Source: a virus
Direction: 5' to 3' (one strand)
Virus record (IMG/VR): IMGVR_UViG_3300045988_091734
Location: 1-49,403 of that record
Length of the DNA stretch: 49,403 nucleotides
Under the pieces are notes generated by a model. That model ran no database searches, was not told where the DNA came from, and was given only the letters and a program-made list of their open reading frames with translations. Positions 1 to 49,403 of the stretch are shown here, piece after piece. Made by a program: the position numbers and the translations under genes. How positions within the stretch are numbered: position 1 is the first letter of the stretch; each line of letters starts with the position of its first letter.

Positions 1-75
1 CAGCGTTGCAATGGTCTGAGAACCCCTGAGAATCCAACAGTTCTAAGGATTTTGTTTGCTTTCCATGGAAGAAAG
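1..75. repeat. 75-bp terminal direct repeat, copy 1
   Basis: Bases 1-75 (cagcgttgcaatggtctgag...ccatggaagaaag) are letter-for-letter identical to 49329-49403. Confidence 0.95.
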
Positions 76-219
76 CGAAAGCGGTTTTTTCTTCGCTACT
101 CTGCGTTTGCGTATGTCTTGTAATTGCTCAATCTGCTGTTATCGCGCATGGCTTTTGCAATCCCCAAATTCGCAATTTTGACTCTCTTTCCGTCGCACGA
201 AGTAGTCAAAACGGGGGTC

Positions 220-257
220 AAAAAATCCCCTCCATGCAGTGCTGTGCATGGAAGGGA
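220..257 (-). terminator. rho-independent terminator of the 3501->370 operon and of the P8 transcript
   Basis: Minus strand: 13-bp stem TCCCTTCCATGCA/TGCATGGAGGGGA (226-238 / 245-257, one mismatch), 6-nt loop, followed by T6 (plus-strand A run 220-225). Confidence 0.75.
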
Positions 258-338
258 TGAAAGAAAGAATCACCCGGCACGACTACCGCACGCTATGCGT
301 GCTGGTGAATCACCCTCGTGTACTCCGGCGAGCTTCTT
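220..338 (-). ncRNA. candidate ~120-nt small RNA (consensus promoter to terminator, no ORF)
   Basis: P8 places a start near 338 and the terminator ends at 220. No RBS-preceded ORF lies between. Contains a perfect GCACGC-ATA-GCGTGC hairpin, two GGGTGATTC direct repeats and a CU-rich stretch TTCTTTCTTTCATCCCTTCC. Confidence 0.45.
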
Positions 339-344
339 ACTATT

Positions 345-373
345 ATTATAAACGTTTCTGTGCATCTTGTCAA
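345..373 (-). promoter_or_regulatory. P8: exact consensus promoter TTGACA-17-TATAAT
   Basis: Minus strand reads TTGACAagatgcacagaaacgttTATAATaatagt. The -35 overlaps the stop codon of CDS 370..714. Confidence 0.7.
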
Positions 374-714
374 GCGTTTTTCTGTGAGATAATCTGCGCC
401 CACTTCTTTGCATCCTGCACGCGCTTTCGCTCCTCCGGCGTGTTGACGCTGATGGAATGCAGTGCCGTCTCCACCTGCTGTATTGTCGGCACGGTGTCCA
501 AGTCCGCGCTATGCGTCATGAGGACAACCGCATCCCGGCGCTTCTTGTCATCGGCAGATTCCTGCACGCTCTGTGCATCGGCTTTCGGGGCTGACCGCGT
601 GGCGAGGTACTCACGCACCGTAATCAACGCTGCCAAATCGCGGATGTTCTGCGGATTGTTGCCCTCTTCGATTGCCTTCTCAATCTGCCCATCAATCCAC
701 GTCAACGTAACCAC
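370..714 (-). CDS. hypothetical protein (last gene of the post-lysis accessory cluster)
   Basis: 345-nt ORF co-oriented with upstream genes; no motif recognised. Confidence 0.6.
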   Translation of the reverse strand: MVTLTWIDGQIEKAIEEGNNPQNIRDLAALITVREYLATRSAPKADAQSVQESADDKKRRDAVVLMTHSADLDTVPTIQQVETALHSISVNTPEERKRVQDAKKWAQIISQKNA

Positions 715-734
715 GCAGCCAGCCCCCCTTTCCG

Positions 735-1112
735 TTATGCTTCTTTCAGTTCTTCCAGCGCCCGCCGAATCACGTCACGCTTCCCCGGCTCGATGGTGCG
801 CATCAGCTCTTCCAGCTCGTCCATCAGGCGCTTGTCCGTGCCGTCGTGGCGGCTGTACCGTCCGCGCATATCGCGTCCACGGCGGCTGTATCGGTCGTCG
901 CGGTACATACCGTCATAGCTGCCACGCGCTTCCCAGTCTCCGCCGTTATTGCTGTATCCATCCGCTTCAAGCATCTCAATCTTGTCGATGTTTTTGATGG
1001 TATCCGTCAGCTTGTGGACGGCTTCGAGGTCGCCAGCAGACATGTCCTGCTTCTCCGCAATCTCTTGCAGCTCTTCGCAGAGTTTTTCTTTAAGTTCGTG
1101 AAGATATTTCAT
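735..1112 (-). CDS. hypothetical coiled-coil protein with R/G/Y-rich central repeats
   Basis: ATG at 1112 lies 7 nt after AAAGGAG, so the track start 1148 is judged over-extended. Has RGRDMRGRYSR-type repeats between acidic helical ends. Confidence 0.65.
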   Translation of the reverse strand: MKYLHELKEKLCEELQEIAEKQDMSAGDLEAVHKLTDTIKNIDKIEMLEADGYSNNGGDWEARGSYDGMYRDDRYSRRGRDMRGRYSRHDGTDKRLMDELEELMRTIEPGKRDVIRRALEELKEA

Positions 1113-1128
1113 TGCGTTTCTCCTTTCC

Positions 1129-1554
1129 TCACGCAACCCGCGTGACAATCAGGTTGGCGTTCTGCACGTCAATATCCACGCCAGCGTTATTTTTGACGCT
1201 GATGGTCGTGCAGCACCCTGCCGGAACGTCAACAAAGGTATCGACGCTGACGTTCTGGTATTGCGCCGCTGCCGCAGGGGTGACGATGGCGGTAGAAGCC
1301 GGAAGCGCCTCACCCGCGATTGCAAGCGCAACAGAGATAGCTCCGGCAGTGCCGCCCGTCGGAATGGCGATATTGCCGCCAAAGTTTACGCGAAAACGCG
1401 CGCGGCACTGTCCGTTGGTAATTCCCCGTAGCGTTACGATGCCAGACCCCTCACGATGGACGATGCACCGCGTGGCGCAAACGGGCGTTGCAGTAAAAAG
1501 GACGTTGTCGCCATTGGCGACGGTTTGAGCCGCCGCCGCAGTATATTCAGCCAT
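1129..1554 (-). CDS. hypothetical protein, tentatively BclA C-terminal / C1q-TNF-like jelly-roll domain
   Basis: ATG 1554 follows a GAAAGGAG RBS. The beta-rich A/G/V sequence ending ...NANLIVTRVA recalls the exosporium BclA C-terminal domain (recollection only). Confidence 0.5.
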   Translation of the reverse strand: MAEYTAAAAQTVANGDNVLFTATPVCATRCIVHREGSGIVTLRGITNGQCRARFRVNFGGNIAIPTGGTAGAISVALAIAGEALPASTAIVTPAAAAQYQNVSVDTFVDVPAGCCTTISVKNNAGVDIDVQNANLIVTRVA

Positions 1555-1658
1555 GATTTTTCTCCTTTCAGCGGCAGGGCGCGAATCAATCAACGCCCCG
1601 CCGCTTTTTCAGTTGCCGTTATCGGCTCATCCTGCACAGGCAGGAAGCTGTCTGGAGC

Positions 1659-2411
1659 TTACCCGGCGCAATACTGCGTCTGGGTGCAGCAGTACGGGTT
1701 GGCTACCGTATACGCCGGAACAGGGCAAGGACGAATCGTATTCACCAGATACTGGTTCTGTGCTGCCTGAGACGCGGCAAGCTGCAAGCCGAAAATCTGC
1801 TGATTCTGCGCTGCAATCTTCTCGTCCTTCGCCTCAATGCGCTGTGCCGTCAGTGCGTCAATCACCGCTCTGGCGTTAGCGTTGGCGTTGTCCAAAATGT
1901 CGCGAACACCGCTCTGAATGGTGTTGCGAGTGTCGCAAGCCTGAGTGGCAAGGTTGTAATTCATACCCTGGATCGCCGTCTGCGTTTTGCAGCAGCAATC
2001 CGCCGCCTGTGCCTGCATCGCGTTAAGCTGCTGCATCAGCGCGGTCTGTTGATTGGCGCGAGAGAGTTCTGCCTGAGCGAAGCCGTTAGCCATCTGCATC
2101 TGTACGCCATTGGTGAGCTGCGCCTGTGCATAGAATCCGTCACACAAGCCGCTGTTCACGTTGTCGATTTTTCGCTCGATATTGGCGAAGTCGGAGGTGA
2201 GGACGTAACCGTCCATGACAGAACCCTGTCCACCGTTGCGATTGCCAAAGCCGCCCCAGCTATTATTGCCCCACCCGCAGAAGACGAAGAGGAAGAGGAT
2301 AATAATCCACCACGCACCGTTTCCGCCGAACATGCCGTCGCCGTTCTGGTTGCTGTTCCGCCCGGAAAGCAGAGCCACGTCAGAAGCGGAGAGTTCCGAA
2401 GTCATACTCAT
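1659..2411 (-). CDS. membrane-anchored coiled-coil protein with Cys-rich C-terminus
   Basis: ATG 2411 follows an AAAGGAG RBS. Has a G/N-rich N-terminus, one TM segment (WWIIILFLFVFCGW), a Q/A-rich coiled coil and a tail PCPVP..YCCTQTQYCAG. Confidence 0.65.
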   Translation of the reverse strand: MSMTSELSASDVALLSGRNSNQNGDGMFGGNGAWWIIILFLFVFCGWGNNSWGGFGNRNGGQGSVMDGYVLTSDFANIERKIDNVNSGLCDGFYAQAQLTNGVQMQMANGFAQAELSRANQQTALMQQLNAMQAQAADCCCKTQTAIQGMNYNLATQACDTRNTIQSGVRDILDNANANARAVIDALTAQRIEAKDEKIAAQNQQIFGLQLAASQAAQNQYLVNTIRPCPVPAYTVANPYCCTQTQYCAG

Positions 2412-2474
2412 GTTTTTTCTCCTTTCGGAATTTGAAGTATATGCTAAATTGTTGCGCAACAATGATAGCCAAAG

Positions 2475-2693
2475 TTAAGAACCGAGGAACGATTGAAACA
2501 TTTGTGCCGCCTGTTGAAGCTGATTAAGCTGGTTTTGCGAGATTTTGCCGGAGGCAATCAGCTTGCGCACCTCCTGCTCCGGGTCGCCCTGAAACGTCGC
2601 CTTGAACTGCTGAAACTGCTGCATCATCTGCTGGAAATTTCCCAGCGCTCCGGGCATCTGCCCGCCGCCAAGTGCATTAAACAGTGGGTTCAT
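2475..2693 (-). CDS. small Q-rich hypothetical protein
   Basis: Internal ATG at 2693 (MNPLFNALGG...); 72 aa; overlaps the upstream gene end by 17 nt. Confidence 0.5.
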   Translation of the reverse strand: MNPLFNALGGGQMPGALGNFQQMMQQFQQFKATFQGDPEQEVRKLIASGKISQNQLNQLQQAAQMFQSFLGS

Positions 2694-3120
2694 CCTGCGT
2701 CGTTGCCCCCTTCTTCTTGCGCCCCTCAAGCGCGTCAAGGCGCCTTGTAAGCGTGTTGAGTTCGTCCCGAGTCACATAATCCGGCGCGTCCTGTGTGCTG
2801 CTGGGTGGCGTTACAGGCGCGTTGCGCTCCGTGTAGTCAAACGTGCGCATAGACGGCATTCCTGCCGCGTCCGCCGACTTGATGTAAAACGTCTGCTTTT
2901 CGCTGTCCATCAGCAGAACGCTCGAGCCGTTGGCGACAAGGTAGCTTTTCGCTCCGGCTTCACCCTGCACCCAAATCAGTCCGTTGCTTGACGGCTGCGC
3001 TGGTTGCTGCATCATCGGCTGCTGCGCTGCTCGAAGCTGCGCAAGCTGGTCGGGCATTGCCGTCTGCTGTGCGTTGTAATACGGCATTTGTGGATAATAT
3101 TGTGGATAACCATACGCCAT
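2677..3120 (-). CDS. hypothetical protein with Q/P/Y-rich N-terminus
   Basis: ATG 3120 follows a GGGAGG-type RBS. Low-complexity N-terminus, then a globular segment IWVQGEAGAKSYLV... Confidence 0.6.
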   Translation of the reverse strand: MAYGYPQYYPQMPYYNAQQTAMPDQLAQLRAAQQPMMQQPAQPSSNGLIWVQGEAGAKSYLVANGSSVLLMDSEKQTFYIKSADAAGMPSMRTFDYTERNAPVTPPSSTQDAPDYVTRDELNTLTRRLDALEGRKKKGATTQDEPTV

Positions 3121-3123
3121 ACA

Positions 3124-3501
3124 TCAAGCCTCCCTCTCCCAATAATACGCGGGTATTTCCGCGCCGCTGTCCCAGGCATCGTACCAATCGCCATCAATGG
3201 CACACACAACGTGGTCGTCGATTCCGAGGACGTACACCCCGCGCGGATGCTCACGACAGAAATCCGCGACGGTATAGCAAATTGGACAAGTATCCGGCAG
3301 GGCGTGGCGCGTGAATCCGCGCTCATGCAAGTACCGTCCCCAGACGTGATTGGCGTTAGGCATATCCCCGCAGTCATAGCCCAGCGCACAGAGCGCCGCA
3401 TAGGTGCTGCCCCACGTCTCCCCTGCCGCTTTTGATGCTGCACGGACAGCGCAATCCCCGACGCGCAAGCCGCGCGGATTAGGGTTGTAGTGGATATACA
3501 C
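3124..3501 (-). CDS. hypothetical protein, possible papain-like/NlpC-like Cys-His-Asp hydrolase fold
   Basis: GTG 3501 lies 7 nt after AGGAGG. The ordered GDC...HVVCAIDG...DAWD motifs suggest a cysteine hydrolase triad (inference). Confidence 0.5.
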   Translation of the reverse strand: MYIHYNPNPRGLRVGDCAVRAASKAAGETWGSTYAALCALGYDCGDMPNANHVWGRYLHERGFTRHALPDTCPICYTVADFCREHPRGVYVLGIDDHVVCAIDGDWYDAWDSGAEIPAYYWEREA

Positions 3502-3530
3502 CGCACCACCTCCTACTGATTATAGTATAG

Positions 3531-3600
3531 GCGATTCGGACGGTTGGAAAATGCAGACAAAGCGCTGAAAAGATGCAAAAAAACTTGCGAAAAATCTTGA
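3531..3600 (+). pseudogene. decayed 3' remnant of an RHH gene (homologous to 5408..5484)
   Basis: gcgattcggacggttg...caaaaaaacttgcgaaaaatcttga parallels gtgattcggcggttg...caaaaaacttgcgaaaaatcttga at the end of CDS 5311..5484, but the frame is broken and shortened. Confidence 0.35.
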
Positions 3601-3607
3601 AATAGTA

Positions 3608-3636
3608 TTGACAAGTTGCACAACTTGTGATATAAT
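3608..3636 (+). promoter_or_regulatory. P1: exact consensus promoter with class-A palindromic operator in the spacer
   Basis: TTGACAagttgcacaacttgtgaTATAAT. The palindrome ACAAGTTG-ca-CAACTTGT (3611-3628) spans the -35 and spacer. Confidence 0.8.
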
Positions 3637-3642
3637 AATTAG

Positions 3643-3693
3643 TGTCAAGGGGGAGGTACAAAATAAAACTCCGGACAGAAAGAGGTAACGAGT
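3643..3693 (+). promoter_or_regulatory. structured 5' leader copy 1 (hairpin + GACAGAAAGAGG RBS)
   Basis: GTCaagggGGAG-GTACAAAATAAAA-CTCCgGAC hairpin (3643-3675), then ACAGAAAGAGGTAAcgagtATG. Confidence 0.6.
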
Positions 3694-4191
3694 ATGGCAC
3701 GAGCAATCGCGGAATGCACCTGCGCCAAGTGTGGCGCGAAATTCGAGAAAGTCCAGTTCCGTTCCAACCGCAAGATGGCGGACGAATGGAAGGCGTGGGC
3801 GGAAGAGAACTGCACCACCTGCCCCGATTGCTGGGCAAAGGTGAAGCAGGAGAAGGACGCTGCGAAGGCGGAGGCTCTAATTGAAGAACTGCATCTCCCA
3901 GAAATCGTCGGAAAATCGGCGAAGCAAGTCAGGTACGCAGATGACTTGCGGAACAAATACATTGTGAGATCTGCTGAATATATTCGCTTCATGCACAATT
4001 GCCTCTGTGATGAGCAATTCAAAGGGCGGAAACAATGCGAGGCAGAAGCCAAAAAAGAAGGGCTGTCCGTCTCAGAATGGATAGAGCAAAGGGCGAACAG
4101 CACGCCATATGATTATGAAAATCATGCGGCATGGACTGTGCTGCATAGCAGCGAAGCGCGAAAAATCATTGACGCGCTGACGAGCTACTAA
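3694..4191 (+). CDS. zinc-ribbon hypothetical protein (first gene of the P1 operon)
   Basis: ATG lies 8 nt after AGAGG of leader 1. Has CAKCG...CTTCPDC cysteine pairs at the N-terminus. Confidence 0.7.
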   Translation: MARAIAECTCAKCGAKFEKVQFRSNRKMADEWKAWAEENCTTCPDCWAKVKQEKDAAKAEALIEELHLPEIVGKSAKQVRYADDLRNKYIVRSAEYIRFMHNCLCDEQFKGRKQCEAEAKKEGLSVSEWIEQRANSTPYDYENHAAWTVLHSSEARKIIDALTSY

Positions 4192-4215
4192 AAAGAATAA
4201 GCAGGAGGATAAACA

Positions 4216-4482
4216 ATGCTGGACGAAATGAAACTCAATTACTGTGAAGAAATCTTCACGCCCGAAGAGGCAGCAGCCCTGTTTGCTGCCTACATCCAGA
4301 AGCACCCGGAAAACCACATCAAGCAGGCACATCCCCATCCCTACTACATGGATGGCGCAATTGGCGCATGGTGCGCTGACGTAAACAATCTCGCTTTTGA
4401 GGGTGTCCTTGTCCTTGGCGCTGATAAGGACATCGCGCTTGAGTGGACGCACACGACAAGCGGCGAATTGCTGGCGCGATAA
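4216..4482 (+). CDS. small hypothetical protein
   Basis: ATG follows an AGGAGG RBS (gcaggaggataaacaATG); 88 aa. Confidence 0.65.
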   Translation: MLDEMKLNYCEEIFTPEEAAALFAAYIQKHPENHIKQAHPHPYYMDGAIGAWCADVNNLAFEGVLVLGADKDIALEWTHTTSGELLAR

Positions 4483-4529
4483 AAAGCACCCCGCCCCGGA
4501 GATTACGAGGGCAGAAGAAAGGAAATATT

Positions 4530-4961
4530 ATGACTAACGTTACTTCGATTCAGTTCCCTGCCGATGCCGTCGTCGTCGGTCTTTGCGCCGGGCGGCATGA
4601 CATGCCTGTGGAAGAGTTTATTTTTCCTCAGGTGGTTGACCCAACGGACTTTGCTGGAATGGATTCTATCGCGAAAGACTTCATTTTGTCCCGTGTTGGC
4701 GTGCGAGCTTCGGTAAATGGACCGCACGCCAACTACGTCGGTGTAGACCCTGACTACGAGTGCTGCGGCGGTGTCGATGATTACGACATCGACTATATGC
4801 AGTTCTGGGATGGCGAGCATCCGCTCGTTGTCTATGTGACTGGGCTGACGGCTTGCGTGGCGGCAGTCATCTCGGTCTGCGTGCGCTGCGGGGTTGACCT
4901 GACCCTGATGCACTACGACCGCGAGACCGGCAACTACCTGCCGCAGGTCGTCCTCGGTTGA
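4530..4961 (+). CDS. hypothetical protein
   Basis: Internal ATG 4530 follows GAAAGGAAA, so the track start 4443 is judged over-extended; 143 aa. Confidence 0.6.
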   Translation: MTNVTSIQFPADAVVVGLCAGRHDMPVEEFIFPQVVDPTDFAGMDSIAKDFILSRVGVRASVNGPHANYVGVDPDYECCGGVDDYDIDYMQFWDGEHPLVVYVTGLTACVAAVISVCVRCGVDLTLMHYDRETGNYLPQVVLG

Positions 4962-4976
4962 TGGCGGAGGGGTAAA

Positions 4977-5372
4977 ATGGCATACGGCGATAGAGATTAC
5001 AGCCTACAAGGGACAGAAGGGTTACAGATAACATATAATGGCGCTATCTACACGCTGGACGAGAATATTGCTTGTCACGTCTCTGCGCCAATCTGGGATG
5101 ATGATTTGGGCGACTATTTTTGTCCGTACTGCGAGGCGGTCGGGCGGCTGACGGACGATGAAAATGGCAATTCCCGCGAGGTATACTACGACTTCGATTC
5201 TGTCGAGCAGATGGAGGAATGGGAGAAAACCCGCAACTTTTCCGCGTGTATTACCGGGATTTTGGTCCTGGAAGACGCGGATGAAAGAATAAAACTAAGA
5301 GGAACAAAAAATGCTGAAAAAAGATGGAAACCGCATTGTCAAAAACGTAATTGTGACGCACGAGCAGAATGA
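4977..5372 (+). CDS. acidic hypothetical protein with CPYC motif
   Basis: ATG follows a GGAGGGG RBS; 131 aa; the 3' end overlaps the RHH ORF by 62 nt, so the true stop region is uncertain. Confidence 0.55.
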   Translation: MAYGDRDYSLQGTEGLQITYNGAIYTLDENIACHVSAPIWDDDLGDYFCPYCEAVGRLTDDENGNSREVYYDFDSVEQMEEWEKTRNFSACITGILVLEDADERIKLRGTKNAEKRWKPHCQKRNCDARAE

Positions 5373-5484
5373 GCAAATTAAGGCGATTGGGCAGCGAATT
5401 GGGCTAAGTGATTCGGCGGTTGTCCGCCTTGCCCTATCGCAGTGGCTTGCGGAAAGAGCGCAAAAAACTTGCGAAAAATCTTGA
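5311..5484 (+). CDS. ribbon-helix-helix (CopG/Arc/MetJ-type) DNA-binding protein, RHH-A
   Basis: Not in the ORF track (57 aa). ATG follows an AAGAGGAAC RBS. Pattern is beta strand KNVIVTH, helix EQIKAIGQRIG, helix SDSAVVRLALSQWLAE. The 3' end runs into the upstream block of P2. Confidence 0.65.
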   Translation: MLKKDGNRIVKNVIVTHEQNEQIKAIGQRIGLSDSAVVRLALSQWLAERAQKTCEKS

Positions 5485-5491
5485 AAAGGTA

Positions 5492-5520
5492 TTGACAAGT
5501 TGCGCAACCTGTGCTATAAT
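5492..5520 (+). promoter_or_regulatory. P2: exact consensus promoter with class-A operator (one mismatch)
   Basis: TTGACAagttgcgcaacctgtgcTATAAT with palindrome ACAAGTTGC/GCAACcTGT. Confidence 0.8.
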
Positions 5521-5527
5521 AAATCAT

Positions 5528-5579
5528 GTCAGGATGGTGGTACAAAACAAAAACCCCCCGACAGAAAGAGGTAAGAATT
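5528..5579 (+). promoter_or_regulatory. structured 5' leader copy 2
   Basis: GTCaggatGGTGG-TACAAAACAAAAA-CCCCCcGAC hairpin (5528-5562), then ACAGAAAGAGGTAAgaattATG. Confidence 0.6.
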
Positions 5580-5849
5580 ATGAAGTTGACTGATGGCAAG
5601 CGCACGGTTGAGATTGAGATGCTGACGTGGGACGATAACAAGGAGCGGTATATCGGTAGTGACTACGCTCCCTACTTCTTCGACGGGTGCGAAGGCACGG
5701 ACGCGATGCAAGTGGAAGATGTTGACTACTGCATCGGTCAGGCGGAAGACTGGGAGAGGTTCCGTGGGGACTTCTTGGATGATGAGGCTGCAGAAGGTGA
5801 AGAGCGCGTTGTGCGCGTGACGGAGATTGCAGAGGACAAGGAGCATTAA
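5580..5849 (+). CDS. small, strongly acidic hypothetical protein (about 30% D+E)
   Basis: ATG lies 8 nt after AGAGG of leader 2. 89 aa with 27 D/E by hand count, so a DNA-mimic-like composition. Confidence 0.7.
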   Translation: MKLTDGKRTVEIEMLTWDDNKERYIGSDYAPYFFDGCEGTDAMQVEDVDYCIGQAEDWERFRGDFLDDEAAEGEERVVRVTEIAEDKEH

Positions 5850-5860
5850 GGTTTTCTATC

Positions 5861-5897
5861 TCCCCTCCCCATCGGCGGCATCGCAGGTGGGGAGGGA
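5861..5897 (+). promoter_or_regulatory. stem-loop between the P2 gene and the AP2 gene (possible attenuator or weak terminator)
   Basis: TCCCCTCCCC / GGGGAGGGA stem (9 bp, one bulge), 18-nt loop, T-rich run only ~13 nt downstream. Confidence 0.3.
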
Positions 5898-5916
5898 CGA
5901 TGCAAGGTGATTTTCT

Positions 5917-7746
5917 TTGGAAAAAAACAGCATTTGGACGATTCAAGCGCCTAACGGCACAATATACCGCACAAATCAATTGCGCAAGTTTATGTTTGCG
6001 CATCCAGAATGGTTTGCAAAGCCCGCTACTCAATATGTGACGGCATACAACTTTTTGCAAAAAAAAGAACCGGGAAAACGGCTGTGTACATTCGCAGGTG
6101 GTTGGGTTGTATTATCTAATACTTTCCGCCATGATGATATGGCGCAGTCCATCCATTGGTGGAGAATAAAGTCACCCGATGGCAAGGAACATCTTGTCAT
6201 CGGCGAACGGTATCGACATTTTTTGCAAACATGTGGTTATTTTGAAGTTGGAAGTGAACCATATTATTATTTTAAGTGCGGCTTAAAAAAAGCAAGCGAA
6301 GAAGGAACGCCTGTTACTCTAAAAAATGGATGGATAATCGCGCGTCCTGTCCCGCTCGACGAGTTTCGGCTGGTTGATATTGTAGGACCGGAAATGGAGC
6401 AGGAGTATATCTACGACGCAAACGGAAATTCGCACCCCAAACGCCTTAGCGATGTCCGAAACTACAAACGCGGACAAATTGAGTGGACAATTGCTGACCC
6501 GGACGGCAGAATATACCACACAAAAAGCCTATTTAATTTTTTGCGAGAGCGGAAGGATTTTTCCGAGAACCCACGGTCGGCTGTGGCAATGTTTTCGCAA
6601 ATAATTGCTATACGTTGCGGGTTGAGAAACGGGAAGAAATTAACGTTAAAGAACGGTTGGACTGCGTTAGACCGTTCCGACGTACATGATTTGATTGAGC
6701 AAAGGAAGCAAAACTATCAGGAAAGTGCAACAAACAAGCCGATAGAGCGAAAACACAGAGACTTGACGGGTCAAAGATTTGGGATGCTGACTGCTCTTTA
6801 TCGGCTTGACGGGAAAGGGAAGGCGAAGTGGCGTTGCCGTTGTGATTGCGGAATTGAGAGAGATGTTTTGAGCGACACCCTGATTCGCGGACACAGAACC
6901 AGTTGCGGATGCCGTGGAAGCAAAGACTTGACCAATCAACGTTTTGGCTCTTTGATAGCCCTATACCGAATTACTGGGAACGGCAAGGCAAAATGGCACT
7001 GCCGATGCGATTGTGGCAATGAAAAAGATGTTTTTGGGGAAGACCTCCTTCGCGGAAATACAACGAGTTGTGGATTCTGCAAATACGACGATTTGACTGG
7101 TCAACGTTTCGGTGCATTGACCGTTCTTTCCCGCGTCGAAGGGGAAGAGCGTACAATGTGGCATTGTCGCTGTGACTGCGGCAACGAAAAAGACATATTA
7201 GCCGGCAACTTGCGGAGCGGGCTTGTTACGAGCTGCGGGTGCGGAAGAAACAGAATCGCTGCTCGAACGGAAAGCCTTGCAGTCACACCGCAAGCGTCAT
7301 TTAACGACATCGCCGGGAAACGTTTTGGAATGTTAACTGCTATCCGCTACGACAGGCAAAAACGTCGTTGGCTTTGCCGATGCGATTGCGGAGGCGAGTG
7401 CTACTTAAATTGCGCAGAGCTTAAAACACGCCGTGATTGCGGCTGTTCTGCTGCGCAGGCAGCGGCAGAACGAATAAAAGCTGGCGCAAACGGAAATCGC
7501 CTCGGCACAAACATCAACACCATCACCAATATTATGAGCGGAAAATTACGAAAAACTAACACTTCCGGCATCACTGGCGTATCAATCAAGGGCAATTGCT
7601 ATCGAGCCAGAATTGTCGTGCGTGGGCGCGAAATAAATTTAGGCAAATTTACCACATTAGAAGCTGCCGTCCGCGCAAGAAAAGAAGCAGAAAAGAAGTA
7701 TTTCGCTCCGCTCATCGAGCAAGACAAGGAAAACCAAAAGGAGTAA
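5917..7746 (+). CDS. multi-repeat DNA-binding protein: 3 N-terminal repeats, 4 zinc-ribbon repeats, C-terminal AP2 domain
   Basis: Three W.I..PDG..Y...F...KNGW units. Four DLTGQRFG.LT......W.C.CDCG......L..G...SCGC units (nt ~6760-7450). C-terminal NTSGITGVS...YRARI..RGREINLGKF.TLEAAVRARKEAEKKYF matches the AP2/integrase-type DNA-binding domain. The TTG start is uncertain. Confidence 0.7.
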   Translation: MEKNSIWTIQAPNGTIYRTNQLRKFMFAHPEWFAKPATQYVTAYNFLQKKEPGKRLCTFAGGWVVLSNTFRHDDMAQSIHWWRIKSPDGKEHLVIGERYRHFLQTCGYFEVGSEPYYYFKCGLKKASEEGTPVTLKNGWIIARPVPLDEFRLVDIVGPEMEQEYIYDANGNSHPKRLSDVRNYKRGQIEWTIADPDGRIYHTKSLFNFLRERKDFSENPRSAVAMFSQIIAIRCGLRNGKKLTLKNGWTALDRSDVHDLIEQRKQNYQESATNKPIERKHRDLTGQRFGMLTALYRLDGKGKAKWRCRCDCGIERDVLSDTLIRGHRTSCGCRGSKDLTNQRFGSLIALYRITGNGKAKWHCRCDCGNEKDVFGEDLLRGNTTSCGFCKYDDLTGQRFGALTVLSRVEGEERTMWHCRCDCGNEKDILAGNLRSGLVTSCGCGRNRIAARTESLAVTPQASFNDIAGKRFGMLTAIRYDRQKRRWLCRCDCGGECYLNCAELKTRRDCGCSAAQAAAERIKAGANGNRLGTNINTITNIMSGKLRKTNTSGITGVSIKGNCYRARIVVRGREINLGKFTTLEAAVRARKEAEKKYFAPLIEQDKENQKE

Positions 7747-7754
7747 GCAATAAA

Positions 7755-8348
7755 ATGCCAGAAGAGCACAAAGAACAGCTCATTTCGCAAACAACCGTTT
7801 TGTCTATGGGCTTCACTAAGTCCCTGATAGACAAGCTGCTTCCGCCGCCCATCCTTAAGCGGAATCCGCATTATGCGTCCTCATCTCCCATGAAACTGTG
7901 GCGCGATGACGATGTGCGTGCCATCATGGAGACGCCGGAGTTCCAAACGATGGCGGCGAAAGCAGCCGCACGGAAAGCGGCTGCTGCAAAAGCCGTCGAA
8001 ACGAAACGCAAGAACGCTGAAGGCATTGCCGATAATCTCATTGCATCCATCCACGTTACGCGCTGGGATATTCCCGTGTTGGAAGAGGCGACGCTGAACG
8101 CAAAGCAAGAATGGTTTCTCGAACACGGCAATGTGGATATGGCGACCCCAAACACCGAGACGCTGGAACGCTGGATGGTCAATTTTGTCCGCCATAATCT
8201 CTGCGAGTATGACGACAAGTTGATTGACCTTTTCGGGCTTATCGGCAAGGAAGCGCTGTACCAGCGCCTAAAAACTGAAACACTTGCGAAAATCGCGGAA
8301 GTATATCCAGAACTTGAAGTTGAGTGCAAGCGTCAGGCGCAAGTGTAG
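7755..8348 (+). CDS. hypothetical protein
   Basis: ATG 7755 follows AAGGAG, so the track start 7596 is judged over-extended. 197 aa, followed by a terminator. Confidence 0.6.
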   Translation: MPEEHKEQLISQTTVLSMGFTKSLIDKLLPPPILKRNPHYASSSPMKLWRDDDVRAIMETPEFQTMAAKAAARKAAAAKAVETKRKNAEGIADNLIASIHVTRWDIPVLEEATLNAKQEWFLEHGNVDMATPNTETLERWMVNFVRHNLCEYDDKLIDLFGLIGKEALYQRLKTETLAKIAEVYPELEVECKRQAQV

Positions 8349-8363
8349 AGCGCAACTAAAAAA

Positions 8364-8392
8364 GACCGGGACATTACGTCCCGGCTTTCTTT
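8364..8392. terminator. bidirectional rho-independent terminator between convergent genes
   Basis: CCGGGAC-attac-GTCCCGG stem flanked by an A run upstream and TTTCTTT downstream, so either orientation gives hairpin + U tract. Confidence 0.7.
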
Positions 8393-8625
8393 ATATTCCG
8401 TTTGGGTAAAATTTCGGAGTATTTCTGCGCTTCGTCGTACTTGATTTTGAGCGTATGTATAATATAGTCAATCTTGCGAATGCTCATATTGTACTTTATC
8501 GACTGCTTTGTGCGTGTCCAGCCCTTCGCCCGCGACCTGATAATCAGTTCTTCTTCCTCGGACAAACAGGCTTCGTCAACGAAAGCATCCACAACCGCTT
8601 TTGTCCATACGACTTCGCGGCTCAT
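8374..8625 (-). CDS. small sigma-70 region-4/LuxR-like HTH protein
   Basis: LSEEEELIIRSRAKGWTRTKQSIKYNMSIRKIDYIIHTLKIKY resembles a region-4-type HTH; last gene of the lysis operon. Confidence 0.5.
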   Translation of the reverse strand: MSREVVWTKAVVDAFVDEACLSEEEELIIRSRAKGWTRTKQSIKYNMSIRKIDYIIHTLKIKYDEAQKYSEILPKRNIKKAGT

Positions 8626-8628
8626 CCC

Positions 8629-8907
8629 TTACTCCTTCGGTGCGTTCTTGCCCTTTTCGTCCACAATTTCGATGGCTTTCAGCACATCTGCACCGTTAAT
8701 GTTGGTGACGCCGCCCGCGCTCGCCGCGTCCGTCATGCCCTCGCCGATGATGTAGGCGATGACCGTAGCACCCGCCATGATGATGCTGCCGACCTGCGTT
8801 GCGGTTTCATCCGCCACGCCGAATGCCATAATCAGCATGGTCACAAAGGACACAACCGCCGCCCAGAACTTGCGGCTTGTCAGTTTACGCTTCAAATTCT
8901 CACTCAT
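8629..8907 (-). CDS. holin (two transmembrane segments)
   Basis: 92 aa. TM segments FWAAVVSFVTMLIMAFGV and VGSIIMAGATVIAYIIG. ATGA overlap with the upstream gene; two genes downstream of the endolysin. Confidence 0.7.
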   Translation of the reverse strand: MSENLKRKLTSRKFWAAVVSFVTMLIMAFGVADETATQVGSIIMAGATVIAYIIGEGMTDAASAGGVTNINGADVLKAIEIVDEKGKNAPKE

Positions 8908-9278
8908 TTTGCATTTCCTCCCTTTAGGGCGTTGCCCCTCAACCAATTATCAATTTCCCTGCTTGCCGCCGTCATTTCGTCGGCGTTGCCGTTGTGTAAC
9001 TCATGCTCCAAAAGTGCTTGTACTCCGGCGCAAGTCACCATCAGTCCGTCACGCAAGCCGCCGATGCGCTCTTCGTGCCCATCGAGGCGGCGCTTGTCTG
9101 TGTCCAGCTTGCGATTGATGTCTGACACGCTGGATGCCAGCGCGTTTGTTGGCTGCTCCTGTCTCTTGCGTTCATCCCGCGCATTTTTTCGCGCGGTATA
9201 AAATGTATTGTATGCTCCCAGCAGAACGAGAATCACGCCCAGCGCCAGAATCAGTTTATCAGCGGTGAGGTTTCCCAT
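8904..9278 (-). CDS. membrane-anchored coiled-coil lysis accessory protein
   Basis: ATG 9278 lies 1 nt after the endolysin stop with a GGAAGGTGGTG RBS. N-terminal TM LILALGVILVLLGAY, then a charged helical region. Confidence 0.6.
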   Translation of the reverse strand: MGNLTADKLILALGVILVLLGAYNTFYTARKNARDERKRQEQPTNALASSVSDINRKLDTDKRRLDGHEERIGGLRDGLMVTCAGVQALLEHELHNGNADEMTAASREIDNWLRGNALKGGNAK

Positions 9279-9279
9279 G

Positions 9280-10056
9280 TTAGCCGACACCACCTTCCAG
9301 CGCTGTGACGCGGGCTTCCAACTTCTCGACGCGTTCCGCAAGCTCGTCAAGCGTGGGTGTTTCCGTTTGGGAAATACCCACATCGACAAACTCCGCCATC
9401 ATGTAGCCCTGATTCGTCTCCGTCTCGACGTGAAGCCATCCGCCACTATTCCCGATGACGTTGACAGTCGTGCCGATTTTTACTTTTTCCAGCACCTTTG
9501 CGGATTTGCTCGGCTCTGCGCGAAGGTTGACCGTGCTGCCGCTCTGCGCTGTCACACGTCCAACGCAGATAACATCGTTGCTATCATCCACCATTGGTGT
9601 ATCCTCCTTGTATTCGACTTTTTTGAGGTGTCCTGCGCACGTCCACGATTTGACGGGTGAAGCGACGAAGCCCGTTGCGCTGCTCTGCGCATTGAGAACC
9701 TTGCCGTCCTTCCCCATCAGTCCGATGTGGTAAAAGTCCCTCAAATCGCCGTTGTAGTATTTGCCGCCCTGTTTGTAGCCAGACGGCAAGGCATACCGCG
9801 AATCACCAGGATTCCGGCACTTAAAAACTGCCATTCCGGGCTTTGCGGCGAAGATTGGGACAAGCTCAACAATTTCCGTCCGCGCAATGCGGTTGCTTCC
9901 GTGGTAGATGTGCTGTCCGTGCTGACGATATGACCACACAAACGCGCCGGAGCAGTCAACGTTCCCCGCATCCGCTGCACCAGCCGTATACTTCCAGTGC
10001 TCGTCAAGCATCCGCTGGAAGTCGCCCAGAATGGCGGATACTGCGATTTTGGGCAT
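9280..10056 (-). CDS. endolysin: NlpC/P60-type peptidase + SH3-like cell-wall-binding domain
   Basis: DCSGAFVW (catalytic Cys context) and FYHIGLMG (His). SH3-like GRVTAQSGSTVNLRAEPSKSAKVL...GWLHVE. GAGGAGG RBS. Confidence 0.8.
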   Translation of the reverse strand: MPKIAVSAILGDFQRMLDEHWKYTAGAADAGNVDCSGAFVWSYRQHGQHIYHGSNRIARTEIVELVPIFAAKPGMAVFKCRNPGDSRYALPSGYKQGGKYYNGDLRDFYHIGLMGKDGKVLNAQSSATGFVASPVKSWTCAGHLKKVEYKEDTPMVDDSNDVICVGRVTAQSGSTVNLRAEPSKSAKVLEKVKIGTTVNVIGNSGGWLHVETETNQGYMMAEFVDVGISQTETPTLDELAERVEKLEARVTALEGGVG

Positions 10057-10192
10057 GATGACACCTCCTCAAACTTGGTACTAACTTGGTACTAACTTGG
10101 TACTAACTTGCAACTTGCGTGCAACTTAAAAATGCCGAAAAATCGGCATTTGCGAAACGCTGAGCAGCAAGATTGCAACTTAATTGCAACTT
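10057..10192 (-). repeat. phased AAGTT array: 4x AAGTTGCA and 3x tandem 11-bp AAGTTAGTACC flanking a terminator, upstream of the endolysin
   Basis: Minus strand: AAGTTGCAattAAGTTGCA...terminator...AAGTTGCAcgcAAGTTGC-AAGTTAGTACC x3-AAGTTtGAGGAGG. Spacing is mostly 11 bp. Confidence 0.85.
10127..10149 (-). terminator. weak/moderate rho-independent terminator between tail-fibre and lysis genes
   Basis: Minus strand ATGCCGA-tttt-TCGGCAT followed by TTTTaag. Confidence 0.5.
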
Positions 10193-10409
10193 AGATTGTG
10201 TTTTCTCCACCATTTTCCGCCGCGTCCAGCGAATCATAGTACGCCTGCGCCAGCTTCTCGACTTCCGCGATGTCGTCCTCCGTCAGCAGCCCGTTGTCGA
10301 GGTGCGTGTACGCCTTATCGAGCCAAAATGCCACATCGCGCCCCGCGGAAATCTCGCGCTTGATTGCGCGCAGCGTCAAATCGTGCCGAGCTTTGCTGTT
10401 AATTGCCAT
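10191..10409 (-). CDS. small hypothetical protein after the tail fibre (possibly XkdX-like)
   Basis: 72 aa, position typical of XkdX-type genes; similarity is only impressionistic. Confidence 0.5.
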   Translation of the reverse strand: MAINSKARHDLTLRAIKREISAGRDVAFWLDKAYTHLDNGLLTEDDIAEVEKLAQAYYDSLDAAENGGENTI

Positions 10410-10421
10410 AAAGATACCTCC

Positions 10422-11390
10422 TTAATTTTGCGTCATGGATGCAATCGCATCCTCAAGATTTTTGATTACGATATTCACGTCGCGCTGATACTTCATTTCT
10501 GCGCCAGCGCCATCAGTAACGCTGATGGTAGTCGTCGGGGCGTAGGTGGTCAGCGCCTTGTACGCGGCGATTTCGGCGGATGAAAGGGCGGTTTCGACGG
10601 GAGTTGCAAGCGATGTCCAAACATATACCTCTTTCGCATCGAGGAATGCTTTGAACTCGTCGAGGGTTGAAGAGCCTTTTTGGGCGTATGCAAAACCGAT
10701 AAGATTGTTTTGATTTGCGATGGCGCCGCCGACAACTTCCGAACCTACGGTGGTTGAAAAGTGCGTACAAAGAACATTTGTCGCAGAAGTGCCAGCGAAC
10801 CAAGCAAAGTATCTATCAACCTTTTGTCCAGACGTCTGCCAGTTGAGGGATGATGTTACCCTGATTTTTGTGATGCGTTGCAAATACACACCGCGCGCAA
10901 AATCCACCTCGTCGCAGACCCACTGCTGACCGTTTTCGTCCGTGTAGTTCCCGCCGGATGTGACCGGGATTCCCGGCAGCGCGTTCGGCGTTTGCAGCGT
11001 CAGCGTCTGCGAATTGTTCGCGCCATCCGACACCGTGACCGTCACCGTTCTGCCGTCACCCGCGCTGACAATCGGCACGGGCGCGGTCGGGGTCGGCACG
11101 CCGTTCTGCGTGCTTTTGCCGCAGACGCGCAGTCCGACAAACGGCGCAGCGAAAGAATCCGTCGTGGTAATCGACGCGCCGGACACGCTGCCAGACAACA
11201 CATTTGCGCGCGCGGAAAGCGTGTTGGCAGTATTCGCAGCCGCGCGGATAGCGTCGCCAGCAGTTTTTGCGTCCGCGGCGCGGTTCTCCAGCGTCAGCGT
11301 CTTGTCCGTCACCAGCGCCGTGGGAATACCGCCATTCTCGCCAGCGCCATAGAGCGACAGAATCATGCCAAGCGTGCTTGCATCAACCAT
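10422..11390 (-). CDS. tail fibre / receptor-binding protein
   Basis: 322 aa, G/T/S/A-rich beta-type sequence, N-terminal ...LTLENRAADAKTAGDAI..., located after the baseplate-like genes. Confidence 0.6.
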   Translation of the reverse strand: MVDASTLGMILSLYGAGENGGIPTALVTDKTLTLENRAADAKTAGDAIRAAANTANTLSARANVLSGSVSGASITTTDSFAAPFVGLRVCGKSTQNGVPTPTAPVPIVSAGDGRTVTVTVSDGANNSQTLTLQTPNALPGIPVTSGGNYTDENGQQWVCDEVDFARGVYLQRITKIRVTSSLNWQTSGQKVDRYFAWFAGTSATNVLCTHFSTTVGSEVVGGAIANQNNLIGFAYAQKGSSTLDEFKAFLDAKEVYVWTSLATPVETALSSAEIAAYKALTTYAPTTTISVTDGAGAEMKYQRDVNIVIKNLEDAIASMTQN

Positions 11391-11599
11391 TAGTTGCCAC
11401 CTCCAATCTTAATCCACGCGCCCTGCGCGTCCTTCTGCCACATCGCGCCGAATCCGGCGGTGTACGCCAAACTGCCGATGCTTCCCGACTTCCCCGGCTC
11501 TGTGCCATTGGAGATGTCGGCGGCGCTATCCAACATCCACTCAACATAGTCCGTGTGGATAGTCTCGCCGTTATTCCTGCGGATTAGATTCCACGCCAT
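11390..11599 (-). CDS. small tail-fibre-associated hypothetical protein
   Basis: ATG 11599 follows an AAGGAGG RBS (9-nt spacer), so the track start 11686 is judged over-extended. Confidence 0.5.
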   Translation of the reverse strand: MAWNLIRRNNGETIHTDYVEWMLDSAADISNGTEPGKSGSIGSLAYTAGFGAMWQKDAQGAWIKIGGGN

Positions 11600-12533
11600 T
11601 CTGTGCCGCCTCCTTAATTGTGATGATGATGCCATCAGATTCAAGCCCGACATTGCTGCTTGCGTCAACCGCCTGGAATGCAACAATCCGCGTTCCGCTC
11701 CCGGTAGACTGAAACTGCTTTGTGAACGTTATCGTTTCCTGCTGCACGTCATAAATGCGCTCATTTACTGTGCCGTCCACAAGGAAACGGATTGATGCCG
11801 CGTTCTTCTGCGTTATTGTAAACGTCACGCTCTCGCCGACGGCGATTGTTGTTTTGGCTGCCTCAACGCTGATGATTCGGGGACGTTGCTCTTCAAGCGC
11901 TGATACGTCGTCTTTCCACGCTGCATACAGTTTGCTGTAGTTTTGTGCTGCGGTGTTTGAGCGATATGCACCCATTTGCAGCAGTTCCAGAAGCAACAAT
12001 TTCTCTCCGTCCGTAATGTACTTGCCCAGAAATTGCTGTGCTGCGGATGTCGCACTTTCTGCCGCTGCGTTCGCGTTTGCTGCGGCGTTTGTGCAGTCTT
12101 GCATCTTTGCCAGCACCTTTGTGATGTCCGGCATAACGTTCTCCGGGTCGTACACCGTCCCGGTTGCCCCCGCAGCCACGCGTCCCTCAAGCCACAAGAT
12201 AGCCGTCGTGTCCTCGCCGACCGTCGCCGTGACCATCAGGCGGAAACGCCCAACAACAGCATAGCAAGCGGCGGAAAGCGTTACAGATGCCACGCCGTCG
12301 TTGACCGCGCCTTGAAGAAGAATCGTCGGGTTATCGTCCGTGCTTGCAACACTGTCCAGTCGGATAAAACTGCCGACAATCGTTGCACTCGAATCCATGC
12401 TGTACGCCGCGCCATCCTTCTCAAACGCGATTTTCAGCGTGTGGGCGTTCGCCTCGCCCTGAATCAGCGCCGCTTTGAGCGGTGTCATCCGCAACCCGGC
12501 AGACAGATTGCAAGTATAATTTAACTCATTCAT
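11571..12533 (-). CDS. BppU-like upper baseplate / tail fibre protein with C-terminal Ig-like segment
   Basis: N-terminal ...ANAHTLKIAFEKDGAAYSMDSSATIVGSF... resembles the BppU N-terminal domain, followed by a central coiled coil and a beta-rich C-terminus. Confidence 0.55.
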   Translation of the reverse strand: MNELNYTCNLSAGLRMTPLKAALIQGEANAHTLKIAFEKDGAAYSMDSSATIVGSFIRLDSVASTDDNPTILLQGAVNDGVASVTLSAACYAVVGRFRLMVTATVGEDTTAILWLEGRVAAGATGTVYDPENVMPDITKVLAKMQDCTNAAANANAAAESATSAAQQFLGKYITDGEKLLLLELLQMGAYRSNTAAQNYSKLYAAWKDDVSALEEQRPRIISVEAAKTTIAVGESVTFTITQKNAASIRFLVDGTVNERIYDVQQETITFTKQFQSTGSGTRIVAFQAVDASSNVGLESDGIIITIKEAAQNGVESNPQE

Positions 12534-12542
12534 GCGTCCTCC

Positions 12543-14012
12543 TTATTCCGTTCCGGCGGAAATAAGTCCACTCTTGCCGCCCAGCGCCTCGATGATGCCG
12601 CTGATGCTCTTGCCCTCCGTCGACATGGTGACTTGTACCTTCTGCGGCTCAAGCAGCACGTTGTCCGCTTTGAGCGTGAGAATGCGCTCGTCGTAGCAAC
12701 GCCCAAATTTAGGCATTGCAACCCGGCAGATGCTCCCCAGCCGGAAATGGTCGTAGGGCAAGCCGGTAATCGCGGACAGCTCCACAAGGGAAACGTCGAT
12801 GGAAATTGGCGGGTTCTTCTTTTTGTCCAATTCCTTCTGTGCGTTCTCCAAAAGCGTCTTTTTGTCCGTGATGCTGTTATCGGAGTATTTGCCGCACACG
12901 ATGCCCCACTCTTCGATGGTGTCCGCGTCGATGTAGTCCTTGCCATCGTTTACCGTGCCGACGGTGATGCCGTTTTTGCCGTATGCGTACATCCGTGTCA
13001 CAAGGTCGTCGCGGTCGGTGCTGACGGTTGCGCTTGTCAACGCGCCGTTAAAACGCGCTTCGCAGGAGACGGTGTTTGGCATATTAACGAGGTTGAGCGT
13101 CCACGGATGGGTGGAGAAGTCGTACTGCCACCTCATTTCAGCGGGAGACAAGTCCTTGACGTTGTTGATTGCTGTCCAGATGTTCGTCCCCGCGTCGAAA
13201 TCGTATGTGAGATGCTGCGATAACTCGCACGTTCCAATCTGCCAGCGCGTCTCCGGCTGGTAGGTGAGAAGCTGCGCCAGTACATCAACCGCGTCAACGG
13301 ATGCGCTGCCGATTTTCAGCTGCTCCGGGAGAAGCCCGTCCATCAACGTGGAAATGGCGTGGTCGAGGTTGACTTCCTGCGTTGCGTAGTTGCGGAAAGT
13401 CTGAGTGTCAGAGCGCAGGCGGAAGATGCCGACGCTGCCGCCGATGTGGTACAGCTCCACAAACTGTGTTGCGTCCATCCATGTGCCGTCCACAAGCGTC
13501 ATGCTCGCTGTGGAAATGTCGTTGAGGGACAGCGACAAGGACAACGCGGACGGGCGCAAGCGCTTGATTTCCCGCAGATTTTTGTCCAGCAGACGCGGCA
13601 AACGGACATTGTTTGTGTATGCCTTGCTTGCGTCAGGGTCGGGGATGATGCCTGAAACATAGTCGATTGTGAGGTAAATGTTGCTAACGTCTACGTTAAA
13701 AGTTCGCTCAACCGTATCCGTGTAAACTTTTTCCCACATTTGGAAGGATAGTGTTACAGTAAGGGACACGGTGCTTGCTCCGTCAGGAAGTGTTACTGTC
13801 GCAAATCCTGCCTCGTCAACGTGTACATCGTTTACGTCCTGCTTTTGTTGATTGCCCCAAAGGTCGCGCCGAAAATCTGCGTGTACTCGTGCGGATGTGA
13901 TTACTGCGTCGGCTGGAAGAACAACCGGAAAAGTAACCTTTTTCCTACCGATTGTTGGATAGCCTTTCTCAAGCTGCCAACCAGTGGGATTTTCCACATT
14001 AGGGTTTACCAC
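12543..14012 (-). CDS. tail-associated (Tal / prophage tail endopeptidase-like) protein
   Basis: 489 aa directly after Dit. The start (GTG 14012) lacks a clear RBS and is uncertain. Confidence 0.6.
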   Translation of the reverse strand: MVNPNVENPTGWQLEKGYPTIGRKKVTFPVVLPADAVITSARVHADFRRDLWGNQQKQDVNDVHVDEAGFATVTLPDGASTVSLTVTLSFQMWEKVYTDTVERTFNVDVSNIYLTIDYVSGIIPDPDASKAYTNNVRLPRLLDKNLREIKRLRPSALSLSLSLNDISTASMTLVDGTWMDATQFVELYHIGGSVGIFRLRSDTQTFRNYATQEVNLDHAISTLMDGLLPEQLKIGSASVDAVDVLAQLLTYQPETRWQIGTCELSQHLTYDFDAGTNIWTAINNVKDLSPAEMRWQYDFSTHPWTLNLVNMPNTVSCEARFNGALTSATVSTDRDDLVTRMYAYGKNGITVGTVNDGKDYIDADTIEEWGIVCGKYSDNSITDKKTLLENAQKELDKKKNPPISIDVSLVELSAITGLPYDHFRLGSICRVAMPKFGRCYDERILTLKADNVLLEPQKVQVTMSTEGKSISGIIEALGGKSGLISAGTE

Positions 14013-14073
14013 AACACGACATTTTATTTTGGACGTTAGGGTTACTTCCTGCGGTGTGCCATATGCTTTGTAG

Positions 14074-14844
14074 TTAATATTTCCGCCCCCTTGCAGTAAC
14101 CGTCAGCGACAAAAGCCCGTCGCCGCTGAACGACACCTTATTGATTCCGGGCTTTAGCGTGATTTCGTCGGCGGACTGCCCGTTTCGGTTGCCCATCGCG
14201 GATTGCCCTGCCGCTGTGATTTGCTGGATGCCGTTATCGTCGTGTCCTATGCGGATTTCCTCGCCAGTCTTTACGCTGATGTTCGTCAGCGAGATTTTTT
14301 CGCTGCCGCAACTGATTGCAACGTTTGTCAGCGGGTCGATTGCCACAAAAACCGCTTCAAGTGGACACGGCACGTCCCCGCGATTGTAAACCGTCAGGAT
14401 GCCACTTTTGCTTGCTTCAACTGTTTCCATTTTGGAAACAGTTGCTTCTTCCCACCATGGACGCTGATATGCCGTCAGCTTGATTTCCAGCGTGTCCGTC
14501 CATTTGAGCGCGGAAACACTCGCTGCCTCGATGCTGTCGATGTACAACCGCTGGTCCGGGCGGTATGACGTGCGCAGGTAATGTCCACCGCTGCCCCAGC
14601 GCATGATTTTACCGAGGACAAGCTGCCTGTGGATTGTGTTTGCTTCGTGAATCTCAACGGCAATTGTTACCGTGATGGACTGCCGAAGCTGCCCGGTGAG
14701 GTACATTCCCCCGCCCGGGCGTGCTTCGGTCGTCACGGCTTCATTCGGCGCGTCCTCCGAGATGTCGATGATGATGATGGACGGGTCGATATCTTCCAGC
14801 GCTTCCGCCCCCATCCACGCGCGATAGCGCGTAAGCATTATCAA
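14074..14844 (-). CDS. distal tail protein (Dit, siphovirus tail component)
   Basis: 256 aa immediately after the tape measure with a 4-nt overlap; canonical position. Confidence 0.65.
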   Translation of the reverse strand: MIMLTRYRAWMGAEALEDIDPSIIIIDISEDAPNEAVTTEARPGGGMYLTGQLRQSITVTIAVEIHEANTIHRQLVLGKIMRWGSGGHYLRTSYRPDQRLYIDSIEAASVSALKWTDTLEIKLTAYQRPWWEEATVSKMETVEASKSGILTVYNRGDVPCPLEAVFVAIDPLTNVAISCGSEKISLTNISVKTGEEIRIGHDDNGIQQITAAGQSAMGNRNGQSADEITLKPGINKVSFSGDGLLSLTVTARGRKY

Positions 14845-17800
14845 TCACCCCACTTTTTAAACATCAGGTTAGAGCGAATTATCCCGCCTATTGCGGAGTT
14901 GACATATGGCGCAATCGCTGTCGCAATCATCTTTCCGTCAACGGAGAAATTATTCTGGATTGTTGTTGGAGGAAGCCCGGAAACAGCCGTTGCAATATCT
15001 GCGGGATTCTCGATGCGCACCCAAAGCACCCCATTTTCATTGTTGGTGATGTTCGGAGCTGTTCTTTCTTTGAGTGCGGTTAGGTAGTTTTTCTGCATCG
15101 TTTCAAGCGTTGTGTGCATCTCGCGGATAAACGTCAAATTTTCCGCTACTTGCCTCCTGTTTTCGTATGCTTTATCTGCTGCTTCCTGTACCTTGTCCCA
15201 GTAGCCGCTTCCTTCGCGTGCTCGCCGATTCTCTTCCTGCTTTGCTTCGAGGACGGCAAGAACGTCGGCAAGCTCCTGCGGATTCGTTTTGGGATTTGGA
15301 GCCCAGTATTCCATCAGATGCCCGCCGACTGCAAGCGGTGCATCCGCAGCGCGCCCCTTTCCTGTGGAAATATCACCCAAGAAGTCGTATGGCGTAGTTC
15401 TGGTTTTGTATTCATCTAAGTGTCCGCCGACCGCAAGCCCTCCGTACTCGATGCCAGCTCTGCCTAACCCTGTGGAGATATCGCCAAGATAGTCATACGG
15501 GGTTTCGGTAGTCGGAATAGAAGAATCTGTTGTATACTTCGGAATTTTTGTCCCGATTTCGGTGTCAAATCCAAGGCTTTTGAGCAACGCGTTAATTTTC
15601 GGAATCTCTTCTTCGAGCGTCTGCTTCATGAGGTTGATGCCAGCCAAGAATGCAGTCTTGTTTTCCGCCATTGCCGCCGTGATAGCATCCGACTGGTTAT
15701 AAATTTTAGAAAGCTCCGCAACCTTTTCTCGCATCGCTTGATACACTTCGTCCGTAGCAAGTGACAATTCGGTTGCGGTTTCGGCAATGGACTTTTCAGC
15801 TTCACGCGACCGCTGATAGTCTGCGTTTAACTGTGCGATTTCCTCCGGCGTTAGGTTGAGCAAGCGCGACAGATAAGCGTCGTTCTCCTTTGAGTAGGTT
15901 GTGAGCTGTTGCAAGATGCCAACGTCAACCCCCGATGCTTCCGCTTGCTTTATTGCATCATTGTAGGCATTGAGCGCATCCGCATTCGTCCCGTACCAAC
16001 TAAGCACATTTTCCTTGCTGTAATCGGTATCGAGGAGCTTCTTCATTTCCTCCTGCGTGTGCGTTACCATGTAGCCCCTGCCCGACGCAACGCCCTTGTA
16101 GGATTCCTGCGCCTTTTTCAGCGTGTCCGCGCGGTAGGTGTCCATGTCTATCAGCGCGGTTTTAAGGTCTTCGAGGGCTTTCTTCTCGTCCTCGACCGCT
16201 TTGTTGAATTTTACCTGTTCCTCGACTTCTGGGTGTGCGCGTTTGTACGCTTCCCATTCCGCTGTTGCCCGTGCAAGCGCGGTCTGATTCTCGTTCAGCT
16301 CATCGTTGGTTTCTTCGATTTCCTTGTTTACGTTTTCAAGTTCGGTTGCGTATCCGCTCGTGTCGAATGTTTGCAGATTCATCGCTTCTGCAAGCATTTC
16401 CCACGCATTTTCTTGCACGTCGTTAAACGTATGATGGAAGTCAGAATAGAAGCCATTACGCGCTCTAATGATGTCGTTGTACTGCGAACTTCCATCAGGC
16501 GCTTCGCGCATAAACTCTTCCAAAGTATCGGCGAATGTATAGTCGCTGATGTCAGACATGGTACGAACAAACGACGAATAGGCGCTTTCTGCCGCATCCT
16601 GATATGCAGCTTTTACTTCCTCGGCGTTAGACCCCACAATTAGCGAGTTTAGATAATCTCTGCGTGCATATAGGGATTCGAGCTGTTTTTCCGTTTCATC
16701 AACTGCTGCTTGTGCATCGGTAACGGCGGTATCATGTGCACCATACAGCGACACGCCATTCACGGTATCCACATACTGTTTAATTCTTTCTGTGTTGCCC
16801 ATAATGGCGTCAGATGTTAAATCAACGTATTGCGAAAGTCCCGGCATGACGTTTTTGAGGTTTTCGAGGGCTTCCTGCCATGCTTTCGTTGCCTTTACAG
16901 CTTCGCCGCTCTCCTGCTCCATGTTGCGCATGGAATTAACGATTGTGAGCGACTGCGCGTATGTCGCCTTTGCGTCGTATATTGATTCGTCCCGCTCTTG
17001 CATGATTTTTTCGGCTGTCGTGTACTGGTACGACTTGTCAGACAGCACGTTGTTAAGCAGCGAAATCGCGGGCGTTACAACGCCAAGCAGCCCCTTGCCG
17101 AACTCCGTCTTAATGCGGTCGAGGTTCGTTTGCAGCTTGCGCATTTCGTTCGAGAAGCTGTCCCCAGTTCGCGCGAAGTCGCCCTGAGCGTCCTTCGTGG
17201 CTTCCAGCAGATACTGATAGCGCAGCGTTGCTTGTTCCGCCTGCGACATCTTGTCAAACGCCTTTGTCATGCCCTTTTCGAGCGCAAAGGCGTTTAGGTT
17301 CGCGACGGACATGTTGATGCCCAAAGATTTTAACGGTTCTGTTTCCCCGGAGATACCGGAGCGGATTTTCTCAAATGCCGTGTCGTGGTCGAGGTTGTAG
17401 AACGACGCCATATCCGCCGCCAAACCCGCCATATCCATGGACATTTGCGTTACCTGGTCATCCGCGATGCCCATCGACTTAAGCATAGCGCCGATTGTTG
17501 ACGTATACTGTTTCGCCTTGGTTTCCGTGATGCCGTAGGCGTTCAGCGCCTCCTGCGCCCACTTGTTGATGGTGTCCGCAGAATCCTCGAACGTCACATC
17601 AACAACGTTCTGCGTCTCTGTAAGGTCGGACGCAAGTCCGATTGATTCGCTGATTGACCCCGTGATGCCGTCGATAATGCTATTGATGCCGTTGACCGCC
17701 ATGTTGGCAAGGAACTGTCCGCTTGCAATATCGCCAATAACGTCGAGTTGGCTCAAAAATCCGCTCAGCACCCCGCCGCCAGAATCGCCCGAACCACCGT

Positions 17801-18062
17801 TGCCGTCTGCCGCTTGCTGCAAAGACTGGATTTGCTGCTGCAGACGCTGTATTTCCTCCGTCGCTTGCGTAGACTGCTGCTGCGCTTGCTGCAGTTCCGC
17901 TCGAAAACGTCCACCGTCAAACGTCGGATGCACTGCAAGGCTATTGAGCTCCTGCTGAAACTGCTGCATTTCCTGCCGGATTTTATTAAGTTCTTGCGTG
18001 TATCCGCTTGTATCAATCTTGAAACTTGCGTACAACTCAAATGCTTCCGCCATCTTCTGCAC
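14841..18062 (-). CDS. tail tape measure protein
   Basis: 1073 aa, largely helical, with a TP901-type core (...AMLKSMGIADDQ...SGISGETEPLKSLGINMS...). Has an internal duplication TPYD[YF]LGDISTG.GRA...LAVGGH..EY. Confidence 0.9.
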   Translation of the reverse strand: MQKMAEAFELYASFKIDTSGYTQELNKIRQEMQQFQQELNSLAVHPTFDGGRFRAELQQAQQQSTQATEEIQRLQQQIQSLQQAADGNGGSGDSGGGVLSGFLSQLDVIGDIASGQFLANMAVNGINSIIDGITGSISESIGLASDLTETQNVVDVTFEDSADTINKWAQEALNAYGITETKAKQYTSTIGAMLKSMGIADDQVTQMSMDMAGLAADMASFYNLDHDTAFEKIRSGISGETEPLKSLGINMSVANLNAFALEKGMTKAFDKMSQAEQATLRYQYLLEATKDAQGDFARTGDSFSNEMRKLQTNLDRIKTEFGKGLLGVVTPAISLLNNVLSDKSYQYTTAEKIMQERDESIYDAKATYAQSLTIVNSMRNMEQESGEAVKATKAWQEALENLKNVMPGLSQYVDLTSDAIMGNTERIKQYVDTVNGVSLYGAHDTAVTDAQAAVDETEKQLESLYARRDYLNSLIVGSNAEEVKAAYQDAAESAYSSFVRTMSDISDYTFADTLEEFMREAPDGSSQYNDIIRARNGFYSDFHHTFNDVQENAWEMLAEAMNLQTFDTSGYATELENVNKEIEETNDELNENQTALARATAEWEAYKRAHPEVEEQVKFNKAVEDEKKALEDLKTALIDMDTYRADTLKKAQESYKGVASGRGYMVTHTQEEMKKLLDTDYSKENVLSWYGTNADALNAYNDAIKQAEASGVDVGILQQLTTYSKENDAYLSRLLNLTPEEIAQLNADYQRSREAEKSIAETATELSLATDEVYQAMREKVAELSKIYNQSDAITAAMAENKTAFLAGINLMKQTLEEEIPKINALLKSLGFDTEIGTKIPKYTTDSSIPTTETPYDYLGDISTGLGRAGIEYGGLAVGGHLDEYKTRTTPYDFLGDISTGKGRAADAPLAVGGHLMEYWAPNPKTNPQELADVLAVLEAKQEENRRAREGSGYWDKVQEAADKAYENRRQVAENLTFIREMHTTLETMQKNYLTALKERTAPNITNNENGVLWVRIENPADIATAVSGLPPTTIQNNFSVDGKMIATAIAPYVNSAIGGIIRSNLMFKKWGD

Positions 18063-18650
18063 CTCCCCTCGCCATTAGTCCGTTTATAATATCGTCGCAG
18101 ATTTCCTCTGCTGTTTTTTGCTTTGTTTCGTGTTTTTCTTCGCCGAAAACGTCGCTGTATGACGGGATTTCAAGATTCGCGCCGCAGAACGACGAAATAG
18201 CAAGCACCGTCATCCACGCCATATTAGCCATGTAGCAACGTTTTGCTTCCTCCTGCGTTTCGTGCGCCAGAAGCACCCCCAGCGCGTGAACGTTTTGCGG
18301 GCGGTATTTGTATAACACAGGGATTACATGATGCACCCCAGACGAAGCGCAAAGGTAAAAAAAGCAAACAGCGAATCGAGCGTGTCCTTGTCCATCATGG
18401 CGGCAGTTTCGGTGAAGTCCATTTCTGCGACTTCCTCCGCCGTCTTGCCGTGCATCGCGCCGAGAATGCCCATCGTTTCCTTGGGATGCTTGGCGTACAA
18501 AATCGGCAGCATCTTCATCAGGATGTCGCGCCCGACAACGTCGCCCTTGCTCTTTTCTTCCACAAAGGCTTTCATTTCCTTGCTGTTTACCAGCTTGTCG
18601 ATGTAGGGAATGGCGTTCGCCATCTGCTCAAATGCGGTTGCGGTATTCAT
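18037..18650 (-). CDS. tail assembly chaperone -1 frameshift fusion product (G-T-like)
   Basis: A -1 slip on GCT TTT TTT ACC (18357-18363) joins the 18324..18650 frame to the 18037..18336 frame (...FFYLCASSGVHHVIPVLYKY...). Confidence 0.6.
18324..18650 (-). CDS. tail assembly chaperone (G-like, frame 0 product)
   Basis: 108 aa between the major tail and tape measure genes; contains a slippery T7 near its 3' end. Confidence 0.7.
   Translation of the reverse strand: MNTATAFEQMANAIPYIDKLVNSKEMKAFVEEKSKGDVVGRDILMKMLPILYAKHPKETMGILGAMHGKTAEEVAEMDFTETAAMMDKDTLDSLFAFFTFALRLGCIM
18357..18363 (-). promoter_or_regulatory. programmed -1 ribosomal frameshift slippery heptamer T TTT TTT
   Basis: Seven consecutive A on the plus strand (T7 in the mRNA), in X XXY YYZ register of the chaperone frame, 11 codons before its stop. 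Confidence 0.6.
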
Positions 18651-18709
18651 GCGTTTTCCTCCTCAAAATTCACGAAAGTGCGGCAGGGTTCGCGCCCTGC
18701 CGCGTGTTG

Positions 18710-19315
18710 TTAGGCAGCAGGGTCGAAGAAAATGACCTCGCAAGGTGCATATCCGTCGGTTTCAAGCCCGTCCTGATGCGCGGTAAACTCCACCGGGATA
18801 GTGCCCTCGCCCTTGTCCGTCCACGTCAGCGTTGCGCCCGCCGTGTTCAGCGCGTTTTTAATGGCAATCAGCACATAGCCCTTCGAGGTGTCGCCCACCC
18901 AGACAAGGCTATCAATATAATCCGCATCCTTAATGTCGGTGCGAATCTTGATGGTGTGCTTCTTCTCCGTGTCCGTTACGTCGGCAGTGCCGAAAGACCG
19001 CTTAAGGTTGGTGGCGTTGATTTCCAGCAGGGTAGTCGTCAGCTTGATAGTCCAGCCATCGTTGACGCTGCTGCCTTTCCATTCCTCGCGCTTGCCGTCC
19101 GCCTCGATGCTGCGCGTGTTGGGCGTGCAGACGAACGTGCCGCCGCCGCGCGTTGCGCCAATCAGCGCAGAGCCGCTTGTCTTTTCGCGCTCCGTTTTCA
19201 GCAGCGCGCCCAGCGTCGCCGCGTCCGTGGCGGTGGAATAGTCAAAATTGGCGAGAAACATCCCGGCATTGAGTTGCAAATTCTCAAATGTACTTGCCCG
19301 AAGACCAGTCGTCAT
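18710..19315 (-). CDS. major tail protein
   Basis: 201 aa, positioned between the tail-completion genes and the chaperone; strong RBS. Confidence 0.7.
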   Translation of the reverse strand: MTTGLRASTFENLQLNAGMFLANFDYSTATDAATLGALLKTEREKTSGSALIGATRGGGTFVCTPNTRSIEADGKREEWKGSSVNDGWTIKLTTTLLEINATNLKRSFGTADVTDTEKKHTIKIRTDIKDADYIDSLVWVGDTSKGYVLIAIKNALNTAGATLTWTDKGEGTIPVEFTAHQDGLETDGYAPCEVIFFDPAA

Positions 19316-19328
19316 TTTTTACCTCCTA

Positions 19329-19727
19329 TTAGGTGTAGTAAGTCACGATTTCGTAGTAAATCCGCCCGTAACAGACGCTTTTGAGCGTCGTGTCTACTTC
19401 AAGGCGGAAGAAGTTGCTATTATTGCGGTACAGGGTGATAAAGCCATCGTCGCAATAGATTGCAGTTCCCTCCGGCGGAATAGCGCGGCGAACCTCGTCA
19501 AGAATTGCCGCACGCTGCAAGTTTACATTGCTGCCGTTTTCCGCTTGACAGCACAGCGTGCAAATCATTGTAGATTTTCCGAATGCGTCCCCTTCTTGCA
19601 CCTGAAACGCGAAGTAGGGAAAAGACGCTTCCTCCGGCACCGCGTCCTCGATGTATGCAGGGATGGGCTTGCCCTCGTAGGTGAAGCTGCTCCAAAACTT
19701 GTATAGTTTCCGCTGCAAGTCAATCAC
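19329..19727 (-). CDS. tail completion / tail terminator-like protein
   Basis: 132 aa, 4-nt overlap with the upstream gene, canonical position. Confidence 0.5.
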   Translation of the reverse strand: MIDLQRKLYKFWSSFTYEGKPIPAYIEDAVPEEASFPYFAFQVQEGDAFGKSTMICTLCCQAENGSNVNLQRAAILDEVRRAIPPEGTAIYCDDGFITLYRNNSNFFRLEVDTTLKSVCYGRIYYEIVTYYT

Positions 19728-20065
19728 GCAGTTACCACCTCCGCGTCCGCCTCGCGGAAGTGCATATCGCTCTGCTCCGGCGTTGTCATATCCCGCGCGT
19801 CGGACGTGATGCGGAAGACCTTACCGTCGGAAATCCGTTTCACGCGGTCGTTCGGAAGCAGTTCCAGCATATCGGAAAACACGATGGTAAATAGTTCGCG
19901 GATGCCGTTTTGGTATGCAATCCTGGCTTCCGTGCTGCTGTTGCGGATGAATCCGGCACGGAACGGCGCGCCATCTGCCCATGTGACAACGATGCCGCCC
20001 ATGCCGTCGGATTCCGTGCGCTTGTCAACGATGCAAGCGTCATCGAGAAAATCAGTCCACGCCAT
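19724..20065 (-). CDS. head closure / head-tail joining protein
   Basis: 113 aa. ...DKRTESDGMGGIVVTWADGAPFRAGF...RITSD resembles the head-tail joining family. Confidence 0.55.
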   Translation of the reverse strand: MAWTDFLDDACIVDKRTESDGMGGIVVTWADGAPFRAGFIRNSSTEARIAYQNGIRELFTIVFSDMLELLPNDRVKRISDGKVFRITSDARDMTTPEQSDMHFREADAEVVTA

Positions 20066-20493
20066 CAGCCCACCTCCGTGTACATATGCCTATACGGTCG
20101 CAGCTTGTCCGCGAATGCCGCTTGCCACGTCACAACGCCGTTGCTGCCAGTCGCCCGCGAATAGCTGTAATGCCCGAACGATTCCGAGGTGTATGCCCCC
20201 GTTGGGTTTTTCGTCTCGTACTCCGCGCACTCTTTTGCAATCTCAACAAACGGGCGCGGCGGGTACAGAAACCACAACGTGCCGTCGAAAGTTTCCTCCC
20301 CGTCCGCATCCTCCATTGCGCCAGAAACAAGGCTGTGAACGCCGTCGTTCCGAGCGCTGCCGCTGATGTATACATAGGGCGAACCTACATCAGGAACGAT
20401 TTTACCGCCCGCGATGCGAATCTCCCCTGCGTACTTGCAGCGCTCAAAAAAGTTGTTACACTCGCGCATTGCCATTTCCAGCGTCACAGCCAT
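20065..20493 (-). CDS. head-tail connector/adaptor protein
   Basis: 142 aa directly after the major capsid gene; function assigned by position. Confidence 0.45.
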   Translation of the reverse strand: MAVTLEMAMRECNNFFERCKYAGEIRIAGGKIVPDVGSPYVYISGSARNDGVHSLVSGAMEDADGEETFDGTLWFLYPPRPFVEIAKECAEYETKNPTGAYTSESFGHYSYSRATGSNGVVTWQAAFADKLRPYRHMYTEVG

Positions 20494-20506
20494 GTTCCCA
20501 CCTCCA

Positions 20507-21865
20507 TTAGGTCGCCGCCGTCACCGTCGCGCTGCCGGAGCGAATCACGCGGTAGTCGCTGGTGCATTCCGCAACCGTCACCTTCTGCCCGGTCGCAATG
20601 GCAAGGTCAGACGTGCCGTCCCAGCTGCTCCAGGTCCGCACATTCTGTCCATAGGTCGCAGTCGGCGCGGTCGTGCCAGCTTTCACCTTGTACAGGTTGG
20701 AGCTGGATTCCTTCGCGGGGCTGACAGTCAGCGTCGTGTTGCCCTTGCCCGTGCCAGCGGCAGAGGAAACCGTCAACTGCCCCGTCGCCGCGTCCGTGAT
20801 GGTTGCAATCCAGATACTCTGCGGATTGAAGATAACGGGCATGAACAAGCCGGATGCCCGCGTCCAAAGAACAACGGGGTCGTTCTCCACCCACTGCGAC
20901 ACCATCACATAGCGGTGCTGACCGGACTGATTGATGTTAAGCCCGGTGTTCGCGGTGTTGACCGTTTCTTCCGGGGTCTGTCCCCACAAGCCCGCGCCGA
21001 TGCGCGTCATGGCGCTGCCAGTGCCGATGAACGTCATCTTGTTCTGCGGGAAATAGCGCTTGGTCGTGCGAATCGGTCGCCCGTCCGCACCGATGCCGCC
21101 ATCAATGGCGTACTGCAAATCGTTAGTGATAACGCGGTTGATGCCGTACTCCGTGGAAAGGAACGTATCCAGCGCGGCGTTGCTCACATATGCGCCCTCG
21201 CTCAACGTGCCGTTGATGCGCTTCTGGACTGCGCTGTTTGCGCGAATCTTGTTGATAACCTTGCGGCTCGTTACGATGGTGTCCAGCGTCGTGCCAGCGT
21301 CCAGCGCGGTATCAACGACGAACTGAATCTGCGCAGGAATGTCCGCGTCCTCGCTGAAATCGAACGTGAACTCCGTCTGCTCCGGCTTCACGCCATAGTC
21401 GATGGTCAGGTCGAGGTCGTTTTCCTTGATGGTCATTTTGCCAGTCGCCAGAACCTCGTTCTTCGCAACCTTCGTGCGCGTCACAACTTGGTCGGCAAGC
21501 GTGATGCCGTCGCGGATAACGTAGTCATACATTGCGTCGTTCTGCACGCCGGAACGCAGCAGCGCACGCATACTCTCGGACTGGTTAATTTTTACCTTAA
21601 TCAGTCCCTTTTCAATGCTGTGCGTATCGACGGGGATGCGGGTGGCGATTTTCGTCCGGCTGTCGAAGCTGTGGAAGTCAGCCATCACGGGAAGCTGGTA
21701 CTGATTGGCAATCTCCTGCCACTTCGCCACAAGGTTTTCGCTGTATTCATCGGGAAACAGCGCATCAACCGGGTCATTCGGGCGGGTGACATTGCAGCCA
21801 ACATCCAGCCACTCTTCCTTGGGGATAAGACCGAAAATATTGTTCTCAAACGACGGAATCGGCAT
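20507..21865 (-). CDS. major capsid protein with C-terminal Ig-like extension
   Basis: 452 aa after the scaffold and decoration genes. The last ~100 aa (TITDAATGQLTVSSAAGTGKGNTTLTVSPA...VTVAEC...) look like a Big/Ig-type beta domain. Confidence 0.75.
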   Translation of the reverse strand: MPIPSFENNIFGLIPKEEWLDVGCNVTRPNDPVDALFPDEYSENLVAKWQEIANQYQLPVMADFHSFDSRTKIATRIPVDTHSIEKGLIKVKINQSESMRALLRSGVQNDAMYDYVIRDGITLADQVVTRTKVAKNEVLATGKMTIKENDLDLTIDYGVKPEQTEFTFDFSEDADIPAQIQFVVDTALDAGTTLDTIVTSRKVINKIRANSAVQKRINGTLSEGAYVSNAALDTFLSTEYGINRVITNDLQYAIDGGIGADGRPIRTTKRYFPQNKMTFIGTGSAMTRIGAGLWGQTPEETVNTANTGLNINQSGQHRYVMVSQWVENDPVVLWTRASGLFMPVIFNPQSIWIATITDAATGQLTVSSAAGTGKGNTTLTVSPAKESSSNLYKVKAGTTAPTATYGQNVRTWSSWDGTSDLAIATGQKVTVAECTSDYRVIRSGSATVTAAT

Positions 21866-21880
21866 AGTATTCTCCTTTCG

Positions 21881-22240
21881 TCAGTACGGGCGCACCGTCG
21901 CGGCTTCGGCGGCGATGAAGTAGAAGCCCTTTGCGGTCAGCGCGCTCTTTGCGGTGCTGGTAATGGAGACGGGCAGACGGCTCTCGTAAACCGTGCCGCG
22001 CGTCACGACGCTGCCGGGCATATCGCCGCTGGTAACGTCCACATCCTCGTACACGATGCCGACGGCAGTGCCGTCATTCGCGGGGTAAACAGTCCCCATT
22101 TTGACGTACTTCGCGCCGTTTTCGGCGGTTGTAGCGCCCGACTGCTTAATCTGCTTGGTTTCGCGGATTGCGTCCTCCGCGTTCTCAAGAAAATAACCGG
22201 GCTGGTAAACAGTCCCGGTCGCCTTATTGGTGAAACTCAT
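21881..22240 (-). CDS. putative head decoration / capsid accessory protein
   Basis: 119 aa between the scaffold and capsid genes. Confidence 0.45.
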   Translation of the reverse strand: MSFTNKATGTVYQPGYFLENAEDAIRETKQIKQSGATTAENGAKYVKMGTVYPANDGTAVGIVYEDVDVTSGDMPGSVVTRGTVYESRLPVSITSTAKSALTAKGFYFIAAEAATVRPY

Positions 22241-22833
22241 TTATTTGCTCCTTCCGGCGCAACTGCGCCATACATATCTTGCGCGTACTTCGCCGCCAGT
22301 GCTGCGGCGCGTCCGCTGCCGTGCGTGGCATTGCCGCCGCTCGGCGGGGTTGTGGGGGGTGTACCCTGCTGCTGCTGCGTGGAGAAAAGGTCGCTATACT
22401 CGCCCTTGAGCGCGTCAATCAGCTTGTCGCCGTCCTTGATTGCGCCCTTGTCGTCGAGTTCGATGCCGTCCAGTCCGCGCTTTGCCATCACGAGGTCTGC
22501 AAGTTTCTCCTGCATCCCCTTGCTTGTCAGCAGCTTTCTTGCGGCGGTTGTCAGCGTCGCGGTTTTCTTTTCCGTTTCCACCTGCTGCTTGTAGGCGTCG
22601 AACGCCTCCTGAATCTTCTGCGCGTCGCCGCCGCTCTTCTTCGCGTCGGCAAGCTGCTGTTTGAGCGTGTCGCGTTCCGTGGTCAGCGCTGCAATCTGCT
22701 GCGCCTGTTCCGCGTATTTGTCACGCTCCGCCTTGATGTCGTTGATTGCGTCACTGTGGGCTTCCACAATCGCGTCAATCGCTTCATCAGGCACGTTCAG
22801 GGCTTTCAGGCTTTTTCTGGTGAGGATGTTCAT
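22237..22833 (-). CDS. capsid scaffolding protein
   Basis: 198 aa, acidic coiled coil (…ERDKYAEQAQQIAALTTERDTLKQQLADAKK…), upstream of the capsid gene. Confidence 0.7.
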   Translation of the reverse strand: MNILTRKSLKALNVPDEAIDAIVEAHSDAINDIKAERDKYAEQAQQIAALTTERDTLKQQLADAKKSGGDAQKIQEAFDAYKQQVETEKKTATLTTAARKLLTSKGMQEKLADLVMAKRGLDGIELDDKGAIKDGDKLIDALKGEYSDLFSTQQQQGTPPTTPPSGGNATHGSGRAAALAAKYAQDMYGAVAPEGANK

Positions 22834-22965
22834 GATTCAATCTCCTTTGCTTCGGGGCGCGGTGCTTTGCGCCTTTGATTGTTTGCGGAAATGCGGTGCC
22901 TTGCCTTTCCGCGTATATGTAAACAGCGCACGGCGGTGCTTTGCCATGCGCTGATGTTGCTGTAA

Positions 22966-23385
22966 TTAGTCCATATTCTGCTTGATTACGTCCGCCATGA
23001 TGTCCACAAGGCGTTCCGCGTTTGCGGAATCTGCGAACGTGTCCGTCATGAACGGTCTGCCGGGGGTGTATCCTCCCGGCATGACGCGGAACTCGCCTTT
23101 GTCGCCCAGCTTGGGGAAGAAAACGGCGTGTCCGGCGTGTCCATCGTGCACATAATGCGCGTACTCAACGTTTGTGCCGATGGTTACTTCGTTGTTGTCA
23201 GGGTCAATGTCGGCGGTGATGCTTCGTGCAAGGTTGCCCGTGTCGTAGACTTTATGCTCATAGCCAGTAACCATCTTCTCGCGCACCATGCCGACAGCTT
23301 CTTGCCCAACAGCCAAAAGCCCGATTTCCATCGCGCGTTTCAGCTTCTCGTTGATTTCCTGCGTGTGGTCTACGAACCCGATCAT
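22966..23385 (-). CDS. HK97 gp10-like minor structural protein
   Basis: ATG 23385 in an ATGA overlap with the Mu F-like gene. TGNLARSITADIDPDNNEVTIGTNVEYAHYVHDGH matches the gp10-family signature as recalled. Confidence 0.55.
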   Translation of the reverse strand: MIGFVDHTQEINEKLKRAMEIGLLAVGQEAVGMVREKMVTGYEHKVYDTGNLARSITADIDPDNNEVTIGTNVEYAHYVHDGHAGHAVFFPKLGDKGEFRVMPGGYTPGRPFMTDTFADSANAERLVDIMADVIKQNMD

Positions 23386-24296
23386 TCCTTTTCCTTCTTT
23401 CGGATGTTGCCGTCTTCGTCCACATACTCGGTGGACAGGATTACCTTTGGCATAATCATGCAGTAGCAATTGATTGTTTCCGCTGCGCTTCCGTTCGGGT
23501 CGCCCGGAAAGCGGATGTTGCTGTTCGGGAAACACTCGCCTTGCTTTGCCATCTTGCCATGTCGTGCCATATGCGCTTCACGGCTATTCTTGAAGCGGCA
23601 GAACCACTTGTTGTAAACCGTTACGCCTTGGTCTGCGGCTTCTTGCGACGCGGCGTAACTCGCTTGACTTTGTGAGCGCGTCCGCTCTGTCTGCGCCACG
23701 CGCCGCGCTTGCCACTCGCTCTGCCCCGTGATGTCGCCGATGCGGTTCATCAGCTTCTTCCGGTCCTCGCCCAGCGTAGATGAAAGCGCCAGCGCATTTT
23801 GCAACTTGTGGCGAATTTCGATGTTCTGTCCAAGATTTTTGTATGCCAGCTTCGTGAATGCTGTTTCGTTAGCGGCAAAAATCGCCTTGATTTCGCGTTT
23901 GTTCGGTTGCGCGAACGACACCTTGACACCCGCGCGGTCTGCTTGCGCCTCGATGACGGTTTGCGCCTCGCCTAAGCTGTCGGCGTACACGTCGCCCATC
24001 GTGTTCCGGATGTCGTCGGTTGCTTTGCTGCCTGCCTTGCAGATTTCCTCCATGATGACTTCTTCCACGCGGTATTGGCGGATGAGTTCGCGGACAAAAC
24101 CCGCTTTCCACTGCTCCACCTTTTCCGGCGTGTCGTAGTACGCGGGCGGCTTTATCTTGCCTTCGTCCACTTGCTGCTTTTTCCGCAAGAAGTCTTTCAG
24201 GCGCTCCGTGGCGATGTCAAGGGCTTCCTGATACATCTGCTGGATGCGCATTTGCAGCGCGGCTTCTCGCAAATCGTTGCGCTCCACGTCCGTCAC
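23382..24296 (-). CDS. head morphogenesis protein (SPP1 gp7 / Mu F-like)
   Basis: 304 aa after the portal. C-terminal ...AQTERTRSQSQA...NSREAHMARHG...INCYCM typical of the Mu F-like minor capsid family. Confidence 0.75.
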   Translation of the reverse strand: MTDVERNDLREAALQMRIQQMYQEALDIATERLKDFLRKKQQVDEGKIKPPAYYDTPEKVEQWKAGFVRELIRQYRVEEVIMEEICKAGSKATDDIRNTMGDVYADSLGEAQTVIEAQADRAGVKVSFAQPNKREIKAIFAANETAFTKLAYKNLGQNIEIRHKLQNALALSSTLGEDRKKLMNRIGDITGQSEWQARRVAQTERTRSQSQASYAASQEAADQGVTVYNKWFCRFKNSREAHMARHGKMAKQGECFPNSNIRFPGDPNGSAAETINCYCMIMPKVILSTEYVDEDGNIRKKEKE

Positions 24297-24421
24297 GGCT
24301 TACCATCCTCTCCCTCATCAAAGAGTGAGAGCAAAATAGGTAAGATAAATCGAATCACCACAAAACCCCAACAACCAAACAAGAGCCAGCCTGGAACGAT
24401 GACGTTATTCGCTGCCAACAC
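24293..24421 (-). CDS. possible 42-aa hydrophobic peptide between portal and Mu F-like genes
   Basis: GTG 24421 to TGA 24293 (GTGA overlap with the next start) encodes ...VPGWLLFGCWGFVVIRFILPILLSLFDEGEDGKP. Weak RBS, low certainty. Confidence 0.3.
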   Translation of the reverse strand: MLAANNVIVPGWLLFGCWGFVVIRFILPILLSLFDEGEDGKP

Positions 24422-25886
24422 TTGCAGAATCACCGTCAGATACAGCATTTTCTTCCTCCTCGTCTGTCTTCTGCATTGCCTGTTGCGCCATGCGGAGGCC
24501 CAAAAGAGATTCTTCCTCCCCGCGCTTCATGATGTCGTCGATTTCCTCCGGCAGAATCATCGGGTTCAGCTTCAATCGCGTTTCCTTGTCCAAGTCGCCC
24601 TGCGCGGTGTAGATGTTCTGGATGATTTCGCTTTCGTTGGCAATCGTCTGCCGCTTGAAGCGGATTGTTTCCGTCTCAACGCCCAGAATCCGCAGCAACT
24701 TTTGTACGAAATCAAAGCACTGCCATTCGTAGGCGTTCGCCTTCAAGTCGAGGTTCGCCATGCTCGCCCGGATGGCGACGTTCGTCAGGCTGCCGCCTGT
24801 CAGCTCCGACACGTCCAGCGCCATATAATCGCGATAAAGCTGCCGTTCAAGCAGTTCCAGCGCGGTTTGACGCGCGGCATACGGCACTTCAAACGTCTCC
24901 GGCGTTACCGTGCTGGATGACGTGCCGTCGCTGATGTTCGCGATTGCTTTCAGGCGATGAATCTGTTCAAGCATCAGCGCCACTTCGTCGAAGTTGCCCC
25001 CGAAGTTGTTCAGAACCCAGTAAACATCGTTCGCCTTTTCCAGATTGTTTCCAAAGTCGGAAAGAACGATGTCGTACAAGTCGATTTTTGAGCGCATCGC
25101 AAGCGTCAGTTCCGTTTGTTTCTTGTCGTTGGCGTACAGCGGAACAATCGGCAGGGCACTATAATTCTCCTCGGCGATAAGACGTTCGCCTGTGATGTCC
25201 CGCGCATACGTCCGTTTGTAAGCGCGTTTCTCCTGCGCAACCTCCAAATCAGAGGCATTTTCGCGCGTTTTGTAGACCGTCACGCCGTCCGGCTCGAAAA
25301 CCCGCGCCATCAGCGGCTTGTCGTCGCCAATCTGCCAGAACTGCACACCAACCATCGGTTCGCCCGTCAGTTCGTCCAGCAGCGCCACAAATCCGCTATT
25401 TTTGTCCGTGTACGCACGCAGAATCTCAACGTGGTCGAGATTCCAATAGCCCCAACACACGCCATGAACAAGCGCATAAAGTCCGATTTTCGCAAGTTTC
25501 GTATCGAACCCGGTGCCAAGCTTGCCCTTCATCGCGTCGTCTTCCAGCTCAACGCCATTGCCAAGCAGATAATTAGCCTGTTGCATTGTAAAGCGGCGAA
25601 AAAAGTCGCTGTAAATACGCTGTCCGGGTACTGCTTCCGTCGCCGTCCCCTTCTTCTTTACTGTTTTCCCGTCGGCGGTTTTTTGCTCTGATTCTGATGT
25701 GGTTGCTCGCAGCACGACTTTCGCGGAAACGGTATCGTTCTGCGCTTCATAGTATCGTTGCGCGATGCCCGCCTTATCAAAGTCCTCGCTGTGCTTGTAC
25801 GCACCAATAACCGCCAGCGTCGCCTTTCCCTTATCCGGCTCGTTCTGCCAGTCTTGCCATGTGATTTTTGTAAACATCTGTATCAC
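24405..25886 (-). CDS. portal protein (SPP1 gp6-like)
   Basis: 493 aa directly after terL with a 4-nt overlap. Confidence 0.85.
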   Translation of the reverse strand: MIQMFTKITWQDWQNEPDKGKATLAVIGAYKHSEDFDKAGIAQRYYEAQNDTVSAKVVLRATTSESEQKTADGKTVKKKGTATEAVPGQRIYSDFFRRFTMQQANYLLGNGVELEDDAMKGKLGTGFDTKLAKIGLYALVHGVCWGYWNLDHVEILRAYTDKNSGFVALLDELTGEPMVGVQFWQIGDDKPLMARVFEPDGVTVYKTRENASDLEVAQEKRAYKRTYARDITGERLIAEENYSALPIVPLYANDKKQTELTLAMRSKIDLYDIVLSDFGNNLEKANDVYWVLNNFGGNFDEVALMLEQIHRLKAIANISDGTSSSTVTPETFEVPYAARQTALELLERQLYRDYMALDVSELTGGSLTNVAIRASMANLDLKANAYEWQCFDFVQKLLRILGVETETIRFKRQTIANESEIIQNIYTAQGDLDKETRLKLNPMILPEEIDDIMKRGEEESLLGLRMAQQAMQKTDEEEENAVSDGDSASVGSE

Positions 25887-27037
25887 CCCCCAACATACAA
25901 ACTCGCGCCGCTCCTATCGAGAATCCGGCAGCAGCACGCGGCGCTGTCCGGCGCGTCGTCGTGTTCCGCGTCCTCGGTGTAGTCCATAATCTGCGCAATA
26001 TAATCCTTGTCCGTGCCTTCCAAAAACACGATATTTCCCCACCACTTTTTGAGGTATGTGCTGATTTTTAGGTACTTGTTCATTTTTTCCGGGTATGCGC
26101 GTACTGCCATGTTTCGGCGGCGCAATTCCCGCGCCAAATATCCCTTGTCGCCGTTTGTCTCGCAGTAAATCGGCGCGCACATTAGGCGCTCCGTCTCCGA
26201 TTGCAGTGCGTCCATCAGCGTGTCAACGTGTTTGCGCCACAAACGCCCGTACAGATAAAGCGTGTCGCCGTCCCGCTTTGCGCACGTCAGTGCGGTGTAG
26301 TCCTCGCCTCCGTAGGCAGCATCAACGTGCGCGATGCCGTCCCGCAGCTTCTCAACCTGATTGCAATATTGTGGCATTGTCGTAAAAAGTGCGCCTTCGG
26401 AAGCCGCCCACAACCCCAAAATATAGCGTTGATAAAAAACAGTCCCGGAAAAATCTCGCTTCATGCGCTCTTTGACTGCTTCATCAAGTTTCGGGTTGTC
26501 GTCGATAGTGTACGTCTGTATATACCAATCCTCGCCCGCTCTGTCCAGTTCACGTTTGAACCAGTGCGTTGGACCCTCTGGATTGCACGTCAAATCGCAT
26601 CTGCTATAAGCCTTGTCGAGACGGCTTTTTAACATGCTAAACACGTCAGGATTCCATGTCACCACTTCATCGCCGTAGCAATATTTTACGCTTGCCCCTC
26701 GCAGTCTATTGACGTGCTTCACATTATCAGCACCAAGGCAATACACTTTTTCGCCAAATATTTGAGCCGTATTGTCCGCTCCAATATCGCCAACGAGTTC
26801 AGCACCCCATATCATCTGCATAGGTTCAATCACATTACGTTGTAACGTGCCTTTCGTGTTTCCGAGAATCACATATAATCCTTCAAGCCCGCGAACCTCC
26901 CGGATTCGTTTTGGAATCAGCCAATAGTCACCATATGTTTTTCCGCTTCTTGTTGCTCCAACCTTGACATTCCAAGTCTTTACAGCACAACGCCGATACT
27001 CATTTTGTTTTGGAGTCAATTCAATGCAATTGTTCAC
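25883..27037 (-). CDS. terL: terminase large subunit
   Basis: Walker A GATRSGKT, Walker B-like KYCYGDE, nuclease-domain acidic motifs HVDAAYGGEDYTA and HDDAPDSAA. Confidence 0.9.
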   Translation of the reverse strand: MNNCIELTPKQNEYRRCAVKTWNVKVGATRSGKTYGDYWLIPKRIREVRGLEGLYVILGNTKGTLQRNVIEPMQMIWGAELVGDIGADNTAQIFGEKVYCLGADNVKHVNRLRGASVKYCYGDEVVTWNPDVFSMLKSRLDKAYSRCDLTCNPEGPTHWFKRELDRAGEDWYIQTYTIDDNPKLDEAVKERMKRDFSGTVFYQRYILGLWAASEGALFTTMPQYCNQVEKLRDGIAHVDAAYGGEDYTALTCAKRDGDTLYLYGRLWRKHVDTLMDALQSETERLMCAPIYCETNGDKGYLARELRRRNMAVRAYPEKMNKYLKISTYLKKWWGNIVFLEGTDKDYIAQIMDYTEDAEHDDAPDSAACCCRILDRSGASLYVGG

Positions 27038-27384
27038 TTGTCCGACACCTCATCGAGATGCTTCATGATTTCGTCAACTTTACTCAATTGCCCTTGTTCA
27101 TAAAGTTCCGGGTGGTCTTTCTGCCCTAAATACTGCCTACCAAGCCATATGAGCATCGACACATTCCCGCTTTTGGCGCATTCCAATTGCCAATGCCGCA
27201 AATTCGTGCATAAATCCGCTTGACCAGCAGCAAATGCTTCATGTACGTCCTTTCTAAAAAAAAGTGTCTTTTTATTAAACCCAAGCGCTCTTGCTATCTG
27301 TTCGGCGGTATTGCCTTCGGCAGCAAGTTCGCGAACTTCTTCGAGGTCAACTTCAAGTTTCGGTCGCCCTCTTTTTCCTGCCAC
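27034..27384 (-). CDS. terS: terminase small subunit (HTH-containing)
   Basis: 116 aa, GRPK + NTAEQIARALGFNKKTLF HTH, 4-nt overlap with terL, GTG start. Confidence 0.75.
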   Translation of the reverse strand: MAGKRGRPKLEVDLEEVRELAAEGNTAEQIARALGFNKKTLFFRKDVHEAFAAGQADLCTNLRHWQLECAKSGNVSMLIWLGRQYLGQKDHPELYEQGQLSKVDEIMKHLDEVSDK

Positions 27385-27425
27385 CGTTCCTCACAGCCTT
27401 TCGCGCAATTACTTATTTTGCTGCA

Positions 27426-27467
27426 CAACAAAGGGGATTCCGCGCATTTACGGAATCCCCTTTGTTG
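27426..27467. promoter_or_regulatory. perfect 17-bp stem-loop between early/middle genes and terS (no U tract)
   Basis: CAACAAAGGGGATTCCG-cgcattta-CGGAATCCCCTTTGTTG starts 3 nt after the micro-ORF B stop and ~40 nt before the terS start. Confidence 0.8.
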
Positions 27468-27470
27468 CAT

Positions 27471-27605
27471 TTAGGTGTTCGATGCTCTTGCAGACAGTTT
27501 GCTTGCCGATGTCCTGCGCGTTCGCCCATTGCTTGCATTTGTCATAATGTCAAACATGGATAATTGCACGCCACCCGCGACGCTGCTGTTCCTGCGTCTT
27601 GCCAT
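27471..27605 (-). CDS. basic micro-protein B (44 aa) ending ...LSARASNT
   Basis: Not in the track. AGGAGG RBS. MARRRNSSVAGGVQLSMFDIMTNASNGRTRRTSASKLSARASNT. Confidence 0.55.
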   Translation of the reverse strand: MARRRNSSVAGGVQLSMFDIMTNASNGRTRRTSASKLSARASNT

Positions 27606-27633
27606 CGCTACCACCTCCTGCTCTTATTGTGCA

Positions 27634-27750
27634 TCAGGTATTGGATGCACGAGCGAGCATAGCGCTGCGGACGCGACGGGACGCTTGCGAACGCGACCCT
27701 CTGCCGGAAACGCCAGTAACCGCATTGATTCGGCGCTGAATAGCAGTCAT
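27634..27750 (-). CDS. basic micro-protein A (38 aa) ending ...MLARASNT
   Basis: Not in the track. GAAAGGAGG RBS. MTAIQRRINAVTGVSGRGSRSQASRRVRSAMLARASNT. Confidence 0.55.
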   Translation of the reverse strand: MTAIQRRINAVTGVSGRGSRSQASRRVRSAMLARASNT

Positions 27751-27795
27751 GCTTTTCACCTCCTTTCAATGTTGCAATAGTAAACCGTGCGCGGC

Positions 27796-28176
27796 TTACA
27801 AATCACGCGCACGGTTACAATATTCTTTATCATACGGCTTTACCTTCGCAAAATCGAGGTCAGGTGTCTTGATTGCCTTTCGGTATGCTCGCGCCATGTC
27901 CTTCCCGTCGATGTACTTCACGTCTGTTTCCATCCCGATTTTTTTCAAAAACTCTTCCTTCTGCTCCCGCGACGTGAAACACACGCAGAACCAATATTCG
28001 GTATCGCACATATCGCGAAAGCGCTTACTTTCGGCATTCATGCGCTCCCGGAATGATTTTTCCACGTCTCCGAGTTCTTCGAGTGTTTCCTTCTCCAGCT
28101 TTTCCAAAGTGTCTTCTTCTTGCGGATTTTCTTCTTGTCCCTTGTTAGCCGCGTTCTTCTTATCCCAATACCCCAT
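27796..28176 (-). CDS. hypothetical protein
   Basis: ATG 28176 follows an AGGAGGGG RBS (MGYWDKKNAANKG...); 126 aa. Confidence 0.6.
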   Translation of the reverse strand: MGYWDKKNAANKGQEENPQEEDTLEKLEKETLEELGDVEKSFRERMNAESKRFRDMCDTEYWFCVCFTSREQKEEFLKKIGMETDVKYIDGKDMARAYRKAIKTPDLDFAKVKPYDKEYCNRARDL

Positions 28177-28894
28177 CTCGTTCACCCCTCCTGAAAAATT
28201 CAAGTTCTGCAAGCGGATACCATTCCAAAATTCGCTTGTAATCTTCCGGGAAATGCTCCTTAATTGGCTTCAAAAACCTGTAGTCTAAACCGTCAAACGT
28301 TCGCCCGAACATATGGTAATCTATCGGTAATTTCACGCACGCCCGGTCAATCTCTCGAATCAGGTCTTCTTTTTTCCAGTCATACACCGGATAAAACTTC
28401 TTTTGATTGTGGTTTATTGCTCCATGCGTCATTATCCCAATTCTACGCATCGGACTATCCGCCATTCGGATGCCAGTTCCGACATAAGCAGCGGACGGGA
28501 GATGCCCGCACTGCCGGACGAGTTCGCCAACCATAAAGTCATCATACTCTTCTCCCGGGAGGTTAAGCGCTTCGATTTTTGTCACATGCTCCGGCGGCTG
28601 GAAGACCATGCAGCGCATGAAGCGGTACAGACTTCTGTGGGGGAGTCTGTAAATCCTCGTCTGGAAGAAATCTTCATAGTATTTTAGGCTATCTTCAACG
28701 AACGACAGTCCGGGGACCACATAGCAATAATAAGGTACGATTTTTCTGAAATAGCGCCGCATTTGTAACCATGCGGCAATGCTATCCTTACCGGTGGAAA
28801 ACGCCAGAATCGCAGTATCGCATTCTTGCGCCATCTGCTCACAAAGCTCTGCCCCGCTTTTGTAGCTAAGTCGGTCATACATTCGCGCGCCCAT
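28160..28894 (-). CDS. PAPS reductase-like (adenine nucleotide alpha-hydrolase) protein
   Basis: FSTGKDS P-loop-like motif (compare SGGKDS) near the N-terminus; 244 aa; exact start (28894 or 28882) uncertain. Confidence 0.65.
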   Translation of the reverse strand: MGARMYDRLSYKSGAELCEQMAQECDTAILAFSTGKDSIAAWLQMRRYFRKIVPYYCYVVPGLSFVEDSLKYYEDFFQTRIYRLPHRSLYRFMRCMVFQPPEHVTKIEALNLPGEEYDDFMVGELVRQCGHLPSAAYVGTGIRMADSPMRRIGIMTHGAINHNQKKFYPVYDWKKEDLIREIDRACVKLPIDYHMFGRTFDGLDYRFLKPIKEHFPEDYKRILEWYPLAELEFFRRGERDGVLG

Positions 28895-28928
28895 CTCCTT
28901 TCACTCTCTTGCTGCTTTTACATTTTAC

Positions 28929-28937
28929 ATTATATCA
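28929..28937 (-). promoter_or_regulatory. possible extended -10 promoter (TGaTATAAT) upstream of the PAPS reductase-like gene
   Basis: Minus strand cgTGaTATAATgtaaaatg in an AT-rich intergenic region; no good -35. Confidence 0.35.
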
Positions 28938-28972
28938 CGAAAATTACTCTCATAACTCTCATTTTTTTATTT

Positions 28973-29299
28973 CTATATGTTTTGTTCTTGCTTTATTTTG
29001 ATTTCTGGAGCGTTTGCAATCAGGTGAAATATTTTTATGATTTCGCAGTCGTCGCAGCCGAAGAAACTTCCTTCGTTTGTGCATCCCGCGCAACATTTTT
29101 CGTCAATCCATATGTGCAGCGTTTTTCGCTCAATCAGTCGCATCCCGTCGATTTTGATTGCTGGTATGCTCTCGATTATGTCGCGTGCTTTGCAAACCTT
29201 GCAACGGTTGCAAATGGAAAAATGCTCTTTGTTTGCACACCTTTCGCAATCCGACGCGCAAACTTCCTCTCCCAGCGCGTTCGCGTCGATATATCGCAA
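28973..29299 (-). CDS. Cys-rich hypothetical protein
   Basis: 108 aa with about 13 Cys, including CERC, CNRCKVC, CCAGC and CDDC pairs. Confidence 0.6.
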   Translation of the reverse strand: MRYIDANALGEEVCASDCERCANKEHFSICNRCKVCKARDIIESIPAIKIDGMRLIERKTLHIWIDEKCCAGCTNEGSFFGCDDCEIIKIFHLIANAPEIKIKQEQNI

Positions 29300-29344
29300 T
29301 TTGCCCTCCTTGCTGGTGTACGATGCCCGCCAGCAGGCTTGTTG

Positions 29345-29650
29345 TTAGGCTGTCTTGATTGCTTCCACCTGCTGCTTGGTGAACAGGTAGGCGGTTGTCA
29401 GGAAGAACTCGCTATTTTCTTCCTTTGCGTCAACGGTCTTTTCGTCCTTCTTCTTGCGCGTCTTGGGCTTCCAGATGCTCACGGTCAGAGCGGCGTGTTC
29501 CCCTTTCTTGACCATGTACCCGTGATTTTTCCACTCGGCGAAGGTGTGAATCGGGAGGCGCAACCCGTTCATGATGTAGGCTGCGGCTTCCTCTTCGGAG
29601 AAGATGCCCGCGCTGATGGCGGACTTGACGATGATTTCTTCGTTCGACAC
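29345..29650 (-). CDS. hypothetical protein
   Basis: GTG 29650 lies 8 nt after GGAG, right after the upstream stop, so the track start 30013 is judged over-extended across the promoter. Confidence 0.5.
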   Translation of the reverse strand: MSNEEIIVKSAISAGIFSEEEAAAYIMNGLRLPIHTFAEWKNHGYMVKKGEHAALTVSIWKPKTRKKKDEKTVDAKEENSEFFLTTAYLFTKQQVEAIKTA

Positions 29651-29667
29651 GGTACTTGCTCCGCCTC

Positions 29668-29847
29668 TTACTTCACGATGACGGTTTCCCAGTCGGTGAG
29701 GACTGCGGTAGTCCCGAAGCAGTCGTTGGCGATGCGCTTGTACTCTCCAGTCCACGCGTCGCGGGTGTAAGTCCAGTTGCGGGTGGTGTACTCCATGTTG
29801 CGGTTGAGGGTTTCCAGCGCCTTGGTGCTCAGCTTGATGGTCTTCAT
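29668..29847 (-). CDS. small hypothetical protein (first gene after cassette 3)
   Basis: The second ATG (29847) lies 8 nt after AGAGG, matching the spacing in cassettes 1 and 2; 59 aa. Confidence 0.65.
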   Translation of the reverse strand: MKTIKLSTKALETLNRNMEYTTRNWTYTRDAWTGEYKRIANDCFGTTAVLTDWETVIVK

Positions 29848-29897
29848 ACTCATTACCTCTTTCTGTCGGGGGCTTTATTTTGTACCGCCCTCCTGAC
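29848..29897 (-). promoter_or_regulatory. structured 5' leader copy 3
   Basis: Minus strand GTCaggaGGGC-GGTACAAAATAAA-GCCCccGAC (29865-29897), then ACAGAAAGAGGTAAtgagtATG. Confidence 0.6.
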
Positions 29898-29903
29898 ACT
29901 ATT

Positions 29904-29932
29904 ATTATAGCATATACTGCTGTATATGTCAA
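29904..29932 (-). promoter_or_regulatory. P3: exact consensus promoter with class-B palindromic operator
   Basis: TTGACAtatacagcagtatatgcTATAAT with palindrome CATATAC-agca-GTATATG. Confidence 0.8.
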
Positions 29933-29980
29933 GGGGCAAATCACATTTTTTCGAGATTTTTTGCAAACTTTTTTACGCAA

Positions 29981-30010
29981 CAAAAAAGGCGCACCCCAGC
30001 GGATGCGCCC
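29981..30010 (-). terminator. rho-independent terminator after RHH-B
   Basis: Minus strand GGCGCAtCC-gctgg-GGTGCGCC followed by TTTTTT. Confidence 0.7.
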
Positions 30011-30017
30011 CATGCTA

Positions 30018-30236
30018 TTATTTTTTTTTGTTTGTAATTATCTCACGCCCTATATATGCGTTTACGGAATCAACGATTAGCTGCGCCACCGAGAGACCAC
30101 GGCGCTTTGCTTCTTCTTCCAGCGCCTCTTTGCTCCCAGCGCGAACGTCGAAGCGCACCGTCTTGATTCCTTCTTTTTCGCGATACTTCTTCATCGCGCG
30201 GACTGACACGTCACCTTGGTAGTACTCTTTCCTCAT
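30018..30236 (-). CDS. ribbon-helix-helix protein, RHH-B
   Basis: ATG 30236 follows an AAAGGGG RBS. KTVRFDVRAGSKEALEEEAKRRGLSVAQLIVDSVNAYI fits a strand-helix-helix pattern; 72 aa. Confidence 0.55.
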   Translation of the reverse strand: MRKEYYQGDVSVRAMKKYREKEGIKTVRFDVRAGSKEALEEEAKRRGLSVAQLIVDSVNAYIGREIITNKKK

Positions 30237-30291
30237 TGCCACAACCCCTTTCGGGGATATTGTAGCATAGGATGGTTGATTTTGCAAGCTG

Positions 30292-30465
30292 TTACTTTTC
30301 ACGCTTCACCTCTACGATGAACCCGATTTCGTTGCCCTCCCTTTCTGCGATTGTTACAAGTTTCCCATCCAGCTTTGCAAGACGGCTGTACACACAGCCG
30401 CCTTTTTCGAGCTTCTCGCCATTCTTTAACTTCCTGTATTCTTCCTTCGTCAGCGTCACGTTCAT
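30292..30465 (-). CDS. small hypothetical protein (57 aa, not in the track)
   Basis: ATGA overlap with the stop of 30462..31274. MNVTLTKEEYRKLKNGEKLEKGGCVYSRLAKLDGKLVTIAEREGNEIGFIVEVKREK. Confidence 0.45.
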   Translation of the reverse strand: MNVTLTKEEYRKLKNGEKLEKGGCVYSRLAKLDGKLVTIAEREGNEIGFIVEVKREK

Positions 30466-31274
30466 CTTACCCTCCTATCCGTGGATTCCTCAACTTTCTT
30501 GGGCATTTGCCAAATGATTTGCGGAGACTTAAACCAACCGTCATGGTAAAACAAAGTGCCGTTATAGTAGCGCAGGGAATAGCCCGGACGGAATGTCCAC
30601 GCGTTCAGAAGGAATGCGACTTCATCATGGTACTCCGCAGGAATCCTATCGAGCATTGATAATGTATCCACGGCAATATCACACTGGAAAAGACACTCCT
30701 TTTCCTTGATACGGCACGCAATCATGTACCGCGCTTCAACAAGCGCCTCTTCACGCGTCTTGAACACCTTCCGCTCGCAAACAGAGGAGCCGCCAATCCC
30801 CATGTTCCACTGCGGAACAGAACGCACAAGCCGATAAGAAGTCTTGTTTACTTCAACATCAACTCTCACCTCTGCGTCATGATTCGGAATGAGCCAACCA
30901 CGCTTCATGCACGCCATCAGGGTTTCTGATTCAGAAGCGTTCTGTTCGTGCTGTACTTTCACAAACGTATTGAACGCATCGTACTCTTCTTGACAAAACT
31001 GCTTGCGTTTTCCGTACAACTTATCGTAGTCACGATAGGATTCAACAACCCCTTTGGGAATCTTTTTCCACGATTCGTCCGAATGAAACGCACACGCTCG
31101 AACGCCATCGTAAAGGGTAAAGTCCCACAAAGTGTACTTTTCGCCTCGCCAATTGCCGTGCTCATCTTGATATGTAAACAGAGCGAAATGTGCAAGTGGC
31201 GTGAATGTCTGACTGACACGAGCATCTTCCATCTCATAGATAGCAGCCGGGTAAAAACCAAAGAAAGCATCCAT
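30462..31274 (-). CDS. hypothetical protein (gene driven by cassette 4)
   Basis: ATG 31274 lies 9 nt after AGGAGG; 270 aa; no motif recognised. Confidence 0.65.
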   Translation of the reverse strand: MDAFFGFYPAAIYEMEDARVSQTFTPLAHFALFTYQDEHGNWRGEKYTLWDFTLYDGVRACAFHSDESWKKIPKGVVESYRDYDKLYGKRKQFCQEEYDAFNTFVKVQHEQNASESETLMACMKRGWLIPNHDAEVRVDVEVNKTSYRLVRSVPQWNMGIGGSSVCERKVFKTREEALVEARYMIACRIKEKECLFQCDIAVDTLSMLDRIPAEYHDEVAFLLNAWTFRPGYSLRYYNGTLFYHDGWFKSPQIIWQMPKKVEESTDRRVR

Positions 31275-31412
31275 CAAGCAAGACCTCCTTTGCGAATGAA
31301 ATACGGGCAGATAAATCCATCCGAACCAGTGCTTTCATCCGCCCAATATCTGGTTTGTGAGGTTTTCCTTCCTCTTTCTGTCCGGGGTTCTTTTTTTGTA
31401 CCTCCCCTTGAC
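31275..31412 (-). promoter_or_regulatory. structured 5' leader copy 4 (long version)
   Basis: Minus strand GTCaaGGGG-aGGTACAAAAAAAgaa-CCCCgGAC (31380-31412), then ACAGAAAGAGGAAGG and ~95 further nt before the AGGAGG RBS. Confidence 0.55.
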
Positions 31413-31418
31413 ACTATT

Positions 31419-31447
31419 ATTATAGCATATACTGCTATATATGTCAA
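31419..31447 (-). promoter_or_regulatory. P4: exact consensus promoter with class-B operator (one mismatch)
   Basis: TTGACAtatatagcagtatatgcTATAAT. Confidence 0.8.
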
Positions 31448-31480
31448 TGGGGAAATCACATTTTCTTCGGTTTTCTGCAA

Positions 31481-31508
31481 AGAAAATCGCGCACCTTTCG
31501 ATGCGCGA
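31481..31508 (-). terminator. rho-independent terminator after the ArpU/RinA-like gene
   Basis: Minus strand TCGCGCA-tcgaaagg-TGCGCGA followed by TTTTCTTT. Confidence 0.65.
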
Positions 31509-31513
31509 CCGCC

Positions 31514-31909
31514 TTATTCCGCGCTCTGGATTTTCCGTTCCGCGTTACCAATCACGCGGAAGACGTGCTGCTCGGAATACGCCAGATTGTAGCTGATTTC
31601 CCGGACGCTCCTTCCCTCCAGATACCGCATCCTCATGCACTGCACTTCCAGCGAACTTTCCAGCGCATCCACCAGCGGCGCAAGCTCTTCGCGCATCCTG
31701 CACAACTCATCCCAGATTGCTTTTTTGCGCTCCAGCGCCTCGACGCGATACAGCAACCCTTCCTCCGTGCTGTTCATACTCCCGCCCCCGCGCGGCGCGT
31801 CGCTGATTGTCCGCGTCAGCTTCTGCGCCCGGATTCGTGCCTGTTCCGCGCGCAAGCAAGCCATAGGATACCGCCTGATGAGATACCGCATCCGTTTCAA
31901 GTCAACCAT
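31514..31909 (-). CDS. sigma-70 region-4-type transcriptional regulator (ArpU/RinA/DUF1492-like late activator candidate)
   Basis: ATG 31909 follows GGGAGGG. C-terminal LEVQCMRMRYLEGRSVREISYNLAYSEQHVFRVIGNAERKI is region-4-like. Confidence 0.55.
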   Translation of the reverse strand: MVDLKRMRYLIRRYPMACLRAEQARIRAQKLTRTISDAPRGGGSMNSTEEGLLYRVEALERKKAIWDELCRMREELAPLVDALESSLEVQCMRMRYLEGRSVREISYNLAYSEQHVFRVIGNAERKIQSAE

Positions 31910-31934
31910 TTTTCCCTCCCGCAACCGCCCGCGA

Positions 31935-32216
31935 TTATTTTACCCCTTCAAACACCTTTACAATCGATGTATAGAGTGCCGGGCGAATCTGTCCGCTCAT
32001 AAGCTCTGCATACAGCATGTCTTGTACCTTCTCGATTGCTCCGTTTGCCTCCTTCTCGCCGTTTAGCCTCCTGATTGCGTCCTGCGTCGCCCTAACTTTG
32101 TAGGCATCGTGGCAGCTTTTGCATCCGCGCGAAACGTTCCCCGCAAGTCGCTTGACGTTCTTTTTCAGCTCTTTCTCCAGCCAAAAAGAGTAGCGGATGT
32201 CGTCTGTGTTCAGCAT
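31935..32216 (-). CDS. hypothetical protein
   Basis: ATG 32216 lies 9 nt after GGAG, just after the VRR-NUC stop; 93 aa. Confidence 0.5.
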   Translation of the reverse strand: MLNTDDIRYSFWLEKELKKNVKRLAGNVSRGCKSCHDAYKVRATQDAIRRLNGEKEANGAIEKVQDMLYAELMSGQIRPALYTSIVKVFEGVK

Positions 32217-32220
32217 TGTC

Positions 32221-32640
32221 TCACTCTCCGTCCATATATCGCATAATTGCATCAATCGCTTCTTGGCAGCCCTTTGCCACAATGCAGCGGTAACCCTCTG
32301 CAGTTAGCATCTTCATGCGCTCTTTCTGCGATGTCGATACCGTCCCGCCCTTTCGCCGTTTCATCTCGATGAAAAGCCCATGTTCGCGTCCATTGGAGAC
32401 GGGCAGGAAGATGTCAGGCACTCCTGCACGCGTCCCGGTTCGCTTCATCCTCGCGGCGGTTGCTTTGGCGCGATAACCGCCGTTCGGGATGGCGAACATT
32501 CCTTTTAGCCACGGCTTCGTTGCGCTTTGAGCATCCGCCCAGCGGAAAAGGGCTTCCTGCTCTTCGTCCTCCGTCGGGATTACATCGGCATAAAGAGATC
32601 GCCGTGTAGTCCGCACTTTGGATTTGTACATTTTACCCAT
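32221..32640 (-). CDS. VRR-NUC domain nuclease
   Basis: EEQEALFRW...IPNGG...GVPDIFL...GLFIEMKRRKG...SQKE...GY fits the PD-(D/E)xK VRR-NUC pattern. Confidence 0.7.
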   Translation of the reverse strand: MGKMYKSKVRTTRRSLYADVIPTEDEEQEALFRWADAQSATKPWLKGMFAIPNGGYRAKATAARMKRTGTRAGVPDIFLPVSNGREHGLFIEMKRRKGGTVSTSQKERMKMLTAEGYRCIVAKGCQEAIDAIMRYMDGE

Positions 32641-32738
32641 GCGCCTCCCTGAACATCAATCGTAGTGTATCGCTTCATCACTGCGTTGCAAACCGGGCAG
32701 ATTGACAGCGCGTTCAGCCAATCTTGCTTTTCGACCAT
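32580..32738 (-). CDS. small zinc-ribbon (Lar-like) protein
   Basis: ATG 32738 follows a strong AGGAGGGGGAG RBS. CPVC...CTNPKC; 52 aa; overlaps the VRR-NUC start by 61 nt. Confidence 0.5.
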   Translation of the reverse strand: MVEKQDWLNALSICPVCNAVMKRYTTIDVQGGAWVKCTNPKCGLHGDLFMPM

Positions 32739-32822
32739 GCTCCCCCTCCTTTCTGCGCCTTGATGCACATAGCGGCAACCTGCACAGCTTCACAAGGGTA
32801 AGTACCCAGTTTTTGTTATTGT

Positions 32823-33299
32823 TCATCTTTGTCCCCCCCACGGCGTTTTCGCCATTTCTTCCAGCGTGGGTTTTCTCAACCAGCACCGTCCTTGCGTCCA
32901 GTCAATGTTTTCGTCGCAAAGATTGATGGTTTCGCATCCCCTACCATAAGCGTACATATATTCTACCCATCCCGGTTCAAAAACCTTTCCGTCGCGAGAT
33001 TCGCACCATATAAAACCGGTGTAGGATTTTAGTTCGGTCGGAGTCAGCACGCGGTTTGGCTCTTGCCAGCGCTTCATAGCCTTTTCGCGAACAACTTCAT
33101 AAGCGTCTTTCTCTGTTTTCTCTCCATAAACGAACGGTGCAACCGACCAGCATTGAGTACAAGTCGCTTGCGTGCACCACCCTGCTTTTGCGCCCACTAA
33201 AGATGCATCGTAATCGTTTTCGTGCGCGAATATCGGCTTTTCGATTCTTAGTTCTGCGCCGCAGTACGGACAGCGCGGCATGGGCTTTTTCTCACTCAT
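32823..33299 (-). CDS. Lar-like zinc-ribbon protein with conserved C-terminal CW.RKPT.EE motif
   Basis: PRCPYCGAEL...CTQC; C-terminal GRCWLRKPTLEEMAKTPW; ATGAGTGA overlap with the upstream gene. Confidence 0.65.
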   Translation of the reverse strand: MSEKKPMPRCPYCGAELRIEKPIFAHENDYDASLVGAKAGWCTQATCTQCWSVAPFVYGEKTEKDAYEVVREKAMKRWQEPNRVLTPTELKSYTGFIWCESRDGKVFEPGWVEYMYAYGRGCETINLCDENIDWTQGRCWLRKPTLEEMAKTPWGGQR

Positions 33300-33774
33300 T
33301 CCCGTCCCTCCATTCTTTTTTTTGTTCTTCCTCTGTCGGCTTTCTTAGCCAAAACCGCGTTTTCGTGAGCTCTTTCGGCTCTTTTATCAGTTGCATTATT
33401 GTCGGTTGCGTCGCGTCATACGTCCACATTGGCGATTCCAGCACGATGAAGAAGTCGAAGAAATCATTTTCCGCGTACCAGCACAGCAGATAAAGCGAAT
33501 CACCATCTTGCAGCATCGACCACACAAGACGTTCTTGTCTCACCTCTTCCATTGTCAGTTCACGATTGCAAGGATTGCAAAAAAGACTTGTCGCTGCTTT
33601 GTATGCCTTGCTTTCTGCCTCTTCCGTGCTTTCGGCGTATACATGCGGAGAATCCACGTCGCAGTTGGTACAGCGATAATACGCTTCGTAACCAGCGCCG
33701 TTTGGCGTGAATTTTTTCAGGCGCATCATGTATCCGCACCACGGGCAACGTGGCAGATTTTTGTATTTACTCAT
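33292..33774 (-). CDS. Lar-like zinc-ribbon protein, paralog of 32823..33299
   Basis: ATG 33774 (ATGAGTAA overlap). PRCPWCGYMM...CTNC; C-terminal TRFWLRKPTEEEQKKEW. Confidence 0.65.
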   Translation of the reverse strand: MSKYKNLPRCPWCGYMMRLKKFTPNGAGYEAYYRCTNCDVDSPHVYAESTEEAESKAYKAATSLFCNPCNRELTMEEVRQERLVWSMLQDGDSLYLLCWYAENDFFDFFIVLESPMWTYDATQPTIMQLIKEPKELTKTRFWLRKPTEEEQKKEWRDGNE

Positions 33775-34171
33775 CGTCGCAATCCTCCTTCGGTTCATCC
33801 GGGTACGGAATCCAGTGTGTGATGCTCACAGGCTTGCCGGGGTACATTTTGTCGCAAAACTCTTGCGTATCTGTATAAAAATACAAATTGGTATAATTGC
33901 AATGTTCTTTCTCGTCGAAACCAAGAACATACATTTCTTTCGACGGAAGCACCTTGTCCACGGAAAACCATTTCGACGCTCTGCGATTCCACTTTTCAAC
34001 CACATCAGAATACTTCTTCCCTCCAACAGCGCTCTGTTGGCAATGCAGGCATAAGCAGATCCAATCTCCAGCGAAATACGGCATCCCCATCAAAATCATT
34101 GTATTTGGAGCTTGGTATACATCAGGACTTCTTCCACAGAACGGACACGGTTTCAGATTACAATCCTGCAT
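33767..34171 (-). CDS. Lar-like zinc ribbon fused to a DUF551-like C-terminal domain
   Basis: LKPCPFCG...CLHC...VEKWNRRA (Lar signature), then ...SITHWIPYPDEP (DUF551-like ending). Confidence 0.6.
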   Translation of the reverse strand: MQDCNLKPCPFCGRSPDVYQAPNTMILMGMPYFAGDWICLCLHCQQSAVGGKKYSDVVEKWNRRASKWFSVDKVLPSKEMYVLGFDEKEHCNYTNLYFYTDTQEFCDKMYPGKPVSITHWIPYPDEPKEDCDDE

Positions 34172-34349
34172 TCTTCTTTCTCCTTTCGTCGTTGTTCCAC
34201 GCTCTCACGGCTTCCGTCTTTGTCCTTTTCGTTCTCCCTGCCCATCCGCATATGCACATCACACACCACCCGTTTTCGCCGAGAATTGTATGCCACATTT
34301 CGGGATTCTCGCGTCCGCAATTCGGACAAGGTAGCCTTTTTAGTAACAT
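34158..34349 (-). CDS. Lar-family restriction-alleviation-like zinc-ribbon protein
   Basis: 63 aa, LPCPNCG...CICGWAGRTKRTKTEAVRAWNN. Confidence 0.6.
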   Translation of the reverse strand: MLLKRLPCPNCGRENPEMWHTILGENGWCVMCICGWAGRTKRTKTEAVRAWNNDERRKKNAGL

Positions 34350-34693
34350 TGCGCACCATTACCCCCTAAACTTGTTGATATAGCGGCGACCTCTTGCGTA
34401 ATCCAGCTCTTAAAGGTTTTTGCTTCGGGCTTGCTGCTACCGAGAACGAGAGCATATAGACCGCTTTCGCTGACGCAAGCCAATTTGCGTTCTTGGAACG
34501 TTCCGTTCGAGCTGGTATGCGTTAAACGCACTGTAACTCTTTCGTCCTTATCAAGGCGGCTCGTCGCTGTTGGGTCGATGACCAGCGCTCGACAAATGTC
34601 AATCGTCACAAACCACAGTTTTTGTTCTCCCTCTTCGATGAACACTCGGATGTTCCCAAACTGTTCGCTTTCCAAAATGATGATTTTGTGCAT
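34340..34693 (-). CDS. Bro-N domain protein (antirepressor-like N-terminal domain)
   Basis: FGNIRVF..EGEQKLWFVTIDICRAL...SESGLYALVLGSSKPEAKTFKSWITQEV. The second ATG (34693) has the better RBS spacing. Confidence 0.65.
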   Translation of the reverse strand: MHKIIILESEQFGNIRVFIEEGEQKLWFVTIDICRALVIDPTATSRLDKDERVTVRLTHTSSNGTFQERKLACVSESGLYALVLGSSKPEAKTFKSWITQEVAAISTSLGGNGAQCY

Positions 34694-34706
34694 GACTTCC
34701 ATCCTT

Positions 34707-36014
34707 CTATTCCTTTTTTAGGCAAGTATATCGCATGTGCGGCTTGTCGAAGCCAAGATGCACAAGCCCCGTTGCGCCGTTTCTGTTCTTCCTGATTCTG
34801 CACGTCTGCCACGTCAACCCGTTCGCTTGGCAATTGTGGTACATCTGCCATCTGTCGCTGTTCGCGTCCTGCGGCTCTTCCGGCTCGTGCAGGATGAGAA
34901 ACACGTTCGCGTCCTGCTCAATCGCGCCGCTGTCTCTCGCTTGTGACATATCCGGCTCGCTTCTTGTCGACTTGCCGAATCCCTTCTCGCTTTCGCGGTT
35001 GAACTGCGTCATACACAGCAGCGGAACGCCTAAATCCATCGCCATCAGCTTTAACTCGCGGCTGATTTGCGTGACTTCCTCCGTGCGGTTTCCGCACTTC
35101 TCATCGGCTCGCATGAGCTGGATGTAATCAACTACAATCAGGCTCAACCCCTGCTTGCTCGCCTTCATTTTCGCCGCTGCGTTGCGGATTTGACGCGGTG
35201 TAACCGCTCTTTCCTCGATGGTAACTGGTAAATCTGCAAGTGCCTGATAGCAGGGCGAAATTTGCGCGAAATCTTCTAACTCCATCTTGCCCGTGGAAAT
35301 TTTCTGCAAGTCCACGCCGGATTCATTCGCCATGAATCGCGCCGCAATTTCAACCGGGTTCATTTCCAGCGACACAAGCAGCACCCCGCCGCCGTGCTCC
35401 GCAACGTACTTCGCCATGTAGATAGCAAGTGACGTTTTACCGACACCCGGACGTGCGCCGATGTAGATTAGCTGCCCCGGCTTGAAGCCGCCCAGCATCA
35501 CGTCAAGGTCTGCGATTCCACAAGTTACGCCCTCCTTCTTGTCGAAAGAATTCGCAAGCATGAGCGACGCTTCGTGCATCGTAACCCCGTCGTTGACAGC
35601 GGTTGACGACTGTGCCGCCGCCGCGCAATCCGCTTGCAACGATTCCACCGACGCGCCCGGATTTCCTACATCTTGCAGGATTTTTCGCGCCAGCGTCGCC
35701 AGTTCGCGGCGTTTCGCGCACTCTGCCAAAATCGCTATGTACTGCCGTGACATGACAGGCGAAATACCCATCTGCACGCATTGCATCAAGAGGGCGGTAT
35801 CTTGGAAGTCGCATTGCACTTCTGCATCCAGCGTCACAAGGTCAACGTTTTTCCCCTGCTTCACAAGGCGCATGATTCCGCGCTGACAGGCTTGCATCTG
35901 CTTTAAGCCAAAGAGCGCATCAGGCAGAGCGGCGACCTCTTGCGCCACGATTGCATCTTGCATTGCCAGCCCAATCAGACTTTTTTCCGCGTCCTCGTTG
36001 ATGTATGCGTCCAT
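34707..36014 (-). CDS. dnaB: replicative DNA helicase DnaB
   Basis: GARPGVGKTSLAIYMA Walker A, LIVVDYIQLM Walker B, N-terminal DnaB-type helical domain. Confidence 0.9.
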   Translation of the reverse strand: MDAYINEDAEKSLIGLAMQDAIVAQEVAALPDALFGLKQMQACQRGIMRLVKQGKNVDLVTLDAEVQCDFQDTALLMQCVQMGISPVMSRQYIAILAECAKRRELATLARKILQDVGNPGASVESLQADCAAAAQSSTAVNDGVTMHEASLMLANSFDKKEGVTCGIADLDVMLGGFKPGQLIYIGARPGVGKTSLAIYMAKYVAEHGGGVLLVSLEMNPVEIAARFMANESGVDLQKISTGKMELEDFAQISPCYQALADLPVTIEERAVTPRQIRNAAAKMKASKQGLSLIVVDYIQLMRADEKCGNRTEEVTQISRELKLMAMDLGVPLLCMTQFNRESEKGFGKSTRSEPDMSQARDSGAIEQDANVFLILHEPEEPQDANSDRWQMYHNCQANGLTWQTCRIRKNRNGATGLVHLGFDKPHMRYTCLKKE

Positions 36015-36016
36015 CT

Positions 36017-36793
36017 TTAACTACTCCACGCTTTCGCTAATTCTTCCAACTTCACCCGTACCTCTGGATGCTCCGTTTGCTGGTTTTTGACGCAGCTCAG
36101 GAATACATCTCTTTGCTTGACTTTCGGCGGCTCGTGCACTTCAATTTCATCCGTACTATTGATAAACCTTATCGGGTGCTTTTCCGCCTCAATCCGCGCT
36201 TGCTCTCGTTGCGCTTCTTTTTGTTTTTCTTTCGCGCGTCCGTTGATTACGCCTTTGAGGTATCGGATGTTAGGCTTCCCAGATTCTCCGGCGATTTTGA
36301 CGCATTCCAGCACCTCTTCCGCGCCGTTGTCCGCCACAAGCTGGTTGAGCGTCTCCATCGTCGCCGTCGTGTCGGGGAATCCTTGCCGTTGTGCTTCGTC
36401 CAGCACATCGTTTGTTCCCTGCTGGATTTCTGCGGCTTCTTCGTCGCTGATGAAGGGTGCAGGGGTATGTACTTCGAGCTTTTGCTCTGGTTCGACGTTG
36501 AGCGATGCCTGTGGCGCTTCGTGCTGCTGGATTTCTTCGGACTTTGCTTTCTTCGGACGACCGCGTCCGCCCGCCTTGCCACCTGCGGAACGCACCTCGT
36601 GAATCTTGCATACCTTTTCACATTCTCGCAATAGCGCAAGGTACAAAAACGCTGCGTTTCCGTCCGGTTCTACATCCTCTCCCGTCGCCACATAATCAAG
36701 AATGGCTTTAAGCGCACGTCCGGCTTCTTCGTCGGAAAGTCTCGCGATTTCCCGGCGCATGGCTACTTGCACAGGCACATACTCAAGCTCCAT
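36017..36793 (-). CDS. replication initiation/replisome organiser protein with DnaD-like C-terminal domain
   Basis: C-terminal ...TMETLNQLVADNGAEEVLECVKIAGESGKPNIRYLKGVINGRA is DnaD/DnaB_2-like; sits upstream of dnaB. Confidence 0.65.
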   Translation of the reverse strand: MELEYVPVQVAMRREIARLSDEEAGRALKAILDYVATGEDVEPDGNAAFLYLALLRECEKVCKIHEVRSAGGKAGGRGRPKKAKSEEIQQHEAPQASLNVEPEQKLEVHTPAPFISDEEAAEIQQGTNDVLDEAQRQGFPDTTATMETLNQLVADNGAEEVLECVKIAGESGKPNIRYLKGVINGRAKEKQKEAQREQARIEAEKHPIRFINSTDEIEVHEPPKVKQRDVFLSCVKNQQTEHPEVRVKLEELAKAWSS

Positions 36794-36815
36794 TTGCTAC
36801 CTCCATCAGCCGCCG

Positions 36816-37217
36816 TTAGAACGGCAAATCCTCATCGTATACCGGGGTGTACTGCGGCGCTGGCGGTTGAGCCGCCTCATGCGCCGTCTGCGGTGCATCA
36901 TGCTTCGCGCTGTCCAGAAACTCGACATCTTGCGCGAATACTTCCAGCGTCGCGCGTGTGCTTCCGTCGTTGGCGTTGTATGTGCTGACGCTGACGCTGC
37001 CAATCACGCACACCTTGCGCCCCTTGGCAAGGTACTTTTGGCACGTTTCCGCTTGCTTGTCCCAGACGGAAACGCGGAAAAAGTCTGCTTCCGTCCTTTC
37101 GCCCGGTTTCGCGCGGCGATTGACCGCAACCGTGAAGTTGGCGACACTCTTGCCGCTCTGCGTCGTGCGCAGCTCAACGTCCCGCGTCAGATTCCCGATG
37201 ATTGTCAACTTGTTCAT
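36816..37217 (-). CDS. ssb: single-stranded DNA-binding protein
   Basis: MNKLTIIGNLTRDVELR...FFRVSVW OB-fold signature and acidic tail ...YDEDLPF. Confidence 0.9.
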   Translation of the reverse strand: MNKLTIIGNLTRDVELRTTQSGKSVANFTVAVNRRAKPGERTEADFFRVSVWDKQAETCQKYLAKGRKVCVIGSVSVSTYNANDGSTRATLEVFAQDVEFLDSAKHDAPQTAHEAAQPPAPQYTPVYDEDLPF

Positions 37218-37887
37218 TGCTTTTCCTTCCCAGCTTGTACAGCTTAGCTATTTTCTCGTCGATTTTTACTGGCTGAATGTGGTACTTCTCGTCGAAATCC
37301 GCCTGTGCCATCGTGTGGCACTCTGTGTGATGTACCCGGCAAAGCGGTACGCAAGTCAGCCCGATATGATTGATTTCCGTGCGGTCTGCGCCCATGCCGA
37401 CGCGCTCCCAGTGATGCAAGTCTGACGGTCTGCGTCCGCAAACGGCGCATTGCTTGTGCATCACGCAAGCATAGATATACGCGCCGATGTCCTCCGCATA
37501 CTCCACAAGCGGCTGTTTTGTCTGGATGTCGTTGACCACGCAAAACTCAACAAGCCAGTCGATGTAAAGCCGCGCGGTTGTCATATCCACGTCAGACAGG
37601 CTGAATGCCTTGATTGCCTCCGCTTGCAGCTTGTCAATTCGCGCTCGCAGAAACTCCGCCTTGAGCATCGTGTTGAGGTCGCTCTTGTCGCTCTGTCCGA
37701 TGTATCCAGTCGCGGCGGCTATCTCGCCAATCAGTGCCCACGCCTTGCGCCGTTGCTCTGGACTGATTGTGCGGCAGTCCTGCCATAGCACCGTGACGGT
37801 ATCCGATAGATTTTCCGCATCGGGGCGGGCAGTCTGAATTGTCAGACTGCCCGGCTGCTCGATGACTTTGCCTATTGTCGCAATCAT
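37174..37887 (-). CDS. HNH-type (DUF968-like) nuclease-related protein
   Basis: CAVCGRRPSDLHHWERVGMGADR...PLCRVHHTECH. Confidence 0.55.
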   Translation of the reverse strand: MIATIGKVIEQPGSLTIQTARPDAENLSDTVTVLWQDCRTISPEQRRKAWALIGEIAAATGYIGQSDKSDLNTMLKAEFLRARIDKLQAEAIKAFSLSDVDMTTARLYIDWLVEFCVVNDIQTKQPLVEYAEDIGAYIYACVMHKQCAVCGRRPSDLHHWERVGMGADRTEINHIGLTCVPLCRVHHTECHTMAQADFDEKYHIQPVKIDEKIAKLYKLGRKSNEQVDNHRESDAGR

Positions 37888-38300
37888 GGCTCACTCCACG
37901 GCTCGCGTTTTGTTTCTTCGCGTGTCGGCTCTTTCTCCCAGCACCGCCACTTTGTGCCGTAAGCGGTGGGATAGACAAAAAACGAACCAATGCCGAGATT
38001 GTAGCAAGGAATGACTTGCCACAAATTTCCGCCCATCTTGAACCACGCGAGAATCGAGCTGTTATCGCGACGTTCCAGCCACACACGCGCCGTCTTTTGG
38101 TTCTGCGTGATTGCTTCGGCAAACGTCAGAACGCGATTTCGCTGCTTAGTCGGCATCGTCATTTCTTCCTCCCTTGGCGGAAATTCTGAATCGCACGTCG
38201 GGCAGCGAAGCCGTGCGGTTCTTCTTGCCGTGTCGAGGAAAACGCATTTCATTTCACCGTCGCAGTACGGGCATCGCGGCATAAACTCTTCATTAGGCAT
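37884..38300 (-). CDS. zinc-ribbon protein, third member of the CW..(K/E)PT.EE family
   Basis: PRCPYCDGEM...CPTCDSEF; C-terminal WRCWEKEPTREETKREPW. Confidence 0.6.
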   Translation of the reverse strand: MPNEEFMPRCPYCDGEMKCVFLDTARRTARLRCPTCDSEFPPREEEMTMPTKQRNRVLTFAEAITQNQKTARVWLERRDNSSILAWFKMGGNLWQVIPCYNLGIGSFFVYPTAYGTKWRCWEKEPTREETKREPWSEP

Positions 38301-38526
38301 CCTTTTCCGCCCCTTTCTCCATGCGTTCTGCTTTACGTTTGTAGTAACGTTCCCGTGCGACTTTACAGATTTTTTCTCTATGCGCTAAGTAATGCTTTCG
38401 ATTACGTTTCCGCTGCTGTTCTCTGTTTTCCCAATAATATTCACGATGCCGTTTTTGCAGCTCTTCTTTGTGCGCTTGATAGTAAGCCCGCTGATATTCG
38501 CGATACGCTTCCCCACGTTCAGCCAT
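38293..38526 (-). CDS. small basic R/K/Y/E-rich hypothetical protein
   Basis: ATG 38526 (ATGGCTGA overlap); 77 aa with repeated REYY/RERYY-type motifs. Confidence 0.5.
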   Translation of the reverse strand: MAERGEAYREYQRAYYQAHKEELQKRHREYYWENREQQRKRNRKHYLAHREKICKVARERYYKRKAERMEKGAEKDA

Positions 38527-39097
38527 TTGCGTCAGCTCGCTTTCCTGTAATAAATTCCGCCCTCGGCAACGTCTCAATCCAAGCGCAGAACGCCCTCCAT
38601 TCCGGCAGACGGTGATTCCTGCGCTGCTGATAAATCGTTTTGAGTTGCCGGTAGTTGGTGGTCATTCGCGCCGTCAGCCGCAAGCCAACAGGCACGTTAT
38701 AGAGAACTGCAAGATACCGTTCCGGCGTGTGAGATGCATTGTACTCTGTAATCAGCTTCTCCACAAGCTCGATTGCCTCCCGGCGAACGTATGGAACGCA
38801 CTGCTTGTCGATGTCCATGCTCATAATTCGGTGCATGGTGGACTGGCTCGAAACAAAGTCCAGAAAATGATACCGCTCGGCTTCAACCCACGCCTTGATT
38901 GTAAACGTGAGGTCGAACTGCACGACGATTCCCGTCAAAAACTGGTCGTGTCCGCTCCCCGTCTGGCAGTTGGCAAGCGCCATTGTCCGCTCTGTGACTT
39001 CCGCGCTGCAATTCTCCGTGTCGGTTGCCATCGGATAGCGGCTTGCCTTTACACTCGACACAAGCCCCATGATTTCAACGTTGCTGACTACATTCAT
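38519..39097 (-). CDS. ThyX-like fold protein with degenerate active-site motif (tentative)
   Basis: GSGHDQFLTGIVVQFDLTFTIKAW..AERYHFLDFVSSQS parallels ThyX GHE.P.EH..F.F......R...RHR..S..E.S.RY but lacks RHR and S.RY. Confidence 0.4.
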   Translation of the reverse strand: MNVVSNVEIMGLVSSVKASRYPMATDTENCSAEVTERTMALANCQTGSGHDQFLTGIVVQFDLTFTIKAWVEAERYHFLDFVSSQSTMHRIMSMDIDKQCVPYVRREAIELVEKLITEYNASHTPERYLAVLYNVPVGLRLTARMTTNYRQLKTIYQQRRNHRLPEWRAFCAWIETLPRAEFITGKRADANG

Positions 39098-39447
39098 TGC
39101 TTTTCCCCTTTCTCAATTCGCTCCACCATATCAAATGGGTCGTCGAAATCCAGCCTGATGCCCGTCTTCTCCAACACATCATCAACCAATTCTGCTGTTG
39201 TGAAGTACGCGCCGGGTTGAAGATACTTTTGCGTTGCCGTCAGCATCCGATGAATCCGCTGTGCGCCGAAACCAAACTCCTCTTTCATCGCAAGGCACAT
39301 CGCGGCGAAAATCATCTTGATTGCATGACGTTCCGCGTCCTTCGCTCCGCGCTCATACTCCCGTTCGTAGTCCCCCCGCGCTCGCATGATAACCGATGTG
39401 GCGTGTGTCATGTCTCGCGCCGCTCTTCTGCGTTCTGCTCTATTCAT
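39094..39447 (-). CDS. hypothetical protein
   Basis: ATG 39447 shares one base with the ERF stop (TGATG); 117 aa. Confidence 0.55.
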   Translation of the reverse strand: MNRAERRRAARDMTHATSVIMRARGDYEREYERGAKDAERHAIKMIFAAMCLAMKEEFGFGAQRIHRMLTATQKYLQPGAYFTTAELVDDVLEKTGIRLDFDDPFDMVERIEKGEKQ

Positions 39448-40127
39448 CACGATGCCTCCCGGAAGTTGGCTTTCACCGCGTCCATCAGCGCCTTTGCGTC
39501 CGCCATCGTCATCTCTTTCGTCGGGATGTTGCGGACAATGTTCGCTTCCACCAGCGCGGCGCGAACCCGGCTCAACTCCTGCGTATCCATGCCGATGTTG
39601 CTGCACTCACGCATGATGTAGTTCGTCGGCGTTTCCGTCTGGTTTTCTGCTGGCTTGGGCTGCGGCTTCGGCTGTTCCGGCTTCTTCGGCTGCTCGTGCT
39701 TGGTTTCGTAGCTCTCGCTGTCCGGGTCGGTCATTTCCTCGGTCGGGATGCAGAAGACCTGAAACAGCGCGTATTTGTAGGCAATCGCCATTGCCTTGTT
39801 GCTTGCCTTGTCGCCGCTGTCCATGCCCTCGCCCAGCGTCACTGCCTCGACAAAACTGCCGTCGGTGGCATAGAAGCGGAACGCGATTTTAAGAAGACTG
39901 TACCGCAGTTCTCCACCTTTCGCTGTTACCTTGATTTCTCGCGTCTGCTCCAAAACCTGTGGAACAGTGAAAATCTTGTTTTTCGTCAGGATGGGCTTCA
40001 AGGCGTTCATCACATCGTCGATGCCGCGGAACTTAAAACCCTGCTGCTGGTTGTACTTGTCCTTGCCGATTGCGGAAATGTCCGCCATCGCCGCGCTGAT
40101 TGCTGCGTAAATCTGCCCGTTTTCCAT
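39447..40127 (-). CDS. ERF-family single-strand annealing recombinase
   Basis: IYAAISAAMADISAIGKDKYNQQQGFKFRGIDDVMNALKPIL...KASNKAMAIAYKYALFQVFCIP matches the ERF signature as recalled. Confidence 0.7.
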   Translation of the reverse strand: MENGQIYAAISAAMADISAIGKDKYNQQQGFKFRGIDDVMNALKPILTKNKIFTVPQVLEQTREIKVTAKGGELRYSLLKIAFRFYATDGSFVEAVTLGEGMDSGDKASNKAMAIAYKYALFQVFCIPTEEMTDPDSESYETKHEQPKKPEQPKPQPKPAENQTETPTNYIMRECSNIGMDTQELSRVRAALVEANIVRNIPTKEMTMADAKALMDAVKANFREAS

Positions 40128-40130
40128 GAC

Positions 40131-40394
40131 TTATTTCCTCCCTATCATGCTTCTCATTCTCTCGGCGGCGGCTTTCCGCTGTTCATCCGTCATATTTACG
40201 CGCTTCGGCGGCGAAACTTTCAGCCACTTCGCCGGGACTTTACAATACAGGCAACCGTGATTTTCCTGCGGCGTTTTTACAATCTCGACTTCTTCCGGGT
40301 GCTCGTATCGCAGTCGCATGATGCGTGTGATAAACCATTTTTCATCCGTAGAAATCCACATCGTTTTGTCCGTGTACTCCAAGCACGTTTCCAT
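40131..40394 (-). CDS. hypothetical protein
   Basis: 87 aa ORF in the operon; no motif recognised. Confidence 0.55.
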   Translation of the reverse strand: METCLEYTDKTMWISTDEKWFITRIMRLRYEHPEEVEIVKTPQENHGCLYCKVPAKWLKVSPPKRVNMTDEQRKAAAERMRSMIGRK

Positions 40395-40409
40395 CGTGTC
40401 CTCCTCTTG

Positions 40410-40607
40410 TCAGAACTCGTTCCGTCTCTGATACTGGTCGTTCCTGCGCTTCTCCCAGCGCCAATCTTCACCCGTTCGGCTGGCTTCATCAACCCTCCGC
40501 ACGGGCTTCCTGCACCCGCGCGGCACTTCTTCCGTCTGGCTGCATCCGCAGTCACAGCGCTCCCCGCTATCCAGATATGCCCAGCACAGGCAGCAGCGTC
40601 TTGCCAC
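40410..40607 (-). CDS. small Cys-rich hypothetical protein
   Basis: CCLCW...CDCGC; GTG 40607 lies 8 nt after AAGGGG. Confidence 0.45.
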   Translation of the reverse strand: MARRCCLCWAYLDSGERCDCGCSQTEEVPRGCRKPVRRVDEASRTGEDWRWEKRRNDQYQRRNEF

Positions 40608-40612
40608 GAAAC

Positions 40613-41128
40613 TCACCCCTTCTGCACCGCGAAAACCGGGTCGCGCGGAATAATCTTGATTCCGGGAACGACTTCGCCCGTCAACTCATCAATCGCCTGT
40701 CCGTTGTTCTCCGTAATCAGCCCTTTCAGCGCCGTCCATTTCAGTTTCGGCACGTTCTCAACGCAGGACGGCGCATTCTCGGCACACCACGCGATAATCT
40801 GCGCATCGTCGCGCTCGTACTCCGGCGCTTGCGCCTTGCGAACCAGAACGCCGCTCGGCAGCTTGTACTTCTCGCTGGTCTTTGTCGCCTTGTGCGGAAC
40901 GGTTTCGAAGTAGCTTTCCAGCAGCGCTGTGAAGTAGTCAATGCTCTGCTGGTTGGACTGCGCCACGCGCTCGCTCTGCGCCTTGTAGTAGTCCTTCCAT
41001 TTCTGCGTATCGGCTTCCAGCTCCGCGATACGGCGAACCGCCCAGTCTGCCTTCTGGTCGTTGTCGATGACAAACCCCGCGCGTTCTTCCTGCTCGTTTT
41101 CCTCGATTTCGTCAATGAACTGCTCCAT
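40613..41128 (-). CDS. Mu Gam-like host-nuclease inhibitor protein
   Basis: FVIDNDQKADWAVRRIAELEADTQKWKDYYKAQ...KYKLPSGVLVRK fits the Gam-like family as recalled. ATG 41128 follows GAAAGGAAG. An in-frame GTG at 41182 is an alternative start. Confidence 0.6.
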   Translation of the reverse strand: MEQFIDEIEENEQEERAGFVIDNDQKADWAVRRIAELEADTQKWKDYYKAQSERVAQSNQQSIDYFTALLESYFETVPHKATKTSEKYKLPSGVLVRKAQAPEYERDDAQIIAWCAENAPSCVENVPKLKWTALKGLITENNGQAIDELTGEVVPGIKIIPRDPVFAVQKG

Positions 41129-41133
41129 ATATG

Positions 41134-41162
41134 TTGACTTCCTTTCGTTTTTGTGGTAGAAT
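41134..41162 (+). promoter_or_regulatory. P10: strong near-consensus promoter on the plus strand (TTGACT-17-TGgTAGAAT)
   Basis: TTGACTtcctttcgtttttgTGgTAGAAT faces away from gam; the CATATATG box abuts the -35. Confidence 0.65.
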
Positions 41163-41168
41163 GGCAGT

Positions 41169-41239
41169 GGCTTAACCGCCACATTACCCTTTCTGTCTGC
41201 TCGTGATGCGCTTTGTACCCGCGTCACGGGCGCTTTTTT
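41169..41239 (+). ncRNA. candidate ~70-nt antisense RNA complementary to the gam leader and to the conserved blocks of the four cassette leaders
   Basis: Downstream of P10 there is no RBS or ORF. ATTACCCTTTCTGTC lies at 41183-41197. The 9-bp stem CGTGATGCG/CGCGTCACG has loop CTTTGTACC (41211-41219) and is followed by T6 at 41234-41239. Confidence 0.5.
41183..41228 (-). promoter_or_regulatory. structured 5' leader copy 5 (no consensus promoter) upstream of gam
   Basis: Minus strand CGTGACGCG-GGTACAAAG-CGCATCACG, then gagcaGACAGAAAGGGTAAT. The loop and RBS block are shared with cassettes 1-4. Confidence 0.5.
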
Positions 41240-41522
41240 ATGCCCTTCTCCGGGCGATTGTTCCGTCAGGATTCATCAGCCCGCGCGCTACAAGGTCATT
41301 GCGCTTCTTGCGCTGGCGGATGACCTCGTTCTCCTGCTCCTGCGTCGGATAACGCTTGCGCCGCTCCAGCTCCTGCTCAAAGTCGCTGACCGTGACGCGG
41401 ATGGTTTCGTGCGCCTTGCCGCCGATGCAGATGTGCGGCATTTCGCGCATAAATTTCCGGGCGCTCTCCTTGCTGATGCAGAGGATTTCGGCGACGCGCT
41501 CCGTGTTAAGGTATTGCGTCAT
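41238..41522 (-). CDS. excisionase/MerR-like HTH (HTH_17-type) protein
   Basis: ATG 41522 (ATGA overlap). MTQYLNTERVAEILCISKESARKFMREMPHICIGG. Confidence 0.5.
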   Translation of the reverse strand: MTQYLNTERVAEILCISKESARKFMREMPHICIGGKAHETIRVTVSDFEQELERRKRYPTQEQENEVIRQRKKRNDLVARGLMNPDGTIARRRA

Positions 41523-41971
41523 TTCGCGCCACCTCGCTTTTCGATGCGGGCAAGCGTGTCGGACAGGCAAGCAACCGCCTTTTTGATGAGCTCGATGTAC
41601 TTGTCGCGGTTCATCATGTTGTCGATTTTTCCGTCGTCGCTCACGTCGCGCTCAATGGCTTCCTGCAATCGCAGGATATCCTCTATTGCGTACCGATTCC
41701 GCAGAACGCTCCCCATCGTTGTTGTATCGCTAATTGGGCTGTAATGCCGACGGTAGCTGTCGCTGTGTGACAGCATCCAGCGATGCCACAGCATAGGGCA
41801 TTTGTACAGCTCTTCAAGCTGGTCGATGACTTCCGGCGACGGCTCTGCTTCGTCTCCCTCCCAGCGGCGGATGCACGATTCCGACGTGTGAATTTCCTGC
41901 GCCACCTGCCACAAGCGCAGCCCTGCTTGCTCTCTGGCGGTTCGCAGCTCATAACCGCGAAATTCCGGCAT
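41519..41971 (-). CDS. XRE-family HTH protein
   Basis: LRTAREQAGLRLWQVAQEIHTSESCIRRWE at the N-terminus; 150 aa. Confidence 0.6.
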   Translation of the reverse strand: MPEFRGYELRTAREQAGLRLWQVAQEIHTSESCIRRWEGDEAEPSPEVIDQLEELYKCPMLWHRWMLSHSDSYRRHYSPISDTTTMGSVLRNRYAIEDILRLQEAIERDVSDDGKIDNMMNRDKYIELIKKAVACLSDTLARIEKRGGAK

Positions 41972-42319
41972 TTACTTAGCCCCCCTATCTGCTACAATAT
42001 TAGTAGGCGCAAGGGCGAAAGCCGTCGCGATTACTTCCGCGATGAAGTTGCCCTGCGCGTCAATCTCCCCCGCCTGATACCGCCCCGTCTCTGACAATGC
42101 GCGGCTATACGCTCGCTCAAACGTCAACTTTGTAATGTCGTCCGGCGTGTTGATGCCCGCCATGTTGCAAACTGCGTCGTAGACAATCCGCATTGCGGCG
42201 CTGTCTCCCAGATGGTTGCGAATCTGCTTGACGATAACCGCGTCGATTGGACACCACCGCAGCCCCTTGCCTTCCTCCGGCTGCATCGTTACCCCGGTTG
42301 CTCGCTGGAAGTCAGTCAT
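41972..42319 (-). CDS. hypothetical protein
   Basis: 115 aa ORF in the early operon. Confidence 0.55.
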   Translation of the reverse strand: MTDFQRATGVTMQPEEGKGLRWCPIDAVIVKQIRNHLGDSAAMRIVYDAVCNMAGINTPDDITKLTFERAYSRALSETGRYQAGEIDAQGNFIAEVIATAFALAPTNIVADRGAK

Positions 42320-42662
42320 TTTGATTAGCCTCCCTCAATTGCTTTGTTTTGGCAAGCAACTTGTCCATCGCGCTCTCATACGCTCTGTAAACGGCGTTCG
42401 CGTTGTAGTAGCGGTCTTTCCATTCGTCCCCGACGCTGCACCGCTGGAACATTTCCTTGTGCTTTTCTTTCTGCCCAACTCGCGTACTGTACACGATTTC
42501 GTTCCAGACGCGGCTTGCAAAACTTTTGCTGTCGCATACCATGTCAAGATTGCGGATGATTTCGGTTGCATTGCGAAGCAACACATCGTTGACCATGTTC
42601 GCTTCCCAGATTGCCGCCCGCGCCTCTGCGTTTGGCACGACCTTTTCCGGAATAACAAGCAT
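42312..42662 (-). CDS. hypothetical protein
   Basis: 116 aa ORF in the early operon. Confidence 0.55.
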   Translation of the reverse strand: MLVIPEKVVPNAEARAAIWEANMVNDVLLRNATEIIRNLDMVCDSKSFASRVWNEIVYSTRVGQKEKHKEMFQRCSVGDEWKDRYYNANAVYRAYESAMDKLLAKTKQLREANQND

Positions 42663-42679
42663 TACCCTTTTTCCCCCCC

Positions 42680-42973
42680 TTAGACAGCGACCGTCGCCGT
42701 CTTGTCCATCTCGTACTTAACCGCCAACAGCAGGGCTTCCATCACGGCTTCATACGCGCAGTATGCCTCGCTGATGTAGTCCCAGTTCCCCAGCTTTGCG
42801 AACTCGTCGCGCGTCATGGCTTTCAGCTTCTTCGCGCTCTGGCGGATGGCGAAAATCGCCATGTTCGCGTCACCGCGCGATACACAATCACCCATGCACT
42901 GGTTTTGAATGTCCTTGCCGTACTCGTCCAGCAGACGGTTCGCGATTCGAACCTTGATAACTTCATCGCTCAT
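42680..42973 (-). CDS. hypothetical protein
   Basis: ATG 42973 follows an AAAGGGG RBS; 97 aa. Confidence 0.55.
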   Translation of the reverse strand: MSDEVIKVRIANRLLDEYGKDIQNQCMGDCVSRGDANMAIFAIRQSAKKLKAMTRDEFAKLGNWDYISEAYCAYEAVMEALLLAVKYEMDKTATVAV

Positions 42974-43014
42974 TGTGATACCCCTTTCTATCTTTGCGCT
43001 TTTCGCGCTGTTAG

Positions 43015-43197
43015 TTAGTCGATGAGTGTCCACCAGTCCACGCCCAAAGTAGGCGCAAGCTGCTTTGCGGTGTGCGGTGTTACGTTCCGTTTTCCGTTTG
43101 CAATCAGGGACAACATAGATTCGGAGATTCCCGTGATTCGGGCAATGTCCGCCATCTTCAAGCCCCGTCGTTCTGCAAGTTCCCGGATGTTTGACAA
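43015..43197 (-). CDS. small XRE-family HTH protein (Cro-like)
   Basis: 60 aa, LKMADIARITGISESMLSLIANGKRNVT; TTG start after GGGAGA. Confidence 0.65.
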   Translation of the reverse strand: MSNIRELAERRGLKMADIARITGISESMLSLIANGKRNVTPHTAKQLAPTLGVDWWTLID

Positions 43198-43324
43198 TTT
43201 TTCTCCCTTCTTCTTTACGTTAGGTAAAGTTTTTCGCTAAAAAAATTTGATTTTTCTTCCTCTTTGGGGATAGACGTTTGATTTTGTCAATCCCATTGTG
43301 TTATGCTTTGTGTGCAGGATTCTG

Positions 43325-43456
43325 TCATCTCTGCGACTTGCGCCCTACTCGCTCTGCGGCGATGTAGGTTGCTACCTCGTCAATCAGCCAGATTGCGGCG
43401 ATGATTGCGATGCTCAAACCAGCGAAGACGAACCCTGCCGGGTCTGCGTGTGGCAT
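43325..43456 (-). CDS. 43-aa single-pass membrane peptide (not in the track)
   Basis: GAGGAG RBS overlapping the upstream stop. MPHADPAGFVFAGLSIAIIAAIWLIDEVATYIAAERVGRKSQR. Confidence 0.5.
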   Translation of the reverse strand: MPHADPAGFVFAGLSIAIIAAIWLIDEVATYIAAERVGRKSQR

Positions 43457-43461
43457 CCGTG

Positions 43462-43656
43462 TCACTCCTCTCTCCGTAACAATTCCCTGTGGGAAGTGTG
43501 AAATACGTCCTCCAGCGCTACCAACACAGGATAGGACGGGTCACGCTTCCCAGTCTCGATTAGACTGTAAGCCTGTACCGTGATTCCAAGTTGCTTTGCA
43601 ACATCGGCTTGCGACCAGCCTTGCAAGGCTCTGACCCGCTTTAATGCGGTTCTCAT
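43462..43656 (-). CDS. XRE-family HTH protein (first gene from P5)
   Basis: ATG 43656 follows GGGAG. LQGWSQADVAKQLGITVQAYSLIETGKRDPS; 64 aa. Confidence 0.7.
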   Translation of the reverse strand: MRTALKRVRALQGWSQADVAKQLGITVQAYSLIETGKRDPSYPVLVALEDVFHTSHRELLRREE

Positions 43657-43709
43657 TGTTGCTCCCTTCTCATCAACTCTCGGCAAGTGTTTTCCGCTTG
43701 CTTGTTTAC

Positions 43710-43738
43710 ATTATACATCAACTTTGCGTTGATGTCAA
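43710..43738 (-). promoter_or_regulatory. P5: exact consensus early promoter with palindromic operator in the spacer
   Basis: TTGACAtcaacgcaaagttgatgTATAAT with palindrome CATCAAC-N5-GTTGATG (43716-43734). An extra CATCAAC half-site lies at 43671-43677. Confidence 0.8.
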
Positions 43739-43748
43739 GAGGTTTTCA

Positions 43749-44075
43749 ATGTTTTCACGAGAAAAATTTGCGTCTCGCCTTTTGGTGCTGCGCAAGCAAG
43801 CAGGGCTTTCCGTCGCGGCGCTTGGTGATGCGCTTGGTATCTCCGGCGCGTCCGTAACGCAGTTGGAGAAGTGCCAGCGTTCGCCCAGCGTTGAGGTATT
43901 CGGAAAAATCGCTGATATCTTCGGCGTTTCCTACGATTATCTTGCCGGGTGCGACGGTGCGCCGTCTCCAAAAGAGACAGACACGCTCTACTTGGAGATT
44001 TCCGCGCTTGCTCCGTCTGACCGGGAAGAAGTCATGCGGTACGCTCGATACGTCCGGGCGAACCCGCGCAAGTGA
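43749..44075 (+). CDS. XRE-family repressor candidate (CI-like)
   Basis: ATG 43749 lies 6 nt after AAGAGG. LRKQAGLSVAALGDALGISGASVTQLEKCQRSPS plus a C-terminal helical extension; divergent from P5. Confidence 0.7.
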   Translation: MFSREKFASRLLVLRKQAGLSVAALGDALGISGASVTQLEKCQRSPSVEVFGKIADIFGVSYDYLAGCDGAPSPKETDTLYLEISALAPSDREEVMRYARYVRANPRK

Positions 44076-44086
44076 GGTGATGCACC

Positions 44087-44398
44087 GTGCCGTTCCCGGA
44101 AATTCTGCTTGCGCTTCGGCTCTCGAACGGGCTGAGCCAGCAACAGCTTGCAGAACGCGCCAATGTCGCAGAGATTACAATCCAGAACTATGAATCTGGA
44201 AGAAGCAACCCCGTTCCGACGCGGCTTCTCGCAATCGCGGATGTCCTCGGCGTTTCGCTCGATACACTCGTTGGACGTGATGAGAACGCCTTCTCGCCGC
44301 CCGACTTCGACCCGCTGACGGAACACGTGAAGTCTCTTTCCGCGCTCCAGCGTGCGGATGTGATGAAGTACATCGAGTTCATCAAATCGCGCTCCTGA
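44087..44398 (+). CDS. XRE-family HTH protein, paralog of 43749..44075
   Basis: GTG after GAGGTGA. LRLSNGLSQQQLAERANVAEITIQNYESGRSNP. The C-terminal ...ADVMKYIEFIKS resembles ...EEVMRYARYVRA of its neighbour. Confidence 0.65.
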   Translation: MPFPEILLALRLSNGLSQQQLAERANVAEITIQNYESGRSNPVPTRLLAIADVLGVSLDTLVGRDENAFSPPDFDPLTEHVKSLSALQRADVMKYIEFIKSRS

Positions 44399-44523
44399 TG
44401 CGCGTTTGCGCCCGGACACACACTCTACAAAGGCAAAAACGGCTCTCTGAGCGCTTTCAGCCCGTCAGGTGAGGAAATACCAATCCTGACGTGCAAGCGC
44501 TCCTGCGGGCGTTTTTGTGCGGA

Positions 44524-44736
44524 TTAGACGTTGCTTTCGCGCAAAGCCTTTTTCGCTTCCGCCTGTGTCGTCCAGACAACCGTCACGCAGCCGGAACGAT
44601 GAACGTGCGTCTTGATAGGCACATACCCGGGATCGGCTAATATGTGCATATCCCGCGCGGATGTCCGACGCGTGGTGATGGTGTATCGCATCCGGTTCTC
44701 GATGTCTGGCTGGTTGACGTGGTACGTCAGGTTCAC
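44524..44736 (-). CDS. possible small hypothetical protein
   Basis: 70-aa ORF, but no start codon has good RBS spacing. Confidence 0.3.
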   Translation of the reverse strand: MNLTYHVNQPDIENRMRYTITTRRTSARDMHILADPGYVPIKTHVHRSGCVTVVWTTQAEAKKALRESNV

Positions 44737-44852
44737 CTCCGTGCTCTGCTAACGTATGATTGAAAGGCGGTGAGTATGCTTGCACTATCCTTGATTGTGC
44801 TTTTTTGCTACTCTTTGCCTTAAAGCGACAAGTTACGAAAGGGGTTATCACG

Positions 44853-45629
44853 ATGAAGAAGTTTGTTTCCGTCCTGCTGGTTCTCTGCTGCCTGATGGCT
44901 TCCTGCGTCCCCGCGCTGGCGCTGACCGATGACGAAGCTTTCGTCATTCGCTTTCTGCAAATGTCTCCGTTCGGCGACCATTCGGATGACGGCTATTACT
45001 ATTCGCTTTCCGCTGATACGGCGGAAAAGTGCATAGAGGTTAAATGCTACCACCCGGTATTCTCGACGCTCAAGACGTGCGACGTTGCGGAATACGCTTC
45101 CATGGTTGATTCCTACACGCGCATTTTTGAAACTGCTGCTGAGACTGTGAGCCATTGGGCAAGTGGCTATTATCTCAAGCTGAGCTTCTGCACAAAGAGC
45201 GACTTTACCGGCGACGTATACTGTGAGTTCAGCAACAAGAGCGGCGAAACCGTCCATGAGGATTTTGACGTTCCGATTGACGCTGATTCTAACGTTTACG
45301 TCTCTTGGGGCGCGGATGCCGATTTCCTCGCAAAAGTCGTCGAAGTGTACGGAAAGAAGGACGGCTACGTCGGCTATTATTACAGCAAGAAGGATAAGGC
45401 TTACATGGTGAAGATGAACGGCGCGTATGTTGCCGATATGTTCGCCGGTTACAAGGGCAAAGCAGCGAAGGTAACTTTGACGCAAGATTACCTCGACGAC
45501 TTCTCCCAACTTGCCGACTTCGACACATTGAACTACTCGCTCGTTTTCCTCGATGACGATGGCAATCTGTTTTTCTACGCCTCCTGTCAGCCCGGACAAG
45601 ATATGACTTGCTTGTATCTTAGCAAGTGA
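44853..45629 (+). CDS. secreted or lipid-anchored hypothetical protein inside the immunity region
   Basis: ATG 44853 follows AAAGGGG. Signal peptide MKKFVSVLLVLCCLMASCVPALA with a possible lipobox (MASC) or AxA cleavage site (ALA/LT). Confidence 0.65.
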   Translation: MKKFVSVLLVLCCLMASCVPALALTDDEAFVIRFLQMSPFGDHSDDGYYYSLSADTAEKCIEVKCYHPVFSTLKTCDVAEYASMVDSYTRIFETAAETVSHWASGYYLKLSFCTKSDFTGDVYCEFSNKSGETVHEDFDVPIDADSNVYVSWGADADFLAKVVEVYGKKDGYVGYYYSKKDKAYMVKMNGAYVADMFAGYKGKAAKVTLTQDYLDDFSQLADFDTLNYSLVFLDDDGNLFFYASCQPGQDMTCLYLSK

Positions 45630-45635
45630 TACCCG

Positions 45636-45821
45636 TTAGCAAAACAGCGTCCTGATGTCTTCCACCCCCAGCGCGTCGGCGATACGAATCGCTACCAGAA
45701 CGCTGGGGGTATTTTTACCGGAAGCGTACTTGCAAAGCGTGTCTTGCCTGATTCCGGTTCGCTGCGAAAGCTCCTTCTGTGTCCATCCGCGCGCATTAAG
45801 CGCATCGACCAGCTTGCTCAT
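45636..45821 (-). CDS. small XRE-family HTH protein
   Basis: 61 aa, RGWTQKELSQRTGIRQDTLCKYASGKNTPS, GAGGGGGG RBS, driven by P6. Confidence 0.7.
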   Translation of the reverse strand: MSKLVDALNARGWTQKELSQRTGIRQDTLCKYASGKNTPSVLVAIRIADALGVEDIRTLFC

Positions 45822-45850
45822 TTCTTGCCCCCCTCTGCGCCGGTAATTGT

Positions 45851-45879
45851 ATTATATGACAATTTGGCATATATGTCAA
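45851..45879 (-). promoter_or_regulatory. P6: exact consensus promoter
   Basis: TTGACAtatatgccaaattgtcaTATAAT; contains the CATATATG 8-bp palindrome next to the -35. Confidence 0.8.
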
Positions 45880-45910
45880 TAGGGCATGTCCCATTTTGAG
45901 GTGATTTTTT

Positions 45911-46153
45911 TTGAGATTAAAAGCCTTGCGGCTGGAACGACACTTGCAGCAAAGCGATGTTGCAAGCATCATTGGCTGCGGACAGCCGCTTTACAGCCGC
46001 TATGAGCGCGGCGAACGTGAGATTCCACTGCCTGCGCTGATAGCCCTTGCAGACTTCTACGGCGTGTCCCTTGACTATCTCGTCGGGCGCTCCGACGACC
46101 CCACGTTCATGCCAGCCGCCGGAACTATCCCTTGCTCCTCCAGCAAGGACTGA
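45911..46153 (+). CDS. XRE-family HTH protein
   Basis: TTG start after GAGGTGA. LERHLQQSDVASIIGCGQPLYSRYERGEREIP; the 3' end overlaps convergent gene 46075..46611 by 79 nt. Confidence 0.6.
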   Translation: MRLKALRLERHLQQSDVASIIGCGQPLYSRYERGEREIPLPALIALADFYGVSLDYLVGRSDDPTFMPAAGTIPCSSSKD

Positions 46154-46611
46154 ATCACCTTTCGCGCTGTCAGCGTCCACATGGCAAACAGCTGCACCGT
46201 GCCGTGCTCCGTTTTGACTGGCTGGTAAGTCACCATGTCGGCGAAGTTCCCGGCGACCACATAAGAGCCGTCGGAGCGCTGTATCTGGATGCCAGCGCGG
46301 AACAGTGCCTGGTTAAACTCGCGTGTTGTCATGCCGTACTGCATCGCCAGCTTTGCCGTACTGATGGGCAGCGTGTCCGTGATGTTGACTGTCGGCACGT
46401 CCACTTTGCTGTAAACCTCCGGGAACGCCTCTCGGACTGTGCATCCGAGCGCTTCGGCAATGAGCTTCATCGCGTCAACCGTTGGGCTTCCATGTCCGTT
46501 TGCGTATCTGTAGATGGTTGTCTTCGAGATGCCGGACTTTTCGGACAGCGCGGCGACGCTGATTCCTTGTACCCCGGCAATGTGGAGAAAGTGCCGCAGC
46601 TTGTCAGCCAT
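46075..46611 (-). CDS. XRE HTH fused to a KilAC/antirepressor-like C-terminal domain
   Basis: ATG 46611 (ATGGCTGA overlap). GISVAALSEKSGISKTTIYRYANGHGSPT, then ...ISTAKLAMQYGMTTREFNQALFRAGIQIQ... Confidence 0.6.
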   Translation of the reverse strand: MADKLRHFLHIAGVQGISVAALSEKSGISKTTIYRYANGHGSPTVDAMKLIAEALGCTVREAFPEVYSKVDVPTVNITDTLPISTAKLAMQYGMTTREFNQALFRAGIQIQRSDGSYVVAGNFADMVTYQPVKTEHGTVQLFAMWTLTARKVIQSLLEEQGIVPAAGMNVGSSERPTR

Positions 46612-46804
46612 CGACTTCACCCCCGAACAGTTCTTCGACCGTCGTGTTGAGCGCACGGGCAAGACGAAGAGCGGTGTACACGTTCGGCGCGGACTTGCCC
46701 AGCTCGTAGATTCTCACGCTGGATGAGAACAACCCGCAAGCCCTTGCTAATCCGCGCTGTGTTGCCCCGGTGCGCATTCGGTATTCCCGCAGTCGGTTCG
46801 CCAT
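46604..46804 (-). CDS. XRE-family HTH protein
   Basis: ATG 46804 lies 8 nt after AGGAGG. YRMRTGATQRGLARACGLFSSSVRIYELGKSAP; driven by P7. Confidence 0.7.
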   Translation of the reverse strand: MANRLREYRMRTGATQRGLARACGLFSSSVRIYELGKSAPNVYTALRLARALNTTVEELFGGEVDG

Positions 46805-46849
46805 CGGCTTCACCTCCTGAACTATGAGAAAGATTTATTTCACGTCTAT

Positions 46850-46878
46850 ATTATATTTCTTTCACTCCTGATTGTCAA
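46850..46878 (-). promoter_or_regulatory. P7: exact consensus promoter
   Basis: TTGACAatcaggagtgaaagaaaTATAAT. Confidence 0.8.
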
Positions 46879-46911
46879 GGGGGTAGAAAGAAAAAAGTGT
46901 GGTGTAAATAT

Positions 46912-47340
46912 ATGGTTTTGTCTGAACGTCTTGTAGAATTGCGCAAAAAAAAAGGCGTCAGCCAACGAGCTGCCGCAGAAGGTATTGGAATCCAGAACGC
47001 TCAATTGAGCGGGTACGAACGTGGTGCGAACGAGCCGTCCGCCGCCATGCTTGCCCGCCTTGCCGAATACTACGGTGTGACCACCGACTACCTGTGCGGA
47101 CTGTCCGACAACCCGCAAGGAACGTCAGACCGCCCGATTCTCGACGCAACCTGCGAGGCGATTATCGACAAGCTGATGGGTGCGCCGGATGACGTGGTGC
47201 GTGAGGCGATGGACTACGTTGAGTACCTCACCGCGAAGGCGGAACGTCGGATGCGTCAGGAGCGCAGGGAACGTGATAGCTTAAAGCGCATGGCGGACAA
47301 GGTGGATGCTGAAAAGGGCGACCAGAAGGAAGAACCGTAA
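46912..47340 (+). CDS. XRE-family repressor-like protein with C-terminal extension
   Basis: MVLSERLVELRKKKGVSQRAAAEGIGIQNAQLSGYERGANEPS. The C-terminal ...VVREAMDYVEYLTAK resembles the 43749 and 44087 paralogs. The start lacks an obvious RBS. Confidence 0.65.
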   Translation: MVLSERLVELRKKKGVSQRAAAEGIGIQNAQLSGYERGANEPSAAMLARLAEYYGVTTDYLCGLSDNPQGTSDRPILDATCEAIIDKLMGAPDDVVREAMDYVEYLTAKAERRMRQERRERDSLKRMADKVDAEKGDQKEEP

Positions 47341-47373
47341 CCAGCAGGGGAAGCAAGCGGAGAAGTAAGTGTG

Positions 47374-47402
47374 ATTATACACCCACGCCCCCGTCTTGTC
47401 AA
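47374..47402 (-). promoter_or_regulatory. P11: exact consensus promoter firing antisense into the 3' end of CDS 46912..47340
   Basis: TTGACAagacgggggcgtgggtgTATAAT lies 34 nt beyond the stop of the plus-strand XRE gene and points back into it; no RBS or ORF downstream. Confidence 0.65.
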
Positions 47403-47414
47403 GCCCCTGTTTTT

Positions 47415-47446
47415 CAGTGGTCAAAAACGGTTGACCGCTGCTTTTT
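47415..47446 (+). terminator. rho-independent terminator of CDS 46912..47340
   Basis: CAGTGGTCAA-aaacgg-TTGACCGCTG (10 bp, one G.U) followed by CTTTTTG. Confidence 0.7.
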
Positions 47447-47464
47447 GTTGATGTCAACAAAAAG
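47441..47464. repeat. perfect 11-bp-arm palindrome CTTTTTGTTGA-tg-TCAACAAAAAG
   Basis: Contains GTTGATGTCAA (47447-47457), identical to 43728-43738 in the P5 operator/-35 region. Confidence 0.85.
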
Positions 47465-47682
47465 GTTTCTGCACCATTTCCGCGAAGTCACGAAAATGGT
47501 CTGTTGCGAAATTATCATCTGCGCGAATCCACGAAGATGACCATGCTGTGGATGTCCGCAAAATGGTGCTCAAAAAAAGACCGCCGCCACCACCGCAAAA
47601 AAATCGCGTCAGCGCATTTTTTTCTTTGTTGTTTTCTTTTTTTATTTTATTTTTATTCCTTTTATTTCTTTTCTTTTTATAC

Positions 47683-47751
47683 ATAGCTCAGCTATTTATT
47701 TTTTTAGCTTAGCTATTTTATTTTTAGCTCAGCTATTTATTTTTTAGCTGA
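47683..47751. repeat. array of (A)TAGCT(C/T)AGCTA(T) palindromes at 20-21-bp phasing in an AT-rich island
   Basis: ATAGCTCAGCTAT 47683-47695, TAGCTTAGCTA 47705-47715, TAGCTCAGCTA 47725-47735, half-site TAGCTGA 47745-47751, each followed by a T-rich tract. Confidence 0.9.
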
Positions 47752-47899
47752 TTTACTTTTAAAGATGGTGCAAAGCCTTGAAATCACTGCATTTCAGGCG
47801 TTTTCGCAAATTAAAATCACCATCCGTGTCTGACCTTTCTTGACCTTTAAGACGAAAAATGTTACAAGATTATTACGGAGCAAAACTGCAAAAATAAAA

Positions 47900-47912
47900 A
47901 TAGCTTAGCTAT
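47900..47912. repeat. fifth ATAGCTTAGCTAT palindrome
   Basis: Exact 13-bp palindrome 10 nt downstream of the stop of CDS 47922..48086. Confidence 0.85.
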
Positions 47913-47921
47913 TCGCTTTTT

Positions 47922-48086
47922 TTATTTTTCTTCGTATTTTCTAATTTTGTGTGTTTTGCAGCTCATTTTCTCTGCAAAAATTTTCCTTCCCAGCCACGCG
48001 AGAAATTTCGCTTGCAGGTCATCCGGCAGTTTCTCCACCTTCTCGACAATCATTTTAACAACAAACTTTTTATCAAAATCAGTCAT
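47922..48086 (-). CDS. small hypothetical protein in the AT-rich island, divergent from int
   Basis: ATG 48086 lies 7 nt after GGAG. MTDFDKKFVVKMIVEKVEKLPDDLQAKFLAWLGRKIFAEKMSCKTHKIRKYEEK. Composition is much more AT-rich than the rest of the genome. Confidence 0.5.
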   Translation of the reverse strand: MTDFDKKFVVKMIVEKVEKLPDDLQAKFLAWLGRKIFAEKMSCKTHKIRKYEEK

Positions 48087-48262
48087 ATTTTTCTCCACAG
48101 TCGCATATTTTTTTACCGCCCACCGAAATACCATATGCTGACGCGCCGCGAAATATGACTAAAAATTTTCCGTGCGTTTGCAAAATGTTTTCAATTTGTT
48201 CACAATTTACGATGGCACTTTGCTGCGTTTTGCGGCACAATAAGAGAAAAGGAGTGATACAC

Positions 48263-49312
48263 TTGCCACGCCAGACACTTAAAAAGCGCCCCGACGGGCG
48301 TTATGTTTGCAAATATAAAGGCTTTTCGTTCTACGGGCGAACGCAGTCCGAAGCCCTTGCCGCCCGTGAAGAGTACAAGAAACAGGAAAAATACGGCAGG
48401 AAACCACGGGAAAAGTACACGTTCGCGGAGTACGCAGCGGAGTGGCTGCCGACTTACAAGAGCGAGGTGACCATAAATGTATATGATGCGTATGTCTCAC
48501 GCCTTAACCAGATAGCATCAATCCTGCCGCAAACAGAGATGCGACTAATCACTCCGTCGGATATACAGCGACTTTATAACGCTTTTTCCGACCGCGGAGA
48601 AGGGACGCGAAGGAAGATAGCCGAAGCAACGAGAGCGGTTTTTCGCGCTGCCAAGAATGATGGAATAGTTGCAATTTCTCCCTGCGAGAACGTTAGGCGG
48701 AAGAAGGGGGCAGTAGGGACGCACCGTAATCTTGATGATTGGGAAATAAAGCTAATCAGAGACACTTGTGAAAGCGAAAGAATGGGAATTTACGCGATGG
48801 TGATGTTGTATGCAGGACTTAGGCGCGGAGAAGCGCTTGCGCTCGATATTGATGATGATGTTGATTTTGAGAAAGGTGTGATTCACGTCCGAAAGGCGAT
48901 TCGACGCGAACGTTCCGACTATATTATCACTGTACCAAAGACAAAAGCTGGTATTCGTGACGTGCCGCTGTTTCCGCCGTTACTGGATGTTTTGCAAGGG
49001 CGACACGGAAGCGTTATAATATCGAAAGATAACAAAATTATTTCTTTCAGCGCTGTGACCGATGCGTGGAAGCGTTACCAAAATCATCTATCAAAAATTG
49101 CGGGGAGAAATGTGGCAATCAGGCAGCACGATTGCAGACATACTTTTGCGACGATGCTCTATGATGCGGATGTTGACATTAAAACTGCCGCGCGCTGGAT
49201 GGGGCATGAGGATGAGACGATGATAATGCGGATATACGCACATCTCACGGAAAAAAAGGAAGAAAACGCCATCAGAAGGGTCGAAAGTATGTTGACTTCT
49301 ACGCCCAAGTAG
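48263..49312 (+). CDS. int: tyrosine recombinase / phage integrase
   Basis: TTG 48263 lies 8 nt after AAAGGAG. Catalytic-type motifs LYAGLRRGEALAL, RQHDCRHTFAT, WMGHED...MRIYAHL. Confidence 0.9.
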   Translation: MPRQTLKKRPDGRYVCKYKGFSFYGRTQSEALAAREEYKKQEKYGRKPREKYTFAEYAAEWLPTYKSEVTINVYDAYVSRLNQIASILPQTEMRLITPSDIQRLYNAFSDRGEGTRRKIAEATRAVFRAAKNDGIVAISPCENVRRKKGAVGTHRNLDDWEIKLIRDTCESERMGIYAMVMLYAGLRRGEALALDIDDDVDFEKGVIHVRKAIRRERSDYIITVPKTKAGIRDVPLFPPLLDVLQGRHGSVIISKDNKIISFSAVTDAWKRYQNHLSKIAGRNVAIRQHDCRHTFATMLYDADVDIKTAARWMGHEDETMIMRIYAHLTEKKEENAIRRVESMLTSTPK

Positions 49313-49328
49313 TCAAAATGGTAGTCAG

Positions 49329-49403
49329 CAGCGTTGCAATGGTCTGAGAACCCCTGAGAATCCAACAGTTCTAAGGATTTTGTTTGCTTTCCATGGAAGA
49401 AAG
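49329..49403. repeat. 75-bp terminal direct repeat, copy 2
   Basis: Identical to bases 1-75. Confidence 0.95.

Follow-up and report, generated by a model that had tools for sequence, protein, structure and literature searches.

An orphan RNA of the DUF3800-VII family with a consensus promoter at the end of a temperate gut phage genome

Eleven unrelated RNA motifs have been described near genes for DUF3800 proteins, several of them followed by terminators, and the authors of that work reported that no obvious functional hypothesis came with them (Weinberg et al. 2017, PMC5737381). In later papers DUF3800 appears as an RNase H-like domain to which an activity was not assigned, as effector in type VII retrons (Mestre et al. 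2020, PMC7736814), as a fusion to TPR repeats beside Cas12a2/a3 and, under the name Csx32, in a Cas13-kinase operon. The presence of DUF3800 beside Cas12a2/a3, Cas13-kinase systems and type VII retrons gives its RNAs an interest of their own, and in the literature that we searched there was neither a reported function for the DUF3800 RNA motifs nor an experiment assigning one. It should be kept in mind that the neighbouring DUF3800 gene is a contextual association used in motif discovery, and not a property of the RNA.

The window, that is the whole stretch of 49,403 nucleotides analysed here, is a circular contig whose first 75 nt recur at its end as a terminal repeat (positions 1-75 equal 49329-49403), and it is the genome of a temperate, siphovirus-like gut phage with a Clostridia host. 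Genes were predicted in this GC-rich genome with a self-trained codon model. They include a tyrosine integrase (48263..49312, plus strand; Pfam Phage_integrase, E 1.8e-22), HTH-domain proteins that look like repressors (46075..46620 and 46897..47340), an SPP1-type portal, a Prophage_tail (endopeptidase tail) protein and an NlpC/P60-SH3 lysin. Identity between its portal protein and those of Clostridium phages does not exceed 37%, and a megablast of positions 1-3000 against the GenBank phages returned no match.

Positions 338..260, read on the minus strand, encode a structured non-coding RNA of a known family, DUF3800-VII (Rfam RF02967), in its Clostridia-type subfamily. Like the members described by Weinberg et al. 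(2017, PMC5737381), this RNA is a full-length match above the gathering threshold, has a multi-helix fold that is followed by a terminator, and lies in a phage or prophage context. It differs from them in its GGUAGUCG junction, in the absence of a DUF3800 gene, in the deletion of its U-tail and in its fusion to an operon terminator, and it occupies the far end of the prophage, whereas the family module is often located beside an integrase. The motifs DUF3800-I to -XI, drum and skipping-rope are likewise structured RNAs tied to DUF3800 and often flanked by terminators. The folds of these other motifs are unrelated, however, and in the paper they occur in one orientation or the other and to either side of the gene, while motif VII is strictly convergent in the loci that we sampled.

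Type VII retrons (Mestre et al. 2020, PMC7736814) offer a second comparison, as they too combine a DUF3800 effector with a dedicated structured ncRNA in a mobile-element and defence context. Retrons carry a reverse transcriptase, but no RT domain turned up in the window proteins or at the DUF3800-VII loci examined, and the fold of the retron RNA is different. The window RNA was therefore rejected as a retron ncRNA.

A DUF3800-VII RNA behind the last prophage gene

The last protein gene of the prophage (370..714, minus strand) encodes 114 amino acids without a family match and is 96-100% identical in 54 relatives. Its stop codon (TGA, 372..370) is contained in the -35 hexamer of a sigma-70-type promoter (345..373, minus strand), which has TTGACA at 373..368 and, after a spacer of 17 nt, TATAAT at 350..345. 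The match to the consensus is 12/12, as the original prediction had stated, and the start of the RNA unit is predicted at about 340..338 on the same strand. The window has nine exact TTGACA-N17-TATAAT sites, compared with an expectation of 0.1 from shuffled sequence, and the extended -10 TATAATAATAGT, which had been thought to be common to several promoters, does recur at those at 29898 and 31413, where chance would give 0 occurrences. The strong terminator with a T-run that had been proposed downstream is present as well (219..258, minus strand): its stem (258..225) has 14 pairs, one of them G-U, and is capped by a loop of 6 nt, after which a T-run extends to 220, and the same terminator is used by the operon upstream of the RNA. 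The interval 338..219 contains no ORF with a ribosome-binding site, again as anticipated, the only candidate being a GTG frame of 20 codons that lacks a Shine-Dalgarno sequence.

Small RNAs of the DapZ and MicL type have a promoter of their own, inside or close to the 3' end of the gene before them, and share its terminator. The window RNA resembles them in having its -35 over the upstream stop codon and in sharing the operon terminator, which directly follows the stop codon in relatives that lack the RNA cassette (allele B, below). To this extent the original comparison with 3'-UTR-type sRNAs was sound. The part that failed is the base-pairing seed, of which no conserved single-stranded one is present: DapZ and MicL are seed-bearing sRNAs of the Hfq type, whereas a conserved, protein-partnered fold is found here.

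The RNA was identified by cmscan with 48.7 bits, against a gathering score of 36.2 (260..338, minus strand; E 6.5e-7 for the whole window). The match covers model positions 1-90, is full-length and not truncated, and is the sole Rfam match in the whole window at gathering thresholds; a covariance model built for the purpose gave 80.4 bits. The match begins at the expected transcription start, 7-9 nt past the -10. In the DUF3800-VII consensus an outer stem made of P1, P1a and P2 encloses the hairpins P3 and P4, and the window RNA forms 25-26 of the 27 pairs. On the minus strand, these are P1 (338-332/271-265, with one G.A mismatch), P1a (330,328-325/277-273), P2 (320-316/282-278), P3 (314-311/307-304) and P4 (302-297/293-288), and the conserved junction GGUAG lies at 287-283.

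The sequence elements that had first drawn attention to this interval find their place in the fold. The hairpin GCACGC-ATA-GCGTGC (302..288, minus strand) is P4. The direct repeats are real, with GGGTGATTC present in two copies (314..306 and 274..266, minus strand), but the first copy forms hairpin P3 and the second the 3' strand of P1a/P1, and among the relatives the repeat is not kept as a repeat. The junctions CGCCGG, CAGC and CCGGG are retained, and the canonical GUGGGAUCC is replaced by GCGGUAGUC, a variant that is invariant in the Clostridia subfamily. The 3' junction of the Clostridia-type members reads GGUAGUCG, in contrast to GGGAUCC in the Rfam consensus. In all, the window copy retains 31/31 invariant columns of the subfamily alignment.

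For the covariation analysis, relatives were gathered by DNA patterns taken from the conserved junctions, which gave 18 distinct sequences. These came from phages and MAGs of Clostridia, the sources including Lachnospiraceae, Oscillospiraceae and Allofournierella, and the Rfam gathering score was reached by all with the exception of one degenerate copy (L206). In a MAFFT alignment of the 18 members 96.5% of the cells were paired and 12/27 pairs had been altered on both sides; 0/500 shuffles matched this alignment, and slid controls were at most 54% paired. A set of 42 distinct RNAs collected starting from the protein was 99.5% paired, with 15/27 pairs altered on both sides, in an alignment that was fitted to the covariance model and is thus biased towards structure. 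Together with the folding of the predicted 126-nt transcript (-53.9 kcal/mol, z = -5.0 against shuffles), these doubly changed pairs bear out the structure, folding and homologous regions being the check that had been suggested for it. The genome scan for the RNA gave at least 120 loci, with 15 true members among the matches listed; the taxonomic range and the orphan frequency of the RNA are therefore rough values, taken among the matches listed in that scan. When viral contigs were scanned with the canonical pattern, 9 loci (4 distinct sequences) out of 57 matches had the flanking helices of the family. These canonical viral members are L073, L109, L117 and an identical group (L076/77/83/120/121/124), and the 4 distinct sequences pass the Rfam gathering threshold.

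This identification bears on the original view of the transcript as an anonymous base-pairing sRNA, whose CU-rich stretch would bind the Shine-Dalgarno regions of phage or host mRNAs. The anti-SD-like stretch exists, and it is composed of the 3' strand of P1, the linker UCUUUCAU between P1 and the terminator (257..264, minus strand) and the 5' arm of the terminator; most of it is thus paired, and the 8 nt of the linker are single-stranded. The retention of this CU-rich linker (264..257) and of the CU-rich terminator arm in the window transcript would suit a base-pairing role, and so would alleles C and D of the slot described below, in which the same promoter is followed by a short CU-rich sequence and a terminator. 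The body of the RNA, however, is the full-length, 48.7-bit match to RF02967, a covarying fold with conserved junctions that is present across many Clostridia and other phyla; moreover, it has no conserved single-stranded seed, and the 8 unpaired nt vary across the family. Because the junction nucleotides are conserved, recognition by a protein is favoured over antisense pairing, and we regard a base-pairing sRNA as very unlikely.

A polymorphic slot at the prophage end

The 114-aa protein of 370..714 is very common in human-gut assemblies. On scaffolds of 200-400 kb its gene is the final prophage gene, with host genes beginning 200-300 nt beyond it, at three integration sites. The prophage junctions L159, L163 and L164 follow the window up to ...CTTTCTTCCATGGAAAGCAAA and then enter a host SH3-domain gene. 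The approximate att crossover or core for this type of integrase falls at 52..85 and holds the inverted repeat GCTTTCCATGGAAGAAAGC; a terminator-like hairpin is found on the plus strand at 55-79. On the circular genome, the integrase is convergent with the RNA across attP. Given the junctions of the integrated copies and the crossover at about 52-85, the RNA is placed within the prophage some 140 nt from its right end and is read outward, which agrees with the location next to the host junction that had been proposed originally.

We compared the slot behind the stop codon of the 114-aa gene in 48 IMG/VR relatives, 3 of whose loci end at a contig edge, and in 6 prophage scaffolds. At least five forms were present among these 54 near-identical phages. 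The most frequent one, allele B (22/48 IMG/VR relatives and 4/6 scaffolds), has no promoter, and the terminator comes directly after the stop codon. Three others combine the same promoter and a terminator with a short cargo that differs between them and belongs to no Rfam family: allele C (7/48 and 1/6), allele D (6/48 and 0/6) and allele E (3/48 and 1/6), the cargo being CU-rich in C and D. Finally, allele A' (7/48 and 0/6) has the promoter, the DUF3800-VII RNA with a perfect P1 and a U9 tail, a remnant of D-type cargo and the terminator. The promoter-terminator pairing on which the original prediction leaned is therefore found in relatives with alleles A', C, D and E, but not in those with allele B, from which the promoter is missing.

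The window carries allele A' with one substitution in P1 and a deletion of 33 nt. The alignment of the alleles identifies the linker UCUUUCAU as the scar of this deletion, which took the U9 tail of the RNA and part of the D-type remnant, so that the RNA is now fused to the operon terminator. This exact allele occurred in no relative (48 IMG/VR and 6 scaffolds). As judged from the aligned slots, what was inserted, precisely between the -10 of the slot and an older cargo, is the segment that runs from P1 to the U-run, and thus nothing but the RNA. A decayed DUF3800 module was rejected as the source of the slot RNA.

With the G.A mismatch in P1, the loss of the U-tail and a lower score (48.7 bits, against 54.2 for allele A'), the window copy could be starting to decay. 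A functionless passenger or decaying remnant, serving at most as a strong hairpin to shield the host DNA against transcription reading out of the prophage, would be compatible with the mismatch and with the missing U-tail. It would also be compatible with the minority status of the A/A' allele (7/48 viral relatives, 0/6 prophage scaffolds), 22/48 relatives being without any cassette. But the promoter is a perfect consensus, none of the 31 invariant subfamily columns has been altered in the window copy, 7 independent A' contigs share one and the same RNA core, and a plain terminator already stands downstream of the RNA, all of which leaves this explanation a slim chance.

Convergent pairing with DUF3800 genes

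We then considered the organisation of the family as a whole. Nearly every member, and each evaluable distinct RNA from metagenomes (30/30), is preceded by a sigma-70-like promoter that ends 8-11 nt before P1 and is followed by a U-run directly behind P1, and in the relatives it is P1 with the U-run that directly provides termination. Consequently, as far as can be read from these sequences, the promoter-RNA-terminator unit is a property of the family that extends beyond this window. When loci were collected from the RNA, a convergent gene for a DUF3800 protein of 240-260 aa (Pfam E about 1e-15) was found at 15/22 among the matches listed. When they were collected from the protein, using as query an alignment of 11 DUF3800 proteins and retaining full-length homologues (with at least 50% identity in viral contigs), a convergent RNA was present at the stop codon of 13/13 homologues in viral contigs and of 79/79 evaluable homologues in metagenomes. 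The U-run of the RNA abuts or overlaps the DUF3800 stop in every one of the 92 evaluable protein-first loci. Distant DUF3800 loci (22-32% identity) had a canonical DUF3800-VII RNA in the same convergent geometry in 10/20 cases. This strict tail-to-tail rule (92/92 loci), the recurrent phage copies that consist of the RNA only, and the allelic slot at the prophage end are what is new here.

SR4/bsrG and RatA/txpA are type I TA systems of prophages in which the cis-antisense RNA overlaps at the 3' end. The DUF3800-VII relatives are similar in that the 3' ends of the RNA and the DUF3800 gene overlap or meet. In those systems, however, the toxin is a small membrane peptide, compared with an enzyme of 250 aa here, and the window holds no cis partner.

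In the window the DUF3800 gene is missing altogether. Among its ~85 predicted proteins PF12686 was not detected at E <= 1e-4 (E <= 0.01 for the 30 scanned singly), tblastn found no remnant of DUF3800 in the window, and a scan of the window for the DESG motif of DUF3800 gave no match, consistent with the Pfam scans. With neither a match nor a remnant, the window RNA is therefore an orphan, without a DUF3800 partner on the phage. An island on the plus strand (3694-7746) does not co-vary with the RNA: the window alone has it, the A' relatives lack it, and it was rejected as a partner for this reason.

Other orphans were encountered. Five RNA-first loci unrelated to the window (L199, L206, L221, L302 and L306) are without an intact DUF3800 gene, and what lies beside their RNAs is of defence type: the exclusion lipoprotein Ltp with a CI repressor, the AbiEii toxin, a type I R-M operon at which a 35-aa remnant of DUF3800 is left, or a WYL gene. 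In four phages with canonical-type RNAs, HNH/terminase or methylase genes follow just downstream of the RNA in the same orientation, and DUF3800 is missing from the neighbourhood. Orphan RNAs in several defence contexts, and canonical copies placed before HNH/terminase or methylase genes, would be expected if the RNA acted independently of DUF3800, on a conserved target of the phage or the cell, for instance in packaging or late transcription, and DUF3800 only processed or regulated it. Against this, the convergent geometry persists down to ~25% DUF3800 identity, and the window RNA lies at the opposite genome end from the packaging genes, with only attP downstream, so that we consider an independent action improbable.

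In the sampled loci the RNA occurred without DUF3800 in ~25% of cases, a frequency among the matches listed, whereas DUF3800 of this clade was never observed without the RNA. Because the RNA is a mutational target ~9-fold smaller, ~3 RNA-less DUF3800 genes would be expected among 92 under neutral, size-proportional loss, and this asymmetry is thus statistically weak, suggestive but not decisive.

A possible antidote acting in trans

Taken with the conserved pairing, the orphan copies raise the possibility that the DUF3800-VII RNA acts in trans on DUF3800-type proteins, as a partner that binds them and most likely neutralises them as an antidote; the conserved junction nucleotides, which favour recognition by a protein, are one reason for this view. 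We favour this reading tentatively, as plausible rather than established. In this scheme the constitutive-looking consensus promoter would start transcription at helix P1, and since the RNA's own U-tail has been deleted, transcription would stop at the operon terminator, ~120 nt downstream. Given the consensus promoter and a unit that reads outward at the prophage end, production of the RNA is expected in the lysogen as well as during early infection. Its usual partner would be the 240-260-aa, RNase H-like DUF3800 protein encoded tail-to-tail, which this phage is missing, and its targets may instead be DUF3800-type proteins of the host or of co-resident mobile elements. The RNA would neutralise DUF3800 in the manner of an antitoxin, by analogy with retron ncRNA/msDNA or with pseudo-ToxI, and the phage might keep it as an antidote to DUF3800-based exclusion.

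A partner that neutralises is favoured because every DUF3800 seen of this clade is accompanied by the RNA while the RNA often stands alone, and because phages have the RNA alone repeatedly, in this lineage and in the four with canonical-type copies. Retron effectors are restrained by the msDNA that is made from the ncRNA, and as DUF3800 is one such effector this restraint also favours a neutralising role. A more specific proposal is that the RNA is the antitoxin or inhibitor of an RNase H-like DUF3800 abortive-infection nuclease, in a two-part system that would be retron-like but RT-less, or type III-like, and that both temperate and lytic phages, among them the one studied here, have repeatedly captured it without the protein as a portable antidote to defence; this we consider possible, although doubtful. 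If the antidote reading were true, the RNA and DUF3800 would represent a new RNA-protein defence/counter-defence pair, common in human-gut Clostridia.

The type III TA systems are the other source of this analogy, and Blower and colleagues reportedly described, in 2012, a phage-borne pseudo-ToxI that serves as an antidote against ToxN. The RNA antitoxins of these systems and pseudo-ToxI share with the window RNA, in the logic proposed here, a structured RNA with a strong promoter, the neutralisation of a nuclease and the orphan copy on a phage. ToxI, however, is a tandem repeat array located upstream of and co-directional with its toxin gene, whereas the DUF3800-VII RNA is single-copy and convergent; likewise, the protein there is ToxN-like, and here an RNase H-like DUF3800. 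As it has no repeats and its family is convergent to the protein gene, the window RNA was rejected as a ToxI-type antitoxin. The DUF3800-VII RNA may nevertheless work like ToxI or like a retron RNA, by analogy, while belonging to neither.

The pairing could also be understood in the opposite sense, with the RNA being a cofactor that activates or scaffolds a DUF3800 nuclease encoded by the host, so that the prophage would aid superinfection exclusion. An obligate pairing of DUF3800 with the RNA (92/92 loci) would be expected of a cofactor, and the promoter of the RNA appears constitutive. In addition, the DUF3800-RNA module is often beside the integrase, and mostly in the lysogeny/moron region, where exclusion genes such as Ltp sit. 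A lone RNA, however, would be useless without a compatible DUF3800, and none is present on the phage. Each DUF3800 of the clade already has its own RNA, and an extra copy brings no obvious gain; furthermore, the canonical orphan RNAs of other phages lie within lytic modules. We therefore judge the cofactor role unlikely, if somewhat less so than an action independent of DUF3800. The question of antidote versus cofactor is now directly testable, and the locus offers for this a compact RNA of ~85 nt with a defined promoter, fold and terminator.

As regards the protein partner itself, a PDB sequence search with the DUF3800 profile returned nothing significant, and the clade has a weak match to PDC-M04A, a candidate defence protein of PADLOC. 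At four loci, the DUF3800 ORF runs through the RNA in antisense, which gives the protein a conserved KKERTPG(T/A)TTT tail.

The circular genome and its att-proximal arm

The window carries an exact direct repeat of 75 nt at its two ends (1-75 = 49329-49403), and the contig closes as a circle of 49,328 bp. In this closed form, the integrase gene (48263..49312, plus strand) and the DUF3800-VII RNA (Rfam RF02967; 260..338, minus strand) therefore become convergent neighbours across attP. An AT-rich region located 5' of the integrase gene (47675-47921) contains four copies of a 30-mer that includes TAGCT(C/T)AGCTATTT.

Between position ~156, the point at which the att arms diverge across integrase types, and the terminator of the slot (the interval that follows the stop codon of 370..714, the last prophage gene) lies an 8-bp inverted repeat (176-211, minus strand), with TTTTGACT at 211-204 and AGTCAAAA at 183-176. 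The repeat is kept in all the slot alleles, and could be a binding site for a recombination protein or for a regulator.

Related prophages integrate at different places. L159-L164, which are ENA gut metagenome scaffolds, carry near-identical prophages at three distinct host sites: the first precedes an SH3-domain gene close to cinA, the second adjoins the jag-yidC-rnpA-rpmH cluster, and the third adjoins cobW-like genes. Among these prophages the att-proximal arm is exchanged beyond window position ~156.

Other cassettes in the slot and a second hypervariable island

Three further small cassettes, each consisting of a promoter, 25-60 nt and a terminator, occupy the slot after the 370..714 homologue. 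Those of alleles C (L004/L163) and D (L007) are CU-rich, and that of allele E (L003/L164) has a hairpin inside. None of the three matched a family in Rfam, and they may be uncharacterised phage sRNAs.

A second hypervariable island spans 3569-8348 (plus strand). Two duplicated consensus promoters drive it, the repeated unit, at positions 3569 and 5453, being 100 nt long, and homologues of genes 4216-7746 are absent from 22 near-identical relatives. The 609-aa product of gene 5917-7746 matches PHROG 374, annotated as 'HNH endonuclease' (E 1e-71), defence and homing being alternative candidate roles for this protein.

DUF3800-VII RNA copies in other loci

RNA-only copies of the DUF3800-VII RNA adjoin other defence-type genes: an AbiEii toxin in L221 (4129-5189), an Ltp exclusion lipoprotein and a CI repressor in L199 (1911-3266), a WYL-domain gene in L306, and a type I R-M operon in L302 (2697-7820), where the copy lies within the operon and a 35-aa C-terminal remnant of DUF3800 is present. 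A degenerate copy scoring under the Rfam gathering threshold (L206, ~1800-1930) has neither its own promoter nor a U-tail; it begins immediately 3' of a tRNA-like sequence, adjoining an integrase.

In L167, L237, L241 and L254, the DUF3800 ORFs continue through the RNA gene in antisense and share a conserved C-terminal tail, KKERTPG(T/A)TTT; in other DUF3800 loci, the TAA stop codon is the complement of the U-run of the RNA.

The phage contig L076, which has a canonical DUF3800-VII RNA 5' of the terminase genes, also carries a twister-sister ribozyme (1077-1147, minus strand; 61 bits).

Follow-up and report, generated by a model that had tools for sequence, protein, structure and literature searches.

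Four promoter-leader cassettes and a fifth related site

The DNA analysed here, referred to as the window, is a stretch of 49,403 nucleotides from a virus (IMG/VR record IMGVR_UViG_3300045988_091734). It belongs to a temperate, siphovirus-like phage, whose portal protein shares about 36% identity with the portals of Clostridium and other Firmicutes phages. XRE-type HTH genes are numerous in the window, and Mu Gam-like and ERF-type recombination genes are present as well. Four copies of a cassette composed of promoter, leader and RBS, here called c1 to c4, lie where the initial annotation had placed them, and a fifth, related site lies upstream of the Mu Gam-like gene (Table 1). The cassette genes encode ORFans, a protein with an ArdC-N-like anti-restriction domain and a 609-aa HNH endonuclease.

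Table 1. Positions of the features in the window. The seed target is the leader segment complementary to the linker of the candidate small RNA (sRNA); features of the sRNA are predictions.
Feature	Position	Strand	Details
c1	3578..3696	+	A-rich UP-like block; promoter 3608-3636 (-35 3608-3613; -10 3631-3636); spacer palindrome CAAGTTGcacAACTTG
c1 leader	3644-3676	+	5′ hairpin GTC...GAC; loop motif GGTACAAA 3655-3662
c1 seed target	3674-3688	+	GACAGAAAGAGGTAA; ATG 3694, 165-aa ORFan
c2	5462..5582	+	promoter 5492-5520 (-35 5492-5497; -10 5515-5520); hairpin 5528-5562; loop motif 5539-5546
c2 seed target	5560-5574	+	ATG 5580, 89-aa ORFan, then 609-aa HNH endonuclease gene
c3	29845..30011	-	terminator 30011-29986 (11 bp) upstream; promoter 29932-29904 (-35 29932-29927; -10 29909-29904); spacer palindrome CATATACagcaGTATATG
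c3 leader		-	hairpin 29897-29865; loop motif 29886-29879; seed target 29867-29853
c3 genes		-	ATG 29847 (59-aa ORFan), then ArdC-N-like gene
c4	31372..31510	-	terminator 31510-31485 upstream; promoter 31447-31419 (-35 31447-31442; -10 31424-31419); hairpin 31412-31380; loop motif 31402-31395
c4 variant	31382-31371	-	GACAGAAAGAGG, then GAAGG replacing TAA; no ATG at +8
Mu Gam-like gene (gam)	40613..41128	-	PF07352; 172 codons; true gene downstream of the fifth site
Fifth site	41228-41183	-	stem CGTGACGCG/CGCATCACG, loop GGTACAAAG, then GACAGAAAGGGTAAT
sRNA promoter	41134..41162	+	TTGACT-17-TAGAAT with TGn; between SD and ATG of gam, on the opposite strand
Candidate sRNA, ~72 nt	41169..41240	+	SL1 41169-41180; terminator hairpin 41198-41232; U-tract 41234-41239 (U6)
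sRNA linker	41181-41197	+	17 nt unpaired; seed UUACCCUUUCUGUC 41184-41197 (linker ..AUUACCCUUUCUGUCU..)
sRNA terminator loop	41211-41219	+	CUUUGUACC, 9 nt; stem 13 bp, GC-rich
Candidate seed-only target	42971..42992	-	RBS GATAGAAAGGGG + 8 nt + ATG 42973; 11 pairs, one U.G

The window contains nine exact TTGACA-N17-TATAAT promoters, where 0.1 would be expected. All four cassette promoters carry a TG-extended -10, and their spacers are palindromic, with one palindrome shared by c1 and c2 and another by c3 and c4. Both c3 and c4 lie directly downstream of an 11-bp intrinsic terminator. Downstream of the four promoters the layout is GTC-(G-rich arm)-GGTACAAAA-(A-rich)-(C-rich arm)-GAC-AGAAAGAGG. 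As described in the initial annotation, the hairpins begin 7–8 nt past the -10, i.e. at the predicted 5′ end of the transcript, and an ATG follows 8 nt past AGAGG in c1, c2 and c3. No such ATG is present in c4, where the downstream motif reads on as GAAGGAAAACCTC and a long leader extends to a 271-aa ORF (30462-31277); the same variant is also found in one related locus (L005). In the window, the sequence motifs coincide in these sites: GGTACAAAR occurs six times (0.43 expected), five of them inside the five elements, and GACAGAAAGRG occurs without mismatch exactly five times, always in the five elements.

To collect relatives we scanned IMG/VR with the motifs and obtained more than 118 loci, mostly on contigs of about 50 kb, which fall into two classes. 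Human gut metagenomes are the source of the related contigs. In class A the cassette is linked to a promoter and present in up to three tandem units spaced by about 1.1 kb (e.g. L004 and L094). Class B corresponds to the fifth site; seven partial loci with the element each gave a single copy in a model search, and the whole-genome copy number of the sRNA was determined for the window only. Among 79 distinct cassettes, one and the same leader precedes 35 distinct N-termini from about 16 gene families, which indicates that the cassette is a portable module. The spacer palindromes vary between cassette pairs and between phages. This suggests separate transcriptional control by phage HTH proteins.

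Conservation and structure of the cassette leader

The initial annotation had proposed that the hairpin stems covary around an invariant loop and that the leader is therefore a functional RNA structure. The stems do differ between copies and are complementary. They consist of G-runs facing C-runs, however, so that several pairing registers are possible. RNAalifold analysis of 41 distinct homologous hairpins gave eight pairs without a single compensatory change and a covariation term of -0.03 kcal/mol. Swapping the arms between copies was nearly neutral, with -9.25 kcal/mol for cognate and -8.54 kcal/mol for swapped arms, a difference of 0.7. The hairpins of the four cassettes are weak (-8.3 to -14.8 kcal/mol), the minus-strand hairpin of the fifth site folds with -15.3 kcal/mol, and the z-scores, including the fifth site, range from -0.3 to -2.9. 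The argument from covariation thus had to be abandoned.

The loop is invariant within the five elements and near-invariant in the relatives, where 72 of the 79 distinct cassettes read GGTACAAA. This near-invariance also holds in a promoter-anchored sample that was not selected on the loop, in which most of the cassette is equally conserved. What remains of the earlier claim is a real, repeated module of promoter, 5′ hairpin and RBS, and a conserved leader loop that most likely acts at the RNA level.

A candidate antisense RNA gene at the fifth site

The fifth site has the stem, loop and downstream motif that had been described for it. It shares with the cassettes the loop and the GACAGAAAGGGTAA motif; the stems are wholly diverged. 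Its interpretation as a promoter-less leader did not hold. The start codon that follows GACAGAAAGGGTAA/GACAGAAAGGGTA is not conserved, the relatives reading ATGTGG, AGTGG (many) or AGGGG (many) at this position. The 147-aa ORF that starts there in the window (40741-41184) overlaps gam in another frame and was rejected as spurious. The gam gene has its own ATG at 41128, 56 nt beyond the apparent start codon of the fifth copy, and its own SD, AAAGGAAG. Independent gene calls in the relatives leave a gap of 110 nt upstream of gam. Finally, the hairpin is much better formed on the plus strand, where C.A mismatches of the minus-strand hairpin become G.U pairs.

The fifth site is the complement of a candidate sRNA of about 72 nt. 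The plus strand of 41169-41240 is predicted to fold with a minimum free energy of -25.0 kcal/mol (z = -3.87), and none of 200 shuffled sequences was as good. For the minus strand of the same region the prediction is -17.7 kcal/mol (z = -0.66). The plus strand was the more stable one in 16 of 18 sequence variants. This asymmetry has its origin in U.G pairs whose counterparts in the minus strand are A.C or C.A mismatches. One such U.G pair, at alignment columns 33-62, was found in 11 of 12 variants and would be A.C in the minus strand. A variable pair of the sRNA stem occurs as CG, UA, UG and AU.

With the neighbouring gene as anchor, the element was recovered nearly unchanged in 43 of 44 related phage loci; the translated anchor ORF that flanks it is just 67–88% identical in those loci. 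The predicted promoter has an identical -35, the TG and a 17-nt spacer in 45 of 45 sequences, while 9 of the 17 spacer positions vary, and the -10 reads TAGAAT, TATAAT or TAGACT. A T-run of 6–9 nt is present in 44 of 44. Judged from these sequences, the pattern of conservation at the fifth site is that of a putative working promoter and terminator and not that of a 5′ UTR. A trans-acting sRNA that ends at a terminator should possess a promoter of its own, a Rho-independent terminator on the same strand and unpaired parts that are complementary to target RBSs. At the fifth site we find a predicted promoter, recognized by consensus and conservation, and a terminator with a 13-bp GC-rich stem and U6–9; in the predicted minimum free energy structure, the complementarity lies in unpaired parts of the RNA.

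The sRNA locus and the cassettes co-occur on the same contigs of about 50 kb (for example 076177, 079226, 058537, 077181, 087146 and 077192). Neither element could be assigned to an Rfam family: the sole match at gathering level in the window was DUF3800-VII at 260-338, an E-value scan of 41050-41350 returned Esr41 alone (E = 0.99), and a scan of the c3 region gave nothing meaningful. Searches of GenBank phages by blastn with the sRNA and with a cassette gave no match, and a 6-kb query gave one irrelevant match. A motif scan of genome contigs produced chance matches only, among the matches listed, and the host was not found in this way.

Complementarity between the candidate sRNA and the leaders

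In its predicted fold the sRNA has only two long unpaired parts, UUACCCUUUCUGUC in the linker and CUUUGUACC in the terminator loop. They are the exact complements of two leader motifs, GACAGAAAG(A)GGUAA, which spans the Shine-Dalgarno sequence, and GGUACAAA, which is the 5′ half of the hairpin loop. These two motifs are what class A and class B share. The sRNA loop matches GGUACAAA of the class A leader over 8 bp, and this leader motif is predicted to be 78–97% unpaired. The linker matches GACAGAAAG-A-GGUAA over 9 + 5 bp with one bulged A and the GACAGAAAGGGAAAG (GGGAAAG) variant over 11 contiguous bp; with either variant the predicted pairing covers the region from the Shine-Dalgarno sequence to a few nucleotides before the start codon. 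Complementarity to the sRNA linker would explain why GACA before the Shine-Dalgarno sequence and TAA after it, which are unneeded for translation, are conserved.

Next, the sRNA was cofolded with individual leaders and the gain in energy was compared with shuffled sequences. These values reflect the seed only, since kissing between loops is not representable in cofolding. The ddG was -18.3 kcal/mol for c1 (z = -2.3), -15.7 kcal/mol for c2 (z = -2.5) and -20.4 kcal/mol for c3 (z = -3.3). For c4, the seed cofolded no better than shuffles (-9.6 kcal/mol, z = 0.2). Two controls, the leader at 43710 (-10.8 kcal/mol) and the RBS of gam (-6.5 kcal/mol), gave z-scores of about 0. One further RBS at 42992-42982 reached -18.3 kcal/mol (z = -2.9) and is a candidate target for the seed only; its homologue in a related locus (L283) reads GACAGAAAGGGG. 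When the whole window was scanned by seed duplex energy, the cassettes did not stand out from other sites. Energy alone is unspecific because numerous purine-rich, RBS-like sites can pair well with the C/U-rich seed.

Conservation of the leaders is in line with this pairing. Across 96 promoter-anchored cassettes, identity falls directly past GGTACAAA(A) in the loop and directly past GGTAA, and both drops coincide with the borders of complementarity. These borders are no more than suggestive, as conservation is high throughout the cassette between the -10 and GGTAA. Variant seeds were wobble-compatible in three of three cases (GATAGAAAG twice, GACGGAAAG) and variant loops in four of six, the changes being A>G or C>U, although this excess is not significant (P of about 0.1). 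Seed and loop of the sRNA are invariant in all 44 loci, and for this reason no compensatory change between sRNA and target could be shown across lineages.

An antisense RNA that acts only in cis could change freely in step with its template. In 44 phages, however, the unpaired seed and loop stay the same although the mid-portion of the stem does not; this argues for many dispersed targets in trans and is the strongest indirect argument for them. Computation establishes that both elements exist and are conserved, that the sRNA structure is strand-specific and that the complementarity lies on unpaired segments. Two target sites of the sRNA are a better explanation for the invariance of the loop and of GACAGAAAGAGGTAA than a self-contained structured leader.

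More distant phages

An antisense terminator hairpin with a T-run was detected at the same site upstream of gam in six more distant loci (L290, L292, L293, L297, L306 and L308). The identity of Gam is 54% in L290, 63% in L292, 49% in L293 and 38% in L297. Most of these loci have a promoter-like site: scanning revealed those of L293 and L297, and inspection by eye those of L290, L292, L306 and L308. Between loci, the hairpin stems have unrelated sequences. Such syntenic antisense hairpins support a real small-RNA gene that is conserved in position. Among Gam relatives at 34–52% identity, most have no intergenic gap and no sRNA.

Target matches in these phages are suggestive only. In L293, the terminator loop of the sRNA, CUUGUCC, is complementary to GGACAAG, the loop of a leader hairpin located 9 nt before an RBS; the 7-mer is over-represented in the locus and the seed ddG has a z-score of -0.4. 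The RNA loops of L290 match three RBSs by 9–10 nt, which is statistically weak. In the sequence at hand for L306, L308 and L297 no convincing targets were seen. A search for longer contigs with an sRNA of the L292 type found none.

Discussion

We consider it reasonably probable, on computational grounds, that an antisense RNA acting in trans binds to the leader loop and masks the RBS of every cassette gene. The cassettes would serve as portable early-expression modules, each made up of a terminator, an A-rich block, a consensus sigma-A-type promoter, an operator-like spacer palindrome, a 5′-terminal hairpin and a strong RBS, and would drive ORFan and anti-restriction-like accessory genes. Both conserved leader segments would be binding sites of the one phage RNA encoded on the plus strand at the fifth site, for which we infer transcription, pairing with the leaders and a repressive outcome. 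In a first step, the terminator loop CUUUGUACC would kiss the leader loop over 8 bp; the unpaired, C/U-rich linker UUACCCUUUCUGUC would then zip onto the RBS, thereby keeping out the 30S subunit and probably destabilising the mRNA. The stem of the leader would present the loop and may also shield the 5′ end. Given the exact complementarity between the leader motifs and the exposed parts of the sRNA, this RNA probably switches off all cassette genes together. More speculatively, expression of the early operon could titrate the sRNA, since the transcript of this operon contains its perfect complement.

The same repeats might instead be a generic expression cassette, in which the 5′ hairpin protects the mRNA end, GAAAGAGG is a strong RBS and the fifth site is a decayed copy. 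Conservation would then result from recent duplication or recombinational homogenisation, and the G-rich arm may be an SD-like stabiliser. Stabilisers of this kind protect mRNA 5′ ends in Firmicutes, and several features fit: the hairpin sits at the predicted +1, most positions of the whole cassette are conserved above 90%, other consensus-promoter leaders of these phages likewise open with hairpins, and the 5′ arm contains an SD-like AGGAGG or AAGGGG. Such a role is compatible with regulation by the sRNA, and the two may coexist. As the complete account we regard it as unlikely, because the hairpins are weak (-8 to -15 kcal/mol) and because it does not tell why the fifth site keeps the 8-nt loop and the 14-nt flank despite diverged stems, why it lacks a conserved start codon, or why it has a conserved plus-strand promoter, a U-tract and a far better fold on the plus strand. 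That strand is also the difficulty for an RNA operator, i.e. for a phage protein, either a translational repressor or an N-like antiterminator, that reads the A-rich loop and GACAGAAAG and has a sixth binding site at the fifth site within the early operon. A hairpin with an A-rich loop that opens early transcripts does recall boxB/nut and the operators of RegA or coat proteins, an internal copy lies in the early operon, and many small unannotated proteins and HTH proteins are encoded nearby. The minus-strand C.A mismatches at the fifth site are G.U pairs on the plus strand, however, and the plus-strand promoter and terminator would have no purpose. In addition, no boxA-like element stands beside the hairpins, their loops have 9–16 nt, those of the cassettes 13–16 nt, and are not pentaloops, and non-exhaustive family scans of the neighbouring genes gave no RNA-binding candidate or N-like protein, so that none of the marks of a lambda-type nut site (boxA, a hairpin with a GNRA-like pentaloop, an N-like protein) was found. 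We therefore judge an operator of this kind to be distinctly improbable.

Least probable of all, in our view, is a module that acts at the DNA level only, a repeat of about 130 bp that is a substrate for homologous recombination and shuffles accessory genes, with a hairpin that has no role as RNA. The approximately 16 unrelated gene families behind one leader, the tandem arrays of up to three units about 1.1 kb apart (as in L004 and L094) and the terminators immediately upstream of c3 and c4 would all be expected from such shuffling. It is also known from PeSLs, strong sigma-70-like promoters with terminator stem-loops that mediate modular shuffling (PMC2839356). Recombination explains how cassettes spread; it explains neither the two short motifs shared with the fifth site nor the strand-specific structure and promoter found there. 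It does not exclude the sRNA. Both a stabilising cassette and a DNA-level module probably contribute to the properties and the spread of the cassettes, but none of the three alternatives accounts for the strand-specific gene structure of the fifth site or for the sharing of only two motifs. A CsrA-type GGA site and a sigma-dependent pause element (-10-like TACAAA) were set aside because they too leave the fifth site unexplained.

If a trans-acting antisense RNA is at work, its likely mechanism has classical counterparts. CopA/CopT of R1 and RNAI/RNAII of ColE1 control plasmid copy number through extended, full complementarity. As in these systems, the loop of the putative regulator complements the target loop, and a second single-stranded segment would cover the RBS; unlike in them, the match is just the 8-nt loop and the 14-nt seed, and the stems are unrelated. 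The 5′ stabilisers of ompA, aprE and ermC need a stem and not a defined loop sequence. Like our leaders, they place a stem-loop near the mRNA 5′ end followed by a strong RBS, but the hairpins described here are weak and the loop is their conserved part, the 5′ position being deduced from the -10.

Functionally closest is the c4 RNA of P1/P7 (immI), which is likewise a small phage RNA with short exposed complementary segments; these pair with two sites around the RBS and block the translation of an accessory or antirepressor function (PMC12197685). It has no sequence or Rfam relationship to our candidate. The c4 RNA is processed from the transcript of its own target, acts on a single operon and belongs to E. 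coli phages, whereas the candidate has its own predicted convergent promoter and terminator, at least four dispersed, independently promoted cassettes as predicted targets and a Firmicutes-like host. P22 sar and lambda OOP are short, terminator-ended antisense RNAs that repress a neighbouring gene (PMC12197685), and they resemble the candidate in that the promoter faces an early or regulatory operon. Their target is the fully complementary transcript only; here the full complement lacks an RBS, and the predicted targets are partly complementary and lie elsewhere. With respect to the cassettes, T4-type phages carry PeSLs, in which a repeated sigma-70-like promoter and a terminator stem-loop flank variable ORFans (PMC2839356). 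By analogy of architecture, our cassettes look like members of this type, with a strong early promoter, a terminator stem-loop and variable ORFans. In PeSLs the stem-loop is a terminator upstream of the promoter, and here there is additionally a transcribed 5′ hairpin and an RBS with motifs complementary to the sRNA; moreover, PeSL phages are T4-like and the present phage is temperate and siphovirus-like. Should the sRNA model be wrong, the cassette would remain a clear PeSL-like case of a modular promoter in temperate gut phages.

While the proposed mechanism is classical, the candidate RNA family itself is new, as is a putative bipartite target embedded in a mobile promoter-leader cassette. 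To our knowledge, the phages of Gram-positive gut bacteria have yielded few characterised regulatory RNAs, and GenBank has no isolate of this phage family. The observations can be joined into a wider picture, which we offer tentatively and consider doubtful as a whole. Captured genes would come at once under the control of a strong promoter, of an exchangeable repressor operator in its spacer and of one phage sRNA. The gene of this sRNA would derive from the antisense strand of a leader copy. Transcripts of the early operon could act as a sponge, convergent transcription could add interference, and together they would release all cassette genes, with likely functions in anti-defence or host takeover. 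The syntenic but sequence-unrelated antisense RNAs upstream of gam would then be a widespread, undescribed class of riboregulators in phages of gut Firmicutes.

If the pairing of the sRNA with the leaders is borne out, it would define a new sRNA family with a defined multi-gene regulon within one phage, and it would provide the reason why unrelated accessory genes share one leader. An RNA of about 72 nt and a leader of about 45 nt would make a simple system for two-step, loop-then-seed recognition in Firmicutes, and the cassette would be a compact, portable and repressible expression unit for engineering. The approximately 16 co-regulated ORFan families, one of them ArdC-like, would be good candidates for early anti-defence functions.

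Promoter spacers and cassette surroundings

Consensus promoters in the window have palindromic spacers, and at least three different palindromes occur: CAAGTTGcacAACTTG, CATATACagcaGTATATG and CATCAACgcaaaGTTGATG. In relatives the hexamers are kept while the palindrome is exchanged, for example for CAAGGTATATACCTTG, CATATTGCCGGGAATATG or CATTCACGCAAAGTGAATG. The palindromes look like operators of swappable specificity for the several XRE-type HTH proteins of the phage. A further exact consensus promoter lies near the window start, at 373-345 (-), and a DUF3800-VII RNA (260-338 (-); 48.7 bits, E 6.5e-07), the only Rfam match at gathering level in the window, begins shortly 3′ of it.

Two of the four cassettes, each made up of a consensus promoter, a 5′ hairpin leader and an RBS, are followed by genes with a family match: a 609-aa HNH endonuclease behind c2 (5917-7746 (+), phrog_374, E 1e-71) and an ArdC-N-like anti-restriction domain protein behind c3 (29345-29680 (-), PF08401, E 3e-06). 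The remaining cassette genes gave no family match. Directly upstream of the c4 terminator is a 136-aa ORF, 31514-31924 (-), whose C-terminus, by eye, looks like region 4 of sigma-70 or like late activators of the RinA/ArpU type; c4 and c3 would then be flanked by a putative late regulator on one side and the packaging genes on the other.

The gam region

Two long ORFs overlap here, one of them starting at the fifth copy of the leader, the complement of the candidate antisense sRNA. The Mu Gam-like gene (PF07352) is the 172-codon frame at 40613-41128 (-); the 147-aa ORF at 40741-41184 (-), starting at the ATG of the fifth copy, overlaps this frame and was rejected as spurious. Gam is followed by a small gene whose RBS, GCAGAAGGGGUGA (40602-40631 (-)), can form about 12 pairs with the unpaired C/U-rich seed of the sRNA, two of them G.U. 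With a duplex energy of -28.6 kcal/mol, it ranked best in the window scan after the sRNA's own complement. This RBS may be an additional sRNA target or a purine-rich chance match.

In one relative, IMGVR_UViG_3300045988_045207, the sRNA promoter, with the initial 11 nt of the RNA, is fused to a single CRISPR-like repeat, GTCGCCCCTCGCGGAGGGGCGTGAATTGAAAT, which we take to be type I-C-like. The contig ends about 50 nt past the repeat. The junction is either an assembly chimera, arising through a host spacer that targets the sRNA region, or a solitary repeat borne by the phage.

Coordinates of promoter spacers, the repeat junction and antisense elements (L, loci of related phages)
Feature	Position	Context
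Palindromic promoter spacers	3614-3630, 5498-5514, 29926-29910, 31441-31425, 43732-43716	consensus promoters
CRISPR-like repeat junction	L109 14843-14874 / L260 51-82	IMGVR_UViG_3300045988_045207, end of contig
Antisense element	L290 6812-6905	antisense to gam
Antisense element	L292 205-285	antisense to gam
Antisense element	L293 9897-9989	antisense to gam
Antisense element	L297 4864-4953	antisense to gam
Antisense element	L306 ~9880-9990	antisense to gam
Antisense element	L308 ~3390-3490	antisense to gam

Antisense elements in divergent phages

Divergent Gam-encoding gut phages carry, at the same position, an antisense terminator hairpin with a T-run, 60-80 nt in length and unrelated in sequence. 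Most of these elements contain a promoter-like site, and the -35 often adjoins the gam start codon. Elements antisense to gam may form a class of phage small RNAs that is widespread and defined by position.

Follow-up and report, generated by a model that had tools for sequence, protein, structure and literature searches.

Gene context of the gam leader

On the minus strand of the window (the whole 49,403-nt stretch analyzed here), a gene for a Mu Gam-like protein of 171 amino acids (40613–41128; Pfam PF07352, E = 6.5e-15) follows an early gene of 94 amino acids without a family match (41238–41522). The gap between these two genes is occupied by a putative small RNA (sRNA) unit on the plus strand (41134–41239), and the stop codon of the 94-aa gene abuts its terminator. 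A perfect early promoter is present at 43738, with no convincing minus-strand terminator between there and the unit. The unit opposes the early operon, and the predicted RNA is fully complementary to the mRNA of the opposite strand; the complementary segment is the intercistronic gam leader, matched perfectly over the part that precedes the start codon of gam by ~40–110 nt.

The start of gam at 41128 is confirmed by relatives, in which the in-frame upstream extension is broken; N-terminal extensions from the in-frame GTG codons at 41182 or 41227 are ruled out by a frameshift or a stop in relatives. The Shine–Dalgarno (SD) sequence of gam, GAAAGGAAG, sits inside the spacer of the sRNA promoter. 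In mRNA terms, the predicted RNA begins ~25–30 nt upstream of that SD, so that the ribosome-binding site (RBS) and the coding sequence of gam are uncovered, and of the 94-aa gene it overlaps the stop codon only. No conserved small ORF (of the small hydrophobic kind expected of a type I toxin) was found in the gap, nor any other plus-strand gene or ORF near the unit.

Promoter, fold, and terminator of the unit

The unit comprises, in plus-strand order, a promoter, a short 5′ hairpin, an unpaired stretch of 16 nt, a terminator hairpin of 12 bp, and a run of six T's ending at 41239. The promoter has the −35 hexamer TTGACT (41134–41139), located between the SD and the ATG of gam on the other strand, and, after a 17-nt spacer, the extended −10 element TGgTAGAAT (41154–41162, with TG at 41154–41155 and TAGAAT at 41157–41162). 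It scores 10/12 plus the TG and appears to be a constitutive promoter of the extended −10 type. In the whole window, only two promoter-like sites of at least 10/12 have a terminator within 130 nt: this one and a second that drives a known Rfam RNA. Transcription would start at ~41167–41170. The conserved block begins at 41166 and opens with the 5′-terminal hairpin GTGGC-TTAACC-GCCAC (41167–41182), followed by the C/U-rich unpaired stretch AUUACCCUUUCUGUCU (41183–41198), a potential anti-SD "seed" that includes the shorter segment CCCUUUCUGUC. In the terminator hairpin (41199–41231), residues 41199–41210 pair with 41220–41231 and enclose the 9-nt loop CUUUGUACC (41211–41219); GC and the T-run (41234–41239) come next, the latter overlapping the stop codon of the upstream minus-strand gene. 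The original prediction had placed promoter, terminator, and motifs at these same positions, and all are present in the sequence; the stem it described is there too, with 12 bp instead of the 9 bp it counted.

Two stem pairs, 41201/41229 and 41207/41223, are G.U in the plus-strand RNA and C.A mismatches in the minus-strand RNA. The 71-nt RNA folds with −25 kcal/mol (z = −4.15 vs. shuffles), and the unpaired probability exceeds 0.9 in the loop of 9 nt as well as in the stretch of 16 nt. The sense (minus-strand) RNA also forms two hairpins, with z only −1.85.

As had been claimed, neither an RBS nor an ORF follows the promoter: the only plus-strand ORF in the region starts with GTG at 41203, has no SD, reads through the terminator, and is not conserved, its ATG being lost in relatives. 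A small ORF on the plus-strand RNA is ruled out on these grounds. Rfam covariance models give at best 16.2 bits for the sRNA (Esr41, E = 2; threshold 102), which is noise, and the sole match in an Rfam search of the whole window is DUF3800-VII at 260–338. The search for tRNA and tmRNA genes found none.

Conservation within the clade

The unit was compared among 47 related haplotypes, for which a neutral proxy gives a nucleotide diversity (pi) of 0.16–0.17. Diversity is 0.005 in the terminator loop, 0.003 in the unpaired stretch, 0.017 in the 5′ hairpin, and 0 in the T-run, with 0.13 in the promoter spacer and 0.16 in the discriminator. The stems of the sRNA reach 0.04–0.06, and the accessible seed and loop are thus more conserved than the structural parts (0.003–0.005 vs. 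0.04–0.06). TTGACT, the TG, and positions 1, 2, 4, and 6 of the −10 element (T-A-x-A-x-T) are unchanged in all 47 haplotypes; positions 3 (G/T) and 5 (A/C), position −13, and the discriminator (41163–41165) vary. The spacer is fixed at 17 nt though its sequence drifts, and every haplotype has at least six T's (6–9) in the T-run.

The terminator stem bears the mark of the plus-strand RNA. Exchanges between U.G, C-G, and U-A keep the stem paired only in that strand, with U.G in 11–13 of 14 sequences alternating with C-G. Eight of the 11 stem variants are more stable by 2.4–6.4 kcal/mol as plus-strand RNA, and the other three are slightly more stable as sense RNA; in leader hairpins, used as a control, the two strands differ by only ~0.5. 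The contention that the hairpin is oriented with the plus-strand promoter is borne out by the wobbles, which pair only in the plus-strand RNA, and by these eight variants.

One could suppose instead that hairpin and T-run form an insulator against stray antisense transcription into immunity-proximal genes, or a DNA-level site, next to a weak or inactive promoter. Intrinsic terminators facing operons do occur, and no ORF or other plus-strand gene is nearby. But there is no plus-strand promoter upstream of the hairpin except the one 40 nt away, and the promoter–terminator stretch is the most conserved noncoding sequence of the region, which an insulator would not require; we regard this explanation as very improbable.

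In one relative, L034, the promoter persists, but another sequence stands where the RNA body would be; the site is in the last 127 nt of the contig. The contigs with leaders (see below) and without the RNA unit are all shorter than 36 kb and represent partial genomes. Close relatives were found neither among deposited phages nor, in protein and DNA-pattern searches, among GTDB representative genomes; the nearest terminases, at most 55% identical, come from phages of gut Clostridia.

Analogous units in other gam lineages

Eight further gam lineages, with 34–63% protein identity, have an antisense promoter-plus-terminator unit in the same place and with largely unrelated sequence. In all eight, the −35 element (TTGACT or a near variant) and the −10 element are 17 nt apart, the TGn motif is present, the RNA would be ~50–75 nt long, and the terminator adjoins the upstream stop codon. 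Together with the clade of the window, the TGn motif occurs in 9/9 lineages bearing the unit. From lineage to lineage, the −35 element is found at different distances from the gam ATG but always at the same distance from the −10 element. A 5′ hairpin at, or within a few nucleotides of, the predicted 5′ end is seen in most of the other lineages, and similar loops cap unrelated stems (CUUGUACC in L239, CUUGUCC in L234). Each of the seven stems checked in the other lineages (all but that of L244) has one or more G.U pairs that can form in the antisense RNA only. L230–L233 have the same 94-aa gene, then a gap of ~110 nt, and then gam.

The background rate of such units is 0.0037 per 100 nt, from which ~0.12 would be expected in the 21 gam-upstream intervals; 8–9 are observed, an enrichment of ~70-fold. 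Of 12 further gam lineages, 11 lack such a unit in this location under the criteria used. The unit is missing from many gam lineages, including that of FP_Lagaffe, a Faecalibacterium phage and the one cultured relative that has a Gam homologue; in this phage there is neither a gap nor a unit. The trait kept across lineages is the position antisense to the gam leader, not the sequence, which suggests that the primary function is in cis.

The region might also be read as a sense intercistronic element of the early mRNA (for processing, as a stabilizer, or nut/put-like), next to promoter and terminator look-alikes that are fortuitous. The sense RNA does form two hairpins, the −35 hexamer lies within the translation initiation region (TIR) of gam and is possibly constrained thereby, and the −10/discriminator segment is overall near neutral diversity. 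Inside that near-neutral segment, however, it is exactly the TG and T-A-x-A-x-T that are invariant, and the 17-nt spacing with TGn recurs in nine lineages of otherwise unrelated sequence. The A-run before the hairpin, useless in the sense RNA, is always present; the G.U wobbles favor the antisense orientation in the clade of the window and in all seven other lineages checked; and the low z of the sense fold and the ~70-fold enrichment argue in the same direction. A purely sense-strand element is therefore improbable. Its nut/put-like form, an antitermination site, is not favored, the location being 2.5 kb from the early promoter and the stem mismatched in the sense RNA.

The pattern of conservation in the clade and the analogous units in eight divergent lineages uphold the proposal of a plus-strand unit antisense to the gam leader, and for these two reasons 41134–41239 is very probably an independent antisense sRNA gene.

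Promoter–leader cassettes

Four promoter–leader cassettes in the window (c1 to c4) have leaders with a 5′ hairpin loop and, downstream, an SD-like block. Cassette c1 (3608–3693, plus strand) has a perfect promoter, TTGACA-17-TATAAT, with a palindromic spacer, the hairpin loop GGTACAAA at 3655–3662, and the block GACAGAAAGAGGTAA at 3674–3688, followed by an ATG at 3694. Cassette c2 (5492–5579, plus strand) likewise has a perfect promoter, with the loop at 5539–5546, the block at 5560–5574, and an ATG at 5580. On the minus strand, c3 (29848–29932) comprises the promoter (29932–29904), the loop (29886–29879), and the block (29867–29853) before an ATG at 29847, with an intrinsic terminator just before the cassette. 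Cassette c4 (31368–31447, minus strand) has the promoter at 31447–31419, the loop at 31402–31395, and the block GACAGAAAGAGGAAG at 31382–31368. Its main gene starts only at 31274, with an RBS of its own, and the block has no start codon at RBS distance. The block had been described as the RBS of leaders 1–4, which fits c1–c3, where an ATG follows, and does not fit c4.

In the window, GGTACAAA occurs six times (0.88 expected) and GACAGAAAGNGGTAA with at most two mismatches five times (0.31 expected). The two-part motif of loop and block is present in the four paralogous cassettes of the window and in more than 60 of relatives. The leader loops were said to be invariant; across the family, 4/67 cassettes carry one substitution in the loop 8-mer. 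Some cassettes differ by one substitution in the loop or block, and the RNA shows no change that would compensate for it.

Complementarity of the sRNA to leaders and other initiation regions

The seed is complementary to GACAGAAAG(A)GGUAA of leaders c1–c4, with duplex energies of −18.7 to −23.9 kcal/mol; the best match is to c3 (9 bp, a 1-nt bulge, and 7 bp). The loop duplex contributes ~−10 kcal/mol and, for loop and seed alike, both partners are predicted to be unpaired. In this clade, the sRNA loop UUUGUACC and the unpaired stretch AUUACCCUUUCUGUC match the hairpin loop and the Shine–Dalgarno block of every promoter–leader cassette of the phage. In c1–c4 and in the more than 60 cassettes of relatives, the two-part match is in the right order and in the right structural context. 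The four leaders are paralogues, homologous to the antisense partner of the RNA itself, and count as one observation. Five matching leaders had been announced: four are the cassettes, and the fifth is the RNA's own antisense partner, so that they do not amount to five independent observations.

Single complementarities of 9–11 nt to the RNA are at chance level in the 49 kb (exact k-mer search); significance derives from conservation and from the match of both parts in the correct order. Among 62 TIRs of the window, four have a seed complement of at least 9 nt, vs. 0.23 for shuffled seeds (P ~ 0.001). Against shuffled controls, full-length RNAduplex energies give modest z values (−1.4 to −3.2), and when the window and L234 are scanned for two-part energies, GC-rich coding windows score as well as the leaders. 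Energy comparisons of this kind discriminate poorly, and we therefore rely on conservation, on the structural context, and on matches that are either exact or interrupted by a bulge.

Two early genes on the minus strand offer candidate extra targets. The first, AAAGGGTAATG (42660–42670), complements the seed perfectly over 11 nt, a single match near chance level genome-wide; it spans the start codon (42662–42660) and 8 nt upstream of it in the gene at 42662–42312. The second, GATAGAAAGGGGTAT (42978–42992), is the RBS of the gene at 42973–42680 and has a small hairpin before it. In the divergent lineage L234, two leader copies have a hairpin loop GGACA(A/U)G complementary to the CUUGUCC loop of the sRNA of L234 itself, and their SD region is complementary to its unpaired stretch. 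This loop/leader pair is a co-varied version of the pair in the window and supports action in trans. In L230 and L253, there are 10–11-nt TIR matches to the respective RNAs.

Proposed function

From the complementarity and the conservation pattern, we infer that the RNA is transcribed and acts in two ways, with the timing given below. If it is made, pairing with the gam leader in cis is highly probable. The RNA covers neither the SD nor the start codon of gam and should therefore not block its translation directly; regulation would have to be indirect, through cleavage, interference, or standby-site masking. The duplex with the gam leader may lead to RNase III-type cleavage or decay, and the convergent promoters may interfere at gam. 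Both effects together would hold down the expression of gam and of the recombination genes downstream as long as there is little early transcription, as in a lysogen.

Regulation of the cassette leaders in trans, for which the odds appear even, would proceed by loop–loop contact followed by occlusion of the SD; after induction, the early mRNA, with its perfect copy of the site, would titrate the RNA. Action in trans is plausibly favored by three features of the sequences: the stems vary but the two exposed segments do not, L234 has its co-varied pair, and non-paralogous TIRs match. In an RNA that acts purely in cis, the unpaired parts would not have to be conserved; here they are conserved most of all, which speaks for the trans action.

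The same observations can be accommodated if the RNA is real and its action is confined to cis, through the gam leader and promoter interference, with the shared motif due to common descent and kept for a function of the sense strand (such as a 5′ stabilizer hairpin with an SD-like ribosome-binding or standby site, or binding of a shared protein). The gam-upstream element is homologous to the leaders, and its antisense is for that reason automatically complementary to all of them. Consistent with this, the sense strand of the unit is leader-like (a hairpin, then an SD-like block) in the window and in L234, and it is the position of the unit and not its sequence that is conserved across lineages. 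Set against the 16S rRNA 3′ end, the block AGAAAG(A)GG looks like an extended SD, and c4 keeps the block in a place other than the RBS of its main gene, which suggests a role beyond ordinary translation initiation. Nor are the leaders singled out by energy scans. On the other hand, the U.G pairs of the hairpin are C.A mismatches in the sense RNA, which points to tuning for the antisense strand; a stabilizer would need no conserved loop sequence; and the non-paralogous TIRs (42662 and 42973), as well as the TIRs of L230 and L253, match the exposed parts of the respective RNAs. Exclusive action in cis is a possible but less probable account.

Our best overall explanation is thus an antisense RNA of ~70 nt that would act in cis on the gam leader and in trans on the cassettes, to which we assign a probability of about 0.5. 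We offer more tentatively a wider reading, in which the RNA would be the hub of a phage-wide circuit that silences every promoter–leader cassette by loop–loop contact and SD occlusion. A single antisense RNA, made from one member of a set of repeated leader elements, would then control at least four operons in this phage and as many as six or more in relatives; the cassettes of incoming relatives would probably be silenced as well. The early mRNA, as a decoy, would soak up the RNA after induction and so time the release of the cassette genes, and the RNA and leader loops would co-evolve between lineages (GGUACAAA/UUUGUACC here, GGACAAG/CUUGUCC in L234).

Such an RNA would represent an undescribed family from uncultured temperate phages of the gut Clostridia type; literature searches for a description of such an RNA found none. 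Its tie to the Mu-like gam/ERF recombination module would account in a simple way for the silencing of a potentially harmful DNA-end-binding protein. With nine lineages showing the same architecture in different sequences, the unit offers a test case for the origin and upkeep of antisense regulators. If the trans action is true, it shows how a regulator of a whole set of operons can arise by antisense transcription of a single copy among repeated leaders.

Comparison with known systems

Antisense RNAs of small size have a classic role in phage regulation and, to our knowledge, almost all known examples (OOP, sar, c4) come from phages of Enterobacteria. Outside that group of RNAs, contact between loops (with a U-turn) followed by pairing of adjacent single strands is typical of CopA/CopT, of RNA I/RNA II of pAD1 par, and of IstR-1/tisB, and IstR-1 pairs far upstream of the RBS that it regulates. 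These systems control replication or type I toxins, whereas here neither a toxin ORF nor a replication function is evident. In Firmicutes, the anti-SD sRNAs (RsaE/RoxS, the LhrC family, the hairpins of RNAIII) pair with the SD through C/U-rich motifs (CCCUUU, UCCC, CUCC) that sit in loops, unpaired stretches, or the terminator loop; A/U sites of the Hfq type are not needed. The C/U-rich unpaired stretch and the terminator loop of the present RNA are alike in this respect, but those sRNAs are chromosomal and serve host regulons, and there is no sequence similarity or Rfam match to them.

The sar RNA of P22 is a ~69-nt antisense RNA from a promoter inside the early/immunity leader, opposing a strong promoter (PMC12197685). 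The size (~70 nt) and the placement of the promoter against a strong one are similar here. While sar covers the ribosome-binding site of ant, the present RNA ends ~25–30 nt short of the gam SD.

OOP RNA of phage lambda (77 nt, from the pO promoter) is antisense to the cII–O junction and forms a duplex that is cleaved by RNase III (PMC12197685). Like OOP, the unit would produce a short phage RNA from its own promoter to an intrinsic terminator, directed against an early operon and overlapping a gene junction; both overlap the 3′ end of the upstream gene, here the stop codon only. There is no sequence or host relationship with OOP, and the target is the gam leader instead of cII. The strongly conserved exposed parts that match other leaders have no known counterpart in OOP.

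Pairing of the c4 RNA, as of the CI RNA of P4, shuts off downstream translation or transcription, and its sites are repeated phage elements. In P1/P7, two short exposed segments of the c4 antisense RNA pair with two sites just upstream of the RBS (PMC12197685). A small phage RNA, two exposed segments, and repeated sites near an RBS are features in common with the RNA described here. The c4 and CI RNAs are processed from the transcript of their own targets and act within one operon, whereas the present RNA has its own convergent promoter and matching sites on at least four separate transcription units.

Genomic setting and anatomy of the predicted RNA

The window genome is that of a temperate, siphophage-like virus (~53% G+C) with no close relative among deposited phages or in GTDB genomes; the terminases most similar to its own share at most 55% identity and come from phages of gut Clostridia. 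An integrase-like gene (48263-49312) lies at the right end. Its left neighbour is an AT-rich region (47630-47950) with several TAGCT(C/T)AGCTA-centred repeat copies, which could be attachment-site or origin-like. Next to a repressor/Cro-type switch at ~43.7 kb, a perfect early promoter (43738-43710, minus strand) starts a long early operon. On the same strand, this operon contains a 94-aa gene without family hits (41522-41238), the Mu Gam-like gam (41128-40613; PF07352) and, after gam, an ERF recombinase gene. The gap between the 94-aa gene and gam is 109 nt, and the RNA unit lies inside it on the opposite strand.

On the plus strand, the -35 box TTGACT (41134-41139) stands 17 nt before the -10 box TAGAAT (41157-41162), with the TG of an extended -10 at 41154-41155. 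The terminator hairpin (41199-41210 with 41220-41231) is followed by GC and T6. Every feature of the original prediction, a promoter, a terminator hairpin and T6 within 41134-41239, is present; only the stem, given there as 9 bp with a G.U pair, is longer, with 12 bp, of which two are G.U in the plus-strand RNA and C.A mismatches in the minus-strand RNA. The predicted 71-nt RNA (41169-41239) folds at -25 kcal/mol (z = -4.15) into a small 5′ hairpin, an unpaired stretch (41183-41198) and the terminator; the stretch and the terminator loop have unpairing probabilities above 0.9. The unit has no match to any Rfam family, and no description of such an RNA was found in the literature searched. An N-terminal extension of gam into the gap and an ORF on the plus strand are both ruled out by relatives.

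Promoter-like sites (at least 10/12) with a terminator within 130 nt occur only twice in the whole window, in this unit and in a second one at the left end (218-373, minus strand). The latter has a perfect TTGACA-17-TATAAT promoter (373-345), an Rfam match to DUF3800-VII RNA (RF02967) at 260-338 (48.7 bits vs. a threshold of 36.2) and a strong terminator (~259-219), with a fold of -53 kcal/mol (z = -4.4). The name DUF3800-VII was not found in the literature searched.

Conservation within the clade

Relatives with 80%-98% identical Gam (53 retrieved) gave 47 distinct haplotypes, compared against the four-fold degenerate sites of both flanking genes (π = 0.16-0.17). Over the whole gap π is 0.052, with 0.003 in the unpaired stretch, 0.005 in the terminator loop, 0.017 in the 5′ hairpin, 0.04-0.06 in the stems and 0 in the T-run (length 6-9). 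The conserved block runs from 41166 to the T-run, the extent of the predicted RNA. The promoter spacer (π = 0.13) is 17 nt in every haplotype and TTGACT is invariant. In the -10/discriminator segment, with a near-neutral π of 0.16, the fixed positions are exactly TG and -10 positions 1, 2, 4 and 6; -10 positions 3 and 5, position -13 and three discriminator bases vary. Indels occur directly outside the promoter and none within it. One stem pair appears as U-A, U.G, C-G or A-U; two others are U.G in 11-13 of 14 sequences and otherwise C-G. Eight of 11 stem variants are more stable as plus-strand RNA, by 2.4-6.4 kcal/mol, and three are slightly better in sense; for the leader hairpins, taken as control, the strands differ by only ~0.5 kcal/mol.

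One relative (L034, 1-127, at a contig end; IMGVR_UViG_3300045988_045207) keeps the antisense promoter and gam, but unrelated sequence with another GC hairpin stands in place of the RNA body and terminator. The junction, directly after the predicted transcription start, could reflect a mosaic allele or an assembly artefact.

Units in divergent gam lineages

Contigs were fetched for Gam homologues at 34%-63% identity. In eight further lineages, an antisense unit occupies the same place, with its promoter overlapping the gam initiation region, its terminator abutting the upstream stop codon, and 50-75 nt between the two. The promoters, all antisense to the gam leader, are TTGACT-17-TGcTACACT (loci L239 and L234), TTGACT-17-TGtTATTCT (L236), TTGCGT-17-TGgTATAAT (L230), TTGTAA-17-TGaTATACT (L235), TTGATA-17-TGgTATAAT (L238/L253), TTGTAT-17-TGtTACAAT (L225) and TTGACT-17-TGaTATGCT (L244). 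Between lineages, the RNA bodies share little sequence. In each of the seven terminator stems examined (all but that of L244), at least one G.U pair would become a C.A mismatch in RNA of the sense strand. The -35 box lies 6 nt upstream of the gam ATG in the window, upstream of the SD in L234, and over the ATG in L236. Since it shifts in this way while the 17-nt distance to the -10 stays constant, selection keeps the promoter geometry and not that of the translation initiation region (TIR).

When the same loci (626 kb, both strands) were scanned under identical criteria, the background was 0.0037 units per 100 nt; for 21 gam-upstream intervals, ~0.12 are expected vs. 8-9 observed. The unit is missing from L227 and L237, where gam abuts the preceding gene, from Faecalibacterium phage FP_Lagaffe and from 11 of the 12 additional gam lineages. 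An antisense RNA gene upstream of gam very likely exists (probability about 0.9).

Further units with promoter and terminator, 55-100 nt long, came up in the scan in other phages that carry gam (L227 +4322, L253 +5027, L241 -4177, L246 -2030, L243 -9051), some inside early regions, which may be additional small RNAs.

Possible action in cis on gam

By its position opposite the leader, the predicted RNA complements every base of the early mRNA from the stop codon of the 94-aa gene to ~25-30 nt upstream of the gam SD. Because it leaves the gam SD and start codon uncovered, a direct, sar-like block of gam is not expected. The RNA-mRNA duplex could instead cause the gam-erf segment of the mRNA to be cleaved or to decay, and the RNA promoter, on the initiation region of gam, and the strong early promoter could interfere with each other. 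Gam levels would then stay low as long as early transcription is no more than leaky. We assume that mis-expression of Gam, a DNA-end-binding protein, is harmful. These effects are modelled on what is established for OOP/cII and for convergent promoters (compare PMC12197685). The cis role would be the conserved core of the function. An RNA acting only in cis leaves unexplained why the loop and unpaired stretch are the most conserved non-coding bases while the stems drift.

Leader cassettes and possible action in trans

The motifs GGTACAAA and GACAGAAAG(A)GGTAA occur together five times in the window. The original prediction saw the loop in five leaders and the block in leaders 1-4; the five copies exist, but they comprise four paralogous promoter-leader cassettes (c1 at 3.6 kb, c2 at 5.5 kb, c3 at 29.9 kb, c4 at 31.4 kb) plus the minus strand of the RNA unit itself, without a sense promoter. 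Being paralogues, c1-c4 count as one observation. Each begins with an A-rich region (preceded by a terminator in c3 and c4), then a perfect TTGACA-17-TATAAT promoter, whose spacer contains a palindrome, and a leader with a 5′ hairpin, whose large loop begins with GGUACAAAA, followed by the SD-containing block and a start codon. The block, predicted as the RBS of leaders 1-4, is present in all four; c4 (31275-31382, minus strand) lacks a start codon at RBS distance, so that its block is kept for something besides initiating the 270-aa gene, which has its own AAAGGAGG and starts ~95 nt downstream, at 31274. IMG/VR loci of relatives contain more than 60 distinct cassettes. Contigs with leaders but no RNA unit are all too short to be informative. 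The leader loops, thought invariant, are mostly so: in a motif-independent search, single substitutions affect the loop 8-mer in 4/67 cassettes and the block in 3/67.

Perfect 12/12 σ70 promoters number nine in the 49 kb (3608 and 5492, plus strand; 29932, 31447, 43738, 45879, 46878, 47402 and 373, minus strand). The palindromes in several 17-nt spacers, ACAAGTTG-N2-CAACTTGT in c1/c2, CATATAC-N4-GTATATG in c3/c4 and ACATCAAC-N5-GTTGATGT in the early promoter, look like operators of differing specificity; relatives have more spacer types on the same cassette scaffold. The c2 operon encodes a 609-aa protein (5917-7746, plus strand) with HNH endonuclease matches (phrog_374, E = 1e-71). PHROG gave no match for the other cassette first genes or the remaining genes of the c1 and c2 operons.

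Pairing is predicted between the RNA loop UUUGUACC and GGUACAAA of the leader loops (~-10 kcal/mol), and between the unpaired stretch AUUACCCUUUCUGUC and the SD block, with 9 bp, a one-base bulge and 5-7 bp in c1-c3. The stretch-block duplexes reach -18.7 to -23.9 kcal/mol overall, and all partners are predicted unpaired. In energy-based scans, GC-rich coding windows are not distinguished from the leaders. Single complementary runs of 9-11 nt to the RNA are no more frequent in the 49 kb than chance predicts; the significance would lie in a match of two parts whose order, spacing and structural context are all correct (expectation roughly estimated at 1e-4). Matches to the stretch also lie in two non-paralogous early TIRs, one of 11 nt that includes the ATG (42670-42660) and one at 42992-42978, and complements of at least 9 nt to this seed occur in 4/62 TIRs vs. 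0.23 for shuffled seeds.

Similar loops are carried on unrelated stems in L239 (CUUGUACC) and L234 (CUUGUCC), and in L230 and L253, exposed segments of the RNA match TIRs over 10-11 nt. The most informative case is L234 (Gam 49% identical), with the geometry of the window and a co-varied loop. Its opposite operon has two leader copies, with the hairpin GGCUG-GGACA(A/U)G-CAGCC before the SD region; the RNA loop complements the leader loop and the unpaired stretch pairs with the SD region, wobbles included. The L234 cassette (8292-8722, minus strand of the locus) consists of a terminator, an A/T-rich stretch, a promoter (TTGCGT-17-TGaTACAAT) and the hairpin GGCUG-GGACAUG-CAGCC with SD; the second copy lies one gene downstream. 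This design, like that of the window, suggests a leader family that predates the clade of the window.

A function of the shared motif on the sense strand (as 5′ stabiliser, ribosome standby or STAB-SD site, or binding site of a shared protein) would account for invariance and co-variation equally well. The gam-upstream element is itself a leader homologue, with hairpin and SD-like block, in both the window and L234; because of this homology and the mirror-image fold, complementarity to all leaders and exposed-exposed pairing follow automatically. Where leader cassettes have single substitutions, the RNA has no compensating change, and the L234 7-mer is frequent in L234 coding regions through codon usage. 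Loss of the RNA body beside a retained promoter in L034, albeit at the end of a contig, also weighs against the trans reading. Action of the RNA in trans on the leader cassettes is plausible, with the chances about even.

Comparison with known systems

The predicted RNA would work like classical phage antisense RNAs. Its layout resembles that of OOP; as in c4/CI, two short exposed segments face repeated sites near an SD, and its C/U-rich exposed motifs are similar to those of Firmicutes anti-SD sRNAs. By sequence and Rfam model it falls outside these families, and it differs in its link to the gam leader, its reappearance in nine lineages with altered sequence and a possible regulon of several operons.
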